64,000 bases of DNA from Nitrospirota bacterium. Its GTDB lineage: Bacteria > Nitrospirota > UBA9217. Where the stretch lies: positions 672,001-736,000 of the forward strand of contig CAWFSF010000006.1 of the NCBI GenBank assembly GCA_963818475.1. Reading direction: 5' to 3'. Made by a program: the position numbers and the translations under genes. The notes under the pieces were generated by a model. The model did not search any database, had not been told where the DNA came from, and saw only the letters and a list, made by a program, of their open reading frames with translations. Shown piece after piece: positions 1 through 64,000 of the stretch (positions are counted from its first letter, which is position 1; every line of letters begins with the position of its first letter).

Positions 1-11
1 AAGGAGCAGTC

Positions 12-482
12 ATGAACCTTAAAGAATTGAAAGAACTGATAGAGATGCTGAAGGACACCGATATCTCGGAGGTGGAGATCGAGCGTTCCGGCGTGAAGGT
101 GAGGCTCAGAAAGGGCGGCGACGTGACCTACCATCCCGCCATGCCGCGCATGGAGTATCCGCCCGCTGCTATCATCGCGCCCGCAATGCCAGGCAGCTCC
201 GGCTCCGGCCGCGGAAAAGCCCGCTGAGCCGGTCAAGACGAGCCAGATCAAAGTGACCTCTCCCATCGTCGGCACGTTCTACCGGTCGAGTTCTCCGGAT
301 AAACCATCCTATGTGGAGGTCGGCGATACCGTAAAGAACGGCCAGGTGCTCTGCATCATCGAGGCGATGAAGCTCATGAACGAGATCGAATCCGAGACCG
401 CCGGAAAGATCGTCCAGATCCTTGTCGAGAACGGTCAGCCGGTGGAGTACGGCCAGCCGCTGTTCGTGATCGAACCGCCTGA
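12..482 (+). CDS. accB: Biotin carboxyl carrier protein of acetyl-CoA carboxylase (frameshifted in this read)
   Basis: N-terminus [13 protein letters not shown] in ORF 12..227; biotinyl domain SPIVGTFY...[10 protein letters not shown]...VEYGQPLF in ORF 253..; end approximate. Confidence 0.9.
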
Positions 483-540
483 TCGATTGCATTCGAATGA
501 GAACGATTCCATGAAAAATCACGGTGTTGAGGTGAGCTGC

Positions 541-1894
541 GTGTTTAAAAAAATACTGATCGCCAATCGCGGCGAGATCGCGCTCCGCGTCATCCGGGCC
601 TGCAAGGAGATGGGCATCAAGACCGTGGCCGTCCATTCCACGGCCGATGCCAATTCTCTCCACGTCCGTTTTGCCGACGAGAGCGTCTGCATCGGACCGC
701 CGAAGAGCGCGGACAGCTATCTGAACGTGCCGAGCATCATCAGCGCGGCCGAGATCACGGATGCCGAGGCCATTCATCCGGGGTACGGTTTCCTGGCCGA
801 GAATGCCAGTTTTGCCGAGATCTGCAACTCCACGGGCATCCGGTTCATCGGCCCCAGCCCGGAAAGCATCAAGCAAATGGGCGACAAGGCCAAGGCCCGG
901 GAAACGGCGCATCAAGGCCGGCGTACCCGTGCTGCCGGGCAGCAACGGCGTCGTGACCGAAGAGAAGCAGCGCCATCGAGATCGCCCGCGAGCTCGGATT
1001 CCCGGTGATCGTCAAGGCGGCGGCCGGCGGCGGCGGCAAGGGCATGCGGGTCGTGATGGACGAGGCGGATTTCGCGAACGCCTTCGTCATGGCCCAGACC
1101 GAGGCGCTGGCGGCGTTCAGCAACGCCGATGTCTACATCGAAAAATATATCCTTCAGCCCCGCCATATCGAGATCCAGCTCATGGCCGACGAGAAAGGGC
1201 AATGCGGTCTATCTCGGCGAGCGCGAATGCTCCATCCAGCGCCGGCACCAGAAGCTCATCGAAGAGGCCCCGTCGGTCATCGTCGATGCGGCCCTGCGCA
1301 AGGAGATGGGCGAGATGGCCGTGGCAATCGCCAAGACGCGTGCGATACCGCAATGCCGGCACGATCGAGTTCCTCATGGATGAGGACCGAAGATTCTATT
1401 TCATGGAGATGAACACCAGGATCCAGGTCGAACACCCGGTGACCGAGATGGTGACCGGCATCGATCTGGTAAAGGAGCAGATCCGGGTTGCGGCGGGCGA
1501 GCCGCTCTCGTTCACGCAGGAAGGATATCAGGATCAGCGGGCACAGCATCGAATGCCGCATCAATGCCGAGGACCCGGAGAAGTTCACTCCGTCACCCGG
1601 CACGATCACGGCGTTCAATCCGCCGGGCGGGCTCGGGCGTCCGCGTGGAAACCGCTGCATATACCCAGTATGTGATTCCGCCCTACTATGACTCGATGAT
1701 CGCAAAGCTGGTCGTGCATGCGGACGACCCGGGACGATGCGATCATGCGGATGCAGCGTCGCTCTGACGAATTCATCATCGAAGGCGTCAAGACCACGAT
1801 CCCCATGCACAAGAAGATCCTCGATGACCCGGATTTCCAGAAGGGCGACATTTCGACGAAGTTCATGGAGCGGTACAATAACCCGCAAAAGTGA
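541..1894 (+). CDS. accC: Biotin carboxylase (several frameshifts)
   Basis: [68 protein letters not shown] spread over successive frames. Confidence 0.93.
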
Positions 1895-2505
1895 TCTGAG
1901 AGGTCTCTGCCTGATCCTGGACCAGGACCTCGCTGCCGTATCGACCCGGTGGCAGGCGGCGGCCCAGGCGCAGAGCGGGGGCGTGACGTTCTTTCAGTAC
2001 CGGAACAAGAACGGCACGCGGCGTGCAGATCTATGAAACAGCGCTTCGACCTGGCGCGGGTCATCCGCGCAAGCTGGAGCGCTGTTTCATTGTGAACGAC
2101 CATGCCGACATCGCCGCCGCTGTCGGGGCCGATGGCGTTCATCTGGGACAGGATGACCTTCCCATCGAGGCCGCCAGGCGCATTCTCGGCCCTGAAGCGC
2201 TGATCGGCATCTCGACACACAGCCTGGAACAGGCCAGAGCAGCGCAGAGCAGCGGGCGCGGATTATATCGGGTTCGGCCCCATCTTTCGGACCGCGACGA
2301 AGGATGCCGGGGCGGTCCAGGGACTTGAAAGCCTGGCAGCGGTCATCAGCAGGCGGTCTCGATTCCGGTCATTGCGATCGGCGGCATCACCCGGGACACC
2401 ATCGGTGATGTCATGAGAGCGGGAGCCGACGGAGCGGCGGTGATCGGCGCGATCTGTGCAGAACAGGATATTACGACAGCGGCTGCGGAATTGATCAGGG
2501 CATGA
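1891..2505 (+). CDS. thiE: Thiamine-phosphate synthase (frameshifted)
   Basis: [38 protein letters not shown] motifs; start uncertain. Confidence 0.85.
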
Positions 2506-2542
2506 CGAGCAGGCAGTTACCAGAGAGTTCAGAGGGGGGATC

Positions 2543-3650
2543 ATGAAAAAATCTGCTATTCGATCATGGCAATGCTGGCGCTGCTGATCGGCTGCACTCA
2601 GCAGGACGACAACGTGATCAGGATCGGGGCCGCAGGCCCCATGACCGGCGACCAGAGCAAGATGGGCATCGATCTGAGGAACGGCGTGGAACTGGCAGTC
2701 GCCGAATGGAACGAAAAGGGCGGCGTTCTGGGAAAGAAGATCCAGCTGGTCCCGGGCGACGATCAGGCAGACCCCAAACAGGCCGTTTCGATCGCGAACA
2801 AGTTCATCAACCAGAAGGTAGTCGCCCTCGTCGGACACTGGAATTCCAGCTGCTCCATCAACGCTTCGCACGTATTACAACGACGCGAACATCGTATGCA
2901 TCAGCCCTGCCACCACCAATCCCCGGCTGACCCAGCAGGGGTTAAGAAGGTTTTCCGGGTGTGCGGCACCGACGACCAGCAGGGAGGAGTGGCGGCCGAA
3001 TTCGTTCTGAAGACGCTGAAGCCGAAGCGGGTGGCCGTCATCCATGACAAGACGACCTATGGACAAGGGCTTGCCGATTATTTCAAGAAGGCCCTCGAGC
3101 GACAAGGTGCAGGTCGTCTATTACGACGGCATCCAGACCAGAGGGACCCGGACTACAAGGCAGTCCTGACCTCGATCAAGGAGAAGAAGCCTGAGCGTCT
3201 ATTTCTTCGGCGGCGTCTATCCTGAAGCAGGGCAGGCTGGTGCGCCAGGCCAAAGAGGTCGGCATGAACATCCCCATGATCACCGGGGACGGCGTGTTTG
3301 ACCCGACCTTTATCAGCATCGCCGGCAAGTGCAGCTGAAGGGACCTATGTGACGTTCGGCAAGGACCCGTCAGGGCTGCCGTACGTCCAAAGCGTTCAAT
3401 GAAAAATACACGGCCAAGTACGGCGCACCGGGGCCTTACTCCATCTATGCCTATGATGCGGCAAACATCATTCTTACGGCGATCCAGAAGACCGGGACAA
3501 CGGACGGAACGGCAGGTCGCTGCGTATATATCGAAGAACACCTTCCACGGCGCTTTTGGCGACATTTCTTTTGACAAGAACGGGGATGTGACCAAGGCGC
3601 CCTATGTGGTCTGGAAGGTCAAGGACGGCAAATTCGTTGAAGTGAAGTAA
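2543..3650 (+). CDS. Branched-chain amino acid ABC transporter substrate-binding lipoprotein (LivJ/LivK family, frameshifted)
   Basis: Lipobox LLIGC; [37 protein letters not shown]. Confidence 0.88.
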
Positions 3651-3696
3651 ACGGGCGGAAACAATTCGGAACGCTTTCCTGCATCTCGGATCTATC

Positions 3697-4603
3697 ATGT
3701 TCACCCAACAGCTCATAAACGGTCTTGCCCTGGGCGCGGTGTATGCTCTGATCGCGCTGGGCTATACCATGGTGTACGGCATCCTCCAGCTCATCAACTT
3801 TGCCCATGGTGAGGTGTACATGCTCGGGCGCCTACCTGGGCATCATCGTCTTCGGCGTGCTGACCTACTGGGGACTTACCGCGTACAGCCTGACGCTGTC
3901 CCTCCTGATCACGGTCCTCGTGTCCATGGCGTTCTGCGCAGCTCTATGGCGCGGTCATCGAACGCGTTGCTTACCGGCCGCTCCGCAATGCCGCCAAGCT
4001 TACCCCCCTGATCAGCGCCGTGGGCATGTCGATCATTCTCCAGAACTTCGTGATGCTCGCCCAGGGCAAAGAGTACAAGAACCTGCCTCCCATGCTTCCC
4101 TCCGAGGGGTTCAACCTCTTCGGCGCGAATGTGTCTCCCGTGCAGATATTCATCCTGACCGCGTCCATCCTGATGATGATCGCTCTCCAGCTTTTTGTTT
4201 CAAAGACCAGGCTCGGGCAAGGCCATGCGCGCCACGTCCCAGGACCGGGTCATGGCAGGCCTGGTGGGAATCAATATCAATCAGGTCATTTCGATCACCT
4301 TCATGATCGGTTCGTCCCTTGCGGCAGTGGCAGGGGTCATGGTCACGCTTTATTACGGCGTGGTCCATTTCTCCATGGGCTATACTGCGCGGGCATCAAG
4401 GCCTTCACCGCGGCCGTGCTCGGCGGCATCGGGAGCATCCCCGGCGCCATGCTCGGCGGCTTCATGCTCGGACTGATCGAGAACTTCGGCGCCAGCTACA
4501 TTTCGAGCGTCTATAAGGATGCCTTTGCTTTCCTCGTTCTTATCATCACGCTCATCATCCGGCCTTCGGACTGTTCGGGCAGAAGACCATGGATAAGGTT
4601 TAG
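3697..4603 (+). CDS. livH: Branched-chain amino acid ABC transporter permease (frameshifted)
   Basis: [35 protein letters not shown]; [21 protein letters not shown]. Confidence 0.88.
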
Positions 4604-4632
4604 ACAGTTACGATCAAATCGTCTTAAACAGT

Positions 4633-4752
4633 GAACCGCGAATGTACGCGAATGAACGCTAATCAAAAACAAGACTTATTGCATTCTATTCGCGTTAATT
4701 CGTGTACATTAGCGGTTAAATAGCTTTCTGCTTCCGGTTTGTCCGGGTCAGG
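4633..4752 (+). repeat. Palindromic element with 9/10-nt periodic arms and conserved end motif (family C)
   Basis: aaccgcgaatgtacgcgaat...attcgtgtacattagcggtt followed by ttccggtttgtccgggtcagg. Confidence 0.7.
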
Positions 4753-4779
4753 TTCATCATCAATTCCCAGGAGGTTTTC

Positions 4780-6070
4780 ATGTCTGACATCAAAAAAATG
4801 TACAAGACCATCATGGCGGACAATTTTCCGCCCGAAATGACCATCAGCTTCGGCGATCAAAAACTGGTGTACCGGAAACGGTCATGGAAGCTTGAGGACG
4901 GAGCGGGAGAAATGATCGAGAAGGGACTTCGCTACGGCGAGAACCCGGACCAGCAGGCAGCCATGTACCAGCTGGTGAGCGGGAATCTTGCTCTTGCCGG
5001 GGTCAAATTCATCGAGCCGGGGAACGGTCTGGTGAGCTCCATTACGGAAGAGCAGATGCTCCAGGCAGGCAAACACCCGGGGAAGACGAACTTTACGGAC
5101 CTGGACAATGCGCTCAATATCCTGAAGTATCTTATGGACCGTCCTGCAGCCATCATCCTGAAGCACAACAACCCCTGCGGCGCTGCATACGGAAAGACCG
5201 TGTTCGATGCCTACGACCGCGCGAACATGGCTGACCGCATCGCCGCTTTCGGCGGATGTCTCGTGGTCAACCGGGCCATGGACAAGCAGACGGCGGAGCT
5301 GGCGAACTCGAACTATCTCGAGGTCGTCGCTGCCCCGGATTTCGAGGAAGGCGCGGTCGCTATCCTTGCGAAGCGCAAGAACCTGCGGATCATCAAGCTC
5401 GAAAAGATCGCTGATCTGGCAAAGTACCGGGACATGAGCTTCGTGGAATTCAAGGCCTTAATCGACGGCGGCCTCATCGTGCAGCAGTCCCAGAAGAACG
5501 CCATCCGCACCAAGGCGGATTTCCAGGAAGCGAAGACCACGTATAAGGGGACCGAATACAAGATCGAACGGAAGCCGACGGACAAGGAATACGATGACAT
5601 GCTCTTCGGCTGGAACGTGGAGCAGGGGATCACGTCCAATTCCGTCATCTATGTGAAGGACGGCGTCACCGTCGGCATCGGCACCGGCGAGCAGGACCGG
5701 GTCGGTGTTGCCGAGATCGCCATCTTCAAGGCCTATACGAAGTATGCCGACGGGCTTTGCTTCAAAAAATTCGGCGTCCCCTATAAGACCTACGAGCTTG
5801 AGGCGCAGCCAGGGCAAGCGGGACAAGGGTGCGCTCAAGGAGATCGACGAGCAGACGAAGAAGGACAAGGGCGGCCTCATCGGTTCCACCATGGTCTCGG
5901 ACGCGTTCTTCCCGTTCCGCGACGGCGTGGACGTGGGGCTCAAGGAGGGGATCTCGGCGATCGTGCAGCCCGGCGGCTCGGACAGGGATTTCGACGCAAT
6001 TACCGCCTGCAATGAAGCAAACCCGAAGGTGACCATGGTGTTCACCGGGCAGAGGGTGTTCAAGCATTAA
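4780..6070 (+). CDS. purH: AICAR transformylase (PurH C-terminal-type, lacks the MGS/IMPCH domain; one frameshift)
   Basis: [50 protein letters not shown]. Confidence 0.85.
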
Positions 6071-6095
6071 TTCACGCAAGGCGGATAGTAAATAA

Positions 6096-6132
6096 AAAAG
6101 CCCTCAGACGATTCATTGGTCTGGGGGCTTTT
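6096..6132. terminator. Bidirectional rho-independent terminator
   Basis: aaaagccctcagac...gtctgggggctttt hairpin between convergent genes. Confidence 0.7.
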
Positions 6133-6221
6133 GATTTTAGTAGGGAATTGTTAAGTACACCTACTACTCTGCGCTGGCGATCTAGTGACAAGGGTAAAAA
6201 ATACCAGTTGTAACCTGTATA

Positions 6222-6288
6222 TGAATACGCCAGGTGAGGGGCAGCCGGAGCGGTGAAGCCGCTTCCCTCTCGAACGAACTGTTAGGGC
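6222..6288 (-). other. Degenerate attC-like site
   Basis: Minus strand GCCCTAAC (contains the ORF stop) AGTTCGTTCGAGAGGGAAGCGG-CTTCA-CCGCTCCGGCTGCCCCTCACCTGGCGT; right end degenerate. Confidence 0.45.
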
Positions 6289-6743
6289 ACATTTCTTTGC
6301 TTCTCCCGCACGAGATATTCGATTGACACGCCCTCCAGGCTCGCAAGCTGACGACCTGGCTGGGTGAGCGGGTCAAGGAACACGCGGAGGTGGTGATCAC
6401 CTTCCCATTTAATCTCAGGTGGACGCCCCCTTTCATCATTGGTGGACAATGCATAGAAGGCGACGGACGAATCTGGATCTCCGTGCCGGAAAGAGGACTG
6501 ACTCGATGGGCTAACGTGAATTTCGTCATACAGTGCGCCCGCCCCGAAACCAAGCCCATTGTGAACAACCTCAACGGTGGCGACCAACGCGCCTGAGGGG
6601 TTAGGGAATTTATGGAACTCCATAACCTGCGGCTTCCCTTCTGAGCATGCCAAGATAAACAAAGCCGACATAATTGCGCTCAAGTATGCTGCAATTGTCC
6701 GGGCGCGTCGAAAGTTGAAAGTACCAGCTATAGTCATGTTCAT
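6282..6743 (-). CDS. Hypothetical lipoprotein
   Basis: Hydrophobic leader ending FILAC; no recognised family. Confidence 0.55.
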   Translation of the reverse strand: MNMTIAGTFNFRRARTIAAYLSAIMSALFILACSEGKPQVMEFHKFPNPSGALVATVEVVHNGLGFGAGALYDEIHVSPSSQSSFRHGDPDSSVAFYALSTNDERGRPPEIKWEGDHHLRVFLDPLTQPGRQLASLEGVSIEYLVREKQRNVP

Positions 6744-7008
6744 GCGCTCTAAGTGATTATCTAGCCTCCCTGCTCAGCACACGCTTAGGCAGTTTAGCAA
6801 AGGGGATATCAACTTTTTTGACAACGTCTATGGACGGCTGGAACTCTTTCACTTCTTCAGGTTGTAACATGCAATCTGCTGCGTTTTCGTGGATTGCGCA
6901 GTACAGGAAAAAGTATATGCTATGCAGATTTATTGTCAATTGAAAGAAGAGAAGTAAAGAAAAAGCACTATTCGTGTGAAATGGTCGGTAGTTCCAGATA
7001 GGTTCACT

Positions 7009-7789
7009 TCATATCAATGCCCTCATCTCCTCCAGCTTTTCCTCAGCTGCCTTCTTCCCGCGCTTCAACAGCTCTTTCGCCTTGGAAAGGTCGTAGATCG
7101 GTATTCCCTTCGCATTCACGTGAATGGCCACGTCTGCCAGCTTTTCCTCTTCACGGGCGTTCTTCGATGCCCAGAGCGCGGACAGGTGCGTTGCGATGGA
7201 TATCATATTATTGTAATCATCCGATTCCATGGCCTGATAATTCACGTTCACGGAGATAACCTTCTTCATTCCCAGGTCTTCCCGAACAGCACGGACCGGT
7301 ATCTGGCTCGAAATGCCGCCGTCCACCAGGAGTTTATTATTGAGCTCGGTCGGGGTGAAGAGGATGGGCACGCTGCAACTTGCCTGGACGGCCTTTGCTA
7401 TGGAACCGCTCGTTATGACGACCTTCTCGGCTGTTTTAAGGTCAGTGGCTACGACTGCAAGGGGAAGGGGAAGTGCGGAGAACTTCTTGATCTGAAGCAC
7501 GGACTCCATGAACTCATAGATGCCGATCGCTTGATATCAGACCTTGCTTCGGTATCGTGAATTTGAGCACGTCCTTCCATTTCGTGTGCAAGAGGAGGCG
7601 TTTAATCTGGGAAAGGGGCATCCCGGCGCAATAGAGAGCGCCGATAACGCTGCCTGCGCTCGTGCCGGCGATAGCATGGATGGGGATGCCTTCCTGCTCC
7701 AGAGTGTCCAGAACCGCGATATGGGCAATGCCGCGGGCTGCGCCGCCGGAAAGTGCCAGTCCTATGGTCTGGGCAGGTGGTCGCGGCAT
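7009..7789 (-). CDS. Patatin-like phospholipase (one frameshift near 7515)
   Basis: [15 protein letters not shown] nucleophile, DGG motif. Confidence 0.88.
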
Positions 7790-7903
7790 TGAGTCTCCCC
7801 CCGAACTATTTGTTAAAAAAGACCACAAATGAGTACCGCCATGACCAAAGGCCATGGCGGAGCGAAAATCCAGTGAATCGGCAATGCAGAACCGGTTTGC
7901 GTG

Positions 7904-8506
7904 CTACTTCGTTGCCAGTTTCGATGTGGCATCCTTGACATGAGCTGCCATGTCTTCGAAGGCATAGAGTACGCAGAGATAGGTCGATGATGATTTGGGG
8001 ATGCACTCGCCCGATGCGAGCCGGTCCTCATGGGCGGTGGCGTACTCGCTGGTCATGCGCTCGATGGTGTTGCTGTCGGCAATGACCGTTTCCACGGCAG
8101 CCTTGGCGCCCGTAACCGCTGCTTCGCCGGCCTTCTTCAGGACTTCCTTTGATTTCGTAAAGAGCTTTCCCGTCTCCATGATGGCCTTGTCGCTGAACAG
8201 CTGGCCTTCCTTGATCCGGGTCCTGCTGTTGTCGATGATCCGCCTGATCGCGGTGGCGATCTTCTCGATCTGGGCGGGCACGCCGAGAATGGCACGGGCC
8301 TCAGCGTTCGAAGCAGCCATTTTGGCGAGTGTTGCGGTCAGCGCATCTTCCCTCACATGGATCTCATTCGCGAGATCTTCCGCCTGGTCCAGGGACGCCA
8401 GCTTGCTCTTTGCAAAGCCGTCCTCGGTAAGCTCCAGCATTTCCTGCGCTTTATGCATGATCAGGAAAATTTCTTTTTTGACGTCTTTGATCGTCTGTTC
8501 CGGCAT
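7904..8506 (-). CDS. PhoU-like helical domain protein
   Basis: All-helical; HEDRLASGEC motif resembles the PhoU-type C-terminus of Na/Pi cotransporters. Confidence 0.6.
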   Translation of the reverse strand: MPEQTIKDVKKEIFLIMHKAQEMLELTEDGFAKSKLASLDQAEDLANEIHVREDALTATLAKMAASNAEARAILGVPAQIEKIATAIRRIIDNSRTRIKEGQLFSDKAIMETGKLFTKSKEVLKKAGEAAVTGAKAAVETVIADSNTIERMTSEYATAHEDRLASGECIPKSSSTYLCVLYAFEDMAAHVKDATSKLATK

Positions 8507-8812
8507 GAGGTGGATCTCCTTTCAGTCGACCGTGCCCATTACCACGCAGGGCAGAGTCCGCTAAACCATGGAAACTATATCAGAAATCAGGCGCCCTGAC
8601 ATGTTAATTTTTTTTATATCAATATTGCGATGATTTATAGAAATTGCATCAACGCTCATCCCTTTCTCTGAGCAGGGAACGGCAATCCTAACTTTCCATT
8701 CCTTGATCTAATTGTAGCATATCAATGTGTTTTAACGGGTTTTTTCTTGACTTACACGGTGGGCTGGTATACTCTGCGTCCACTATTCCTACCCATACTG
8801 CCGGAGTGCCCG

Positions 8813-10078
8813 ATGCCCTTTTTTGCCGGAGAAATCTTTGTCAGCGAGATCATCAACAAGCCGGTGCTCGACCAGAAGGGCGAGGAGATCGGCAGGCTCA
8901 AGGACATCGTCATCGGTCCCGGAGAACCCTTTCCCGCGGTCTCGGCACTCGTTGTCGCTGGCGGCAGGACCACCTGCATCATCCCCTGGGACATCGTCAA
9001 TCTCTTCAATCGCCGCGTCATCTCCGTAAATGTGATCAGTTCACAGCTCGCCGCCGCCTCCGTTGTCCCGACCGACATCCTGATCGGCCGTGACATGCTG
9101 GACAAGCAGATCGTGGACATCAACGGCGCCAAGCTGGTGCGGGTGAACGATCTCGAACTGGGCGACGTTTCCGGGAAGCTTTGTCTCGTGGCTGCTGATA
9201 TCGGGCTGCGCGGCATTCTGCGGCGGCTCGGGATCGAAGCCCGAGGAGAGAAGTTCCTGTCCCTGTTCCGGTACCGGCTGCAGCACAAACTGATCGGGTG
9301 GAACTATTTGCAGACCATCGAGCCGCGCCTGTCGAAACTCACGCTGACCATTTCGGGATCCAAGGTGGCGAAGCTGCATCCGGCCGACCTTGCCGAGATC
9401 ATCAGCGAGGTCTCCCAGAAGGAACGGACAGCCATCTTCGGCAGCCTCGATGTTGAAACAGCGGCCGAAGCCCTGCACGAACTGGAACCGCAGGTCCAGG
9501 CCGATATCCTCGACGACATGACCAACGAGAAGGCTTCGGACATCCTGGAACAGATGCCGCCCGACGAGGCGGCTGACGTGCTGGGCGACCTGCCCGAGGC
9601 CAGGGCGCAGGAACTTATCCACCTGATGGACAAGGAAGAGGCCGAGGACGTCCAGGAACTGCTCGAGCATGAGGAGGACACCGCAGGCGGCCTCATGACC
9701 ACGGAGTACCTTGCCTTTACGCAGGACATGACCGTCGAGGATGCGATCAAGGAACTGCGGCTTGCGGCGCCTGATGTTGAAACGATCTACTACCTCTATA
9801 TCGTTGACGAAGAAGAGCGGCCGGTCGGAGTGCTTTCGTTCAAGAACCTGATCCTTGCCAAGCCGAATTCGATGATCAAGGACATCATGAACACGCCGGT
9901 GAAGACGGTCCCGCTCGATGCGGACCAGGACACGGTGGCGGAGTTCATTTCGAAGTACAACCTGCTCGCGGCGCCGGTGGTGGACGAGAACAATGTCATG
10001 AAGGGGATCGTCACCGTCGACGACGTCGTTGACTTCCTGCTCCCGACTGCGTCGAGAAAAAAACGAAGAAGATTGTAG
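8813..10078 (+). CDS. MgtE-like cytoplasmic protein (PRC-barrel x2, MgtE_N, CBS pair; no membrane domain)
   Basis: LDKQIVDINGAKLVRVND, LHPADLAEII, EDTAGGLMTTEY, GIVTVDDVVD then stop. Confidence 0.88.
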   Translation: MPFFAGEIFVSEIINKPVLDQKGEEIGRLKDIVIGPGEPFPAVSALVVAGGRTTCIIPWDIVNLFNRRVISVNVISSQLAAASVVPTDILIGRDMLDKQIVDINGAKLVRVNDLELGDVSGKLCLVAADIGLRGILRRLGIEARGEKFLSLFRYRLQHKLIGWNYLQTIEPRLSKLTLTISGSKVAKLHPADLAEIISEVSQKERTAIFGSLDVETAAEALHELEPQVQADILDDMTNEKASDILEQMPPDEAADVLGDLPEARAQELIHLMDKEEAEDVQELLEHEEDTAGGLMTTEYLAFTQDMTVEDAIKELRLAAPDVETIYYLYIVDEEERPVGVLSFKNLILAKPNSMIKDIMNTPVKTVPLDADQDTVAEFISKYNLLAAPVVDENNVMKGIVTVDDVVDFLLPTASRKKRRRL

Positions 10079-10198
10079 CATACCATCAGCGAGAGCTCAT
10101 AACGGGCGCGCGCCGTCTCCGGTCACGCGCCGCTATCCGCGGCAGGCTTCCGTTCCGTTGACCAATCTCGGCAAAGATGCGGTGGGGTCCTTTGTATC

Positions 10199-11449
10199 GT
10201 GAAATTCATTGACCGTATAAAAAATATGAAGCATGCCCGATGGCTCGTGCTGCTGAGCGTTATCGGACCCGGGTTCATCGCCGGGAACGCGGGCAATGAC
10301 GCGGGCGGCATCGCCACCTACTCCATCGTCGGCGCCCGGGAGGGCTACGGCCTGCTCTGGGCGCTCGTGCTGATCACCTTCGCCCTTGCCGTGATCCAGG
10401 AGATGTCCGCCCGGATGGGCGTCGTGACCGGCAAGGGATTCGGCGACCTGGTGCGGGAGCAGTTCGGCGTCAAGGTGACGCTGGCCGTCATGGCGCTCTT
10501 TGTGTTTGCCAACCTCACGGTGACCATTGCCGAGTTCGCCGGCATCGCAGCCAGCATGGAGCTCTTTGGCGTGAGCCGCTATATTTCGGTGCCGATCTCG
10601 GCCTTCGTGGTATGGCTGGTCGTGGTAAAGGGGAACTTCAAGCAGGTCGAGCGTTTCATGATCGTCATCAGCATGATCTACCTGACCTACGTCTTCTCGG
10701 GCTTCATGGCGAACCCGCCGTGGAAGGAAGTGGCGAAGCAGATCGCGCTTCCGCATATCAGGATGGACAAGGACTACATCCTGCTCTTCATCACCATGGT
10801 CGGGACCACGATCACGCCCTACATGCAGTTCTACCTCCAGTCCGCCGTGGTGGATAAAGGCGTCCGGATCGAAGAGTACGGCTACGCCAAATTCGACGTC
10901 TATGCTGGATCGTTCATGACCGTCTTCATCGCCTTCTTTATCGTGCTGGCGACCGGCACGATCCTGCACCCGGCCGGTGTTGTGGTGGATTCGGCCGAGC
11001 AGGCGGCACTGGCTCTGGAACCGCTCGCCGGCGACTTTGCGTCCCACCTCTTCGCAGTCGGTCTGCTGAACGCCTCGTTCCTGGCCGCCTTTGTCCTGCC
11101 CCTGGCCACGGCCTACGGCCTGTCCGAGGCCTTCGGCTGGGAGTCGGGCATCAACAAGACCTTCAAGGAAGCGCCGCAGTTCCTCGGCTTCTATACCGCG
11201 TTCATCGTGATCGGGGCGGGAATGATCCTGGTCCCCACCATGCCGCTCATCAAGATCATGTTCCTGTCCCAGACCATCAACGGCATTCTGCTGCCCATCG
11301 TGCTTGTCATCATGCTCCGGCTGGTGAACGACAAGGAGCTCATGGGAGAGTACGTCAATTCAAAACGGATGAACATCATCACCTGGATCACCGTGGCCAT
11401 ACTTATATTGCTTACTGTGATGCTGGTTCTGACGAGCGTTATTTTTTAA
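10199..11449 (+). CDS. NRAMP-family divalent metal transporter, Mg-type subfamily
   Basis: GPGFIAGNAGNDAGGI, QEMSARMG, GTTITPYMQF; about 11 hydrophobic segments. Confidence 0.88.
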   Translation: MKFIDRIKNMKHARWLVLLSVIGPGFIAGNAGNDAGGIATYSIVGAREGYGLLWALVLITFALAVIQEMSARMGVVTGKGFGDLVREQFGVKVTLAVMALFVFANLTVTIAEFAGIAASMELFGVSRYISVPISAFVVWLVVVKGNFKQVERFMIVISMIYLTYVFSGFMANPPWKEVAKQIALPHIRMDKDYILLFITMVGTTITPYMQFYLQSAVVDKGVRIEEYGYAKFDVYAGSFMTVFIAFFIVLATGTILHPAGVVVDSAEQAALALEPLAGDFASHLFAVGLLNASFLAAFVLPLATAYGLSEAFGWESGINKTFKEAPQFLGFYTAFIVIGAGMILVPTMPLIKIMFLSQTINGILLPIVLVIMLRLVNDKELMGEYVNSKRMNIITWITVAILILLTVMLVLTSVIF

Positions 11450-11517
11450 AAAGAAGGGTTCGGTCTAAAAAACGGCAGGTTTCAATGACGGGTTTCTCTG
11501 TTTGAAATGGTTTTCGA

Positions 11518-12210
11518 CTATGATTCATAGGCGATCGGGTCCTTCACGCCAGCCTCAGTAAATCCCTTTAAACGCAAGGCACAACTCTCACATCTTCCGC
11601 AGGCCTTTTCACTGTTCTGGTAGCAGCTCCAGGTCAGGTTCAGCGGCGCGCCGAGATCGACGCCCTTTTTCACGATCTGCGATTTTTTCAGGTGGATGAG
11701 CGGGGTCTCTATGGTGATCCTGGTCTCCGGTTTCGTGCCCATCATGATGACCTGGTTGAAGGCACGGTAGAACACTTCTCTGCAGTCCGGATAGCCTGAG
11801 CTGTCCTCCTCGACCGCTCCGATAAAGATCTTTGTTGCGCCGATCACCTCTGCCCAGGAGGTGGCGATCGAGAGCAGATGGGCGTTCCGGAAGGGGACGT
11901 AGGTCGTGGGAATTGCGGATTTCGGATTGCGGATTGCGGATTGAGAATCGCTCGATTCGGGGACCGGGATGTTCGTGTCGGTCAGGGCTGAGCCGCCGAT
12001 GACCTTCAGGTGTTCGATGCTCACGGTCAGGCGCTTCTCAGCTTTATAAAAATCGGCTATCTCGTTGAATGCCTGAAGTTCCCGGGCTTCGGTGCGCTGG
12101 CCGTAATTGACATGCAGGAAAGCAAGACGGTACTTCTCGTTCGCAATGGCAGCAGTGACGCAGCTGTCCATGCCGCCGCTCACCAGGATGATCGCAAGTT
12201 CATTTTTCAT
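11518..12210 (-). CDS. queC: 7-cyano-7-deazaguanine synthase
   Basis: SGGMDS, YVPFRN, GYPDCR, TWSCY...CGRCESC. Confidence 0.95.
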
Positions 12211-12330
12211 GGCGGCAGTTTACCAGCATCGGGAGGAAAATTCCAGATTATTTGCCGGCAGCAGGACAAAAAAGTCCCTCGATGATGTCAACCGGGGGAG
12301 GAGTTCATCGAGGGACCGGGGGGAAAGACT

Positions 12331-12470
12331 TAACCGTACAAGCCTGAACCAAAAGGCATCTCTCGCAAAGGCGCAAAGAGCGCAAAGGAAACCTTTGATT
12401 CAATATCTTTGGTTTAAAACCAGAAAGCCACGTTTTTTGATTTCTTGGCGACCTTTGCGCCTTTGCGAGA
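12331..12470 (-). repeat. Family C palindromic element
   Basis: aaccgtacaagcctgaacc end motif; arms ctcgcaaaggcgcaaagagcgcaaag / cttggcgacctttgcgcctttgcgag. Confidence 0.75.
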
Positions 12471-12508
12471 AAATTATTGCCGTTTTAAAAGAAGTTGATC
12501 CGTAAGGC

Positions 12509-12646
12509 CTAATGCGCCCCGTGGATCAGCATCGGGAGGCAGCGGGTGCAGACGATCTTTTCTTTTCCTTCCGAGTAGCAGGGGAGATAGACCCTGGTCT
12601 TGTCGTCTGTTCCGCAGACAAAACACTTTATTTCCTTCTCAGCCAT
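12509..12646 (-). CDS. 45-aa small protein with two CxxC motifs (not in ORF track)
   Basis: Hand translation MAEKEIKCFVCGTDDKTRVYLPCYSEGKEKIVCTRCLPMLIHGAH*; GGAGG RBS at the end of the upstream gene. Confidence 0.75.
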   Translation of the reverse strand: MAEKEIKCFVCGTDDKTRVYLPCYSEGKEKIVCTRCLPMLIHGAH

Positions 12647-12649
12647 GTG

Positions 12650-12862
12650 TTAACCCTCCAGTGCGTTGATTTCGTCGACGATCTTGTTCGGATCGAGATT
12701 ATGCATCATTGCCCCGAACGAGATCGATTCCACGTTGATCCCCGCACAGGTGAAACAGCCGTTGCCGAAGTACTTCTGGATCACCGCTTTAGCCTCGGGG
12801 CTCATGCGGATCACCTCGCCGATGTTCGTGTCCTTGGTCACTTTCTTCTTTTCCGTTATCAT
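12650..12862 (-). CDS. DUF1858 / redox-disulfide domain small protein
   Basis: VTKDTNIGEVI...GCFTCAG..VESISFGAMMHNLD; GGAGG RBS. Confidence 0.8.
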   Translation of the reverse strand: MITEKKKVTKDTNIGEVIRMSPEAKAVIQKYFGNGCFTCAGINVESISFGAMMHNLDPNKIVDEINALEG

Positions 12863-12951
12863 GGCAGCCTCCTTGTTTGATCGTTGAACATACTATAGCA
12901 CGGACCGGTGGAACCGGTTATGACGTAAATCATAATCCTGAAAAAACACTG

Positions 12952-13038
12952 GACACGGATTTACACGGATGCAAGACGGATAACGGCGGAAGTTTTTATC
13001 CGCTTTTATCCGCCCTTTATCCGCCTCTTCCGTGTCTA
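12952..13038. repeat. Periodic-arm palindrome (acacggat type)
   Basis: ggacacggatttacacggat...ttatccgc repeats...ccgtgtc. Confidence 0.65.
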
Positions 13039-13137
13039 GGGTTTTTCTAACGTCTTTTATCTCTACCGTATAAACCTTTACATCCACCCGTTCTTTTGTT
13101 ACTATGACCGCCTTATCCTACCAGAAAAAGGACACCC

Positions 13138-15411
13138 ATGACAATAGAACATATCAAGATGATCGCTGCTGAACTGAAAGTCGGCGAAAGGCAGGTACAT
13201 GCCTGCGTTGAGCTGCTTGACGAGGGTTCCACCGTGCCCTTTATCTCCCGGTACCGGAAAGAGGCCACCGGTTCGCTCGATGACGTGGCAGTCACGGCCG
13301 TCCGCGACCGGCTTGCCCAGCTCCGGGAGCTGGATAAACGGCGCGAGGCGATCCTGAAATCCCTCGAAGAGACCGGCAAGCTGACCGACGAACTGAAGGC
13401 AAAGGTCCTGGCAGCAGAGACCATGACCGTGCTGGAGGACATCTATCTGCCTTATCGGCCCAAGCGGCGCACACGCGCGACCATTGCCCGGGAAAAAGGG
13501 CTTGAGCCCCTTGCCCAGCGCCTGTTCTCGCAGGAGGGGGGCATCGACCTCCTGGCAGAGGCTGCTCTGTTCGTGGATAAGGAAAAAGGCGTCGAAACCG
13601 TGGAAGACGCCCTTGCCGGCGGCCGGGACATCATTGCCGAGTGGGTGACCGAGGACCAGAACGCCCGGGTAAAGATGCGCGAACTGTATACGTCAAAAGG
13701 GACCCTGAAGACCAAGGTCCTGAGCAACAAGGAAGAAGAGGGGATCAAGTACAAGGATTACTTCGACTGGCAGGAACCGCTTGCAGCAGCCCCGTCGCAC
13801 CGGATCCTGGCCATGCGCCGGGGAGAGAAGGAGGGCTTCCTGATCCTGCGCGCTGCGCCGCCTGAGGAGGATGCGATCGCCCTTCTGGAATCGCTCTTTC
13901 TCAAAGGCGACAGCCCGGCTTCGCAGCAGGTGAAGCTGGCGCTCCATGACAGCTACAAGCGCCTTCTTTCCCTGTCCATGGAGACCGAGATGCGCGTGGC
14001 GACCAAGGAGCGGGCCGATGCCGAGGCAATACGGGTGTTCGCCGAGAACCTGCGGCAGCTCCTGCTCTCGCCGCCTTTGGGCCAGAAGAACGTTCTGGCC
14101 ATCGATCCCGGCTTCCGCACCGGCTGCAAGGTGGTCTGCGTGGACCGCCAGGGCAAGCTGCTGCATCACGATGTTATTTACCCTCATTTTTCCGATAAGA
14201 ACGTTTCCGAGGCAGGGACGAAGGTTATCGAGCTCTGCAAAAAATACCAGATCGAGGCGATCGCCATCGGCAACGGCACGGCGGGCCGGGAGACCGAGGC
14301 CTTTGTACGGCAGCTCGGCCTGCCTGCGGCGATCCAGATCGTGATGGTGAACGAGAGCGGCGCATCCATCTATTCCGCTTCAGACGTGGCGCGCGAGGAG
14401 TTCCCTGACCAGGATGTGACCGTGCGCGGATCGGTTTCCATCGGCAGGCGGCTCATGGACCCGCTTGCCGAGCTCGTCAAGATCGACCCCAAATCCATCG
14501 GCGTGGGCCAGTACCAGCACGATGTGGACCAGACCGCGCTCAAACGGAGCCTGGACGACGTGGTCATGATCTGCGTGAACGGGGTCGGCGTCGAGGTCAA
14601 TACGGCAAGCAAGCAGCTGCTGACCTACGTTTCAGGGCTGGGCCCCCAGCTTGCCGGCAGCATTGTGGAGTATCGGAACCAGCACGGTCCCTTCCCGTCG
14701 CGGGACAAGCTGAAAGAGGTCCCCAAGCTCGGGCCCAAGACCTTTGAGCAGGCGGCAGGGTTCCTGCGCATCCGCGACGGCCGTAATCCGCTCGATGCCA
14801 GCGCGGTCCATCCCGAGAGCTATCATCTGGTCGACGCCATGGCAAAAGACCTGAACTGCACCGTCCTGGACCTGATGAAGAGCGAGGAACTAAGGAAGAA
14901 GGTCGATCTTACGAAATATGTGACCGAGACGGTCGGCCTGCCCACGCTCAAGGACATCATGGCCGAGCTTGCCAAGCCCGGCAGGGACCCCCGGGAGCAG
15001 TTCGAGTCCTTCAGCTTTACCGAGGGCGTTGAAAAGATCGAGGACGTGCTCCCGGGAATGAAAATGCCGGGGGTCGTGACGAACATAACCGCTTTCGGCG
15101 CCTTCATCGATATCGGCGTGCATCAGGACGGTCTGGCCCATCTGAGCCAGCTTTCGGACCGGTTCATAAAAGATGCGAACGAGGCTGTGAAGGTGAATCA
15201 GCATGTGATGGCGACGGTGCTTGAAGTGGACGTGAAGCGGAAGCGGATATCGCTCTCGCTCAAGAAGGACCCGCAGAGCGCGCAGCGGCCGAAGCAGGAA
15301 AGGTCACAGCAGCAGGAACCTCAGGGGGCGAAGCAGCAGCCGAAGCCTCAACCGAAACCGCAGAACGATATGAATGCTTTGAAGCAGGCGTTCATGAAGA
15401 ATAGGACATAG
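13138..15411 (+). CDS. tex: Tex family RNA-binding transcriptional accessory protein
   Basis: TVPFISRYRKEATG, IDPGFRTGCK, IDPKSIGVGQYQHDV, C-terminal S1 domain. Confidence 0.95.
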   Translation: MTIEHIKMIAAELKVGERQVHACVELLDEGSTVPFISRYRKEATGSLDDVAVTAVRDRLAQLRELDKRREAILKSLEETGKLTDELKAKVLAAETMTVLEDIYLPYRPKRRTRATIAREKGLEPLAQRLFSQEGGIDLLAEAALFVDKEKGVETVEDALAGGRDIIAEWVTEDQNARVKMRELYTSKGTLKTKVLSNKEEEGIKYKDYFDWQEPLAAAPSHRILAMRRGEKEGFLILRAAPPEEDAIALLESLFLKGDSPASQQVKLALHDSYKRLLSLSMETEMRVATKERADAEAIRVFAENLRQLLLSPPLGQKNVLAIDPGFRTGCKVVCVDRQGKLLHHDVIYPHFSDKNVSEAGTKVIELCKKYQIEAIAIGNGTAGRETEAFVRQLGLPAAIQIVMVNESGASIYSASDVAREEFPDQDVTVRGSVSIGRRLMDPLAELVKIDPKSIGVGQYQHDVDQTALKRSLDDVVMICVNGVGVEVNTASKQLLTYVSGLGPQLAGSIVEYRNQHGPFPSRDKLKEVPKLGPKTFEQAAGFLRIRDGRNPLDASAVHPESYHLVDAMAKDLNCTVLDLMKSEELRKKVDLTKYVTETVGLPTLKDIMAELAKPGRDPREQFESFSFTEGVEKIEDVLPGMKMPGVVTNITAFGAFIDIGVHQDGLAHLSQLSDRFIKDANEAVKVNQHVMATVLEVDVKRKRISLSLKKDPQSAQRPKQERSQQQEPQGAKQQPKPQPKPQNDMNALKQAFMKNRT

Positions 15412-15444
15412 AATATGGCTGATTGTATGTCTAATTTCAAGCTT

Positions 15445-15497
15445 AAGCCGGAACCGAAAGGCGTCTCTCGCAAAGCTCGCAAAGGACGCAAAGGAAA
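15445..15497 (-). repeat. Half copy of family C element
   Basis: aagccggaaccgaaaggcgtctctcgcaaagctcgcaaaggacgcaaagg matches the 12341-12390 arm. Confidence 0.65.
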
Positions 15498-15525
15498 TCC
15501 TTAACAGAAGCAAAATCTTGTTATG

Positions 15526-16470
15526 TCAGCGCCTGTCTTTAGAACGCCGTAGCAACAACACCGACGGCTCACACGCTATGACAACCTCGCACCCCGTCCT
15601 GGGATGGCGAAAACTCAATTCAGCGGCATGAAGAAGGTAGCCCGGGTCGCCGGGCAGGGCGTGCGTATCCGGCGCGGGTTGTCCGCCCGCGACATACAGC
15701 AGATCGCCGACCAGCGGGTGGCCTGCTGATGCCAGATGGATCCGGATCTGGTGGGGCCGGCCTGTGGCGATACGAACATCGCAGAGGAACGAATCTGTAC
15801 GGCGTTCGAGAACCATCACCTGTGAAAGGGACGGTTTGCCGCTTGGAGAAGCGGCATGTACTGAACCGAGCAGTGCGTGCGGCACCGGGCCGATGGGCGT
15901 GCTGATGGTCATCTCATCCTCAGCAGGGTTCCCGCTGGCAAGCGCGCGGTACCGTTTTCCTACCTCTTTCGCTGACCATTGCCGCATCAAGTCTGTCCTG
16001 GCATGATGGTTTTTGGCGCAGAGCACCAGACCCGATGTCCAGCGGCCCAGTCGGTGGAGCGGGGAGGCGTCAGGCGCATACGTGTGTACGAGATGCAGCA
16101 GCGTTGCCTGCAGAAAATTAGCACCCGGAAGCGTCGGCAGTCCGGCCGGCTTGTCAACAGCGAGCAGGTCGTCATCTTCGTAAAGAACGGTAAATGACCT
16201 CGGTGCATCGGGCTCTATCCAGGGCGGCCGCTGCCAGACAAGTTCACATCCGCTTTTTAATAGAGTGTCGGCATGCGCAGGTTTGGAGTCGATCAGCACG
16301 AGACCGGATGCAATGCGCTCTGCCCACTCTGTCGAGGAGGAATGACAATAGCGCTGGCTGAGATACATAAGCAGCGTCCGGTCGTCGGCATCTTGGCCGA
16401 GCAGTTCCCGGTATTCACAGCCTTCGTTAAGAGTATTCCCGGAGGGTACGTGAGCTGGTGATGAGGTCAT
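15526..16470 (-). CDS. RluA-family pseudouridine synthase
   Basis: VDKPAGLP, HRLGRWTSG, TGRPHQIRIH, LHAAEL; the catalytic HRLD reads HRLG here. Confidence 0.85.
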   Translation of the reverse strand: MTSSPAHVPSGNTLNEGCEYRELLGQDADDRTLLMYLSQRYCHSSSTEWAERIASGLVLIDSKPAHADTLLKSGCELVWQRPPWIEPDAPRSFTVLYEDDDLLAVDKPAGLPTLPGANFLQATLLHLVHTYAPDASPLHRLGRWTSGLVLCAKNHHARTDLMRQWSAKEVGKRYRALASGNPAEDEMTISTPIGPVPHALLGSVHAASPSGKPSLSQVMVLERRTDSFLCDVRIATGRPHQIRIHLASAGHPLVGDLLYVAGGQPAPDTHALPGDPGYLLHAAELSFRHPRTGCEVVIACEPSVLLLRRSKDRR

Positions 16471-16574
16471 ATCGTTTCTCAATGCTTCCTGCCCCGGCCA
16501 GTATAATCCCTGATCATGCAAACACCCATGAAACCCCGCCTATAACTCCCCGTGAAGTAAAAACTGTATTCGCT

Positions 16575-17094
16575 TCAAGCTCTTCTTCTCGAATAGTTCA
16601 CCTGCACCAGTCCGCTGTCAAAAGTCGTGCTGTCCCGGAAGATCAGCTTTTGTTGAGGCAACGGGGAACGGAACAGCGGGATGCCGGTCCCGAGGATGAG
16701 GGGATGGATCGAGATCACGTACTCATCGATCAGGTCTGCCTGGACAAAAGCCTGAATCAGCTCCGAGCCGCCGACGAGCCAGATTTTTTTCCCCGGCTTT
16801 TTCCTGAGCTTCGGCAATGAACTCCGCGGGATCGCCTGAGATGAATTGCACATGCTCGTCCTGCTGCCCCCTTCGCGTACGCGAGAACACGTAGCCTGTT
16901 CTGCCGGGATAAGGATATTCGCCGAAGGTAAGCGACTGCTCGTAGGTCTTTCTGCCCATGACCACTGTGTCCACGCACGAGAAGAACTCCCGAAAGCCGT
17001 AGTCCTGGTCGGTGAACAGCCAGTCGATGCCTCCGTCCGTGCGGGCTATAGAGCCGTCAAGGCTCGTTGCGATAAAGAGGATAACTGATCGCAT
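16575..17094 (-). CDS. Dihydrofolate reductase / RibD C-terminal family protein (one frameshift)
   Basis: IATSLDG.IA, VVMGRKTY, IWLVGG, LIDEY, PLILG.GIPLF. Confidence 0.85.
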
Positions 17095-17110
17095 AAGATG
17101 TTCTCCTTGC

Positions 17111-18124
17111 TCAGTCGATGTTCCCCCTGCCGTGGAATGCGCGCGAAGGCAGGCGTCCGTGCCAGACGATCCCCGCGTCTTTGAGCTGCCCTGCTGCCTC
17201 TGCAGAGGGAGGCTGGTAGATGATGCGGAACCGTTCGTTCCAATCCAGCGCGCCAGTTTCGGTGAGGACATTGTTCAGCAGAACCTGCCACTGCGGTTCG
17301 GCAAGATCGATATCGTAATACCGGGATTCTTCAGGCTGCAGCACCAGCACATCACCGTCCGTCGCCGCAAGACCGATACATGCGGACCTCTCTGGCACGG
17401 TTGCTTTCTGGCCGGGTGATAGGGGCTCAAGGGAGAGCGAGCAGAACGACGGCAGGTTCACGAGTGCGAGGGTTTTCTGCGAGCTGTTCTTGAGCACAAG
17501 CCTGAGCCGAGCGCTCCTTCTTGCCAGAAGATTGTCTGGCCTCGGGCTTTCGACCAACTCAAGACCGATGCTGAGAGGGCTCCAGCGATAGCCGCGGATC
17601 ACAGGCGTACCGTCGCTGCCGATGGCGACCTCCATCTCAAGGGGCGTTTGGATCGTCGTCCTCGTGCCCTGCTGCTTCTCGATCTCCAGCCCCTTTCCCT
17701 GCTGAACGTAATACGCTTCGATGCCGTACTCAACCGCAACGGTTTCCGGCGCGGCGATCCCGAACTGCCACGACTGGGCGAGCCTGCCTTTGAGGTAAAG
17801 ACCGCCGGAGGGTTTTATAGTTGAGAGCCTCATAACTTCAGCCAGGCCGCCATCCTTGATCTCGATCACTGCGTACACGGTGTCGCCAAAGGCATATTTT
17901 TTCACCTTCTCAGCAATGTCGGCAGTGGACTGTGCGAGCGGCACGATCGATGCCTCGTATTTAAGCCGCACATAATCGCCGCGGAAAAGGTCCCGGGGGT
18001 CGATCGGCGCGGTGCGGAGATAAGCAACGGTTCCGGTTGCGGCAATGTATTCGCGTTTGCCAGCCATAAAAGCGAGCACCAGAACCTGGAACGCGATTGC
18101 CATGATCAGGAGCGTGCGTCTCAT
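17111..18124 (-). CDS. GDYXXLXY domain-containing membrane-anchored protein
   Basis: APIDPRDLFRGDYVRLKY. Confidence 0.85.
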   Translation of the reverse strand: MRRTLLIMAIAFQVLVLAFMAGKREYIAATGTVAYLRTAPIDPRDLFRGDYVRLKYEASIVPLAQSTADIAEKVKKYAFGDTVYAVIEIKDGGLAEVMRLSTIKPSGGLYLKGRLAQSWQFGIAAPETVAVEYGIEAYYVQQGKGLEIEKQQGTRTTIQTPLEMEVAIGSDGTPVIRGYRWSPLSIGLELVESPRPDNLLARRSARLRLVLKNSSQKTLALVNLPSFCSLSLEPLSPGQKATVPERSACIGLAATDGDVLVLQPEESRYYDIDLAEPQWQVLLNNVLTETGALDWNERFRIIYQPPSAEAAGQLKDAGIVWHGRLPSRAFHGRGNID

Positions 18125-19413
18125 CGCGACACCTCCTTCAGTTCCTTGCGCGAGCGAGCGAAGAAGATGCCTACGCCGAGCATCATCCCTCCGACGAGCA
18201 GAAATATCGCGGCCCGGGCAAGCAGGCTCTGGAACAGGTCCGTATAGCGCGCGATGGCGAGCGCCGAGAGCAGGACGCTGCCCATGATTGCCGCACGGAG
18301 GTTAAGGTCGCGGAAGCCGCGCTGCATCAGCATGACTGCCGAGAAGAGTATCAAAAGGTTATACGGCGCGGTTGCAAGGAAGCCCCGCAATTGCAGTATT
18401 CCGAAGAACTGAAGCGCGTAGATGATGAGCGCGATCGGAGCTGCGAAGTAATCCCGGCGAATGCCGTGCACGAGCCGGTCACGCATATTCCGGAACGGCC
18501 AGAGCGCTGCGATCCAGAGACCGGCGGCAATAACGAGAAAGACCGGAAACCAGATATCAGGAGCTTTTTCCCGGGACAGGAACGACAGTGCTTCTCGAGC
18601 GCCACGGAAGGTCAGAATGTAGACCAGAACGACGGAAAGGGTGTTCCCGAAGAAGAAGCAGGTAGACGCAAGCTCCGGAGCAAGCTCGTTCTGTTCCATG
18701 ATCAGGCCGACAGCAATGAGGGCTGCGGCAACCGAGAGAAACAAGGGGATGCCCAGATGCGAGCTTACTTGTAAGAACAGGGAGAAGAGCGTGAACAGGA
18801 ACGCAGCCAGACCCGCAGACAGGAGAACTCTGGACCTCATGATCCAGGCGAGCGGAAGAATACCGAAAAATATCACTATTGGCGCGGCGTAGTTTGCATT
18901 CTGGAAACCGTAGGACTCGAATCCATTCCAGAGGACCAGGAGGAACGTTGCCATAAGCGCCTGGGGAAGCGACGGCAGGACCCAGGCCAGTGCTAACGCG
19001 CCCGCACCCCATACCAGGAAAGCATTCGGGTAATGCTCGTTGATGTGATAGGTCTGTGCGACGAGCCATATTCCGGCGCCAAAGAACATGCTGCCAAGCA
19101 CATGCAGGGTCTGGCGGGTTGTGGTTCGCTTGACAATAAGGGCTGCTCCATGAGCAGAAATGAGCGCACAGAAAACGATAGCAAGCTTCGCGAACTTGTG
19201 CATCTTGTCCCAGTTGTAGGCAAAGAGCAGGATCACTCCCAGACCGATCAGGATCGCGCCGAACGCGGCAAAAGCAATGCGGCCCCAGGTCCCCGCCTGC
19301 TCCGGAGCGGAGTAGCGGCCGCGTATCGCCTGCGCCTGCGCATCGTTGATGATCCCCTCCTGCACCCAGGTTTCCAGTTCGGACAATAGCCAGTGGATGT
19401 GTTTTTTCGTCAT
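18121..19413 (-). CDS. DUF2157 membrane protein
   Basis: W...GII...QA..I..RY, ILLFAYNW, IWLVAQTYH; overlaps the GDYXXLXY gene by 4 nt. Confidence 0.85.
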   Translation of the reverse strand: MTKKHIHWLLSELETWVQEGIINDAQAQAIRGRYSAPEQAGTWGRIAFAAFGAILIGLGVILLFAYNWDKMHKFAKLAIVFCALISAHGAALIVKRTTTRQTLHVLGSMFFGAGIWLVAQTYHINEHYPNAFLVWGAGALALAWVLPSLPQALMATFLLVLWNGFESYGFQNANYAAPIVIFFGILPLAWIMRSRVLLSAGLAAFLFTLFSLFLQVSSHLGIPLFLSVAAALIAVGLIMEQNELAPELASTCFFFGNTLSVVLVYILTFRGAREALSFLSREKAPDIWFPVFLVIAAGLWIAALWPFRNMRDRLVHGIRRDYFAAPIALIIYALQFFGILQLRGFLATAPYNLLILFSAVMLMQRGFRDLNLRAAIMGSVLLSALAIARYTDLFQSLLARAAIFLLVGGMMLGVGIFFARSRKELKEVSR

Positions 19414-19465
19414 AGCGTCATTACCATGATTACCTCGGATAGATGGGATACTTGATACGCTGATA

Positions 19466-20107
19466 TCATTGACTGGTTTCTTTTTCAGTCTTTCTGATCA
19501 GCAGTCCTGTTGTCGAAACCATTACCCTGAATTCTTCCGTGCTGTTCGAGTTGATGAACGTTGCGGATCCGTACTCAGCATCCAGCAGGGGATTAAGGAC
19601 CGCGAACCTGCGCCGGAGATCGAACAGGTCCAGGGGTTTGTCCTTGGACAGCGAATATACCGTACGGACCTTTGTCGTTTCATCGTCGAGGATCGCGTAG
19701 CGGCCTGCCACACGATCGAGTTCATAGGAGGTGTGCAGCCCGAATATGTTTGCCAGCGGTTTCCATTTGAGAATGTGGGCGTCAATATAAAGCTGATCGC
19801 CGGTGAGAGAGAACTCTTTTTTGCTGCCATCCGGCAGGGAAAACCGGGCGATGAACTTCTGCTCACCGGCCGGCTCAATGTTCACGATTGCCGCAAGGTC
19901 TTCTCTGGTCAATGCGTGGTACCCCTGGATGGCAATGCTTATGGTGCCGAACAGGGTGGACAAGGAGAACATCAGTAACGCGAACACGAAGGTCATGGCC
20001 GTGCCGAATAACTTCCTCTGTTTCAGGGCCGCCATGGTCATGAGGAGAAAAATAAGGCCGAGAAGGGCAAAAAGGATCGAGAAGACGAGCAGCGGGTTCA
20101 TCATCAT
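19466..20107 (-). CDS. Hypothetical membrane protein
   Basis: Two N-terminal TM segments; 213-aa ORF co-oriented with the operon. Confidence 0.7.
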   Translation of the reverse strand: MMMNPLLVFSILFALLGLIFLLMTMAALKQRKLFGTAMTFVFALLMFSLSTLFGTISIAIQGYHALTREDLAAIVNIEPAGEQKFIARFSLPDGSKKEFSLTGDQLYIDAHILKWKPLANIFGLHTSYELDRVAGRYAILDDETTKVRTVYSLSKDKPLDLFDLRRRFAVLNPLLDAEYGSATFINSNSTEEFRVMVSTTGLLIRKTEKETSQ

Positions 20108-20217
20108 GTTTTTCCTTTCTCCAAACGCTCCGTCATTCTTTTACATCGGGCAAACTGCGACATTCCACGCTTCAGACGCCCGTCGGGCATGCGTAGTCGC
20201 TGGCAGCTTCTTTCGCA

Positions 20218-21580
<1,363 letters not shown>

Positions 21581-21607
21581 ATTCCCTCTGTTATTTACTA
21601 CTTAGAT

Positions 21608-21737
21608 CCTAACCTGGACAAACCGGAACAAATTTGCCACGAAGGCACGAAGACACGAAGAGAGGCTTGAGCGTCCTTGAGATCTTTATTCGCTCGATGA
21701 TTTAAAGACGTTCTTCGTGTCTTCGTGCCTTCGTGGC
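21608..21737 (-). repeat. Family C palindromic element
   Basis: cctaacctggacaaaccggaac plus arms gccacgaaggcacgaagacacgaag / cttcgtgtcttcgtgccttcgtggc. Confidence 0.8.
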
Positions 21738-21754
21738 GGTAATGTTCTCTTGCC

Positions 21755-23271
21755 TCACTTCATCGGCAGCCGGATCAGGAACGTCGTGCCTTTGTCCGGC
21801 TGCGCTGTCCACGGCGATGCAGCCGTCGTGCTCCTCGATGATCTCGTGGACGATGAAGAGGCCCAGGCCCGATCCCTTGCCCACGTCCTTGGTCGTGAAG
21901 AAGGGGTCGAAGATCTTGGGAAGCAGCTCCGGCGGGATGCCCGGCCCGGTGTCGTGGATCTCGATATCGACGGTATCCTCTTCGAGCGTGCATTTGCCGC
22001 GGTACTTGAGGTAGTTGTAGATGCTGTTCTCATCGCCGGCAGCTTGTCCAGGGCGCTGTGCTTCGCGCGGTCACCGTGACCACGCCGTCTCCCTCCACGG
22101 CCTCGATGGCGTTCTTGATGAGGTTCAGGAAGACCTGCTGGATGCGCTGCTTGTCGGCAATGATCATGATGTCCGCAGGAACATCGATCCTGCACCGAGA
22201 CGTTCCCGGTGATCTGGCCTTTGACGAACCGGATGGTCTCTTCGAACAGCCCGTTCAGGGAGAGCTGCTGCTTTTTGAATTCCTTGTCGCGCGAGAACTC
22301 CAGGAGCGAGCGCACGATGTTCCGGGCGCGGTCGGTCTGGTCGTTGATCTGGGCGATCAGTTCTTTTTTGAACTCTCAGCGCTGCCGTCATCGAATTCCT
22401 CGGACAGGATCTGGCTCGATGACGAGATGTTCGACAGCGGGTTGTTCAGCTCGTGCGCCACGCCCGAGAGCAGGGTGCCGAGGGACGCCAGCTTCTCCGA
22501 CTGGACGAGGTGGCGCTGGCGCAGCTCCAGCTCGCGCAGCATCTTGTTGAAGGCATTGGTCAGGGACAGCGATCTCGCGGTCCCGGGAGTCGATGCGGAT
22601 GTTCTCGAACCTGCCGTCGGCGATCTTTTCCATGGTCCGCTCCATGAGCTTCAGCGGCTTCACGACGACCTGGGCCATGATCTGGCCGATGACGAGCACC
22701 ATGAGCCACCAGGACGGCAATGGAAAGGATCAGCACGCGCCGCGAACTGTTCAGCGTGGCCTGCAGGCTTTTCCGCTCGGTTTTCGACGATATCTTCGGC
22801 GACTGGTGATGATGTCCTTGCCGTACTTCCTGATGGTCTTTTCGATGGCTGCTATGGATGAACCCTCCGCCGGCGGCCAGGTGGGAGGCCCTCTGCCGGT
22901 TCAACTTCTCGTAGCGTTCCATATGGTCTTTGTATTTTTCGAGATTGGACGCAAGCGCGGGGAGCTGGTCCTCGGACGTGACCGCAGCAAAGGCAGCGCT
23001 GTTCGCGGCAAGCAGCTGCTGCGCCTTGGTCACATACCGGAGGTTCTCGTCGAAGTCGGACCGCTTTTCGTACAGGAAATAGTTCTTCTCGAACCGTCTG
23101 ATCTCGAGGGTCGTGTCGAAGAATTCGGAGATCGCCTCGCCGAACATGATCTTCTTGTTCGAGAAAGTTGAGCTCCATGTAGGTGAATATGGACAGCCCC
23201 ACGATCATCACCACGACCGCGTAATAGCCGAACCGTATCTTCTGCCGTATGCTTGGCTGGTAGTTGAACAT
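21755..23271 (-). CDS. HAMP sensor histidine kinase (frameshifted)
   Basis: LEIRRFEKNYFLY periplasmic motif; [21 protein letters not shown]; GKGSGLGL. Confidence 0.88.
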
Positions 23272-23278
23272 GGTTTAT

Positions 23279-23419
23279 CCTGAATCCGGACAAGCCGGAA
23301 CGCAGATATTGCTGCCACGAATGACACGAAGGCACGAAGAAATGCCTGAGTCTCACGGGTTGTCTATAAACAATAAGTTATTACAGACGTTACTTAGCGT
23401 CATTCGCGCCTTCGTGGCA
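23279..23419 (-). repeat. Family C palindromic element
   Basis: cctgaatccggacaagccggaac plus arms gccacgaatgacacgaaggcacgaag / attcgcgccttcgtggc. Confidence 0.78.
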
Positions 23420-23443
23420 AAATGGTCTGATCGTTTTGAGATC

Positions 23444-25442
23444 TTATCTCAACACTGCCTCAGCTGCCTCGGCCACCGTATCGACCAGTTTGATCGTGAT
23501 GCCGCGCCTGATCTCTTCCGAAAGCTCCTCCACGTCGACCCGGTTCTTTGCCGGCATGATGATGGTGGCCACCTTCGCGCGCTTCGCCGCAAGCACTTTT
23601 TCCCTGATGCCGCCCACCGGCAGGATCCTGCCGGTCAGCGTGATCTCGCCGGTCATGGCCACATCGCGCCGGGCAGGCCGTTTGGTCAGGAGCGACAGGA
23701 GCGCCACGGCGATCGTGATGCCTGCCGACGGGCCGTCCTTCTGGATGGCGCCGCCCGGCACATGGATATGGATGTCCTGGCGTTCGAAGAAGTTCTCGTC
23801 GATCCCGAAGGCGGCGGCGCTGCTCCTGATGTAGCTCAGCGCGGCCTGCACGGATTCGCGCATCACCTCGCCGAGCGAACCGGTGATGATCAGCTCCTTG
23901 TCGCCCTTCATCCGGGCCGCCTCGACGAAGATGATGTCGCCGCCGGCCCCGGTCCAGACCAGGCCGGTGGTCACGCCGATCCGGTCCTGCTCCTCGATCA
24001 CCTCGAATTGGATACTTCCGTTTGCCCAGAAAGTGCTCGACCTGATCGGTCGTGACGCGGACCGCGCCGTCAGCCTCGCCCTGGAGCGACTCCTTGGCGA
24101 TCTTGCGGCAGATCGTGGCGATCTTCCGCTCCAGGCTCCTGATGCCGGCCTCGCGCGTGTATTCCTGGATGATCTTCTGCACCGCATCGGCGGCGAAGCC
24201 GACCCGGTTCGTTGACAGGCCTTTTTCCCTGATCTGCTTCGGCACCAGGAACCGCGCCGCGATCTGCGCCTTCTCCTCCTGCGTATAGCCCGGGAACTCG
24301 ATCACCTCCATGCGGTCCCGGAGGGGAGCGTGGATGGTGTCGAGCAGGTTGGCGGTCACGATGAACATGACGCTCGAAAGGTCGAAGGGCACGTCAAGGT
24401 AGTGGTCGACGAAGGCCTGGTTCTGCTCCGGGTCGAGCACCTCCAGGAGCGCCGAGGCCGGGTCGCCCTTGAAGTCGTGGCCGATCTTGTCCAGTTCGTC
24501 CAGCATGATCACGGGGTTCGCCGTCTCCAGCCGGCGGATCTCCTCGATGATGCGGCCCGGCTTGGCGCCCACATAGGTCCGGCGGTGCCCGCGGATGTCG
24601 GCCTCGTCCTTCATGCCCGCCCAGTGCGATGCGCGTGAATTTCCTTCCCAGCGCCTGCGCCACGGCCCTGCCGACGGAGGTCTTGCCGGTGCCGGGAGGG
24701 CCGGAGAAGCAGAGGACCGAGCCCTTGGTGCTCTTGACCACGGCCTTTTTCTCAAGCGCCTTGCGTACGGCGCTCGCGCACCTCGTCGAGCTTGAAGGGC
24801 TTGGCAATGTAATCGAAGGCGCCTTTCTTGACCGCCTCAATGGCCGAAGAGATCGAGGCAAAGCCGGTCACCACGATCACTTTGATGTCCGGGTAGCGGC
24901 CGCCGATCTTCTCGAGCAGTTCCATGCCGTCCAGGGACGCCATCTTCAGATCGGTAAGGACCACATCGAACTCGTGGGCTTCGAGCTTTCGGAGCGCGTC
25001 AGCGCCGTCCAGCAGCCGTGACCACTTCATACTGTTCCCTGGTCAGAACGTGTTCGAGGTTCTTGCGCGCGATCTCTTCATCGTCGACCACCAGGATGAG
25101 CGGTTTCCGGTTCAGCCGCATGACCTTTACGGCCAGGTGCTCCATGATGCGTTCTTTGACCTTGTTCAGGCCGTAGTGGTTCTCGTTCAGGAGCCGCTCG
25201 GCGCGCGCCAGGTCGAGGTTGTCTTCGGTCTTTTTGTTCCAGGGCAGGGTGACCAGGTAATCGATGTAGGTGAGGCCGATGGAATATTCGGCAGAGGCAG
25301 GGCTGATCTTGGTGAGCATCTCCAGTTCCTGCTCAGCGATCTTCTCGACGCCTGCAGGCATTTTTGCGTCAACGACCTTGCGCCGCAGATCGGCAACATT
25401 TGACTGCTGTTCACTGTCCTCGGATTTTTTGAAAAAACTCAT
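23444..25442 (-). CDS. lon: Lon-family ATP-dependent protease lacking the N-domain, with an inserted receiver domain (frameshifted)
   Basis: LPW..HYGL.KVKERI; REC insert; GPPGTGKTS; [11 protein letters not shown]; KDGPSAG (Ser); IREKVLAA (Lys). Confidence 0.88.
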
Positions 25443-25645
25443 GGTCCACCGCCGTCTTATTGGAGTGTTACAAAATACAACGTTTTCAGTTCCGATGCAA
25501 CACTTAAATTAATCCTTACAATACAACGGTTAACAATATCAGAATGAATATCCTATTGCAAAGTAAAACATTTCGGTCAGGAGGCCAAATAGGAATGGCC
25601 GATAACTTATCTCTGTTATCAACATGTTATGAGTTTATCTCTCTT

Positions 25646-25661
25646 TGGCACGGGAAATGTA
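25646..25661 (+). promoter_or_regulatory. Putative sigma54 (-24/-12) promoter
   Basis: TGGCACGGGAAATGTA (GG-N10-GT variant) upstream of the small-protein/TauE/USP operon. Confidence 0.55.
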
Positions 25662-25697
25662 ATAAGAGAAGTATCTTACCACACAGGAGGCAACAAA

Positions 25698-25874
25698 ATG
25701 AAAAGCTTACTTAAGAAGTTCGAAACAACCATGGTGGCAGCAGCCTTTGCCGAGGAAGGCGAATTCGAGACTGCACGGCAGATCATGAAGGAAGAGACCG
25801 TACGGAAGACCGACCGGCCTGCAACGCGCGACCAGAAGCGTCCGACCGCACGCAAGGAGCTCCGCGCCAACTAA
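25698..25874 (+). CDS. 58-aa small protein with AAAFAEEG motif
   Basis: AGGAGG RBS; MKSLLKKFETTMVAAAFAEEGEFETARQIM. Confidence 0.75.
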   Translation: MKSLLKKFETTMVAAAFAEEGEFETARQIMKEETVRKTDRPATRDQKRPTARKELRAN

Positions 25875-25901
25875 CGCATCGATGTTCACTGAGGTCCGAT
25901 C

Positions 25902-26413
25902 ATGGGGATGGACAGATTGAAGAAGATGATGAAGCAGATAGAGGACGTGATGGCGGCAGCGACCTTTGCGGAAGAAGGGGTGCCGGATGCTGCCCGCTCC
26001 CTGCTCGGTGAAGGGCGGCGGGTGCTGCTCGGCCTGAAAGAGGGCCGGATCGATGCCAGGACGCTCAAGTACGCCTTGAACACGTCAAAAAGGATCAATG
26101 CCCAGCTCGACATCCTGTTCGTCACGTCCGGGGCAGGGCCGTCAGACAGTGCTGTCGTTCCTGATGCGGACCTCGTGCGCTTCCAGGAAACATTGAGGAA
26201 GGAAGGAGTTCCTTATCGCCTCATCCGCGAAGCGGCTGTCTCAAACAGCAGATCATCGAGCATACCCAGAAGGACAAGGAGATCGCCTTCGCGATCATCG
26301 AGTCCCCGAACAGCCTGGAGAGGGACTGCAACAAAAAGGATAAAACGCTTTCGGAACTGTGGCAGAAACTGAAATGCCCGCTCGTCGTGGTCATGGACGA
26401 AGCGAGGGTGTAG
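25902..26413 (+). CDS. AATFAEEG-motif protein with USP-like C-terminal region (one frameshift)
   Basis: MMKQIEDVMAAATFAEEGVPDAAR; LKYALN..KRI.A.LDIL; ends LKCPLVVVM. Confidence 0.65.
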
Positions 26414-26507
26414 CACGGAATTCGGATTGCGGAATGCGGAATGAATGACAAAAGATCGAAGATAGAAACATAACACATCGTTAGTCATCATATAAGGAGG
26501 AATTACA

Positions 26508-26760
26508 ATGGCACACAGCACTACCAAGAAGAAGCCGGTGGCTGCAATGATCGTTATGGGTATCATCTCCATAGCGCTCTATGCGACACTCCTGCTGAAG
26601 CAGGACCTGATCAACGAGCACCTTCGCAAAGGGCGGCATGTACGCGTTGCTGCCGATCATCACGGCATTCGTATTTTCGTACTTTCACGGCGGGTTCACC
26701 GGTCATTTCTGGACCGTTCTGGGCGTCGAAGCAGCACGCAAGAAAAAGGAGGTAAAGTAA
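26508..26760 (+). CDS. Small two-TM membrane protein (one frameshift)
   Basis: AAGGAGG RBS; hydrophobic segments; C-terminal FSYFHGGFTGHFWTVLG. Confidence 0.65.
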
Positions 26761-26761
26761 C

Positions 26762-27845
26762 ATGCACGACATAGCGACGAGTTTCATCAATCTTGATGCG
26801 ATCACCATCCTTTATCTCTTCGGCGTCGGATTCGTAGGCGGTCTGGTCAGCGGCTTCATCGGCTCCGGCGGCGCGTTCGTGCTCACGCCCGGCATGATGA
26901 GCCTCGGCGTCCCCGGTCTCATGGCCGTGGCGAGCAACATGTGCCACAAGTTCCCCAAGGCGCTCGTGGGCGCCATGAAGCGGTTCAAGTACGGCCAGGT
27001 CGACGTGAAGCTCGGCGTCGTCCTCGGCGTATCGGCTGAAGCAGGCGTCCTGTACGGCGCAGGCATCCAGGAGAAGATCAAGGCGGCCTACGGCGACGCA
27101 GGCTCCAACCTCTATGTGAGCGTGGCCTTTGTCGTGATCCTGGCGACCGTCGGCGGCTTTGTTCTCTATGATGCCTGGAAGACCTATAAATCAGGCAATG
27201 CCAACGACGGAAGAGAAGGCCGGCAAGCTCGCAAAATGGGTGCAGTCCATCAACATCCCCGGCACCATGGTCTATTTCAAGAGCATCAATGCCCGCGTTT
27301 CGGTCCTGTTCACCATCCCGCTCGGCTTTGCAACAGGCATGCTGGCCGCGACGATCGCGGTCGGCGGTTTCGTCGGCGTTCCTGCGATGATCTATGTCCT
27401 CGGCGCACCGAGCCTCATGGCCTCGGCCACGGAGCTCGTGATCGCTTTCGTCATGGGTCTCGGCGGTTCGTTCAAGTATGCCATGCACGGCATGGTCGAC
27501 ATCCGGCTCGCCATGATCATCCTGGCCGGTTCGCTCTTCGGCATCCAGCTCGGCGCCATCGGCACCACCTATGTGAAGCCCTTCATGATCAAGGTCGTCA
27601 TGGGCGTGATCATGGTGATCGTGCTCTTCAGCCGCGGACTCATGGTTCCGGTGTATCTGTCCCAGCTCGGCCTCATCGACACGCTCGGCGACGCCACCGT
27701 AAAGTTGCTTAAAAACACCAGCTTTGCTATAATGATCTTCGCATTGCTGCTCGGCGCCTTCATCGTCCTTCGGGCCATGTGGCAGGGGAAACAGGCCGAG
27801 AAACTGCTGCACGCGTCAGGAGCACTGGAGCATGGGGAAGTATAG
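26762..27845 (+). CDS. TauE/SafE family membrane transporter (one frameshift)
   Basis: GFVGGLVSGFIGSGGAFVLTPGM; AVGGFVGVPAMIY; GIQLGAIGT. Confidence 0.85.
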
Positions 27846-28690
27846 AAAGATCCTGGTAGCAATCGACGGTTCGGAATCCAGCCGGAACGCGCCTTCACCA
27901 GGCGTTCAAGCTGGCGAACGAAGAAAAATGCTGGATCACGGTCACCTCGGTGGTCCCGCCCTACGACGGGCGAGATCGAGATCGTGGGCGTCAAGGACAT
28001 CCGGGCGGCCCTCAGGAAACCCTGCGAGGACGCCATTGCGGAAGTGGAGCACATCGCCAGGACCGAGCGGATGCTCGATCAAAACGGTCTGCGAGGAAGG
28101 CGAGGTCTACGAGCGCATCGTAGATCTGGCCGATGCCGAGAACTGCGATGTCATTATCATGGGGCGGCGCGGGCGTCCATCATGTCGAACGCAGCCTGAT
28201 CGGGAGCGTGACGGCCCGGGTCATCGGCCATACCCAGCGCGATGTGCTGGTCGTGCCGAACAACACGGTTATCGGGTGGAAGACGATCGTTCTCGCGACC
28301 GACGGTTCGAGGTACAGCTCGGTGGCAACTGAAAAGGCGATCTCCTTCGCGCAGTCCTACGGTGGAGAACTGAGGGTCGTTTCCGTTGCTGATGTGCCCG
28401 CGGAATTTTACGCTGAAGCGCCCCAGGCGGTCGACGACCTGGTCAAGAAGGCAAAGGGCTATGTTGCCGGCGTAAAAAAGCAGGCTGAAGCTGCCGGCGT
28501 GAAAGCGGAAACCTTTGTGGGCGAGTCCGAAGCCTTCGAGGCCATAACCAATCTCGCCAAAGAGCAGAAGGCGGACATGATCGTTATCGGCTCTCATGGC
28601 AGGACAGGCCTCCGGAGGCTGCTTATGGGGAGCGTGGCGGAGAAGGTCATCGGTTATGCACCCTGTCCGGTGCTGGTAGTGAAATCGTAA
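27832..28690 (+). CDS. Tandem universal stress protein (frameshifted)
   Basis: YRKILVAIDGS; IVLATDGS; GSHGRTGL.RLLMGSVAEKV...APCPVLVV. Confidence 0.9.
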
Positions 28691-28708
28691 GCATACTCTT
28701 GGTATTTG

Positions 28709-28741
28709 AGGCTGAAGGAGAGAATCCTTCAGCCTTTTTTT
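28709..28741 (+). terminator. Rho-independent terminator
   Basis: aggctgaagga-gagaa-tccttcagcct followed by a T-run. Confidence 0.8.
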
Positions 28742-28786
28742 ATGATTGCACGAGACTTATAACTTGTGATACTGTGGAAACAGTTA

Positions 28787-28917
28787 GCCACAGAAAGCAC
28801 ATAAGTCACATAAGTAAATCAAGAAGTTGAAGCGAATGTCGTTTTCACATGAGCCACTGAGGCAATTTCAAAACGAGTGGGCTAGCTTTGTATGTGCTTT
28901 TTGTGCATTTTGTGGCT
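28787..28917. repeat. Periodic-arm palindrome (cacataag type)
   Basis: gccacagaaagcacataagtcacataag / tttgtatgtgctttttgtgcattttgtggc. Confidence 0.65.
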
Positions 28918-28940
28918 CAACTGCTCTTTTAGGGTAAACC

Positions 28941-30521
28941 ATGTCGCTTAAAAGAAAAATCGTCCTCAGCTTTTTCATCAGCGCCTTCATCATCGCCATC
29001 CTTGCGGCCTTCGAGTATCTCAGTTTCGTGGAGATCAGGAAGGAGATCCGCTACCTCGAGATCACCGACACGATCAGCAGAAAGTCACTCCAGCTGCGGC
29101 GGCATGAAAAGAACTATTTTCTGTACAGCCCGGAGCAGATGGAAGAAGAATCATCAGCGGTCCATACCTATCTCGGCGAGCTCAAAGACCTCCTTATCCA
29201 AGAATCCCGGCATCGACCGGGCGGACAATCTTTCGCTGCACAAAAGCATCATCGAGTATGAACAGCGGTTTACGGCTATTGAGAGCGAAGCCAGGCGTCT
29301 GTCCGGTCTCTTTCAGCAGATAAAGGCAACGTACCAAAAAAGCGAAAAGAAGTATTTCCCGCTGGTGGAGGCGACGTTTCTCGAACGGCCTGTCCGGTCC
29401 GCTGAGTTCCTGGAAACCCTGTTCCTTCTGCCCCGCGGCCATGCCCTGACCAGCGGCCTCCGGTCCCTTGGCGAGAATATTGTCTCGCTCAGAAAGACGG
29501 GTGAGGACATCCTGGTGATCTCCAAGGACCTCGACAAGATCGCCCGCGAGAAGGCCGAGACCGTGATCCGGGTGTCGCAGATCGCCATTCTCGTTTTCTT
29601 TCCCTTGTTCTTTTTCGTCGGCATCGGCATGCTGTTCTTTATCAGCACGAACGTGGTGCGAAGGCTCATGCTGCTGATCAATGTCGTGGAGCGGACCGGA
29701 AAAGGCTCCTATCCCCATCTGACGGTCCCGCGCGAAAAGGGCAGGGCCAGGACGAGGTGGGCGTGCTGATCGACAAGTTCAACGATATGGAAGACCAGCT
29801 TGCCGTGCGTGAGGCGGAGCTGGAGCGTAAGAACCAGGAACTGATGCAGACCAAGAAACTCGCCGCCATCGGCACGCTTGCCGCCGGCGTAGCGCATGAA
29901 CTGAACAATCCCCTGAACAATATTTATCTCTCGACGCAGGTGCTGGCGCGGGAAGTAAAAGATACCTGTCCGCCGGAGATGAAAGAGGTCTTTAGCGACA
30001 TTCTGTCCCAGACCGATCCGGGTCAAGAAGATCGTCGGCGATCTGCTCGAATTCGCACGGGGAAGGGAGCCGCACTTCCAGGATGTCGAACTGGCCGGCC
30101 TGATCCGCGGCCTCTTCAAACGCCTCCGGAACGACGGGCAGAGCGTCGCATGCACGCTCACGTCGGACCAGGCAGGAAGTCATGGTACGGGCCGACCAGG
30201 GACAGATGGAGCAGGTCTTCATCAATCTCTTCACGAACGCCATCGAAGCCATGGCCGGCCGGGGAGAGCTGCACGTGAACCTTTTCTCAACAGGCGATCT
30301 CGTAACGATCCAGGTCGCTGATTCCGGCGCCGGCATGCCCCGGGAATCGCTGGAAAAGATCTTCGAGCCTTTTTTTACCACCAAGGACAAAGGCACCGGC
30401 CTCGGCCTTGCGATCGTTTACAGTCTCATTAAAAAGCACCACGGCGACATTGCTGTTGACAGCGAAGAGGGCAAGGGCACGACGTTCACGATCACGCTGC
30501 CGAAGAAGGGGACCGCGGACC

Positions 30522-30532
<11 letters not shown>
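28941..30532 (+). CDS. Sensor histidine kinase (frameshifted), paralogue of 21755..23271
   Basis: [13 protein letters not shown]; [20 protein letters not shown]; [13 protein letters not shown]. Confidence 0.88.
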
Positions 30533-31853
<1,321 letters not shown>

Positions 31854-32042
31854 ATAGTCCTGCCAGAAACCAACCTTTCGTTCACCATGGCCGCAGCCCT
31901 ACTGCGTGTCAACTCCCCAGAATGAAACATTTTGCAATACCCCGAAAATACCCTGAATGGCAGTCTTTTTTTAATTGAATATATGAAACTTTTCTGATAC
32001 CTTGGTAGCATATTTTTTAATCTTTAGCAAGCGGGGGGAATC

Positions 32043-32936
32043 ATGAGAAAAAGCAATATTAGTTTCAGCTTATATGTTTTTATCGCACTGGTGCTATTTT
32101 TTAACACAACAACGGCCAATGCTGCGGAAGATCAGTACCAGGCTGAAATCTCAGCGCTTTATAATCACCACGAGTCCAGCGACGATTTCAAGATGGACAT
32201 TGCAGGCATTTCCGGGGAGTTTTTTTTCTCGCCGGTGAACACGAAAGAGCATCCCTATGCCGAAGCGGCATTTCTGGAGCGGGTCGGCAGTGTGTTTGTG
32301 GCAAGCTTCCTGTCGGATATAAAAGGAACAGGTCTGACAGCTGACGGGATCACGTATGACATCGGAGTTAATTTAGCGCAGCCCGGTTTTCCACTTGCTG
32401 TCCAACTGGTATACATGACTTCCGATTACGACTATGATCAGCCCAGCGCTTCATTCGAATCAAATCTATATGGAATCAGCCTCGGAAACTATGTTACGGA
32501 CAATTTAATGGCTGGTGTTGAATATTCTAGCAGCAAATCCGAGTGGTCAAATTCGCTCTTTCCCACCATGACGTGGAAGTCGAAAGATTACGGACTATTT
32601 GCGCGATACGCCGGCGAATTGTCAGAGGGGAAGCATGTGAGCCTTGAAGGAAGCCTCGGACAGAGCAAATCGGAAGACGATATAGAGAGCGAGAAAAACG
32701 CAAATATCGGTTTGGCCGCTGACTACTTCTTCAACCGTGCGCTAAGCGCGGGGATCGGCATCGAACGAAGCTCGGGCGATTCTCAAACCGAAGAGGGCAT
32801 GACCTACACGGCGAACGTTCGCTATTTCATTACTTCGCAGTTCTCGCTTCAGGCGGCATACGACCGGTTCCTGAACAGCAATGCAGGCGTTGCAAGCGAC
32901 TGGTCCTATACGCTTGGTGCTGCTGTCCGGTTCTGA
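32043..32936 (+). CDS. Outer-membrane beta-barrel protein (putative porin)
   Basis: Signal peptide; P.AEAAFL.R..SV motif; alternating strands; terminal Phe. Confidence 0.75.
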   Translation: MRKSNISFSLYVFIALVLFFNTTTANAAEDQYQAEISALYNHHESSDDFKMDIAGISGEFFFSPVNTKEHPYAEAAFLERVGSVFVASFLSDIKGTGLTADGITYDIGVNLAQPGFPLAVQLVYMTSDYDYDQPSASFESNLYGISLGNYVTDNLMAGVEYSSSKSEWSNSLFPTMTWKSKDYGLFARYAGELSEGKHVSLEGSLGQSKSEDDIESEKNANIGLAADYFFNRALSAGIGIERSSGDSQTEEGMTYTANVRYFITSQFSLQAAYDRFLNSNAGVASDWSYTLGAAVRF

Positions 32937-33076
32937 TGATTTCTGGTTACTGCAGGTCCGAATCGGAAAAACATATTGTAGCGATTGACTGAAACCTGGG
33001 AGCTGATCAGCTCCCAGGTTTTCTCTTGAAGAAACGAAACACTGCAGGTTTTAGAAAAAGTATTTTCAATTAGGCT

Positions 33077-33231
33077 TTCCAGATTGAGACGACCGAGTGA
33101 AGATGATCGACGAACTGAACAAAGAGTATGCCGCGAAGGTGCTCGGAATGTTCGGTGACAACAAGTCAAAAGCTGCAGAGGTGCTCGGGATCTCGCGCAC
33201 GAGCCTGTGGAGGATATTGAAGGAAGAATAG
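33077..33231 (+). repeat. Displaced copy 1 of the 3' end of the sigma54 regulator gene
   Basis: Matches 31689..31853 from TTCCAGAT to GAAGAATAG, with a ~10-nt deletion. Confidence 0.92.
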
Positions 33232-33356
33232 ATGTGCCTGCCGGTAGCCAAACCTGCCCCTGTGGTCCCACCTTTGTAATAAATCAAGGCTTTACCAAGA
33301 ATTTCAATATACCGATCCTGACCCAAGAAAAGTTCATGTCAATTTACAACTTTATG

Positions 33357-33384
33357 TTGACAATCCAACACAAAGTGGTAGTAT
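33357..33384 (+). promoter_or_regulatory. Putative sigma70 promoter
   Basis: TTGACA-N16-TAGTAT with TGn extension. Confidence 0.5.
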
Positions 33385-33433
33385 GCCGCGCAACATAAAA
33401 AAAGATCACATGAAAACCCGTGGAGAGCAAACG

Positions 33434-34144
33434 ATGAAAACGATGAAAATGATGAAGTTGAATTTACCCCTAGTGTTCCTTTGCGCCTTGGTCTTGGTGC
33501 CCGTGCTGTCCGTTTTGCTTGTCGGATGCGGCGGCGGGGGCGGCGGCGGCGCAGAGGCGCCGCCACCACCACCGTCCATCATCAACGCCAGCTTCGAGGT
33601 GTTGGGCGCGAACCCCGACGGCGGGCAGCCGTACGGGTGGATCCGTGAGGGAATGAACGACTGGAGCCACGACACTCTCGGTGTTCGACGCAAGACGGGC
33701 ACGGGCTTCATGCCCACCGATGGGCAGTACTTCCTGGAGTTTCCCGCGAGCGATGCGGGGACCGGGATTTTTCCCGGGCACTATCCTTTACTGACGGCCT
33801 ATCAGGATGACGTCAATCTCTCGGGCGCTACGAGCCTGGTGTTCGACTACGAGGTCACGGACCGCAGCATCTTCGCCGGGAGCGGTGGGGGGTACGACGG
33901 CGCCGCAACGGTTAGTATCTTCTTTCAGCCCAACGGAGGTGGAAGCGGGACGATCGTGTTGTGGTCTAAGAACTACGGGCCGGGGACCGCCGGGGAGCAG
34001 GTCTTCGACATGAGCGTCCCTCTGTCCAACCTCTCCGTTCCGGGAAGACTGACCATTCAGGTAACCGCTGCTGCCAGCAGGCAGAACAGCCTGGTCTCCC
34101 TCAGCAAGCTCACCTTCCGGATCGATTTCATCGGGGTCCAGTAG
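33434..34144 (+). CDS. Hypothetical lipoprotein with Gly/Pro linker and beta-rich domain
   Basis: LLVGC lipobox, G8 and P6 runs, INASFE start of a likely beta-sandwich. Confidence 0.7.
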   Translation: MKTMKMMKLNLPLVFLCALVLVPVLSVLLVGCGGGGGGGAEAPPPPPSIINASFEVLGANPDGGQPYGWIREGMNDWSHDTLGVRRKTGTGFMPTDGQYFLEFPASDAGTGIFPGHYPLLTAYQDDVNLSGATSLVFDYEVTDRSIFAGSGGGYDGAATVSIFFQPNGGGSGTIVLWSKNYGPGTAGEQVFDMSVPLSNLSVPGRLTIQVTAAASRQNSLVSLSKLTFRIDFIGVQ

Positions 34145-34254
34145 CAGTAGTAATAAAAGAGTGGTGTGAAGCAAACGGGGGGCATCCGAACTTGTGGGAC
34201 GCAGTGACCGCGGGACCTCCCGTTGGTTCTCAGGGTGCTTTTCCCGTTTCGTTT

Positions 34255-34373
34255 CTAATACAAACGCATTTAGATTTGTTACTGATTTGCCCTTTGTCCT
34301 CTCCCCAGCGGGGAGAGGGTAGGGCGAGGGGGGGCTTTCCTGGATGTAACAATATTTAATTCGTTTGCATTAG
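34255..34373 (+). mobile_element. MITE-like element family A, copy 1
   Basis: TIR ctaatacaaacgcatt / aattcgtttgcattag; internal cctctccccagcggggagagg hairpin. Confidence 0.75.
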
Positions 34374-34499
34374 TACGCACAATGCACGGTGAGCTCGCTC
34401 ATTTTTGATTCCTTTTCCCGCTCCTCCAGCTCCCGCTTCACCGTTTAAAAGGCGTTCAGATCCGAGTGCGGCAGGGGACTATATGGGGTCACCCATTGA

Positions 34500-34664
34500 T
34501 TCCAGATCGAGACGGTAGAACCGGACCGCGTGAAAACGAACGAAGAGCTGAACAAGGAGTATGCCGCCAAGGTGCTCGAAATGTTCGGTGACAATAAGTC
34601 AAAAGCCGCAGAGGTGCTCGGGGTCTCGCGCACCAGTCTGTGGAGGATATTGAAGGAAGAATAG
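34500..34664 (+). repeat. Displaced copy 2 of the 3' end of the sigma54 regulator gene
   Basis: Matches 31689..31853 from TTCCAGAT to GAAGAATAG. Confidence 0.92.
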
Positions 34665-35032
34665 ACTTCCTGCAAGAATACAAACCTTCCCCTGTTTCCC
34701 CACCTTCTGATCGCGCAATGAGAAGGCAACCGCCTTCTGTTTTAAAAAAGCCCATTAAAATGCTTCAGAATGTCATTTTGGATAGGCTGCGCAGCTTCCT
34801 CCTGAAATTAGCTATTCCGTTTCTGCATGTTAGTCGTGCTAATATAACTTGGCATCATTTTGTATATTAGTCTTTTTGAACAAACATAGCGATTTCAGGA
34901 AGTTACGTCAAGTTTTTCCATATACTCATTGACCGGATTGCCCGTTCTATGCTACTGTATCCCGAAGAACTAATAACTTGTTAACCATGACTAAATATCT
35001 CCGATAATTTGAAGACGAGAAGGGATTATAAG

Positions 35033-36487
35033 GTGAATATTACCAGTCGTGTAATTTATGTTTCCGTGTTGCTCTTATGTGTCGTTGCTCTAGCTCATTG
35101 CAAAAGAAAATCCGATCCAGTTCTTTACACTCCACCGCCTGAAGCTCCTCAGAACCTAATAGCTACGGCAGGATTGCAGAAAGTCGAGCTGACTTGGGAC
35201 GCCGTGACCAATGCCAGTATCTATTATATCTATTATGTGAAGTCGCCCTTGTCTACGCAATCCGGCATGGGCATGCTCACCAGCGCAGTTACTACGACAG
35301 CTCAACATCTTCATCTGAGCGGAGGTACATACCATTACACTGTAACGGCAGTAGTAAACTCAATTGAAAGCGGACCTTCAAATGTCGCTTCCGCCGGTAT
35401 AAACCTCGTGTCTTTTACTACATCAACGATGGGTTCCGGAGATCTCTCGACTTGGCCCGATGCCGTATCAGCGGGCGCGAAGACGGGCCTGGCAGCTGGC
35501 GACGCTATCTGTCAAAGCCGGGCAGAAGCAGCCGGATTAGCTGGCATATTCAAAGCGTGGATTTCGGATGATTCGGATGATGCTTATTGCCGCATGCACG
35601 GCCTGACCGGCAAGCTTTCTTTAAACTGCGGCTTAAACAGTCTACCGACCAATGCTGGACCGTGGGTCCGCACAGATGGCGCTCCCTTTGCCGATGTTAT
35701 TAGTGTATTAACTGCATCTACTGCAGTCTTAACCCCTGCGGTATATACCGAGAACGGCACACAATCAAATTATGGCTATATGCATTCCGGAACATGGTCC
35801 CAAGGTGTTGGACAAGTTGGGTCCACGTGCAACAACTGGACATCCGGTTCCGCGTCGGATCACGAGATGGTCGGCAGTATACGGTCGACATATAGAGCCT
35901 TGTTTTGGACAAGTAGTCCCTGTAGCAATACATTCCCTTTGCTCTGCATGGAGCTCGGCTCCGGGCCCCCACTCAACAAAAATGCAACGGGCAAAAAGGC
36001 TTTTCTGAGTTCGGCTTCCGGTCCGGGGAATCTCTCGTCCTGGCCTGCTGCAACCGATACCGGGGCTGCAGCGGGAGATGCGATCTGCACCAAGCTCGCG
36101 GCAAATTCCGGATTGACCGGGACGTTCAAGGCCTGGCTTTCGGATGGATCAGTCAACGCTATCGATAGAATTGCGAGCAATGGGCCTTGGGTCCGTCTTG
36201 ATGGAATCAAAGTCTCAGATAGCAAGCAGGATCTTACTGATGACGCTTTATTCACAACGATAAACCTTACGGAACAAGGAACATACGGGAACATGACAGG
36301 AGCAGTATGGACAGGAACAACCCAAAGCGGATTGAAAACGGTAAATAATTGCAATAGTTGGACCGATGGTACTGCAGGCTCGACAGGTACAACAGGCGTT
36401 CTTAGTTGGTTTGATCGTTACTGGTCAAATAATGCAATAACGCAGTGCGATTCTGTTGGATATCTGTATTGTCTTGAAGATGAATAA
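35033..36487 (+). CDS. Lipoprotein with an FN3 domain and two DUF1554/endostatin-like Cys-rich domains
   Basis: LAHC lipobox; PQNL.A...LTW..V..Y FN3; duplicated GDAIC...FKAW.SD...GPWVR.DG...CN.WT...L.C.E. Confidence 0.72.
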   Translation: MNITSRVIYVSVLLLCVVALAHCKRKSDPVLYTPPPEAPQNLIATAGLQKVELTWDAVTNASIYYIYYVKSPLSTQSGMGMLTSAVTTTAQHLHLSGGTYHYTVTAVVNSIESGPSNVASAGINLVSFTTSTMGSGDLSTWPDAVSAGAKTGLAAGDAICQSRAEAAGLAGIFKAWISDDSDDAYCRMHGLTGKLSLNCGLNSLPTNAGPWVRTDGAPFADVISVLTASTAVLTPAVYTENGTQSNYGYMHSGTWSQGVGQVGSTCNNWTSGSASDHEMVGSIRSTYRALFWTSSPCSNTFPLLCMELGSGPPLNKNATGKKAFLSSASGPGNLSSWPAATDTGAAAGDAICTKLAANSGLTGTFKAWLSDGSVNAIDRIASNGPWVRLDGIKVSDSKQDLTDDALFTTINLTEQGTYGNMTGAVWTGTTQSGLKTVNNCNSWTDGTAGSTGTTGVLSWFDRYWSNNAITQCDSVGYLYCLEDE

Positions 36488-36586
36488 GAGTTCGGTGAGT
36501 ATCAGGCTGGAAAGTCCACATTAACGTGTTAGCTGCAACAAGTGCGGTTATTCGAACCAATCTTATGGCGGCGCTTACTAAGAAAA

Positions 36587-36642
36587 TTCCAACCATCGCG
36601 TCGTGTCCGTCCGCTTCGCGGCGGTACACGCGAGCGTTGTCT
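36587..36642 (+). other. attC-like site
   Basis: ttccAAC catcgcgtcgtgtccgtccgcttcgcggcggtacacgcgagc GTTgtct; 56-nt imperfect palindrome. Confidence 0.5.
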
Positions 36643-36653
36643 CTAAACTTTAC

Positions 36654-37406
36654 ATGATCACTTGCGGAAATTATCGACTTGAGAAGTGGCAACCCGATTT
36701 TTCATCGTCGGGCCAACCCTCGCCTGAATGGATACGAGTAAAATGCGCGGATATACATATCTGTAATTCGCTAGATTGGCTCGAATGGGAGGGCAATCCT
36801 GTCCAGGTTGAAATCTGTGATGCATGCGGTACCCCGGGTTGCGAAAGCGGGGGCTATGTTCATATATCCAAACTGGGTGAGCACATTCTATGGACAAAGC
36901 CGCACATTGATGAGTCTGACGAATGGGCGAGAACCCAATATGAAGCTGCATTTGTTTTGCGCAAGGCAGGGTCAGTAGTGTTACCAGTCTCAGTGCTAAC
37001 TCAGTGGCAGCGCGAAGCACGTAAGAATCGATTCTCAAATTGGTATCCGAGAACTACAAGAGCAAATCTGGCTGCTGCCTGGTTTATGGAGAAATACCCA
37101 TATCTCAAGATGACTTCTATCAGAGATGTTATCCCTTATTTGCGAAAAGAATTGCTCGGTGCCGATACATTGGATGTAACGACTGCGATTGACCGAATGG
37201 AAACGCTAGTTGAGTGGTTTGTTCAGGGGCCAGAACAGGAATTGAGAGGAGAATTAAAAGCCCCATGTTCCGAACTTACAGTTGAGACATTATATTTCGA
37301 CGGTCCTGCTGACAAGGATTGGCCAGCTTTTGCAATTCTTGGAGCCGATGTGTATCCAGCCTTTGGCAAGAATTGGGTTTACCAGTTTAATTCAGATGAA
37401 AGATAA
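36654..37406 (+). CDS. Hypothetical protein (cassette-like ORFan)
   Basis: Lower GC; CDACGTPGC motif; begins just after the attC-like site. Confidence 0.6.
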   Translation: MITCGNYRLEKWQPDFSSSGQPSPEWIRVKCADIHICNSLDWLEWEGNPVQVEICDACGTPGCESGGYVHISKLGEHILWTKPHIDESDEWARTQYEAAFVLRKAGSVVLPVSVLTQWQREARKNRFSNWYPRTTRANLAAAWFMEKYPYLKMTSIRDVIPYLRKELLGADTLDVTTAIDRMETLVEWFVQGPEQELRGELKAPCSELTVETLYFDGPADKDWPAFAILGADVYPAFGKNWVYQFNSDER

Positions 37407-37652
37407 TGCTTCTCACTATAAATAACAACCAGCCGTTCCACAGCAACGCGCGGCGCTCTCCTGATTCCCTTGACTAACGAGTTGAGGCGCGGGCGTTCTT
37501 TGAGCATCACGAAACCCGACAGATGCCGTTGGGTTGCACTCAGTTTAACCCAGCCTGCGAACTGGTCCGCTGAGATCCCGCTGCCATCCTGTTGGAGATG
37601 ATACGACATGTCCGAGTTCAAGGCACGATACAAATGGAGGAGGGAGCTGAGT

Positions 37653-38240
37653 ATGTCAGGAGGGTTCATGCAATATTTGAAAATAACGGTAGTTATATTT
37701 GCCTTGGCTTTATCAGCAGCATGTGCTTCCGGTCCGCCGAAGCCGATCCACGTCGACGAAATGAAGGAACCCGGGGTCGGGCTCATCTACGGCCAATTGC
37801 GGATGCCGAACGAGGATTGGAATCACGTCAATTTGGTCATGATCCAGCGCGTCGGCAAGGTGTACGGCGGCATGGGGCTCAAGGGTTTGAGCGAAAAAGT
37901 GCACGTCACGCGCGATGGCCGGTATGTGGCGGCCAACTTGAAACCGGGGAAATACATGCTGGCCGGTTTTGTCATCGGCAGCGAGACTAACTTCCTGGGG
38001 AAAACCGCATTGGACTATACGATCGAGGTAAAGGCGGGAGGCCTTCATTATCTCGGCACCTACAAGTACGTCATTACCAGGGCGAGCAACATGATCCGTC
38101 CCGGGTCCTTCAATCTCGAAAAGGACGAAACCAGGGCCTCCCATGTCGAGCTTCTCAACTGGGTGGAAGAAGGCGTGCGCGCGACAAAGTGGCATGGGCC
38201 GATAAAAAGAAAACTTGCCGGACTTCAGGGCGGGAAGTGA
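37653..38240 (+). CDS. Hypothetical lipoprotein
   Basis: GGAGG RBS; LSAAC lipobox; NLKPGKY. Confidence 0.7.
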   Translation: MSGGFMQYLKITVVIFALALSAACASGPPKPIHVDEMKEPGVGLIYGQLRMPNEDWNHVNLVMIQRVGKVYGGMGLKGLSEKVHVTRDGRYVAANLKPGKYMLAGFVIGSETNFLGKTALDYTIEVKAGGLHYLGTYKYVITRASNMIRPGSFNLEKDETRASHVELLNWVEEGVRATKWHGPIKRKLAGLQGGK

Positions 38241-38371
38241 CGTCGGCTGAAAAAGGGCTGCAGGTGAAGTTGGACTTACCCTTGCTCATCAAAATTAACC
38301 AAAGTTCTATATACGGGAAAGTTGATTTCTGGTAAAGTTATGCATCTCTCTGTTGGCGGAGTAGCCTAATC

Positions 38372-38962
38372 ATGCAACAGAATAAGATGATACCAGTGGC
38401 CGCATGGATCGCAGGCCTCACGATTGCGGCCTATGTGCTTGCCCAGGCTGCGGTCATGATCATGAGCGGGAGCTTTGATGCAGCATTATTGAGGAGCGCG
38501 CCGACCGTTCCGCAAAACCGTTCGGAAAGCGCAGTGCTCCCGCTTCCGGCTCTTGACACATCAGGCAGGAACAAGTCTGCGAGTGTTTCAAAGGGCGATG
38601 CCGGCTACGGCGTGAAGGTGGAGCAAGTTTCAGATACCCGGTGGATCCTGGACAGGGTAGTAATGCCCGCGAACATCCAGGACCTGCCCTCTTTTTTAAA
38701 GCAAGCGCGCGCAGTACCGTACGTGAAGCAGGGCAGGACCGTGGGGTTTCGGATCACCGGGATCTCGCGGGGCGGTTTTTACGAAAAGATCGGACTTCGG
38801 AATGGAGATGTGCTGCTCCGGGTCAATATGCAGAAGCTTGATGACCCTGCAAGGCTCTTCAGCCTTTATCAGGAGATGAGGAGCAAACGGCATATCTCCA
38901 TCCTCCTTTCCCGAAATGGACAGAGCAGACGTTTGAGTATGCTATTCGTTGAAGAGGGCTGA
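38372..38962 (+). CDS. GspC-like membrane-anchored PDZ protein
   Basis: QARAVPY..G..VGFRI..I..G.FYEKIGLRNGDV. Confidence 0.65.
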   Translation: MQQNKMIPVAAWIAGLTIAAYVLAQAAVMIMSGSFDAALLRSAPTVPQNRSESAVLPLPALDTSGRNKSASVSKGDAGYGVKVEQVSDTRWILDRVVMPANIQDLPSFLKQARAVPYVKQGRTVGFRITGISRGGFYEKIGLRNGDVLLRVNMQKLDDPARLFSLYQEMRSKRHISILLSRNGQSRRLSMLFVEEG

Positions 38963-39000
38963 ACTCGCGCAGAGACGCGACGCAGAGCAAGACGCACAAA

Positions 39001-39095
39001 AATTTGCCCCTCACCTTTGTCCTCTCCCCAGCGGGGAGAGGGTAGGGCGAGGGGGGACTTTCCTGGATGTAACAATATTTAATTTGTTTGCATTA
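39001..39095 (+). mobile_element. MITE-like family A, partial copy 2
   Basis: Same hairpin and right end as 34255..34373. Confidence 0.7.
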
Positions 39096-39124
39096 ATTAC
39101 GATATACCGGAAGGAATTACGACA

Positions 39125-39631
39125 TTGAACGAAGTTCAGATCTATACTGATGGAGCATGCAAACGCAATCCCGGGCCCGGAGGATACGGAGCAGTTCTCC
39201 GCTGCAACGGTCAGGAAAAGATCCTTTCCGGCGGATTTCGCCTGACCACCAACAACCGCATGGAGATGCTGGCCGCGATCGCAGCGCTCGAAAGCCTTTC
39301 CAACGCCTGTGCGGTCACCATTACCAGCGATTCAAAATACGTTGTTGATGCGGTCAGCAAGGGCTGGGCCCGCAAGTGGCGAAGCAACAACTGGAAGAAA
39401 AGTGACGGCCAAAAGGCACTCAACCAGGACCTCTGGATCCGGATGCTGGATCTCTGCGAACGCCACCAGGTCAAATTTGTATGGGTCCGCGGTCATGACG
39501 GGCACCCGGAAAACGAGCGCTGCGACCAGATGGCGACTACTGCAGCTGCCGGAGAAGGCCTGCCCGCGGATGAAGGATATGAACTGATCGGTATTTCCTC
39601 CGATCATCCCGATGCTTTCCAGTTAAGGTGA
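39125..39631 (+). CDS. rnhA: Ribonuclease HI
   Basis: IYTDGAC..NPGPGG, TTNNRME, DSKYV, WVRGH.GHPENERCD. Confidence 0.95.
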   Translation: MNEVQIYTDGACKRNPGPGGYGAVLRCNGQEKILSGGFRLTTNNRMEMLAAIAALESLSNACAVTITSDSKYVVDAVSKGWARKWRSNNWKKSDGQKALNQDLWIRMLDLCERHQVKFVWVRGHDGHPENERCDQMATTAAAGEGLPADEGYELIGISSDHPDAFQLR

Positions 39632-39637
39632 TACAAC

Positions 39638-40027
39638 ATGTCCGAGCCCATCTTCTACATCGACAGTTCTGAGATCCTTGAAGGGAAACTGGAGAAACTC
39701 AAGGCGGCCATGAACGAACTGGTCCAGTTCGTTGAGGCGAACGAGCCCCAGCTCATCTCCTATAACTTTTTCCTCAGTGAGGACGACACCCGGATGACCG
39801 TCGTCGCGATTCATCCTGACTCCGCCTCGATGGAGTTTCACATGGAGGTAGCGGGCCCGGCATTCCGCAAGTTCACGGAATTCATCAAGCTGTCGAAGAT
39901 CGAGGTCTACGGCAAGGTGAGTGACAAAGTGCTGGACCAGCTCCGACAGAAGGCACAGATGTTAGGCAGCGGGACTGTGGTTGTTCACAAACTGCACGCG
40001 GGGATCGCCCGACTCGGAACCCGCTGA
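39638..40027 (+). CDS. Hypothetical protein, dimeric alpha-beta barrel (ABM-like)
   Basis: I.EGKLE..K, EANEP.L..Y, DSASMEFH pattern. Confidence 0.6.
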   Translation: MSEPIFYIDSSEILEGKLEKLKAAMNELVQFVEANEPQLISYNFFLSEDDTRMTVVAIHPDSASMEFHMEVAGPAFRKFTEFIKLSKIEVYGKVSDKVLDQLRQKAQMLGSGTVVVHKLHAGIARLGTR

Positions 40028-40057
40028 GGGCGAATGCTCTAACACGACGTATTCCGG

Positions 40058-41026
40058 CTACTGTTGCCTGCACTGCACTCCAGCGACGGTCCTTGCGCTC
40101 CCGGCTCCGGACAAAGTACTTTTTCCCTCACTGGCCTCCGACGACATCCGCACATAGCCCTGCTCTTGCGCAAGAGCGTCCAAATGGACCGTTGCCAGGT
40201 CCTCGATCGTGATCATTTCCGCCGGCATGGGTGAAAACGAAGCGATCACCTTGAGATATCCTTTGCATACATCACATACCTCTACCCGCCTGGTATCGCG
40301 CTGACCTTCCGCATACAGGTAGTGCTGCGTTTTGTGGTCCTCGTTCCCGCACTGCGCGCACTCCAGCCTCCTGATCTGCCAATCGGCACCGCATGCGCCG
40401 CACCGTAAATGTTTTGCCTGGTCATTGCCCTGCAGCTCTGCCAGCGTCGCTGGTGCTCCGCACACAAAGCAGATGTCCTTATGCCAGGATACTCCGGCGG
40501 CCTGAGGCGATAGCTGCCGGCACCATGTGCGGAGCGCCGGTGTGAGCGCATACTGCGCCAAAGCCAGGAGCAGACCCGGATCAAGGTCCTGTGCAGCAGC
40601 CTCTGCAGCAACAGCGTCGTGTTTACCCGCTGCGGTGAGAGACAGAACGTATCCGGCGTTCAACGTGTTTTTTTCCAGTGCCGTTTTGATCTTGAGCGAC
40701 TCGGCATGGTTATCAGGCGCGTGTTTTGTCCACGGCAGGAGGAGTGGGAAGGCGCGTTTCTCCGCATCGGCAAGTTTTATCATCAGTTCGTGTGCTGAAT
40801 CGACGTCGATATCAAGCTCCCTGTCAAACAGCAGCGGAATGCCCTGCCGCAGCTTCTCTTGCATCTGATCAGGTGTAAGAAGGATGGGTGCGGCATGAAG
40901 ATCTGCATCGCGAAGCAGCGGAAGAATGCGCTCGTACCGGCGCGCGGTGGAAGCGATGGCGGGTATTGTCTGTGCCAATATGCGCAGCCGTTGTATCAGG
41001 GGATCTATTGTGCCTTTAGTATGCAT
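40058..41026 (-). CDS. fdhE: Formate dehydrogenase maturation protein
   Basis: CFVCG, CGAC...W, CAQC, CDVCKGYLK, DLAT.HLD..A...GY. Confidence 0.88.
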   Translation of the reverse strand: MHTKGTIDPLIQRLRILAQTIPAIASTARRYERILPLLRDADLHAAPILLTPDQMQEKLRQGIPLLFDRELDIDVDSAHELMIKLADAEKRAFPLLLPWTKHAPDNHAESLKIKTALEKNTLNAGYVLSLTAAGKHDAVAAEAAAQDLDPGLLLALAQYALTPALRTWCRQLSPQAAGVSWHKDICFVCGAPATLAELQGNDQAKHLRCGACGADWQIRRLECAQCGNEDHKTQHYLYAEGQRDTRRVEVCDVCKGYLKVIASFSPMPAEMITIEDLATVHLDALAQEQGYVRMSSEASEGKSTLSGAGSARTVAGVQCRQQ

Positions 41027-41110
41027 GGCCCTCGAACGAAATGGATAGTGTGATGGGTATGAATCTTCCGGGTTTTGTGTGGGTAGTTTTTCACCCTTTA
41101 TCGATTTTCT

Positions 41111-41485
41111 TGCATATCCCCTTCGCAGCCTGAATGAAATTTTTGACCCGTCTAAGGCCACATCCGCTCGATCGCGCAAACTCGGCCTTTGGCCTCAGAC
41201 AGTGCGCGCTCGCCCTTGCGGGACGCTTCTTTAGGCCAAGACGGGTGCCCAAAAATTTCATAGGGCCGCTCCGTGGACATGCGGGGTTGGTTTAAATACG
41301 TTGCACCAGAAGCTTCCCATGCGAAAATCCAGGCATGCGACCGAGTCCGAGGGTGAAGCATTTCGGACTGTCTGAGCCCGAAGGGCGAGTTTCCGAAATG
41401 TACCGAGGACGACCGAGCATGCCGTAAAGGATTTTCGCCGGGTGCCTCTTTCGGTTACCTTTCTAGGGCAAGCAAGAAAGGTAAC
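41111..41485. repeat. ~375-nt highly structured non-coding element family B, copy 1
   Basis: Colinear with 60130..60512; nested inverted repeats with compensatory changes. Confidence 0.85.
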
Positions 41486-41577
41486 AGAAAACGCGAAAAA
41501 TGGCGCAAATACTGCTTAATAAATCATATAGGCGCTTATTCCACTCACAAGAAAGCCAGAAGATCCGATGTATAAGC

Positions 41578-42492
41578 CTAAAGCTGACCCGCCTGCACCA
41601 GGCTGATCCTGAGCATGAGCCCGCCGAAAAGTACCAGTAACCCGACGACCATCACCGCGCTCTCGTTTGCTATGCCGGCTCTGGTGCGTTGCCAGGTGAG
41701 CCAAAGCGGCAGGAGAGCGCCGAGCAGGACCGCACCTCCCAGAAACACGAAGCCGAAAAAGCCTGTCAGAAGGGGTGCAGCGTACCGCCCTGCCACCGCA
41801 AGCATTACCGCGATCAGCGCCAGCTCGATGATCATGACCACGCGGTCGAAGCGCTCCAGATGGTCAAAGGATTCCTGTGCCGCGTTCTTTCGCCATGCCA
41901 TGGTCAGTGCAATGGCTGCTGCGCCCGTTGACGCGGCCGACGCGATAAAGATCGGGCCGTACAGCGGGTCCGTGGCTTCCCAGAGCGGACGCGCCGTGGT
42001 GTTTACCAGAACTCCGGTGTAGCCTGCGACGAAGAAACCGAAAAAGGAACCAACGGCCGCATAGATCTTGTGCGGGATCTTGCTGAACAGCGCGTGAAAT
42101 TTTTTGAGCGTTTCCTGCGTAAGCCTGCCTTCCTCAGCCAGCACATTGAGAAAGGAGAGGAACGACATGCCGCCGTAAACGAGGAGCGCCCAGGTCCCTA
42201 CGGAAAGCGGGGAGGTCAGGTTCATGTACGGGATGCCGTCTTTGGTATACAAGAACAGATGCCAGAACCGCATCGGCCGTCCGAGGTCGGCGATCAGCAG
42301 GATCGGCGTGATGCAGATCAGGGGGAATGCAATGAGATAGGCGGTCCTGCTGATCTCACGCAGCTTTTCCTTGTTCAAAAGTTCGAGAAGCGAGCCGATG
42401 AAGTATGCCCCTGCTGAAATACCGCCGATATAGAAATACAGGGCGATGTAGTACCATTCCCAGTGAGGGGATTGCGATTCGAGGGCTATCAT
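41578..42492 (-). CDS. NrfD/PsrC-family membrane subunit
   Basis: W.WYIALYFYIGGISAG, LIADLGRP.RFWH, TSPLSVG, YTGVL. Confidence 0.88.
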   Translation of the reverse strand: MIALESQSPHWEWYYIALYFYIGGISAGAYFIGSLLELLNKEKLREISRTAYLIAFPLICITPILLIADLGRPMRFWHLFLYTKDGIPYMNLTSPLSVGTWALLVYGGMSFLSFLNVLAEEGRLTQETLKKFHALFSKIPHKIYAAVGSFFGFFVAGYTGVLVNTTARPLWEATDPLYGPIFIASAASTGAAAIALTMAWRKNAAQESFDHLERFDRVVMIIELALIAVMLAVAGRYAAPLLTGFFGFVFLGGAVLLGALLPLWLTWQRTRAGIANESAVMVVGLLVLFGGLMLRISLVQAGQL

Positions 42493-42532
42493 AATAACAC
42501 CTCCATTTAACGGCAAGCTCCAACGAACTGAC

Positions 42533-42655
42533 AAGCACCAAGCATCAAATTTCAAATCACAAATAAAACTCAAATTTCAAATTCAAAACGTTTTAGTCAT
42601 TGATGATTGGCAATTGGTGCTTATTTGATATTTGAAGCTTGTAATTTGGAATTTC
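42533..42655. repeat. Heptad-periodic AT-rich palindromic element
   Basis: aagcaccaagcatcaaatttcaaat... / ...attggtgcttatttgatatttg...tttggaattt. Confidence 0.6.
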
Positions 42656-42661
42656 GTGAAT

Positions 42662-43471
42662 TTATTCCTTTTCTTTCTTCATCCCTCGTTCGCGGAAGCT
42701 CATGATCGCTGCCGCGGCAACGGCGATGGCCGTGACCACCGTAACGGCAGTGGACCTGAACAGCCTGCGCTGCGGAACTACGGGATGCTCGGGCTGGCCG
42801 TACACGGCGGGGGCGTCCAGGAACAGGTAAAAGACGTTCAGCCCGCCTGCCTCGTCATACCCGTAGATGTTCGCTTTGGCATGTCCCAGGGCCTTGAGCT
42901 GCGCCAGACGCGCATCGGCATTTTTCTTGAGCTCCGAGACCTCGCCGAAGGAGATGGAACCCGTGGGGCAGGCCTTGGCGCAGGCCGTGCCCAGGCCGTT
43001 ATGGATGCGGTCGTTGCAGAGCGTGCATTTGTGCACCGTGCCGGTCTTTTCACTGAAGGAGATCACCCCGTAGGGGCAGGAGGGGATGCAGTATTTGCAC
43101 CCGATGCAGACATCGTCCTGGACCACCACGTTGCCCATATCGGTCCGCACGATGGCTTTGACCGGGCAGGCGTTCAGGCAGCCGGCGTCATTGCAATGCT
43201 TGCAGGAGTCGCTTGAGAAGAGCCAGCGCGTCTCGGTGCGGTCCTTGTCGAACTGTTCGATGAATCGGACATGGCGCCAGTCCGTTGCGGAGAGATTCCC
43301 GGTGTTGTCGTAGGAATTTCCCGTGAAATTGAACGCGACCGGATAGGGCACGTCGGCAACCTTGTGAAAGTGCGAGGGCTCGCCTTCGAGGCCGTTCCAT
43401 TCCTTGCAGGCGACCTGGCAGGCCTTGCATCCGGTGCAGATGGAGGCGTCTACGAACATTCCCTTTGCCAT
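42662..43471 (-). CDS. fdnH: Formate dehydrogenase iron-sulfur (beta) subunit
   Basis: CTGCKACQVACKEWN, CKHC..AGC...CP, CIGCKYC...CP, KCTLC...CAKACP; C-terminal TM. Confidence 0.9.
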   Translation of the reverse strand: MAKGMFVDASICTGCKACQVACKEWNGLEGEPSHFHKVADVPYPVAFNFTGNSYDNTGNLSATDWRHVRFIEQFDKDRTETRWLFSSDSCKHCNDAGCLNACPVKAIVRTDMGNVVVQDDVCIGCKYCIPSCPYGVISFSEKTGTVHKCTLCNDRIHNGLGTACAKACPTGSISFGEVSELKKNADARLAQLKALGHAKANIYGYDEAGGLNVFYLFLDAPAVYGQPEHPVVPQRRLFRSTAVTVVTAIAVAAAAIMSFRERGMKKEKE

Positions 43472-46400
43472 TATGCCGCACCTCCTCTCTTGCCTGCGCG
43501 GACATTGCAGGTGAAGACCTTGCCTTCATGGATCGAGACATTGGGGTCCGCCACCAGAGCCGAGAGGTTGTTCACCACGTCGCTCTGCGCCCGTCCCTGC
43601 CAGCCCCAGTGCCAGGGAAGGCCGATCTCGTGCACGGTCTTTCCGTTGATCGTGAAGGGCCGCATGCGCTGCGTCACGAGCGCCCGGGCCTGGATCTTGC
43701 CGCGCGCAGTCTCGATCGTCATGTACTCGGCGTTCTTGATGCCCTTCTCCGCTGCCAGCTCCGGCGAGATCTCGCAGAAGAGCTCGGGCATCAGCTCCGC
43801 GAGCCAGGGCAGCCAGCGCGTCATGACCCCGGTCAGATGATGCTCGGTCAGGCGGTAGGTGGACACGACGATCGGATAGTCCGGGTCCGCGACCTTATGG
43901 TAGGGGTTGCCCGGGATCTTCCAGGTCTTTGCCACCGGGTTCGACTGCTGCTTGTACAGCAGGTTCGCAACCGGCGATTCATAGGGCTCGTAATGCGTCG
44001 GCAGCGGACCGTCCACCAGGCCGGCAGGCGCAAAGAGCCAGGCCTTGCCGTCCGGCCGCATGATGAAGGCGTCGTTGCCCGAAAGCCAGTCAAAGCCGAT
44101 GCCGTTGTCCTTGCCGCGAAAAACCGGCGCCTTGGTCGGCTGGAAATCGATGCCTTCGCCGGAAGGGGAGACCCATGAGCCGCGTGTGATTTTGCCGACT
44201 GGGTCTTTCACTTCTTTGTTCGGGTCCCAGTAGACGAGCTTCTTTTTTTCGGACCAGGGTCTGCCTGCTGCGTCCGCGGAGGCGCGGTTGTACATGATAT
44301 GCCGGTTCGCGGGCCAGGCAAAGCCCCAGTTGGGCGAGATCCAGTTGTCGCCCTGACGGCTGCGAGCCCTGTTCACGCCTTCCGCCGGAATGACGCCGGT
44401 ATAGATCCAGGCGCCGCATACGGTGGACCCGTCCTCTTTGAGGTTCGCGAAAGAGGCAAGCGGCTTTCTGTCCTCCCAGGTGTAGCCGTTGATCTCCTTC
44501 AGTACCTTGTACGCCGACGGCTCGTCCTTGATGCGGAAGTTCGCCACCTCGGCGGGCTCGGGTTCGTAATCCCAGAACAGGTTCCTGATCGCCCAATCGA
44601 GGTCCCTTGAAGACGAGGCATACATCGTTCTTCAGCTTCTTGCCCGAGATGGTACGTGAACCAGATGTCGCTTCTCGCATCATCAGGCGGATCGGCTGCT
44701 TTTTCGTGCTGCTGCAGAAGCCGCTGGGTATTCGTGAACGAGCCCTCCATCTCGGCCACCGCCGCAGCGGGAAGGAAGAAGACCTCGGTCTTGATGTCCG
44801 ATGATTTTACCTCGCCCTCCTTGATCTCGGGAGAGTTGCGCCAGAAGGCCGCGGTCTCGGTTTCGAAGAAATCGCGCACCACCATCCAGTCGAGCTTTGC
44901 GAGCGCTTTGCGCTGGAACCGGGCATTCTGGCCGCCGACAGCCGGGTTCTGGCCCATCACGAAAAAACCCTTGATCTTTCCGTTCATCATGTCAACGAAC
45001 ATGGGCAGATGGGAATGGTCGCCGGTGATCTTGGGGTGGTAGTCGTAGCCGTAGTCGTTCTCTTTTGTCGCTGCATCTCCCCACTGGGCCTTGAAGTAGG
45101 ACACTGCGAACTTGGGGTAATTGCCCCAGTAGCTCGTTGAGACCGGCACGGCCTCGGTGAGGATGAAGTCCTTGAACGTATCATGGTTCTTGCGCGCATC
45201 CGGCATGTTCAGATAACCCGGAAGGGAGTGGTAGAGCGTGGCGATGTCCGTCGAACCCTGGATCGTGGCATGTCCGCGGAGCGCCAGCACCCCGCCGCCC
45301 GGCCTGCCGATATTGCCCAGGAGCGCCTGAAGCATGCCGGCCGTGCGGATGATCTGGACCCCGACCGTATGCTGCGTCCAGCCTACGGCGTACGTGATGT
45401 TCGCGGTCTTTTCGCGGCCGGAATTATTGAGCAGCGTGTCGGCAACCTTCAGGAACTTTTCCTTCGGACAGCCGCAGATCTGTTCGACAATCTCGGGCGT
45501 GTACCTGCGATAGTGCCGTTTTACGATCTGAAAGACCGTATGCGGATCTTTCAAGGTTGGATCGGTTTTGGGCCTTCCCGGCACTTTCTGCAGCAGGAGG
45601 TCGGTGAAGGTCTTTGCTTCGGCCACGGAAGGGGCAGGCGCGGGATTCCGCTGATAGGACCAGCTCGCGTTCGAGTATGCCTTGCCGTCTTCCGAAAGCC
45701 CGGAGAAGAGGCCGTTCAGCTCTTCGGTGTCCTTGAAATCGGGATTCACGAGCGTGGCCGCGTTCGTATAATTGAGGACGTATTCTTTAAAGAAGGGGTC
45801 CGTGTTCCAGCGTTTGCTGTTGATCACATGACTGATGATCGCGCCTAGGAACACGATGTCCGTTCCCGCGCGGATGGGGGCGTGGATATCGCACATGGCG
45901 GACGTGCGCGTAAAGCGCGGATCAACATGCATCAGCACCGCGTTGTGGTCCGTCTTTGCCTTGAGCGGCCAGCGGAACGCCGACCGGATGGCATTCCGCC
46001 ATGTTGGAGCCCATGATCATGACCGCATCGGAGTTGACCAGATCGCGCGGAAATGTGGTTGAACCGCCTCTTCCGAAGGAGACCCCCAGACCGGGGACCG
46101 TGGAAGAGTGTCATATGCGCGCCTGGTTTTCGAGGTAGACCACGCCGAGAGCGTGCATCAGCTTCTGATGCGTGTAGTTCCACTCGTTGTCCATGGTCGC
46201 GCCGCCAAGGGACGCAAGAGCGTAGGTGTTCATCACGCGTTTCTTGCTTGAACCGCCCTTGTTCGTCCGGCATGTCCTGGAACTCGTTGAAATTCGCATC
46301 GCGGGTCTTTTTCGTGAGCTCCGCAATCCTGTCCATGGCCCAGTCGAGCGGCTTTTCCTCCCAGTGGTCGCTCCCCGGCGCCCGGTACTTGACCTTGGTC

Positions 46401-46714
46401 CAGCGCTGGTCATTGTTCACCAGCTGGTAGGTGGCCGCGCCTTTGGGGCAGAGGGTGCCCAGGTTGATCGGCGAATCGGGATGGCCCTGGATATCGATGA
46501 CCTTGCCCTGGTCATCGACCATGACGATCTGGGCGCAGCCCACGGAGCAGTAGGGGCAGATGCTCGGCACCTGCTTGCCGGACTTCATCGGTACCGTCTG
46601 CGTCTGCTGCAGCTTGCCTGCATCCGCACCCAGGCTTAAGCCCTCCGCTGCCGCAACCGCGCCGATAGCTCCTGAGGAGATCTTTAAGAACTGCCGTCGG
46701 GTGACATCCTTCAT
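43471..46714 (-). CDS. fdnG: Selenocysteine formate dehydrogenase alpha subunit, Tat-exported (plus frameshifts)
   Basis: TRRQFLK; CPYCSVGC...CPKG; NQARI-UGA-HSSTV; ALRGHATIQG; YRLTEHH. Confidence 0.92.
46068..46113 (-). promoter_or_regulatory. In-frame UGA (Sec) and SECIS stem-loop
   Basis: UGA CA CUCUUCC ACGGU CCCC GGUCU GGGG GUCUCCUUC GGAAGAG. Confidence 0.85.
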
Positions 46715-47066
46715 GGTGATCCGGTCTCCTTTCAGATACAATGACGTAAACACTATTTCTGCTACTAAATTATTCGTAACCGTTATTTTTTCTAATACTT
46801 TGGGTTAATTGCGTATATATATACTATATAAAAAAATGGTAGCGCGATATAAACACACTGTCAAATCCTCATGATCGTCTTTGAGAAGTTTTTGCACGTT
46901 GCCTCAGTTTCTCTCTTGAATCGCAATACGTATAGTCGTACTATTAAAGCAATGCCGGGACCGGTCCGGGTGCATTTCATGCCCGATGACCGGCCGCGTG
47001 ACAGAGCTGTTTATTTCTTATTTACCACAAGCACTCAACTGAAGTGCGGCCCGCAAGGAGTTCAGC

Positions 47067-47699
47067 ATGGGAAAACAAATAAAGGCTGTTTTCGTGTTTA
47101 TCCTCTTTGCCTCGACAGCAGTCGCAGGTGAAAACAGAATCAATGTCGCCAGCATCGATAGAAATCTTCCCTCTAACGGGGGCGCACGAAATGTACCCCG
47201 GCCGATAGTCGTCGAAAAACATGAATACTATGAGGTCAATGGGCGCTGCGAAAAAGACTTGCGGTGCGATATGGCACAAAAGGGCTGCAGGTGGGACGAC
47301 GGGAGTATGTACGATTCCGTCACCAGCTGGAGCTGGCAGTGGGAGTACGGCCATGACCACTCTTGTACTCCTGACGCCGTAATCGTGACCATGGAAATAA
47401 TCTCCCGTTATCCCAAATGGGTACAGACAGCTGGTGCTCCTCAATCCCTGGTGAATAAATGGAATGATTACCTGCAGAGCCTTGTCATACATGAAAACGG
47501 TCACCGGAATATGGCGGTGGAGGCGGCGACTGAGTTTAGCCGTGCTGTAGCAGCATTGCCCTCTGTCCAAAGTTGTTCCGAGCTGGACAGGATGGTGCGG
47601 ACCCTCAGTCGCGAGTGGATGGAGAAGCTGGATGCGGATTCAAAGGAGTATGACCTGGCCACCAATCATGGCGTTACACAAGGCGCCTTGTTTCCCTAA
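47067..47699 (+). CDS. DUF922 secreted Zn-dependent protease-like protein
   Basis: Signal peptide; YYEV.G; HENGH; EYD..TNHG.TQG. Confidence 0.8.
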   Translation: MGKQIKAVFVFILFASTAVAGENRINVASIDRNLPSNGGARNVPRPIVVEKHEYYEVNGRCEKDLRCDMAQKGCRWDDGSMYDSVTSWSWQWEYGHDHSCTPDAVIVTMEIISRYPKWVQTAGAPQSLVNKWNDYLQSLVIHENGHRNMAVEAATEFSRAVAALPSVQSCSELDRMVRTLSREWMEKLDADSKEYDLATNHGVTQGALFP

Positions 47700-47724
47700 G
47701 GAGTTGAACTCCTTGGCCTGAATT

Positions 47725-47759
47725 ATATGAGGCCGGCCAGAGCTGGCCGACCTCATAAT
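47725..47759. terminator. Hairpin after the DUF922 gene
   Basis: tatgaggccggccag-ag-ctggccgacctcata between convergent genes. Confidence 0.5.
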
Positions 47760-47831
47760 CACATCGGGAATTTCAATGCGAGCTGAATGGGCGTCCACGC
47801 GCCGGATCAGTTAATGACCCCGTCTCCAAAT

Positions 47832-48224
47832 TCAATAACCGGAAATTCTGCTCGGGTCGATATAGTTCAGAAAAGTATCAGGCTCAATCCTCGCGCCGCC
47901 TGCCGCCGACCCTCGAAATTCCTTAAATGCTGTTGGCCCCGTGCTGACGACGCCGGTCTCCGGATCAACATAGCCGGGAACCCTGCTCGGGTTGATATAG
48001 TTCATAAAAGTGTCTGGCGCCGTGCTCATCCCGCCTGCAGCCGACCCTCGATCGATGAATAATGCTTGCGGTGCCGGCAGGGTAGCGGCCCCGGTCTCCG
48101 GATCAACATAGCCGGGAACACTGCTCGGGTCAAGCGTGTTGATAAGGGAATCAAATTCCGCATAAGCTGTTCCAAAAGCAAGAACAAACCCTGTTATTGT
48201 TACTATGGCTATTAACTTTTTCAT
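47832..48224 (-). CDS. Secreted protein of ~2.3 tandem 45-aa repeats
   Basis: Signal peptide ending AYA; repeats DTF.NYI.PSRVPGYVDPETG...RGSAAGG. Confidence 0.75.
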   Translation of the reverse strand: MKKLIAIVTITGFVLAFGTAYAEFDSLINTLDPSSVPGYVDPETGAATLPAPQALFIDRGSAAGGMSTAPDTFMNYINPSRVPGYVDPETGVVSTGPTAFKEFRGSAAGGARIEPDTFLNYIDPSRISGY

Positions 48225-48357
48225 TTTTCGTCACCTCTTTTCTTTCAATTTCCTTTCTTGTGTTAATTATACCGCCCTTATATCGAGAAAAAGATATTGG
48301 CTGACAGTTCGACCTGATTTTTATTCCTGCTACCTCTGGTCCTCAAGCATCTTTCAT

Positions 48358-48537
48358 CCTAAAAGCGGCATTTGGACACGGAAGAATCGGAAACATCTGA
48401 TTACCAGAAGTAGGCGCTTCTAAGCGACGCGGATAAATTCTAAAGCATTCACCTGTTGGTGAACCTCGTATAAAAGAAATAATCCGCCGTTATCCGGCTC
48501 TTATCCGTGTTTATCCGTGTCCAAATGCTTTTTTAGG
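48358..48537. repeat. Periodic-arm palindrome (acacggat type)
   Basis: cctaaaagcggcatttggacacgga / tccgtgtccaaatgcttttttagg. Confidence 0.7.
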
Positions 48538-48688
48538 GTTCATGTCTTTGTCCCGGATGATTTTGTGCGTTCAATTTTTTCTGTTCGCCGCCGATCTCGG
48601 ATCAAAGTTAAGTAAATTTCAATATACTGAAAAGTTGATTTCTGGTACACTCATGCATATTTCTGTATAAAAAAGGAGGAGTAGTCTC

Positions 48689-49147
48689 ATGAAAAAAATC
48701 AGCATTGCAGTCCTGTTGTTTCTCATCACCGGTTTTGCGGTCGTCGCCCATGCGGGTCTGGATGATTTTATTCGCCGGGTCAATGATCAGGCCAAAGCTG
48801 ACATAAAAAGCTTTAACACCAAGTTAAGCGCGCAGTTCGGCATACCCGTTCCGAGGGTGGACGAGATACTGAAGGTCGTTGCCGCACCGGCCGATGCTTT
48901 TATGGTCCTCCAACTCGGGCAGATGGCCAACAGGCCGCCCGAAGCGGTCGTACCGACCTACCAGGCGAACCGGGACAAGGGATGGGGTGCCATCGCGAAG
49001 GAACTCGGCATAAAGCCCGGCTCTGCTGAATTCCACGCCCTCAAGAACGGCGATCTCGCCTTCACGGGTAAGGCCGCCGGTGGCAGTCAGGACCATGGCT
49101 CAGGAAAAGGGAAGGGAAAAGGGAACGGCCACGGCCGCAGGAAGTAA
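48689..49147 (+). CDS. Hypothetical secreted protein with GK-rich tail
   Basis: Signal peptide; KGWGAIAKELGIKPGSAEFHALK. Confidence 0.75.
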   Translation: MKKISIAVLLFLITGFAVVAHAGLDDFIRRVNDQAKADIKSFNTKLSAQFGIPVPRVDEILKVVAAPADAFMVLQLGQMANRPPEAVVPTYQANRDKGWGAIAKELGIKPGSAEFHALKNGDLAFTGKAAGGSQDHGSGKGKGKGNGHGRRK

Positions 49148-49339
49148 TCTGGATCTTGCCGTACCCGTTTTCCGACTTCTGTGAAGAACCGGACCCTGCA
49201 CGTTGGGCAAAACAATTATGGCTGTCCAACGGCAGGGTTTTTTTACATAACCGTCTATCAGGGAATGACGGCATGTATCCTATAGCGTCGGGGTTCATTC
49301 CCGACGTTCCCGGCTGATACCTAAAAGAAGCGAGGATAT

Positions 49340-50915
49340 TTGAATTTAATCCTGAACAATTTGCGCATAGCTGTTGAAAAAGACGGGAAAGATGAATACC
49401 TAAAAGCAGCTGCACAAAAATTGAACGTTTGTGAGACAGCCATACACATCGTCAAGATGCTGAGCAAGTCGCTTGATGCCGGCGACAAAGAGCAGTTCTA
49501 CTACGAAATATCGCTCGTGATCCATACTCCCGACAGCTTTGACAACAAAGAAAACCTTCCTGTATACACCGAAAAAATACCAAAAGAACGAGAATCAAAA
49601 AACAGCGCAGAGCGGCCGGTCATCATCGGTTTTGGTCCTGCCGGCATGTTCGCCGCTCTTGAGCTTATTGCCTATGGGCTCAAACCGATCATATTCGAAC
49701 GGGGTAAAAAGCTGGAAGAGCGGACCCTTGATGTCCGGAAATTCATGAACGAAAAGGTGCTCGACCCTGAATCGAATATCCAGTTCGGCGAAGGCGGAGC
49801 AGGTTCCTATTCCGACGGGAAGCTTTTTTCCCGGAAAATCAATACGGAATATATCAACAAGGTGCTGGATACGTTCATTCAGTTCGGTGCGCCTGAAGAG
49901 ATAGGGTATATCAGCAAGCCCCATCTCGGAACGGACGTGCTGTGCAGGATCGTCCGCAATATACGGAACCATATCCTCGAGCAGGGCGGGGAGATACATT
50001 ACCGCTCAAAAATGACGGACATGCTTCTGTCGGACAATGCGGTCGCCGGCGTCGTCATAAACGGGGAAAAGGAATATCGTTGTTCAAGCCTCTATCTTGC
50101 CGTGGGGCATTCCGCGCGCGATACCTTTGCAATGCTCCGGAACAAAGGCATCGTCCTCGAGCAGAGGCCGATCTCGGTAGGGGTGCGGGTGGAGCATCCG
50201 GTGGAGGTCATCAATCGCATGCGCTACGGCGATAAATATAAGGACTTCTCCCGCATCGGGGCCGCCACGTATTCGCTGAATTACACGGACCGAAAAATAA
50301 GAAGGGGAGTGTATACCTTCTGCATGTGCCCGGGCGGCGAGGTGATGAACGCCTCATCCGAACAGGGACTGCTGGTCGTGAACGGCATGAGCTATTCCGC
50401 AAGGGCATCGGCATTCTCCAATGCGGCCATCGTGGTGACCTGCCAGCCCGGCGATTACGGATCAGCCGACCCCCTGGCCGGGATCGAGTTCCAAAAGAAC
50501 ATCGAGCGAAAGGCTTTTCAGGCCGGAGGAGGGAATTGGTGCGCGTCCCGCTCAGAACCTGCCGGATTTTTTGAACAGGAAGACCTCGGGCAGTATAAAT
50601 GAAAATTCCTGCGCCACGGGAACGGCAGCGGCGGATATGCATGATATATTTCCCGCCTTTGTAAACGATGCGCTCGTGGCAGCCTTTAGGACCTGGGAAA
50701 AGCCCTATCCGTCATTTGTTTCCCCTCATGCCGTGTTGATCGGTGCTGAAACAAGAACCTCGGCGCCGCTCAGGATCACGCGCAGTGCGAGATTTGAATC
50801 AGTGAACATCAAAAACCTGTACCCCATCGGCGAAGGCTCAGGCTATACCGGCGGGATAACGAGTTCAGCAGCTGATGCGATAAGGGCTGTGGAGGCTGTT
50901 CTGTCATCGCTCTAA
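49340..50915 (+). CDS. Uncharacterised FAD-dependent oxidoreductase (COG2509-like; one frameshift)
   Basis: IGFGPAG, QFGEGGAGSYSDGKL, FCMCPGG, ETRTSAP, GEGSGYTGGITSSA. Confidence 0.87.
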
Positions 50916-51094
50916 CACGTGCTGCTGCATTACCGTTTACCGTGTGCGAGCTTGAGAAACTCCGCAGCTGTTGACTTCTTCCAGTACTCGTGGAGTTTCT
51001 GTTCTTTGCAAGAATCTCATTTTCAACTTTTATTTTTCAATCAATATCACCTTCACCATACGACATCCGCCCTATGACACCCCGTTCCATTGCA

Positions 51095-51262
51095 TTACGT
51101 TTCTACGGTGGTCATCTGCCGCAAACTCGTGATGTCCCTCAACGGCGGGGCGCCGAACAAGCGACCGTACTCGCGGCTGAATTGGGAGGGGCTCTCGTAG
51201 CCGACCTGAAACGCTGCGGTTGTCGCATCCTGATTTTCGGCGAGCATCAACCGCCGCGCTTC
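51095..51262 (-). pseudogene. C-terminal remnant of an AraC-family regulator
   Basis: Hand translation [44 protein letters not shown]...*. Confidence 0.75.
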
Positions 51263-51547
51263 GTTCGGAACACAGCAGTCAATGATGCAGGCGATCCATG
51301 CTACCCGACCCGGCGGCTATATTGGCTATGTCGGCGTCCCGCGCACGAGCTGTTCTTCGGCCACGTCCACCTTCACGGCGGCCCCGCGCCGGTGCGCCGC
51401 TACCTGCCCGATCTGATCGGCCTGGTGCTTAAGGGGAAGATCAACCCTGGCCAGGTATTCGACCTGACCCTGCCACTTGATCAGGTTGCCGAGGGCTACC
51501 GCGCGATGGACGAGCGCCGCGCGATAAAGACACTGCTGCGGCCGTAA
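51263..51547 (+). pseudogene. C-terminal remnant of a Zn-dependent alcohol dehydrogenase
   Basis: [22 protein letters not shown], then GGPAPVRRYLPDL...GYRAMDERRAIK. Confidence 0.75.
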
Positions 51548-51621
51548 GTGCAAAAAAGCAGAATTAAGAAGTAAGAAGTGTAAAGTCATTCTTCATAATT
51601 CTAACTAGATTGAAAGGGGAG

Positions 51622-51951
51622 ATGCCCATGTCAGACAGCGATGTAAAAAAAGCGACGGATGAGTTGAAGGCACTGGCACCGGATTATGCGCAATTGACGC
51701 AGGACGTTCTTTTCGGTGATGTTTGGAAACGTCCACCGCTTTCGCAGCGCGATAAAAGTCTGATTACTGTCACCATCCTTGTTGCACTGAACCGTATCGA
51801 ACAGGTTGAATTCCATCTAAAGAAGGCTCTGGAAAACGGGCTTACGAAGGAAGAGCTTGTGGCTGCGATCACGCATATCGCATTTTACGCCGGATGGCCA
51901 ACAGCGGCGTCGGGGCTTAGTCACTTGAAAAAAGTGCTTGATCAGAAATAA
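51622..51951 (+). CDS. Carboxymuconolactone decarboxylase family protein
   Basis: LFGDVW.RP.LS.RDKSLIT; H.AFYAGWP. Confidence 0.9.
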   Translation: MPMSDSDVKKATDELKALAPDYAQLTQDVLFGDVWKRPPLSQRDKSLITVTILVALNRIEQVEFHLKKALENGLTKEELVAAITHIAFYAGWPTAASGLSHLKKVLDQK

Positions 51952-52002
51952 GTTAGTTAGTAATTAAGGAATCAAATTTTACTCAAAACGGCAAGAATAT
52001 TT

Positions 52003-52134
52003 ACCACGAAGAACACGAAGTTCACGAAGAAAAACGTATAAGGCCGTTGTTAAAGACGTTAGCACATTGAATTCCTTCGTGCTCTTCGTGGCCTTCGTGG
52101 TGAAAAGATTTTGGTTCCGGCTTGGCCGGTTAGG
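52003..52134 (+). repeat. Family C palindromic element
   Basis: accacgaagaacacgaagttcacgaag / cttcgtgctcttcgtggccttcgtggt then ggttccggcttggccggttagg. Confidence 0.8.
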
Positions 52135-52145
52135 AGTATTTCATT

Positions 52146-52679
52146 ATGAATGTAACTAATAAGAAATGCCTGATAGCCTATTATTCCCGGAGGGGACAAA
52201 ATTATGTCAGCGGCAGGCTTGTCGATCTAAAAGTCGGCAATACCGAAGTTGTCGCAAACATGATCCAGAAAATGACGGGCGGCGATCTGTTTCATATTGA
52301 ATCCGTCACAGCCTATCCCAAAGAGTATACGGAAACTACGGAAGTTGCCAAGAATGAACTGCGTACCAAAGCCAGGCCGAAGCTGACAGGACGTGTTGAA
52401 AACATGAAGGGTTATGATGTTATCTTCCTAGGATACCCGAATTGGTGGGGAACGATGCCCATGCCGGTGTTTACTTTCCTGGAAAGCTATGACTTTTCCG
52501 GAAAGACAATTGTTCCCTTTTGCACCCACGAGGGAAGCGGACTGGGCCATAGCGAGAAGGATATTGCCAAAGCATGTCCCAAAGCGAGCGTGCTAAAGGG
52601 AATCGCTATTCATGGAACCAATGCGAGTTCCGCGAATTCAGATGTGTCGAATTGGATTGATGGGCTGAGCTTCCCCTGA
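52146..52679 (+). CDS. Flavodoxin
   Basis: YYSRRG...GNTE, LGYPNWWG, PFCTHEGSG. Confidence 0.9.
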   Translation: MNVTNKKCLIAYYSRRGQNYVSGRLVDLKVGNTEVVANMIQKMTGGDLFHIESVTAYPKEYTETTEVAKNELRTKARPKLTGRVENMKGYDVIFLGYPNWWGTMPMPVFTFLESYDFSGKTIVPFCTHEGSGLGHSEKDIAKACPKASVLKGIAIHGTNASSANSDVSNWIDGLSFP

Positions 52680-52876
52680 TCTCGACAGCAAAAAGGAGTC
52701 GCTATGACCCGCCGTGCAATTGCCTGACCGATCGGTCTTCCCCTAATATCACTGTTCTGAAATAGTACTATAATAATAAACAGAAGGCTAAAACACGAGC
52801 GGTGGTTTCTGATACTTTATGTCCCGAAAGAGCGTTGTTGCATCGGAGAATCGAGGCGTAAAGTGGAGGAGGGATT

Positions 52877-53554
52877 ATGAAACGCATTCTTGTCGCTATT
52901 TCTGCAGTAGTGCTGGTGATCGTCATGAACGGAACTGTTTTTGCCGTCGAACGTACGGGGTTCGAAGCAGGAATCAAAATGTGGTTCAACGACTGGACCC
53001 ACGATGACCCCCTCTTCGGGAGCGTTACCTCGGACATTGCCGTGCTTATCGGCCCCGCGATCAAAGCGGACCTCGGGAGTGCTTTTGTAGAAGCGTCGTA
53101 CCTTGCTGCCGGTTCGAATTACCGGTTCTCCGATCCGGCCGTTGTCGGCAATACGGAACGGCAGGATGTTGATCTCGCGGCCGGCTACAGTATCGTTCCT
53201 GAGTTCAGCCTGCTGGCCGGGTACAAGAATTCCGAGTTCAAAAACCACACTACGTCGACAAAGGCCACGGTGTACGGGCCGTTCATCGGTGTGCGCGCGG
53301 ACCTGCCCATGGACCCGTACCTCGCGTTTTATATCGGGTCGAACTATCTTTTTACCCGATATAAAGATGAGGGACCATCCGGCGATTTTCGTGAAGACAG
53401 CCCGGGATGGATCTTCGAGTTGGGGTTCAAGTTTTCCATTACCAGGGAATTCCGGGGCTCGTTCGGGTATAAATACGAAACGAATACCGGAAATGATTCG
53501 AACGTGCAGGATTCATTTTCCGGTATCACGCTCAGCGGCATGGTCGTTTTTTAA
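52877..53554 (+). CDS. Outer-membrane beta-barrel protein
   Basis: Signal peptide, alternating strands, terminal Phe. Confidence 0.7.
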   Translation: MKRILVAISAVVLVIVMNGTVFAVERTGFEAGIKMWFNDWTHDDPLFGSVTSDIAVLIGPAIKADLGSAFVEASYLAAGSNYRFSDPAVVGNTERQDVDLAAGYSIVPEFSLLAGYKNSEFKNHTTSTKATVYGPFIGVRADLPMDPYLAFYIGSNYLFTRYKDEGPSGDFREDSPGWIFELGFKFSITREFRGSFGYKYETNTGNDSNVQDSFSGITLSGMVVF

Positions 53555-53709
53555 AGAAGAACGGCTGAGGGCGCAGGTTTTCTGCAGCTCCCGAGCTGCC
53601 CATTATCTTTTGCATTCGAAGCACTTGGCGGGAATTCTCGTTGAAGGTCATGCATTTGCCGGTCGCTGTTAATCTTCTTTTCCGGCCCACTGCAGGCCCG
53701 GGAGGCCAT

Positions 53710-54810
53710 GTGGAGAGCGTACAAAAGGACACTGCGTCGATCGAATATGTGAGAGTGCAGAACTACCTGAACACCGAGCTCTGGATCACGAAGTCCCGGT
53801 GGATCGTTCTGGCATTCCTGTTCCTGTATCAGAATGTGCTCCGGCTCGCGGACTGGCCCCGCGGGCTGGGCAACACACTCCTCCTGATCGCCGCTCTGTA
53901 CAACGGCGCGATCGGTCTGTACATCAGAAAAACGAATTTTTTTTCGATCAAGCTGATACTGCTTTTTCTCTATCTCGACATGCTGGCTGTTGCCGTGGGC
54001 CTGTTTTTCACCGGAGGCGTGGCCAGTCCTTTCCTCTTTATCTGGTATCTGACCCTTTTTGCAACCGGGATCCGTTTCGGGTTCAGGCAGTCCCTCCTGC
54101 TCCTGGTCCCCATGTCTTCATGCTATGCTTATCTCGTGCATCGGGACATGGGTTTCGCAAGCCCTGATTCCGTCAACCGGCTGCTGCTGGGTTTAAGTTC
54201 ATTGCTTGCGGCTTCGGTGTACGGGACCATCTTTTCCCAGGGCGAACGCTTCACCATGAAGGTCATGGAGGATTTTCGCATGGCCTCGATCATAGACAAG
54301 CTCACCGGGCTTTACAATTACGGCTACTTCATGGACAGGCTCAAGCACGAACACTTCCGGACCGACCGGACCAAATCGAATTTTTCGATCATCATTTTCG
54401 ATCTCGATCGTTTCAAACAGGTAAATGACACCTATGGCCATGAAAAGGGGAACGTCCTGTTGAAGGCTGTTGCCGGGATCCTCACGACGAACGCGCGCGG
54501 CATGGACACGGTGGCGCGGTACGGGGGCGAGGAATTTGTTATCCTGATGCCGGACAGCAGGGGCGCGGAGCATGAAATGGCCGAGCGCATCAGGAAGAAG
54601 GTCGAGGAAACGGAGTTTAACGGGATCGCAGAGGGCCCGCTCAGGATAACGATCAGCGCAGGCATCTGCACCTATCCCAATGACGCCAGCTCCGGCGCCG
54701 ATGTTCTCGTCAATGCCGACAGGGCGCTTTATGCCGCAAAAACAGGCGGAAGGAACAGGACGCGCTCGTGCCGTGAAATTAAGGAATCTTTAAAGAACGG
54801 GACTGCGTGA
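53710..54810 (+). CDS. Membrane-bound diguanylate cyclase
   Basis: Multiple TMs; D.LTGL.N, DLDRFK.VND.YGH, ARYGGEEF, RxxD I-site. Confidence 0.9.
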   Translation: MESVQKDTASIEYVRVQNYLNTELWITKSRWIVLAFLFLYQNVLRLADWPRGLGNTLLLIAALYNGAIGLYIRKTNFFSIKLILLFLYLDMLAVAVGLFFTGGVASPFLFIWYLTLFATGIRFGFRQSLLLLVPMSSCYAYLVHRDMGFASPDSVNRLLLGLSSLLAASVYGTIFSQGERFTMKVMEDFRMASIIDKLTGLYNYGYFMDRLKHEHFRTDRTKSNFSIIIFDLDRFKQVNDTYGHEKGNVLLKAVAGILTTNARGMDTVARYGGEEFVILMPDSRGAEHEMAERIRKKVEETEFNGIAEGPLRITISAGICTYPNDASSGADVLVNADRALYAAKTGGRNRTRSCREIKESLKNGTA

Positions 54811-54863
54811 AGACGATGACCTCAAAGCAGCGGTCCCGCGCTTCCGCGGTCACGCAAACCGAT

Positions 54864-55559
54864 CTAGAGCGAGCTGATGATCTTGTCCATTGAGGTATTG
54901 AACGATTCCCGCCACTCTTTGATCGATTCCTTATTGACCGCTTTAATGCCGCCGGCGCCCAGCGTTTTCTTGCCGACCGTATCGACCCTTTCCTTGATCA
55001 CCTGTTTTCCGCTGCGGTCCCATGCGGTGAAGACGTTCTTCGTGATCGCCTTCGTCGTGGGGACAAAGCTCCCGGTTTTCGCGCTCCATTCGGAAAAGAT
55101 CAGGACAACGGCATCGACGTTCAATGCTTTGCAGAGCTGTTTGGCCTTTTGTGGTTCTAACTTCCCGCCCTTGATCTCTTTGCTCACCTCGGTAAAGACC
55201 GGCATATCCCTGCCATTGACCTTCGGCACGAACACGGTCAGTGTTTTAGGAACGCCTGCGTTTCGGTAGGCGGCGTTATCGATAAAACCGGACACCTTGG
55301 TTACTGTCCACTTTTTGCCGAGCTTTTTTTCAGCGTCATTCAGCATCCCGGTGACCGTACCTCTTATCAGTTCATGCACTGATGTGCTGCCGACACTGCC
55401 GGCCCGCACCGAACCGGCCACGTCGCTTACGGTGAACGAAACGATAGCAACCTTTTTTATCGACGCTCCTTCTCCAGACAAAGCGGTTGAACTTGAAACA
55501 AAAACGGCCGCCATCGCAAGCATGAATACGAGCGCCAGCTTAACACTGTTTCTTTGCAT
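54864..55559 (-). CDS. Hypothetical exported protein
   Basis: Signal peptide; LCKALNVDAV. Confidence 0.65.
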   Translation of the reverse strand: MQRNSVKLALVFMLAMAAVFVSSSTALSGEGASIKKVAIVSFTVSDVAGSVRAGSVGSTSVHELIRGTVTGMLNDAEKKLGKKWTVTKVSGFIDNAAYRNAGVPKTLTVFVPKVNGRDMPVFTEVSKEIKGGKLEPQKAKQLCKALNVDAVVLIFSEWSAKTGSFVPTTKAITKNVFTAWDRSGKQVIKERVDTVGKKTLGAGGIKAVNKESIKEWRESFNTSMDKIISSL

Positions 55560-55825
55560 GTTGTCTCCTTTTTGAAAATTGATCAAGCCAGGTTGGCGAC
55601 ATTGCCGCGGAAGTTATTGAGAACAAAAGAGTGTACTATTTTGTTGCGAAACTGGCAAGAGTAAAAAACGAAAACGGGGCGTATGAAAATCCCGCTTTTT
55701 TGTCATAATACCGAACTCCAAAATACCCCTTTGAAGCCCTTGATTAATTCGCAAATATATAGTACTTTAGTCGCACCGGATCGAGTCTGTCATTCTTTAA
55801 ATCACTGTTCCAAAGGGGGGGAATA

Positions 55826-56722
55826 ATGCTGAAAAGACTTTCTGTAATGCTGGCGGGTATGCTCGTCGCAGTATTCTGTTCGATGGCGCATGCAACAGAA
55901 CCGCAGCCGGGTATGACCGCCGCGGAGTTCGAAGCTTCACTGAAGTATCAAAAGGGGGACATCGTTCTGCCCGGCGGCATGGCAACGCTCAAGATCCCCG
56001 ATTCCTTCCGCTACCTGGATCCGAAGGACACCGAGCAGGTCCTTGTTCAGTCGTGGGGAAATCCGTCAGGCGAAGGGACGCTGGGCATGCTTCTTCCCGC
56101 AAACCTAAGCGCGACCGCCGATAACAGCTGGGGCGTCATAATCACCTATGAAGAGGACGGCTACGTTTCGGACAAGGATGCGGACAGCATTAATTATGAC
56201 GACTTGCTGAAGGAAATGAAAGAAGACATTGCAGACAGCAACAAGGAGCGGCAGAAGGAGGGATACCAGAGCATCGATCTCGCGGGATGGGCGGCAACGC
56301 CGTACTACGACAAGGAGACGCACAAGTTGTACTGGGCCAAGGAACTGGCCTTCGGCGGAGAAAAAAACCATACGCTGAACTACAATATCCGGGTACTCGG
56401 GAGGAAGGGGGTGCTCGTCCTGAATGCCGTCTCCGGGATGAGCCAGCTGGACACCGTGAAAAAAGAGATGCAGCAGGTGCTGGCCTTCACTGATTTTAAT
56501 TCCGGGTTCCGCTATGCGGACTACGATTCCAAAACCGACAAAACGGCGGCCTACGGCATCGCCGCGCTCGTGGCCGGAGGCGTTGCAGCCAAGGCCGGGT
56601 TGTTCGCGAAGTTGTTCGCGGTCCTGATTGCGGCCAAGAAACTGCTTATTGCCGGCGTGATCGCGCTGGGCGCCTTGATCGCAAAGTTGTTCAAGAAAAA
56701 GAACGAGGCTGCGGGAGCATAG
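55826..56722 (+). CDS. DUF2167 protein
   Basis: GYVSD.DA..I.YD.LL, GWA..P.YD, LNYNIRVLGRKG. Confidence 0.85.
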   Translation: MLKRLSVMLAGMLVAVFCSMAHATEPQPGMTAAEFEASLKYQKGDIVLPGGMATLKIPDSFRYLDPKDTEQVLVQSWGNPSGEGTLGMLLPANLSATADNSWGVIITYEEDGYVSDKDADSINYDDLLKEMKEDIADSNKERQKEGYQSIDLAGWAATPYYDKETHKLYWAKELAFGGEKNHTLNYNIRVLGRKGVLVLNAVSGMSQLDTVKKEMQQVLAFTDFNSGFRYADYDSKTDKTAAYGIAALVAGGVAAKAGLFAKLFAVLIAAKKLLIAGVIALGALIAKLFKKKNEAAGA

Positions 56723-56779
56723 AACTCCAGGAAGATCGCAACAATTTGCCAATAACCCGTGAACAAGGAGGAACAGGAA

Positions 56780-57235
56780 ATGGATAAGACAGAGAAGCAG
56801 AACCTTGCTTTGGGACTTGCCGCAGGCGTTGCCGCCGCGATCATAGGCGCCGTGCTCTGGGCCTTGATCACTGTAGCGGCCGAATACCAGATAGGCTGGA
56901 TGGCGGTCGGCGTTGGCCTTCTGGTCGGGTATGCGGTGAGGACTTTCGGAAAGGGCGTTGACAGCGTGTTCGGCATATCCGGTGCAGTCATCGCGCTGCT
57001 CGGCTGTATTGCCGGAAATTTCCTGACCGTCGTCATATTGGTTTCACGCCAGGAACACCTGGGAGTGATGGCAGTGTTCTCCCGCCTGACCCCCGGCATC
57101 GCTGTCGATCTTCTGAAAGAGACCTTTCAACCGATGGACCTGCTGTTCTACGGCATCGCCGTATATGAAGCCTACAAATTCTCTTTCGAGCCGGCGGCCG
57201 GGGAAGCGCCCGTGCCGCTCAAGCAGGCCGAGTGA
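56780..57235 (+). CDS. Hypothetical membrane protein
   Basis: Several TM segments; DLLFYGIAVYEAYK. Confidence 0.7.
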   Translation: MDKTEKQNLALGLAAGVAAAIIGAVLWALITVAAEYQIGWMAVGVGLLVGYAVRTFGKGVDSVFGISGAVIALLGCIAGNFLTVVILVSRQEHLGVMAVFSRLTPGIAVDLLKETFQPMDLLFYGIAVYEAYKFSFEPAAGEAPVPLKQAE

Positions 57236-57287
57236 GGTTCGGAGCGAATGCTGTCAGGGTAAGGAGCCTTTCTGTGTGGGGAACCCT

Positions 57288-58139
57288 ATGAGCAGGGACG
57301 AAGAATATATGCAGCCGGAAGGGGCGGGAGAGGAAGCAGTATCAGTGCCCGAAGCCGCCTCCGAAGGACCGAACGCAAAGACGAAGCGTTCCGGCATCAT
57401 GGCAGCCCTTGCCGTGGCCGGAACGCTTCTCTTGAAATTTTTGAAGCCGCTCCTGATCGGACTGAAAGCCCTCAAGGCCGGCGCCATACTCAAGACCGGC
57501 CTGACCATGGTCTTAAGCATGTGGGCTTACGCGATGGCCTGGGGCTGGGCCTACGGCGCCGCTTTCGTGCTTCTGATCTTCGTGCACGAGATGGGCCATG
57601 TGTATGCGCTCAGGCATTTCGGGATCCGCGCAAGCGTGCCCATCTTCATTCCCTTTGTGGGCGCCTTTGTCGCCATGAAGGAGATGCCGAAGAATGTGAG
57701 CATCGAAGCATGGACGGGCATTGCAGGACCCATCGTCGGCACCGGAGGGGCCATGCTCTGCTGGTCCGCGGCCCTCTATACCGGGAGCTCCTTCTGGATG
57801 GCGGTAGCCTACACGGGATTCTTCCTCAACCTCTTCAACCTTATCCCCATCAGCCCCCTGGACGGGGGAAGGACCGTGGCCGCCATATCGCCGAAGCTCT
57901 GGGTCCTCGGCTTCATCGGTATCCTTATCCTGTTCTTTCGGTCCTTTAATCCCATCTTGTTCTTCATCCTGCTTCCCGCCGGGCGCAATGTGTATGAGCT
58001 CTGGAAAAACAGGCATGAAGCTCCGCAGGAATACTACGAGGTAGACCGCAAAACAAAGGTCCAGATCTCGCTTCTTTATTTCGGCCTCCTGGCCTTTCTG
58101 GCCCTCGCGATGTCGCTGACGCATGTGAAGAGATACTAA
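57288..58139 (+). CDS. Site-2 protease family (M50) metalloprotease
   Basis: HEMGH, AGP, NLIPISPLDGG. Confidence 0.9.
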   Translation: MSRDEEYMQPEGAGEEAVSVPEAASEGPNAKTKRSGIMAALAVAGTLLLKFLKPLLIGLKALKAGAILKTGLTMVLSMWAYAMAWGWAYGAAFVLLIFVHEMGHVYALRHFGIRASVPIFIPFVGAFVAMKEMPKNVSIEAWTGIAGPIVGTGGAMLCWSAALYTGSSFWMAVAYTGFFLNLFNLIPISPLDGGRTVAAISPKLWVLGFIGILILFFRSFNPILFFILLPAGRNVYELWKNRHEAPQEYYEVDRKTKVQISLLYFGLLAFLALAMSLTHVKRY

Positions 58140-58261
58140 TCCAAACGAATTAAATATTATTACATCCAGGAAAGTCCCCCCTCGCCCTACCCTCTCCCCG
58201 CCGGGGAGAGGACAAAGGTGAGGGGCAAAATCAGTAACGAATCTAAATGCGTTTGTATTAG
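58136..58261 (-). mobile_element. MITE-like family A, copy 3
   Basis: Reverse complement of 34255..34373; its CTAAT end holds the M50 stop codon. Confidence 0.78.
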
Positions 58262-58432
58262 CTCTCCCGCTGTTGAAAAAGCTGCTGCCCGTTCTTTCTG
58301 TCGAGCAGGAGTGAACCTTTAGCGCACAGCTGCCGAGATACCCCGTTTTTAATCTTTACTTCGCGACAAGACATCTATAAACTCATATCCTATATAGTTC
58401 ACTAAAAAAACATCAGCACGTCCGGGGTATAC

Positions 58433-59527
58433 ATGGATCCCATCGATCAAAAAGTGAAGGCACTGGAAGCATTCATCGAGAAGAAGGAGCGGCTCAAGAA
58501 GACCACTCCGCTTCAGTATCTCTTCTGGGAAGCCACGCTTCGGTGCAACCTGGGATGTCTGCATTGCGGCAGTGATTGCGTGAAGAACGATGCGGCGCAG
58601 GATGCGGAGCTGGACGGAGAAGCAATAAAGCGGGAACTCCGTGCCATTGCGACGGACTATCGGCCCGAAACTGTCACCTTCGCGATCATCGGGGGAGAAC
58701 CGCTGGTACGCGAGGACATCATCGGCGTCGGGGCCTATGCGGCGGAACTCGGGTTCAACTGGGGGATCACCACGAACGGCATGCTGCTTACTGCCGACAT
58801 GGTCAAGCGGCTCAAGGACGCAAAACTCGCGACGATCTCCGTGAGCCTCGATGGGATCGAGGCAGACCATGATGCCTTGCGGAACTGCAAAGGGGCCCAC
58901 AAGGTCGTGACTGATGCCATCCGGCGTCTTCTTGCAGACCGGTTTTTCCGAACCTTCGACGTGATCTGCTGCGTGAGCAAGATCAATATCGACCATCTCG
59001 ATGCTTTTGTGGACGAAGCGGTGCGTATCGGAATTCCGGCCGTGCGCTTTACCCCGGTGTTCTCACGTGGCAGGGCCTCGAAGAACAGTTCCCTGATGCT
59101 GGATAAGTCCGATTATCTCAGGATGCTGGATTTTATCAAGCAGCAGCGGGAGAAGCAAAAGAACATACAGGTCTATCTCAGCGAAGAAGGCTATTGGGGG
59201 CCGGAATGGGAGTGCGTGATCAGGGACGAATTCCATTACTGCGCCTCGGGGATCCAGATCGGAAGCATCCTGCATGACGGCAAGGTCACAGGGTGCCCCA
59301 GCGTGTCGCGTCAATTCATCGAGGGCACGATCTTGGAGTCTGCCTTCGTCGATATCTGGAAGGGCCAATTCGGTCGGTACCGGCAGGACCGGGAAAAAAC
59401 CTTTTCACTGAAGTGCTCCGGCTGCGAGCACTGGGTCCTGTGCGAAGGCGGCGGTTTTCATCTGCTGGACCAGGAGAATACTTCGGAGAGTTTCTGCTGT
59501 CTTGAAAAAATCGGCACGAGGAGATGA
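58433..59527 (+). CDS. Radical SAM/SPASM enzyme, rSAM-lipoprotein (TIGR04133-like) type
   Basis: LFWEATLRCNLGCLHCGSDC; GGEPL; SLDG; C..G...GSIL.DG.V.GCPS; CSGCEHWVLCEGGG.H. Confidence 0.88.
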   Translation: MDPIDQKVKALEAFIEKKERLKKTTPLQYLFWEATLRCNLGCLHCGSDCVKNDAAQDAELDGEAIKRELRAIATDYRPETVTFAIIGGEPLVREDIIGVGAYAAELGFNWGITTNGMLLTADMVKRLKDAKLATISVSLDGIEADHDALRNCKGAHKVVTDAIRRLLADRFFRTFDVICCVSKINIDHLDAFVDEAVRIGIPAVRFTPVFSRGRASKNSSLMLDKSDYLRMLDFIKQQREKQKNIQVYLSEEGYWGPEWECVIRDEFHYCASGIQIGSILHDGKVTGCPSVSRQFIEGTILESAFVDIWKGQFGRYRQDREKTFSLKCSGCEHWVLCEGGGFHLLDQENTSESFCCLEKIGTRR

Positions 59528-60054
59528 AAGCAATGGGCAGAAATGAATATTCCAGGAGAGAATTTCTGAAAACATTCGCAATGCTATCCTCTGCATCGGT
59601 CATAGGGCTGAGCTTCGGATGCGCTGAGCCACAAGACGGAGCACTCTATGGTCCGGCAGCACTCTATGGTCCAGTAGCACTCTATGGCCCACCGCCCGTG
59701 AACTTAGTTCATCCCGAGGTCACCGCGATCTACTTCATCGACGATCAATCAACGAGAATTCTTCTGCAGAATAACCAGAACGTGCCCGTCCAGGTCGTCT
59801 GCCGCATCGATTTCAGCAAGTCCATGAATACAACAATGCCGGTCACGATCAGTTTTACCGATCCCGCTGAGAATGCAGTCCCGATTTCTCAAGCATGGGC
59901 GAATGACCTGACCTTGATCGTAACGCCAACATCGCAGCTTCTGTTCAATTCAGCATATGCCTTGTCCGTAGGAAATGATGCGGAGGACATTTACGGCAAC
60001 AAGATCACGTTGACTGTGGATGCAACGGTATCGTTCAGGACCGTCAGCGCATAG
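59524..60054 (+). CDS. Tat lipoprotein with 3x ALYGP and an Ig-like domain
   Basis: SRREFLK; SFGC; GALYGPAALYGPVALYGPPP; FSKSMN...TP...L...Y.L Big_5-like region. Confidence 0.8.
   Translation: MKAMGRNEYSRREFLKTFAMLSSASVIGLSFGCAEPQDGALYGPAALYGPVALYGPPPVNLVHPEVTAIYFIDDQSTRILLQNNQNVPVQVVCRIDFSKSMNTTMPVTISFTDPAENAVPISQAWANDLTLIVTPTSQLLFNSAYALSVGNDAEDIYGNKITLTVDATVSFRTVSA
59641..59694 (+). repeat. 18-bp tandem repeat x3 encoding ALYGPx
   Basis: gcactctatggtccggca gcactctatggtccagta gcactctatggcccaccg. Confidence 0.92.
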
Positions 60055-60129
60055 TATTTGGGTCTTCTGGGTTTGATGTGGGCCGTTTTTATTCTGTTTG
60101 CATCCTTAAGAGGATGAGGTATGCTTTTT

Positions 60130-60512
60130 TGCACATCCCCTTCGCGTCCTTAATGAAATTTTTGACCTGTCTAAGGCCACATCCGCTCGACCGCGCAAAC
60201 TCGGCCTGCGGCCTCAGACAGTGCGCGTTCGCCCTTTGGGACGCTGCCTTAGGCCAAGACAGGTGCCCAAAAATTTCATAGGTCCGCTCCGGGGACGTGC
60301 GGAGTTTGGGTAAAGATTAGAATCAAAGGTTCTTGGTGTTCCCATGCGAAAATTTAGCCAGGCGACCGAGTCCGAGGGTGAAGCATTTCGGACTGTCTGA
60401 GCCCGCAGGGCGAGTTTCCGAAATGTACCGAGGACGACCGAGCCTGGCGTAAAGAATTTTCGCCGGGTGCCCTTCTTTGGGTCACCTTGCTTGGGCACGC
60501 AAGAAAGGTGAC
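60130..60512. repeat. Structured non-coding element family B, copy 2
   Basis: Colinear with 41111..41485. Confidence 0.85.
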
Positions 60513-60607
60513 GAAAAAAGCTTGTTAAATAAAATACATCAGCACGTTTACAGTTTACCGACCCACACAAAAGTCAGAAGACCCTAGTATTTAAAGAGGG
60601 GGGCACG

Positions 60608-61063
60608 ATGATGCAAGATGATTGTTCGCGCAGGGATTTTCTGAAGAAGTTCGCTTTGTTATCCGCCGGGACGTTCGTGCTCGGCGCGACGACCATGGCT
60701 TGCTACGGCCCTATGGGACCGCAGCCTTCGTCTATCGCTACGGTCAGCGGCATGTACTTTCTTGATGCCTCATCGAATTTGCAGCTCCTCAGAAATAGTC
60801 AGGAAGTGCCGGTGGATACGACATTTAAAATTCACTTCTTCAATCAAATGAATACGACTGTAGACGCGACTGTCGAATTTACCGATCAGAACGCCGTTCC
60901 CTTTGGTCAGGCCTGGGACAGCGACTTCATCTTGAGCGTGGCCCCCTCATCGTATCTATTGAACGCTACGGAGTATCGGCTTATCGTGCTGGACGCTGAA
61001 AGCAAAACAGGCGAAAAAATTAACCTGGCTGGCGACGCGGAAGCGACATTCAAAACGGTGTAG
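60608..61063 (+). CDS. Tat lipoprotein with CYGP and an Ig-like domain, paralogue of 59524..60054
   Basis: SRRDFLK; TMACYGPMGP; shared YF.D..S...LL.N.Q.VPV...F...MNTT...W...F.TV. Confidence 0.8.
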   Translation: MMQDDCSRRDFLKKFALLSAGTFVLGATTMACYGPMGPQPSSIATVSGMYFLDASSNLQLLRNSQEVPVDTTFKIHFFNQMNTTVDATVEFTDQNAVPFGQAWDSDFILSVAPSSYLLNATEYRLIVLDAESKTGEKINLAGDAEATFKTV

Positions 61064-61121
61064 CACGATGAAAACTCGAAGGTAGTCAGCAGGCAAAAAT
61101 GTGTACTGAGCCGGTAATACT

Positions 61122-61907
61122 ATGGAGGATAAAAAAATTACGGAAGCCGTGACCATTTTCAGACGAATGGCTATTGCGATCATTCTGGCGGCCCTCCTGG
61201 CCGGCTGCGCAATCGGACCAGTGACCTCAAAAGACTGGGCAGGCAAGGGGTATTCGCGTTTAAAAGCCGGCGACTACGAGGGTTCGATAGACGCCTACAG
61301 CAAATCGATAGAGCTGGATCCCAGCCACGCCGTGACGTATCAAAATCGAGGGGTCAGTTATTCCCGGTTGGGCGACCAGCAGCGGGCGCTCGCTGATTTC
61401 AAAAAGGTCTTGTCGATGAACGACCAGAAGGTGCCGCTCCGTGACACCTATCGTGAAATGGGTGTTGCCTATTACCGGATGGGCAGTATTGATGACGCCG
61501 TTGCCTCCTGGAAGAAAGGCCTGAAAAAGGCGCCCTCCGATGCCGGCGTGCTCAATAACATCGCCGTCGCCTATCTGCAGCAGAAACGGTACGGAGAGGC
61601 GGCTTCAGCCGCGCAGGAGGCGTTTGCTGCAGATCCCTCGATGCCGGAAGTCCTGAATACCATGGGCCAGGTTTCAATGGAAAAAAAGGACTATGATGCA
61701 GCCGCGAAGTATTTCATGCAGTCGATCAAACGGAATCCGAAAGATCCGTCCCAATACTGGAATGCCGCCCTGGCCTTCGAAAAGATGAAGCAATACAAGA
61801 AGGCCTTAAAATACGCGACAAAGTACTCGGAAGTGGTAACGGACGCCGCCTCCCGGGAGAGGGCATCTGCCTATATAGAAGGCCTGCAGAAGATGACGGA
61901 CAGATGA
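61122..61907 (+). CDS. TPR lipoprotein
   Basis: LLAGC lipobox; multiple TPR repeats. Confidence 0.8.
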   Translation: MEDKKITEAVTIFRRMAIAIILAALLAGCAIGPVTSKDWAGKGYSRLKAGDYEGSIDAYSKSIELDPSHAVTYQNRGVSYSRLGDQQRALADFKKVLSMNDQKVPLRDTYREMGVAYYRMGSIDDAVASWKKGLKKAPSDAGVLNNIAVAYLQQKRYGEAASAAQEAFAADPSMPEVLNTMGQVSMEKKDYDAAAKYFMQSIKRNPKDPSQYWNAALAFEKMKQYKKALKYATKYSEVVTDAASRERASAYIEGLQKMTDR

Positions 61908-62048
61908 AGCGGGTCTGATGCAGTCTGCCACGTCTTGTCGCGGATGAATGCCCGATTCTGTTGCACTTTCCCTTGTCGTTGTATAAAATGGTTGGGCGTA
62001 CTCCTAAAACGCGTTGAGCTTAAATGTAACAATTGAAGATCGACTCCT

Positions 62049-63221
62049 ATGACCCCTGCTACGCGTATTTCTGTGAAAAAAGACAAGCCAATATTCGGGC
62101 TGCGCTACGACGCGAACGAAAAAATCCTGCCCTCCCATGAAGATCTGCGGGTCTTTCTGAAAAACACCCAAGCGCGTCACGGCGATGATCAGAAGGCGTA
62201 TCGCAAGCTGATCGCGGACCTGCAGGCGTTCGAGCAGGGTGGGCCTCACGACGTGCACCTGCATAATATCCGGGACAAAACATACTATCGTGTGCTCGGC
62301 CTGTCCTCCTTCGTCAACCACGCCCTCCTGTCGGCGGTCGTGGAGTATCAATATCACCTGACTACGCTCCTCTCGCTCGATCTCAAAAAACCCGCTGCGT
62401 TCATTCGTTCCGCTGAAGCAGAAATGAAAAGGTTCAATCCGAAAAAGAAAGAGGAAGCGGCCAAACTGGCCAAGCTGAAGGGGATGGTCGAGGACCGGAA
62501 GCAGGCGATCGAACTGCTCAAAAAACAGTGGGCGGTATTAACAACGGAGCTGAATCATATTGCGCGCTACATCCGGGACAATCTGCACAAGGTCGGAAAT
62601 CTCTGCGAGGCATCGATCGTCGTGCTGGTGGGTTTCCAGCTCCAACGCAAACAAGAGGCCCGGCTCATCGAGGACGTCAAATCATACTTCAAAGACGAGT
62701 TGAGGGAATCATTAAGCCAGGGGCCAATTACGAAACTGCACCTTGAGGCGGTAAAAAAAGACGTCGATATGCTTTCGAAAGAGATCTCAGCGCAGGTACG
62801 GGAAGACGTTTACGCGATTTCCGGGATGTGTGAAGCAATTTTCGACCACGTGAAGGGGAAAGCCGGCGAGATCAGCGATCTGATCGCCCGGATCGAGGAA
62901 AAAGCGGGCAGCGGCCCCGAAGATGAGACGCCGCTCTTTGCGCAGCTCGAACGGGTCCTGGTCGCGCTCATTTCAGAATATCAATTCAAATTAAACCTGA
63001 ATGCAGTTCGCACCGAGACGGCGCACAAAACGATCTTTCAGGAAAAAAGGAGAGAGATGCTCGCTCACCTTTTCGAGTTGCTGGAAAGAGAGCGCAGGTC
63101 TCCGCGTGATCGACGGTCGGCAACAGATCGCAGAAAATTCTCTGATGCCGATAGCCGGGGCCTGGAACGGAGAAGAAACGAAGAGAGAAGGACAGGGAAA
63201 AGCCGTCGAAAGGCTGAGTAG
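62049..63221 (+). CDS. Hypothetical coiled-coil protein with ERR/DRR repeat tail
   Basis: 390-aa ORF; tail ERRSPRDRRSATDRRK...ERRRNEERRTGKSRR. Confidence 0.7.
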   Translation: MTPATRISVKKDKPIFGLRYDANEKILPSHEDLRVFLKNTQARHGDDQKAYRKLIADLQAFEQGGPHDVHLHNIRDKTYYRVLGLSSFVNHALLSAVVEYQYHLTTLLSLDLKKPAAFIRSAEAEMKRFNPKKKEEAAKLAKLKGMVEDRKQAIELLKKQWAVLTTELNHIARYIRDNLHKVGNLCEASIVVLVGFQLQRKQEARLIEDVKSYFKDELRESLSQGPITKLHLEAVKKDVDMLSKEISAQVREDVYAISGMCEAIFDHVKGKAGEISDLIARIEEKAGSGPEDETPLFAQLERVLVALISEYQFKLNLNAVRTETAHKTIFQEKRREMLAHLFELLERERRSPRDRRSATDRRKFSDADSRGLERRRNEERRTGKSRRKAE

Positions 63222-63289
63222 GGGGGCGTGTGCCGGTCTGGGGGCTTCCTTCACTTTTCAAACACGATCTCGTTATATGCGTAGTTCAA

Positions 63290-63414
63290 CTAATCCAAAC
63301 GAATTAAATATTGTTACATCCAGGAAAGTCCCCCCTCGCCCTACCCTCTCCCCGCCGGGGAGAGGATAAAGGTGCGGGGCAAATCAGTAACGAATCTAAA
63401 TGCGTTTGTATTAG
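63290..63414 (-). mobile_element. MITE-like family A, copy 4
   Basis: Near-identical to 58136..58261. Confidence 0.78.
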
Positions 63415-63487
63415 AAATTGCCGGGCGGGAGTATCGAAAAAACGCTACTGTCCTGGGTAATTCGAAAAAGAGAAGTTGCTTTTCTGG

Positions 63488-63883
63488 CTAGAACCTGTAC
63501 TTCAACACTACCTGGAGATTATTGATATCTTCTATCGGATTGAGACTGAACTTTCTAAGAGTTGGTGCAAGACTCCAAATAATATTACCACCGTCTTTGT
63601 GCAGTGGAATGGCAACAGTTTCTTCCAAGGATTCGTTCATTGAGCCGACAGGCATATCCGGGTGTTCCGGAGCGGTGGTCATTTCCCTGATGTTTTTGAA
63701 ATAGCCTGTTAAGCATTCGCTGGTAAGCCCTCCCGATATTTGCTCATTTCCTGGATGCATCATCTGAGCATCAGCAGCAGACTGCAAACTCAGGTCATTT
63801 GCCGCAGCGAGCGAAGCAGAAGCGCAGAAAATGACGAAAAAGATCGCTGCTGAATATTTTTGGAGACCATTGAATAACGCCAT
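63488..63883 (-). CDS. Hypothetical exported protein
   Basis: Signal peptide; terminal YRF. Confidence 0.5.
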   Translation of the reverse strand: MALFNGLQKYSAAIFFVIFCASASLAAANDLSLQSAADAQMMHPGNEQISGGLTSECLTGYFKNIREMTTAPEHPDMPVGSMNESLEETVAIPLHKDGGNIIWSLAPTLRKFSLNPIEDINNLQVVLKYRF

Positions 63884-64000
63884 GTGTCACCCCATCAATG
63901 GTTTTATTATATAATTATGGTGTGGATAGTTCATGTGATTCAAATCACGTTTGTCCGATCGAACGAATCGAACGTTGAGTTGTAAGGGAGGCGCTTGTGG

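Follow-up and report, generated by a model that had tools for sequence, protein, structure and literature searches.

Bacterial MITEs are up to about 400 bp in length and fold into long stem-loops (PMC3184786, Delihas 2011). The same source describes bcr1 of the Bacillus cereus group, an element of about 155 bp with 5-bp repeats that is transcribed and in which compensatory changes keep a cruciform-like RNA fold (PMC3184786). REPINs are hairpins in which compensatory changes are common and which go with RAYT transposases (Bertels and Rainey 2011, PMC3116915). Mosaics also arise among non-autonomous elements, by way of mobile insertion cassettes and Tn3-derived TIMEs (PMC4133298, PMC3129680). 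The repeat described here, from Nitrospirota, has a shell of a known MITE kind. The cargo departs from the usual picture, as it comprises two independent hairpin modules, foreign and deeply conserved, in which loops are kept constant and a long-range contact covaries. We found no description of this element for Nitrospirota in the literature, supplementary files apart, where a listing is possible.

The window, the whole stretch of 64,000 nucleotides analyzed, is part of contig C6 in a 7-contig, 4.66-Mb Nitrospirota assembly (G000). One sequence is present twice, at 41111-41485 and 60130-60512 (about 560 aligned columns, 85% mean column identity), with a variable linker separating two conserved blocks. 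The original prediction, that the copies can be aligned outside a variable central linker, is thus borne out. The full element is wider, spanning 41061-41566 (copy A) and 60060-60584 (copy B), or 506-525 bp, and both copies are bounded by 23-nt terminal inverted repeats. As these repeats lie outside the coordinates first drawn, the MITE nature of the element was missed at that stage. Copy A lies on the opposite strand within a molybdopterin oxidoreductase operon, with an NrfD-like gene on one side and fdhE on the other, and copy B lies in sense orientation downstream of a radical SAM/SPASM gene and a Big_5 gene. This agrees with the context first assigned to them (antisense in an fdh-type operon and sense in an rSAM cluster). 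There is no coding potential common to the two copies, as their internal ORFs differ in frame and length. No transposase gene lies inside the element, and the only "proteins" that recur near copies are frames running through the repeat itself. Elsewhere in the window, on the minus strand, the catalytic subunit of a molybdopterin oxidoreductase (43471-45938) is split into overlapping frames (43471-44625 and 44499-45938), for which a frameshift or a selenocysteine codon in frame may be responsible.

The left terminal inverted repeat of copy A (GAATCTTCCGGGTTTTGTGTGGG, 41061-41083, plus strand) resembles the downstream end of a 1378-bp ISL3 insertion sequence that we describe below. The right repeat occupies 41544-41566 on the minus strand (reverse complement, GGATCTTCTGGCTTTCTTGTGAG). 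In copy B, the left repeat is GGGTCTTCTGGGTTTGATGTGGG (60060-60082, plus strand), and the right repeat is at 60562-60584 on the minus strand (reverse complement, GGGTCTTCTGACTTTTGTGTGGG). On both sides of copy B stands an exact 8-bp target duplication, TAGTATTT, at 60052-60059 and 60585-60592 (8/8 match). The corresponding sites of copy A, at 41053-41060 on the left and 41567-41574 (GATGTATA) on the right, are decayed and were placed by aligning the junctions with an empty site in the sister genome G003. There, the flanks of copy A are contiguous (C8:705958/705959), with GATATGCAT as the counterpart of the left flank GATGGGTAT. We therefore interpret copy A as an insertion of about 510 bp whose target copies have decayed. 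Comparison of empty sites had been proposed along with the original prediction, and copy A provides just such a filled-versus-empty polymorphism. All three evaluable G000 loci (copy A and two more) are empty in G003, a count outside which stand the other loci tried, D2-only units included, where flanks are missing or gaps are ambiguous.

Our set of distinct full-length cores, drawn from G000 and its relatives, numbers 41, and repeats were scored with up to 7 mismatches to the 23-nt consensus. Both inverted repeats are present in 21 cores, only one in 7, and none in 13. Elements with both repeats are mostly 502-533 bp long, and the 8-mers that flank the 21 two-repeat copies match at 8/8 positions in 7 cases, 7/8 in 6, and 6/8 in 1. 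The ISL3 family typically produces 8-bp duplications. A search with PF01610 across 31 genomes of the family identified full-length ISL3 transposase genes in 10, and around four ISL3 genes we found a 1378-bp IS, in G014 (two copies), G011, and G047 (L141:901-2278, on G014:C7; L149:1443-2820; L140:14-1391; and L145:901-2278). Its transposase is a 383-amino-acid open frame that covers PF01610 positions 1-239 of 240 (241 bits). The IS ends are GGCTCTTCCGACTTTTCAATGGG and GGGTCTTCCGGGTTTAGTGTGGG, with inverted repeats that begin GGsTCTTC, and it has 8-bp duplications of its own. The two G014 copies are 99.9% identical, and thus the IS is probably active. The MITE and the IS match over 28-31 nt at their ends (84-89% identity), with the remainder unmatched. 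At one end, the IS differs from the MITE repeat by only 1-2 bases, and the D1-side end of the MITE is the IS end downstream of the transposase gene. The core sequence has no match in 19 ISL3 loci; judged from these comparisons of sequence, the MITE interior is not IS-derived. The single ISL3 transposase gene of G000 is fragmented, so the copies in this genome probably cannot move at present. No transposase lies beside a solo inverted repeat at G000:C3:108880. We also note a promoter-like site (TTGTGA, 16-nt spacer, TATGAT) at window positions 41523-41550 on the minus strand, facing inward from the right arm of copy A, where the transposase promoter of the parent IS would sit.

We conclude that the window copies are ISL3-derived MITEs and that their shell is ordinary selfish DNA. 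This accounts for the existence of two copies and for the presence of copy A inside a formate dehydrogenase-type operon. Relative to the ISL3-family IS (PF01610), the ends and the duplication length match the 1378-bp element, but the MITE lacks a transposase, and only about 30 nt per end are common to both. An ISL3-family DDE transposase would move the element in trans, recognizing the 23-nt terminal inverted repeats and inserting at AT-rich sites with an 8-bp duplication. Of the earlier suggestion of a non-autonomous mobile element folded as single-stranded DNA, "non-autonomous" and "mobile" stand. For these two copies the single-stranded route does not, as ISL3-like repeats and an 8-bp duplication are those of a double-stranded, DDE-type MITE. 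Internal hairpins are not known to be needed by a DDE transposase that works on double-stranded DNA.

Like the IS-derived MITEs covered in the part of PMC3184786 available to us, the Nitrospirota element has terminal inverted repeats, a target duplication, no transposase, many intergenic copies, and long stem-loops. It also has a parent IS with matching ends, and its size of about 510 bp compares with the upper limit of about 400 bp stated there. Unlike those MITEs, its interior is not a deleted IS, and its two halves do not pair with each other. Instead, the interior consists of two separate, foreign, local hairpins that are also found outside the repeats. As in mobile insertion cassettes and TIMEs, IS or transposon ends surround a passenger unrelated to the transposase, and modules form mosaics; the passengers in the available parts of those accounts are mostly genes, whereas the Nitrospirota passenger is a non-coding structured module (PMC4133298, PMC3129680).

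The modules lie on the plus strand in both window copies. Copy A carries D1 (41106-41287), a long branched hairpin with a T-run at its start, then the variable linker (41288-41315), followed by D2 (41316-41442), a long hairpin that ends in a GCCC-GAA-GGGC tip and has two internal loops, both conserved, and finally hairpin H3 (41454-41485), the 3' end of the D2+H3 unit. The same order is found in copy B (D1, 60125-60305; linker, 60306-60340; D2, 60341-60467; H3, 60481-60512). With the core as query, BLAST against G000 and the collected loci returned 149 matches, of which 68 start at core positions 0-9 and 33 at 210-219, and 109 end at positions 380-395. Match boundaries indicate that many core copies are truncated. 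Full cores have sharp ends (5', TTTTTTGCAYATCCCC; 3', GGTGACA), and solo D2+H3 units begin at CCCATGCGAAAAT, upstream of which the sequence is unrelated. Solo D1 units likewise have unrelated flanks and often occur with a second type of inverted repeat and an additional module. Inverted repeats are missing from most D2-only units, and the repeat-less units have sharp ends with no regular short duplication. Given that 13/41 cores and most D2-only units are repeat-less, mobilization by ISL3 does not account for the spread of the modules. The interior would be a patchwork of hairpin modules that are older than the MITE and were dispersed independently, namely D1 and D2 with H3.

One repeat-less copy (G000:C6:1929187-1929646, or L069:788-1247) is an insertion relative to G003, with arms that differ. 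It is flanked by a 15-bp direct repeat, GAATAGACCGCwATG, unlike ISL3 transposition. Long direct repeats were sought around the repeat-less units, and this 15-bp case was the only one found; two others belong to different modules. Several further sequences occur with the modules. An extra hairpin, CCCGAC..GTCGGG, sits inside the apical mini-hairpin loop of some D1 tips (G000:C2:313700 and G000:C5:383635) and, in the opposite orientation, of a D2 tip (L011:1500-1702). Some copies contain or adjoin another short palindrome, rich in G (CCCTCTCCCCTCGAGGGAGAGGG...; G000:C5:388750-388820, and near both G000:C3:274000 and G000:C6:2209430). In other mosaics, D1 or D2 is joined by a further common module (TTTCCAGAGGCCCCTGCATCCCGTGAACAGG) and the second type of inverted repeat (GGGYCTTCTCCCTCKTGAGTGGG), downstream of D1-only units (L158-L165) or, reversed, upstream of D2-only units (L107 and L131).

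The modules are widely distributed in the phylum. An initial BLAST search found matches in 20 of 41 related genomes, including 18 of 24 in the family of the window, with 1 to >20 copies of the element per genome and about 16 loci in G000. A covariance model of D2+H3 (E ≤0.001) detected the unit in 36 of 151 Nitrospirota genomes, among them 24 of 27 from the window's family. In a genome of another family (G061), the model matches at least 17 times and BLAST 38 times within 2.1 Mb. Its D2+H3 units are solitary and sharp-ended, without inverted repeats, and we found no orthologous flanks for the units of this second family. Their helices differ in sequence from those of the window's family, and the unpaired stretches are identical; those kept across both families are AGGGTTAA, TGTYTGAG-mini-hairpin-GAGTTT, ACCGRAGG...GACCGA, and the H3 loop. 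A third family has only the apical part of D2, inside another palindromic element of about 190 nt. This element (L178-L184, in G114 and G135) has inverted ends of its own (CCAGCGATAAGGAT...), with the D2 apical motif inside.

Conservation between genera is high. Over 528 nt, MITE copy B shares 93% identity with a copy from a different genus (G014), rising to 96% in the core, whereas the formate dehydrogenase-type genes next to the element are 71-82% identical to those of G014 (90% to those of G003). That the MITE is more alike across genera than its neighboring genes points, on this comparison, to recent horizontal spread, strong constraint, or both.

Both window copies fold better than dinucleotide shuffles on either strand (z of -4.5 to -5.8, with 0/100 shuffles as good). 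We aligned 68 of the 70 distinct D2+H3 units, excluding L107:1866-2024 and L017:710-935 for their deviant lengths, and projected the structure from the fold of copy B. In this alignment, 95.6% of cells pair. Changes on both sides occur in 23 of 55 pairs (9.0 in shuffles) and in 120 cells (33.4 in shuffles), values reached by 0/500 shuffles, and slid structures give 4-15 pairs. For all 38 distinct D1 units, the corresponding values are 17 of 62 pairs (versus 9.1) and 81 cells (versus 21.2), again with 0/500 shuffles reaching them; for both modules, the covariation figures are generous, the structure having been taken from one of the related copies, and the shuffle controls overstate significance because the copies are mutually related. 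The per-pair tables contain many clean switches. Examples are columns 61/184 (CG 32, UA 4) and 10/224 (CG 25, UA 11) of the A4 alignment and, in A3, 24/137 (GC 37, CG 21), 19/149 (UA 43, CG 22), and 183/211 (CG 51, UA 7). The five stem differences from which compensatory change was first proposed are all present in copies A and B, and each recurs as a covarying pair in the larger alignments. With covariation across 68 and 38 distinct copies, shuffle and slide controls, and helices that covary between families, the view that the structure is under selection is supported.

A contact beyond the local hairpins also covaries. The segment GGG[X]GCC upstream of H3 covaries with the H3 loop, GGGC[Y], with X-Y being T-A in 68, C-G in 28, and T-G in 1 of 97 distinct fragments. 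In copy B, the segment is GTGCCC (60467-60472, plus strand), and the loop is GGGCAC (60493-60498). RNAalifold picked this helix unprompted from a mixed alignment. It cannot nest with H3 and must therefore be a pseudoknot or an alternative fold. A loop-loop contact between D1 and D2 was also considered and is not supported, as variants of the D2 apical loop co-occur with unaltered D1 in the same element.

Template switching and mismatch correction are known in quasi-palindromic DNA, and the pair-keeping changes might be a mutational by-product of these processes, with no selection on the fold. The elements are indeed palindromic DNA of the kind in which such correction occurs, and both strands fold about equally well. 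However, correction should perfect a palindrome, whereas bulges, internal loops, and wobbles persist across 68 copies and between families. Furthermore, covariation extends to the pairing of a hairpin loop with a single-stranded segment, and the most conserved alignment columns are the unpaired motifs. We thus regard a purely mutational origin as very improbable. Selection on the modules would instead maintain helix pairing by compensatory changes and hold the internal loops constant, and the modules would act as folded single strands.

Whether the single strand is RNA or DNA bears on how the modules are read. On the plus strand, G-U cells outnumber A-C cells by 197 to 65 in D2+H3 and by 191 to 48 in D1, an excess that comes mostly from a few fixed positions (by column, about 26 to 20 in a hand count). 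Among these wobble positions, one is U-G in 51/68 copies and another is G-U in 43/68. The excess favors the plus strand, on few positions. In 4/4 sediment metatranscriptome runs, contigs span 60125-60516 and leave the rest of a 1.6-kb stretch uncovered; their loose ends coincide with module boundaries. As these contigs are strandless and DNA carry-over is possible, they place relatives of the element in RNA libraries and are no proof of transcription. Promoter-like and terminator-like sites occur in our scans at chance level. We lean toward folded RNA, produced by read-through or from IS-end promoters, over folded single-stranded DNA, holding the former to be possible and the latter a more doubtful candidate.

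If the strand is RNA, D2+H3, with D1 as its inverted relative, could be a functional structured noncoding RNA that acts in trans or on the element's own spread and is copied around the genome, the ISL3 MITE being one vehicle only. Several observations fit such an RNA, including helices that covary within and between families around constant unpaired motifs, the covarying pseudoknot-like contact, wobble pairs fixed on one strand, the core in metatranscriptome contigs, the lack of shared coding potential, and sequence conservation across genera that far exceeds that of adjacent genes. On the other hand, no locus is retained among the three that could be compared with the sister genome, many copies are truncated, copy number varies from 1 to >20 per genome, and the promoter signal does not rise above chance. 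Orientation between tandem genes also shows no preference (28 sense and 22 antisense, from crude longest-ORF gene calls). By the same crude calls, convergent gene pairs are favored over divergent pairs, 23 to 8, as selection against insertion into promoter regions would give. Finally, there is no Rfam relative. Rfam 15 at gathering scores gave 0 matches over the whole window, and at E ≤10 over copy B it gave one chance-level match (TLS-PK2, 14.9 bits against a threshold of 42). The original statement that the element belongs to no known family therefore holds for Rfam and fails for the mobile shell, the ends of which are ISL3-type. On balance, we consider a functional RNA of this kind unlikely. 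A parallel for an RNA-level fold in a repeat is bcr1, which is likewise non-autonomous, flanked by short direct repeats, and marked by compensatory base-pair changes. It differs in occurring in Firmicutes and in having no sequence relation to the Nitrospirota element, and no parent IS is named for it in the available part of the source (PMC3184786).

The two modules are related to each other at their tips. A 32-nt apical motif is common to D1 and the reverse complement of D2 (29/32 identical), and the D2 covariance model also matches D1 on the opposite strand. The mutual complementarity of the apical parts and their GCCC-GAA/GCA-GGGC mini-hairpins had been noted at the outset, and both are confirmed, the mini-hairpins as GCCC-GNA-GGGC. 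The inversion of the motif between D1 and D2, the cGNAg triloops in D2, and the sharp ends of repeat-less units without a regular short duplication are features that might be expected if the hairpins were single-stranded DNA substrates of a structure-specific recombinase, and if that enzyme, not ISL3, spread the repeat-less units. Models for such a system are IS200/IS605 ends, REPINs with RAYT, and integron attC sites. Y1-transposase-like genes are numerous (11 matches in G000), and one of them has a D2 unit immediately upstream. These genes, of about 260-340 amino acids with an N-terminal Y1 transposase domain and a C-terminal helix-turn-helix-like tail, occur at 11 places in G000 (e.g., C5:403573-403899; also L056:1468-2337) and are multicopy per genome and unlinked to the element.

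The search for a partner enzyme nevertheless argues against a recombinase of these types. Across 39 transposase loci (24 IS110, 8 Y1, and 7 of 19 ISL3), the module model gave one match, at a Y1 locus. A nuclease or HUH partner, the presence of which had been put forward as a check on the original prediction, was thus not found, with 1/8 Y1 loci matched and the TnpB domain in 0/5 element-rich genomes. A RAYT/IS200 partner was rejected on the same Y1 count, and all 11 Y1 matches in G000 are >9 kb from copies. We likewise rejected a TnpB guide-RNA scaffold or IS200/IS605 ends (PF07282 in 0/5 element-rich genomes and no replication-strand bias, with orientation relative to local GC skew at 37 to 40) and an IS110 bridge RNA (0/24 IS110 loci); nor did any of the 7 ISL3 loci match. 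An integron attC site was suggested by clusters in G014 (L044:2300-14431 and L045:2334-15086), where groups of 4-7 same-strand copies are separated by small unrelated genes. We dropped this reading because no integrase above the cut-off was found in G000, G003, or G014, none near the G014 clusters, and because one cluster contains housekeeping genes (rlmN-like and ychF). No protein recurring beside copies was found when sought.

The 32-nt motif, moreover, never occurs outside the modules in G000 (22/22 true matches are inside elements), which also sets the element apart from REPINs, as does the absence of a RAYT gene flanked by modules and a module length of 130-180 nt, compared with about 100 nt. 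It resembles REPINs in having two inverted copies of a motif, a hairpin with compensatory changes, singlets as apparent remnants, and a possible switch between one long hairpin and two local ones; both sets of comparisons are with the part of the REPIN account available to us (PMC3116915). We deem spread by a structure-specific recombinase improbable.

We therefore favor, as a rather probable though far from certain explanation, an ISL3 MITE shell around an older cargo of hairpin modules under selection for their fold. Of its steps, the anatomy of the MITE, its polymorphic insertion, the existence of a parent IS, the modular interior, and the covariation are shown, and the others are inferred. 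The modules may be selfish repeats similar to REP, ERIC, or bcr1, persisting because their fold is required for spread or makes insertion tolerable. A bolder proposal, which we hold to be doubtful, is that D2+H3 is an undescribed, phylum-wide structured nucleic acid of about 180 nt that propagates itself by a structure-dependent route, and that D1 and D2+H3 were taken up by ISL3 MITEs. In this unit, the helices and the pseudoknot-like contact covary, the internal loops are invariant and contain four CCGAG repeats, and GA/GA flanks the tip. If this were true and the molecule were RNA, D2+H3 would be a new class of large mobile noncoding RNA; if it were single-stranded DNA, it would point to a new hairpin-recognizing mobilization system in Nitrospirota.

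The finding matters for the biology of this uncultured phylum because compensatory change has kept the fold of the cargo in at least two of its families and partly in a third. The cargo reaches tens of copies per genome and exceeds catalytic genes in conservation between genera, and neither an RNA family nor a partner enzyme has been described for it. For the annotation of Nitrospirota genomes, its description lets a repeat that breaks assemblies be masked. It also offers a concrete case in which one can test whether bacterial genomes retain structured repeats because these spread themselves or because they act on the host at the RNA level.

Follow-up and report, generated by a model that had tools for sequence, protein, structure and literature searches.

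Small secreted peptides are well-studied targets of radical SAM modification, whereas structural envelope proteins are almost unexplored as such. Within a stretch of 64,000 nucleotides from a Nitrospirota bacterium (the window), a gene for a radical SAM/SPASM enzyme is followed by two genes for predicted exported proteins that carry Tyr-Gly-Pro motifs near their N-termini. This locus raises the question of whether the enzyme acts on its neighbours, at which residues, and with what chemistry. An earlier note on this DNA had proposed a tyramine-excising splicease acting on two surface-displayed lipoproteins exported by the Tat pathway, and we examined this reading by profile searches, a tree, comparison of related loci and modelling of the complex.

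Results

A radical SAM/SPASM gene adjoins genes for two paralogous proteins with Tyr-Gly-Pro motifs

The features of the locus, in which the two presumed substrates are called A and B, are as follows.

58433..59527, + strand: radical SAM/SPASM maturase, 364 aa (family profiles, conserved Cys, tree)
59533..60054, + strand: substrate A, 173 aa: twin-arginine signal, Cys30, disordered tether bearing ALYGP three times, Big_5 Ig-like domain (open frame from 59524)
59551..59571, + strand: SRREFLK codons, an exact match to the twin-arginine consensus (sequence)
59640..59691, + strand: 18-bp tandem repeat, whose three encoded ALYGP copies (residues 37-53) are the presumed modification sites (repeat search)
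60608..61063, + strand: substrate B, 151 aa, paralogous to A, with SRRDFLK, one site and then the same Ig-like domain (ORF and homology)

The enzyme matches the Pfam Radical_SAM and SPASM profiles (67.9 and 23.5 bits), in agreement with the earlier note, and has both the CX3CX2C core and the SPASM domain. The cluster motif is formed by C38, C42 and C45, the C-terminal part has seven conserved Cys, and in an alignment of 23 sequences the invariant Cys columns are C38, C42, C45, C270, C288, C328, C331, C337 and C355. The earlier note had the enzyme gene overlapping the gene for substrate A at an ATGA; this stands for the open reading frames and falls for the called genes, where the start is the ATG at 59533, 5 nt past the enzyme stop and 9 nt downstream of an AGGAG. 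In the protein collection searched, substrate A is represented by the 173-aa form that begins at this ATG and not by a 176-aa form, and substrate B has an exact match. With this start the enzyme and substrate A genes are 5 nt apart and still tightly coupled.

The motifs, the repeat and the Ig-like domain that the earlier note described in substrates A and B were confirmed. The tandem repeat in the substrate A gene has a period of 18, 2.9 copies and 91% matches (score 83), and the third ALYGP site that it encodes runs on as YGPPP. The Ig-like domain is matched by Big_5 at residues 83-173 of substrate A (E 7.7e-9) and appears in an AlphaFold2 model as a beta-sandwich spanning residues 62-171 with pLDDT > 90; a Foldseek search matched nothing more specific than Ig-like or CopC-like sandwiches (best E 4.2e-5) and gave no functional lead. 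Substrate B is 41% identical to A (E 2e-35), and its SRRDFLK motif is followed by a single ACYGP site (Cys32-Tyr-Gly-Pro, nt 60701-60712). The enzyme gene is thus accompanied by three X-Tyr-Gly sites in protein A and one in protein B. Between the two substrate genes lies a dispersed repeat element of ~535 bp in place of an ordinary spacer, and Rfam gave no match in this repeat; a scan for promoters and terminators returned counts at the level of shuffled sequence (2 vs 1.9 and 4 vs 2.9). The locus has no gene for a protease or exporter such as a peptide pathway would use, and the substrates are folded exported proteins.

These features are rare in the host genome. The pattern YGP[PAS][PV] occurs four times in the 3,989,976 residues of its six-frame open reading frames, one occurrence being in substrate A, and substrates A and B are the only proteins of the genome in which xYGP occurs together with a twin-arginine signal and a Cys. 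Just one enzyme of this kind is encoded there.

Both substrates carry predicted Tat signals

The motifs SRREFLK in A and SRRDFLK in B fit S-R-R-x-F-L-K exactly, and the host genome encodes TatC (187.7 bits, cut-off 132.7). Export of both proteins by the Tat route, as proposed earlier, is plausible as a prediction, although the TIGR01409 signal model stays below its cut-off of 16.7 for both, with 12.3 bits for A and 13.6 bits for B. The host also has LspA (138.1 bits, cut-off 73.95). As to lipidation, the earlier description as Tat lipoproteins holds in part: the twin-arginine motif is present and a Cys closes the h-region of substrate A, and across 21 homologues this signal-terminal Cys has a conservation of 90% or more. 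However, the lipobox is atypical, since SFGC and TMAC match [LVI][ASTVI][GAS]C at -1 and +1 only, and some relatives (partners L013-L015 and P0176) lack the Cys. Surface display found no support, as the present data do not distinguish a periplasmic from a surface location. The signal peptide is better conserved than the folded domain, with mean pairwise identities of 59% and 44%; the tether stands at 24% and the site at 61%.

The enzyme belongs with the TIGR04133 family on a branch of its own

The best NCBIfam match of the enzyme by far is TIGR04133 (290.2 bits, E 1.9e-86), which lies below the curated cut-off of 425 bits. A clade-mate (L006) scores 288.3 bits, whereas eight other loci tested score 461.7-611.5 bits and are true members. 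The closest ESM Atlas clusters are likewise TIGR04133-type (score 0.99). In a quick IQ-TREE search of 47 rows with six outgroups, three of them on long branches, a branch with SH-aLRT 96 separates the TIGR04133 radiation (clades A and B, 41 rows) from other SPASM enzymes. Within it, clade A, whose 17 rows include our enzyme, is set apart with SH-aLRT 100 on its own long branch (stem length 1.0).

True TIGR04133 enzymes adjoin TIGR04134 lipoproteins with xYG(T/V/P/S)P, and both models are NCBIfam 'hypothetical equivalogs'. The likeness to our locus extends from the enzyme architecture to the partners, which have an N-terminal signal, usually a lipobox Cys, a tether with x-Tyr-Gly-x-Pro and a small beta-rich domain. 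There are also several differences. The TIGR04134 profile does not match either substrate even at E 10; the signals are Sec-type lipoprotein signals in TIGR04134 proteins and twin-arginine signals here; the motif is YG(T/V/S/P)P there and YGP(P/A)P here; and the scaffolds here are Big_5, Pal/OmpA or proline-rich. Hosts also differ, being mainly Bacteroidota for TIGR04133/TIGR04134 and other lineages for clade A. These results, together with the tree, support placing the enzyme with the TIGR04133 radical SAM/SPASM enzymes and the adjoining exported proteins as its substrates, and they bear out the link to TIGR04133/TIGR04134 pairs and their YGxP motif drawn in the earlier note. The locus is a new, Tat-linked variant of a known but uncharacterised enzyme-lipoprotein system. 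The suspicion that the combination had gone undescribed also gains ground, as the data support a Tat-linked clade with expanded sites and varied scaffolds that lies outside the reach of the TIGR04133 and TIGR04134 models. In the literature searched we found no tested function for any TIGR04133 member and no mention of TIGR04133 by name, the sole mention of TIGR04134 was an evident slip for a type-IX secretion domain, and no relevant work linked spliceases, tyramine or ketoamides to lipoproteins or to Bacteroidota.

Specific affinity to the PlpX spliceases, whose chemistry the earlier note had invoked, was not observed. The enzyme scores 105.1 bits on TIGR04103 (the PlpX family, cut-off 725), no better than on the heme-pathway models AhbD and NirJ2 (122 and 111 bits), and a different radical SAM gene of the host genome outscores it there with 118.9 bits. 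TIGR04103 had no match above cut-off in any of 21 genomes of relatives or 14 control genomes. Of the profiles named in the earlier note, TIGR04133 is the best though sub-threshold match, and TIGR03913 gives 91 bits against a cut-off of 591.75. The best near-match to TIGR04103 (L088, 205 bits) has no adjoining Tyr-Gly peptide and was kept as an outgroup only. By sequence, the nearest solved structures are the GDGT/MAS synthase 7tol (E 2.2e-10) and PqqE 6c8v (E 4e-10), both too distant to tell the chemistry of the enzyme.

The pairing recurs across phyla with a constant motif and changing scaffolds

We examined 15 loci with an enzyme at least 55% identical to ours, two of which end within 113 nt of the enzyme gene and are hence uninformative; an adjacent protein with a twin-arginine signal and xYGP is present in all 13 others. 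A full partner is also seen at five of six loci from the same phylum, and the sixth runs into the end of its contig after the beginning of such a protein. The neighbourhood survey that the earlier note had suggested thus returned adjoining Tat-type proteins with Tyr-Gly. (A stricter first filter had given partners at 49 of 87 loci and was superseded as too strict.) No other gene travels with the pair: the M50 peptidase, the TPR lipoprotein and five more neighbours from the window had no tblastn match (E <= 1e-4) in 87 related loci and were therefore left out of the system. A domain profile search found no RRE domain or PqqD partner in the enzyme or among its neighbours, as the earlier note had also seen.

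The enzymes of the clade are 55-87% identical across several phyla, and the pairing spans at least six named phyla or classes, with hosts labelled Nitrospirota, Deltaproteobacteria, Chloroflexota, Calditrichota, Coriobacteriia, Burkholderiales and Rhodospirillales. Cultured hosts of the enzyme with a Pal-like partner include Paramagnetospirillum magneticum and Magnetospirillum sp. XM-1. The distribution is patchy, with the enzyme in six of the 301 genomes sampled in its own phylum.

The partners of clade A have a twin-arginine signal and 1-6 xYGP(P/A)P sites. Specifically, 1-6 sites were counted in 25 of the 28 homologues of substrate A (of the other three, one is truncated and two lack Tyr-Gly), and 23 of 24 Pal-like partners have one. 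Their C-terminal parts are Ig-like, Pal/OmpA-like (TIGR02802, 121 and 136 bits) or proline-rich, and the constant element of the partners is the motif, not the scaffold. Among 84 sites in 47 distinct partner N-termini of clade A, each of which has Tyr and Gly because the search required them, Pro follows Gly in 79 and stands two residues beyond that position in 66, while the residue before Tyr is variable (L32, E20, V17, A8). Conservation of Pro at +3 or +4 is strong. Two positions after Tyr, Gly never occurs (84 + 83 sites), and Pro, Thr, Val, Ser and Ile make up most of the residues there.

Because the pairing of enzyme and substrate recurs in so many bacteria, we conclude that the enzyme very probably alters the Tyr-Gly-Pro motif of the flexible neck before export. 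Two other readings were weighed against this prediction. The first is that the adjacency is non-functional and the enzyme is a cofactor or heme-type radical SAM protein of the AhbD/NirJ kind. It draws on AhbD and NirJ2 being the second-best NCBIfam matches, yet these scores are far under their cut-offs of 500 bits, heme-pathway genes are absent beside the enzyme, and the pairing persists across phyla while the other neighbours vary. Together with the complex model described below, in which the enzyme and substrate A scored far above any control, this makes a non-functional adjacency very improbable. The second is that the true target lies elsewhere, for instance in the signal peptide, the folded domain or the lipobox Cys, with the YGP-Pro segment acting only as a structural linker or recognition element. 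The modification site is one that we infer, and in protein B, as in many TIGR04134 proteins, the Tyr comes straight after a Cys. Nonetheless, some partners are Cys-free (the same L013-L015 and P0176), the distance from Cys to site and the number of sites both vary, the folded domain is not kept across partners (it is Ig-like, Pal-like or missing), and it is the YGPPP site, not a Cys, that the modelled barrel holds. We regard a target elsewhere as improbable.

The modelled complex places the signal peptide on the enzyme and a YGP site in the barrel

A model of the enzyme with substrate A reached an ipSAE of 0.87 (runs 0.88, 0.83 and 0.87), compared with 0.00 for the best of three controls. The runs have at least 66% of contacts in common, with a partner pLDDT of at least 54. 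Of 80 solved complexes 58 reached the ipSAE mark, as did 2 of 110 mismatched pairs, a calibration that is only rough for this model because of its custom alignments and the small molecules included; solved radical SAM-peptide complexes may also have aided the score through memory. In the model, the signal-peptide helix is docked on the N-terminal helix of the enzyme, with substrate residues 7-30 contacting enzyme residues 3-17, 256-262 and 332-336. The third YGP site lies in the barrel, where substrate residues 46-58 contact residues 28-31, 79-86, 109-113, 133-136, 173-176 and 250-252. The modelled docking geometry suggests that the signal peptide could serve as a leader.

Discussion

The mechanism that we propose begins in the cytoplasm, where the radical SAM/SPASM enzyme would bind both pre-proteins with their twin-arginine signal peptides still attached. 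The signal-peptide helix would act as a docking leader on the N-terminal helix and SPASM region, as modelled, and the xYGP sites of the disordered tether would be threaded singly into the radical SAM barrel and modified. The modified protein would then be exported by Tat and lipidated where a lipobox Cys is present. Our committed guess for the modification itself is excision of tyramine at X-Tyr-Gly as in the PlpX/RhaX spliceases, which would turn the lipid-anchored neck into an electrophilic, protease-reactive or protease-resistant element. For this module as a whole, with signal-peptide docking, tyramine splicing and then Tat export, we see a chance that falls slightly short of even.

Scott et al. 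2022 (Chem) reportedly tested 27 splicease systems and predicted 939. The tyramine spliceases (PlpX/PcpX with PlpY, and the binary RhaX, RcsX and RasX) share with our locus a radical SAM/SPASM enzyme, X-Tyr-Gly and the possibility of multiple sites, and tyramine splicing is compatible with the invariant Tyr-Gly. Spliceases accept a variable X and can act at several sites per precursor, the 'binary' systems dispense with an RRE and recognise a leader helix, and the reaction also works on whole proteins (PMC11414181, PMC11626197 and, for whole proteins, PMC10533398). The RRE-free architecture with a leader helix docked on the enzyme is the one seen in our model. Natural PlpA splice tags read ...LYGLP... 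(PMC10533398) and so have Pro at +3 in common with the sites at this locus, whereas a Pro right after Tyr-Gly, as here, was not found among the published splice sites examined. The systems also differ in that spliceases use Nif11, NHLP or other leaders and yield peptides released by proteases, while the locus has a Tat signal and exported (lipo)proteins of 150-175 aa, and in the low TIGR04103 score given above.

The module, sites and export coupling could be the same and the chemistry different. The enzyme might join the Tyr, through its ring or beta-carbon, by a C-C or C-O bond to the residue two positions further (a three-residue cyclophane like those of triceptides), or epimerise a residue at or next to the Tyr, and the tether would become stiffer or protease-resistant with no atoms but hydrogen removed. 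Spliceases do not outnumber the radical SAM/SPASM enzymes that crosslink aromatic residues (PqqE and the triceptide, darobactin and dynobactin enzymes), and the SPASM-family likeness of our enzyme is generic and shows no pull toward the PlpX model; the DynA and WgkB models give 71 and 84 bits. Every residue two places after Tyr carries a beta-carbon, and the strong conservation of Pro at +3 or +4 points to a fixed turn. Against this, the invariant Gly directly after Tyr is the hallmark of splice sites and to our knowledge cyclophanes can form without it, the position before Tyr varies as freely as it does at splice sites, and thioether crosslinks are excluded where the mature part lacks Cys (L014, L015). 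A crosslink or epimerisation is a serious possibility, to which we give somewhat better than one chance in three.

Other maturases and chaperones offer parallels to the order of events in our proposed mechanism. Anaerobic sulfatase maturase, and QhpD acting on QhpC, are cytoplasmic radical SAM/SPASM enzymes that modify proteins later sent to the periplasm. They differ in belonging to other enzyme families and in their targets, which are Cys/Ser-x-Pro-x-Arg and Cys to Asp/Glu thioethers, and the models for anSME and the quinohemoprotein maturase match our enzyme weakly (64 and 72 bits). We know of no case in which a Tat signal is the docking element of such a maturase. The Tat proofreading chaperones of the TorD, DmsD and NapD class are cytoplasmic and hold the twin-arginine signal peptide until maturation is done; these are dedicated chaperones for cofactor insertion, whereas here the enzyme itself would hold the signal, as modelled, and there is no sequence relation.

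The module is minimal, with one enzyme and one or two substrates, and is highly conserved, yet patchy in distribution and attached to unrelated scaffolds, a Pal-like peptidoglycan-binding lipoprotein among them. It provides a clean testable case in which modification would have to be complete in the cytoplasm before Tat export. More speculatively, the Tat signal may double as the leader, making the enzyme both modifier and export gate, much like a Tat proofreading chaperone, and 1-6 ketoamide warheads may sit in the necks of periplasmic or surface (lipo)proteins; this unlikely but broader reading would extend to the additional Pal paralogues of magnetospirilla and to the TIGR04134 lipoproteins that gut and oral Bacteroidota carry in the sister clade. 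Should the chemistry prove to be tyramine splicing, beta-amino-acid ketoamides would occur in native cell-envelope proteins, and protein engineers would gain a splice tag of ~six residues that tolerates tandem copies. If the broader reading is true, backbone-spliced, electrophilic envelope proteins, serving for example as tethered traps for serine or cysteine proteases, would be widespread and unrecognised in bacterial cell envelopes.

Gene organization and the two putative substrates

We analyzed a radical SAM/SPASM gene together with the two genes and the repeat that follow it:

58433-59527, + strand: radical SAM/SPASM protein of 364 aa (the enzyme)
59533-60054, + strand: substrate A, 173 aa (ATG at 59533, open frame from 59524)
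60055-60589: dispersed non-coding repeat of about 535 bp between the substrate genes (further copy at about 41106-41491)
60608-61063, + strand: substrate B, a paralogue of substrate A

Pfam assigns the first gene product to Radical_SAM (67.9 bits) and SPASM (23.5 bits), as the earlier note had read it, and this kind of enzyme is present as a single copy in the whole 4.66-Mb genome. Its CX3CX2C motif occupies residues 38-45, leaving no space for an RRE domain on the N-terminal side, and a search of 87 related loci revealed no conservation of the other window neighbours, which agrees with the claimed lack of an RRE partner. The neighbours not conserved there include a TPR-repeat protein with a lipoprotein-like N-terminus (61122-61907, + strand) and an M50-family (site-2 protease type) membrane peptidase encoded just upstream of the enzyme (57165-58139, + strand; Pfam 56 bits; 0/87 loci). 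The best NCBIfam match of the TPR protein is the magnetosome protein MamA, which we rejected as generic TPR similarity because it scores 92.6 bits against a cut-off of 200.

The open frame of substrate A does overlap the enzyme stop codon as ATGA, as the earlier note described, but the called start is ATG 59533. The exact 173-aa form is present in the protein collection while the 176-aa form is absent from it, and AGGAG lies 9 nt 5' of this ATG, so the two genes are separated by 5 nt. Substrate A begins with SRREFLK and a hydrophobic stretch ending at Cys30, followed by a tether with three ALYGP motifs and a Big_5 Ig-like domain (E 7.7e-9). At 59640-59691 the coding sequence of the tether is an 18-bp tandem repeat (2.9 copies, score 83), so that the proposed repeat-encoded motifs ahead of an Ig-like domain hold. 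In the AlphaFold2 model (mean pLDDT 81), residues 8-21 form a helix, 22-46 are disordered and 62-171 fold into a confidently predicted beta-sandwich, for which Foldseek returned only generic Ig-like or CopC-like folds. Substrate B, 41% identical to A, carries SRRDFLK and one site (ACYGP) directly after the Cys, matching the CYGP paralogue reported earlier. Genome-wide, the combination of RR signal, Cys and xYGP is confined to these two proteins, and YGP[PAS][PV] occurs four times in the 3.99 million residues of six-frame ORFs. The genome also encodes TatC (187.7 bits, cut-off 132.7) and LspA (138.1 bits, cut-off 73.95). Display of the substrates at the cell surface, as the earlier note proposed, is a hypothesis.

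The repeat between the substrate genes, which are only about 45 bp apart in relatives L001 and L094, looks like a miniature transposable element. Its terminal inverted repeats are imperfect, 31 nt long and 77% complementary, and there are 21 further blastn matches on five contigs of the genome (80-97% identity, 28-553 bp); an Rfam search with it gave no match.

The enzyme and its partners co-occur across genomes

Searches returned 393 enzyme relatives at E <= 0.001, with 55-87% identity among the 120 matches listed. Named sources among these are, by MAG label, Deltaproteobacteria, Nitrospirota, Chloroflexi, Calditrichaeota, Burkholderiales, Alphaproteobacteria and Rhodospirillales, and further named sources are Magnetospirillum sp. 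XM-1 and Paramagnetospirillum magneticum. We took 15 loci with an enzyme at least 55% identical; two of them break off no more than 113 nt from the enzyme gene, and all 13 others have an adjacent RR-signal protein with xYGP sites. Within the phylum the enzyme is present in 6 of 301 genomes, all of the window's own family, where five of six loci have a full partner and in the sixth only the start of a partner fits before the contig ends. These surveys bear out the expected neighbourhood of twin-arginine YG proteins, and the comparative data strongly support an enzyme-substrate relation.

The C-terminal part of the partners is variable: the window and its nearest relatives have an Ig-like domain, alphaproteobacterial loci a Pal/OmpA-like one (TIGR02802, 121 and 136 bits), with a single VYGPPP-type site in 23 of 24 such proteins, and other partners a proline-rich part with as many as four sites. 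Among 28 substrate A homologues, 25 have one to six sites, one is truncated and two are without Tyr-Gly. Across 84 sites, Tyr is preceded by various residues (L32, E20, V17, A8), and Gly is followed by Pro in 79. Cys is absent altogether from the partners at L013-L015 and from P0176, indicating that it is outside the chemistry and excluding thioether formation for those partners.

The Pal/OmpA-like family (L006:5070-5579, L011:4073-4570, L012:4062-4568; P0153-P0176) combines a near-invariant twin-arginine signal, MTDSRRDFLLRFAA..., with one VYGPPP-type site. It adjoins an enzyme of the window's clade in the loci L006, L011 and L012, and magnetospirilla in culture also carry it (P. magneticum, Magnetospirillum sp. 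XM-1 and ME-1, M. moscoviense). Three natural partner variants, P0138 and P0139 (Ig-type) and P0167 (Pal-type), have lost Tyr-Gly and kept the RR signal and domain; P0167 reads VVSGPPP where relatives have VVYGPPP. These variants could serve as natural negative controls.

A possible leader role of the signal peptide

We predicted a complex of the enzyme with substrate A residues 1-75, SAM and three 4Fe-4S clusters. The score was 0.87, against 0.00 for the best of three controls. In calibration, 58 of 80 solved complexes reach the score mark, as do 2 of 110 mismatched pairs; this calibration is rough here because of author-made alignments and riding ligands. At least 66% of contacts agree between runs, with partner pLDDT of at least 54. 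The prediction supports, but does not prove, binding of the substrate A N-terminal part by the enzyme. The best run places the signal-peptide helix (7-30) on the enzyme N-terminal helix (3-17) and residues 256-262 and 332-336, with the third site (46-58, ...LYGPPP...) inside the barrel. Thus modelled, the twin-arginine signal helix would dock on the enzyme while a YGP site enters the barrel, mirroring binary spliceases, in which a leader helix fills the place taken by an RRE-like protein in cyanobacterial systems (Richter et al., PMC11414181). Mean identity among Ig-type partners is 59% for the signal peptide, 44% for the folded domain, 24% for the tether and 61% for the site; the corresponding Pal-type values of 86, 48, 26 and 75% are biased because that set was fished with residues 1-70. 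Such a distribution of conservation would suit an additional function of the signal peptide.

Splicing and alternative chemistries

The earlier note proposed a splicease, an enzyme that excises tyramine at X-Tyr-Gly. Invariant Tyr-Gly, a free preceding residue, several sites per substrate and the lack of an RRE all fit splicing, and Pro at +3 is shared with a natural PlpA splice tag (PMC10533398, PMC11626197, PMC9811515). However, the enzyme has no specific sequence affinity to the PlpX family, reaching 105 bits on TIGR04103 against a cut-off of 725, which is below its own scores on AhbD (122 bits) and NirJ2 (111 bits) and below the 119 bits that a different radical SAM gene of the genome reaches on the same model. 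We hypothesize splicing at the YGP sites with a probability slightly below even; another modification there, a crosslink or epimerisation, is only a little less likely, and all remaining explanations are very unlikely. The top TIGR04103 score among relatives, 205 bits and far below 725, belongs to a radical SAM/SPASM gene in a genome of the same genus (L088:1378-2517), whose flanks show no gene for a Tyr-Gly peptide over 1.4 kb each way. According to a review, a screen by Scott et al. looked for neighbours rich in Tyr-Gly among 3418 radical SAM/SPASM proteins, and 27 pairs were confirmed (PMC10849128); the number of predicted systems is cited as 939 in PMC10533398.

A Tat-linked sister clade of the TIGR04133/TIGR04134 system

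At metagenome loci whose enzyme shares 34-41% identity with that of the window, all eight enzymes tested exceeded the TIGR04133 cut-off (462-612 bits). Five of seven adjacent lipoproteins tested passed the TIGR04134 cut-off of 39.8 (47.8-139 bits), with the other two at 33 and 21 bits. A same-strand lipoprotein-like neighbour with Cys then Tyr-Gly is present in 53 of 72 TIGR04133-type loci, and 8 of 12 inspected among the other 19 have a YGPP or YGMP neighbour without a lipobox. The partner sites at these loci read x-Y-G-(T/V/P/S)-P, and position +3 is Pro in 56 of 83. Non-lipoprotein YGPP proteins also adjoin some of these enzymes (L081:2682-3150, L039:2758-3015, L035:4188-4730); they comprise a protein with a zinc-ribbon-like N-terminus plus a membrane helix, another that lacks any signal, and a third with a plain signal peptide.

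A tree of 47 rows, built by a quick search, shows the 17 rows of the window's clade as a monophyletic group on a long stem (SH-aLRT 100), joined to the TIGR04133-type rows against an outgroup of six other SPASM enzymes (SH-aLRT 96), three of which have long branches. The enzyme thus clusters with TIGR04133, its best NCBIfam model, yet scores 290 bits against a cut-off of 425, and the window partners have no TIGR04134 match up to E 10. A separate clade joined to the TIGR04133 rows, with partners outside TIGR04134, indicates a distinct Tat-linked sister clade. As far as we searched the literature, the catalogued parent system is functionally uncharacterised; the Tat-linked clade with its varied scaffolds is a new form of it.
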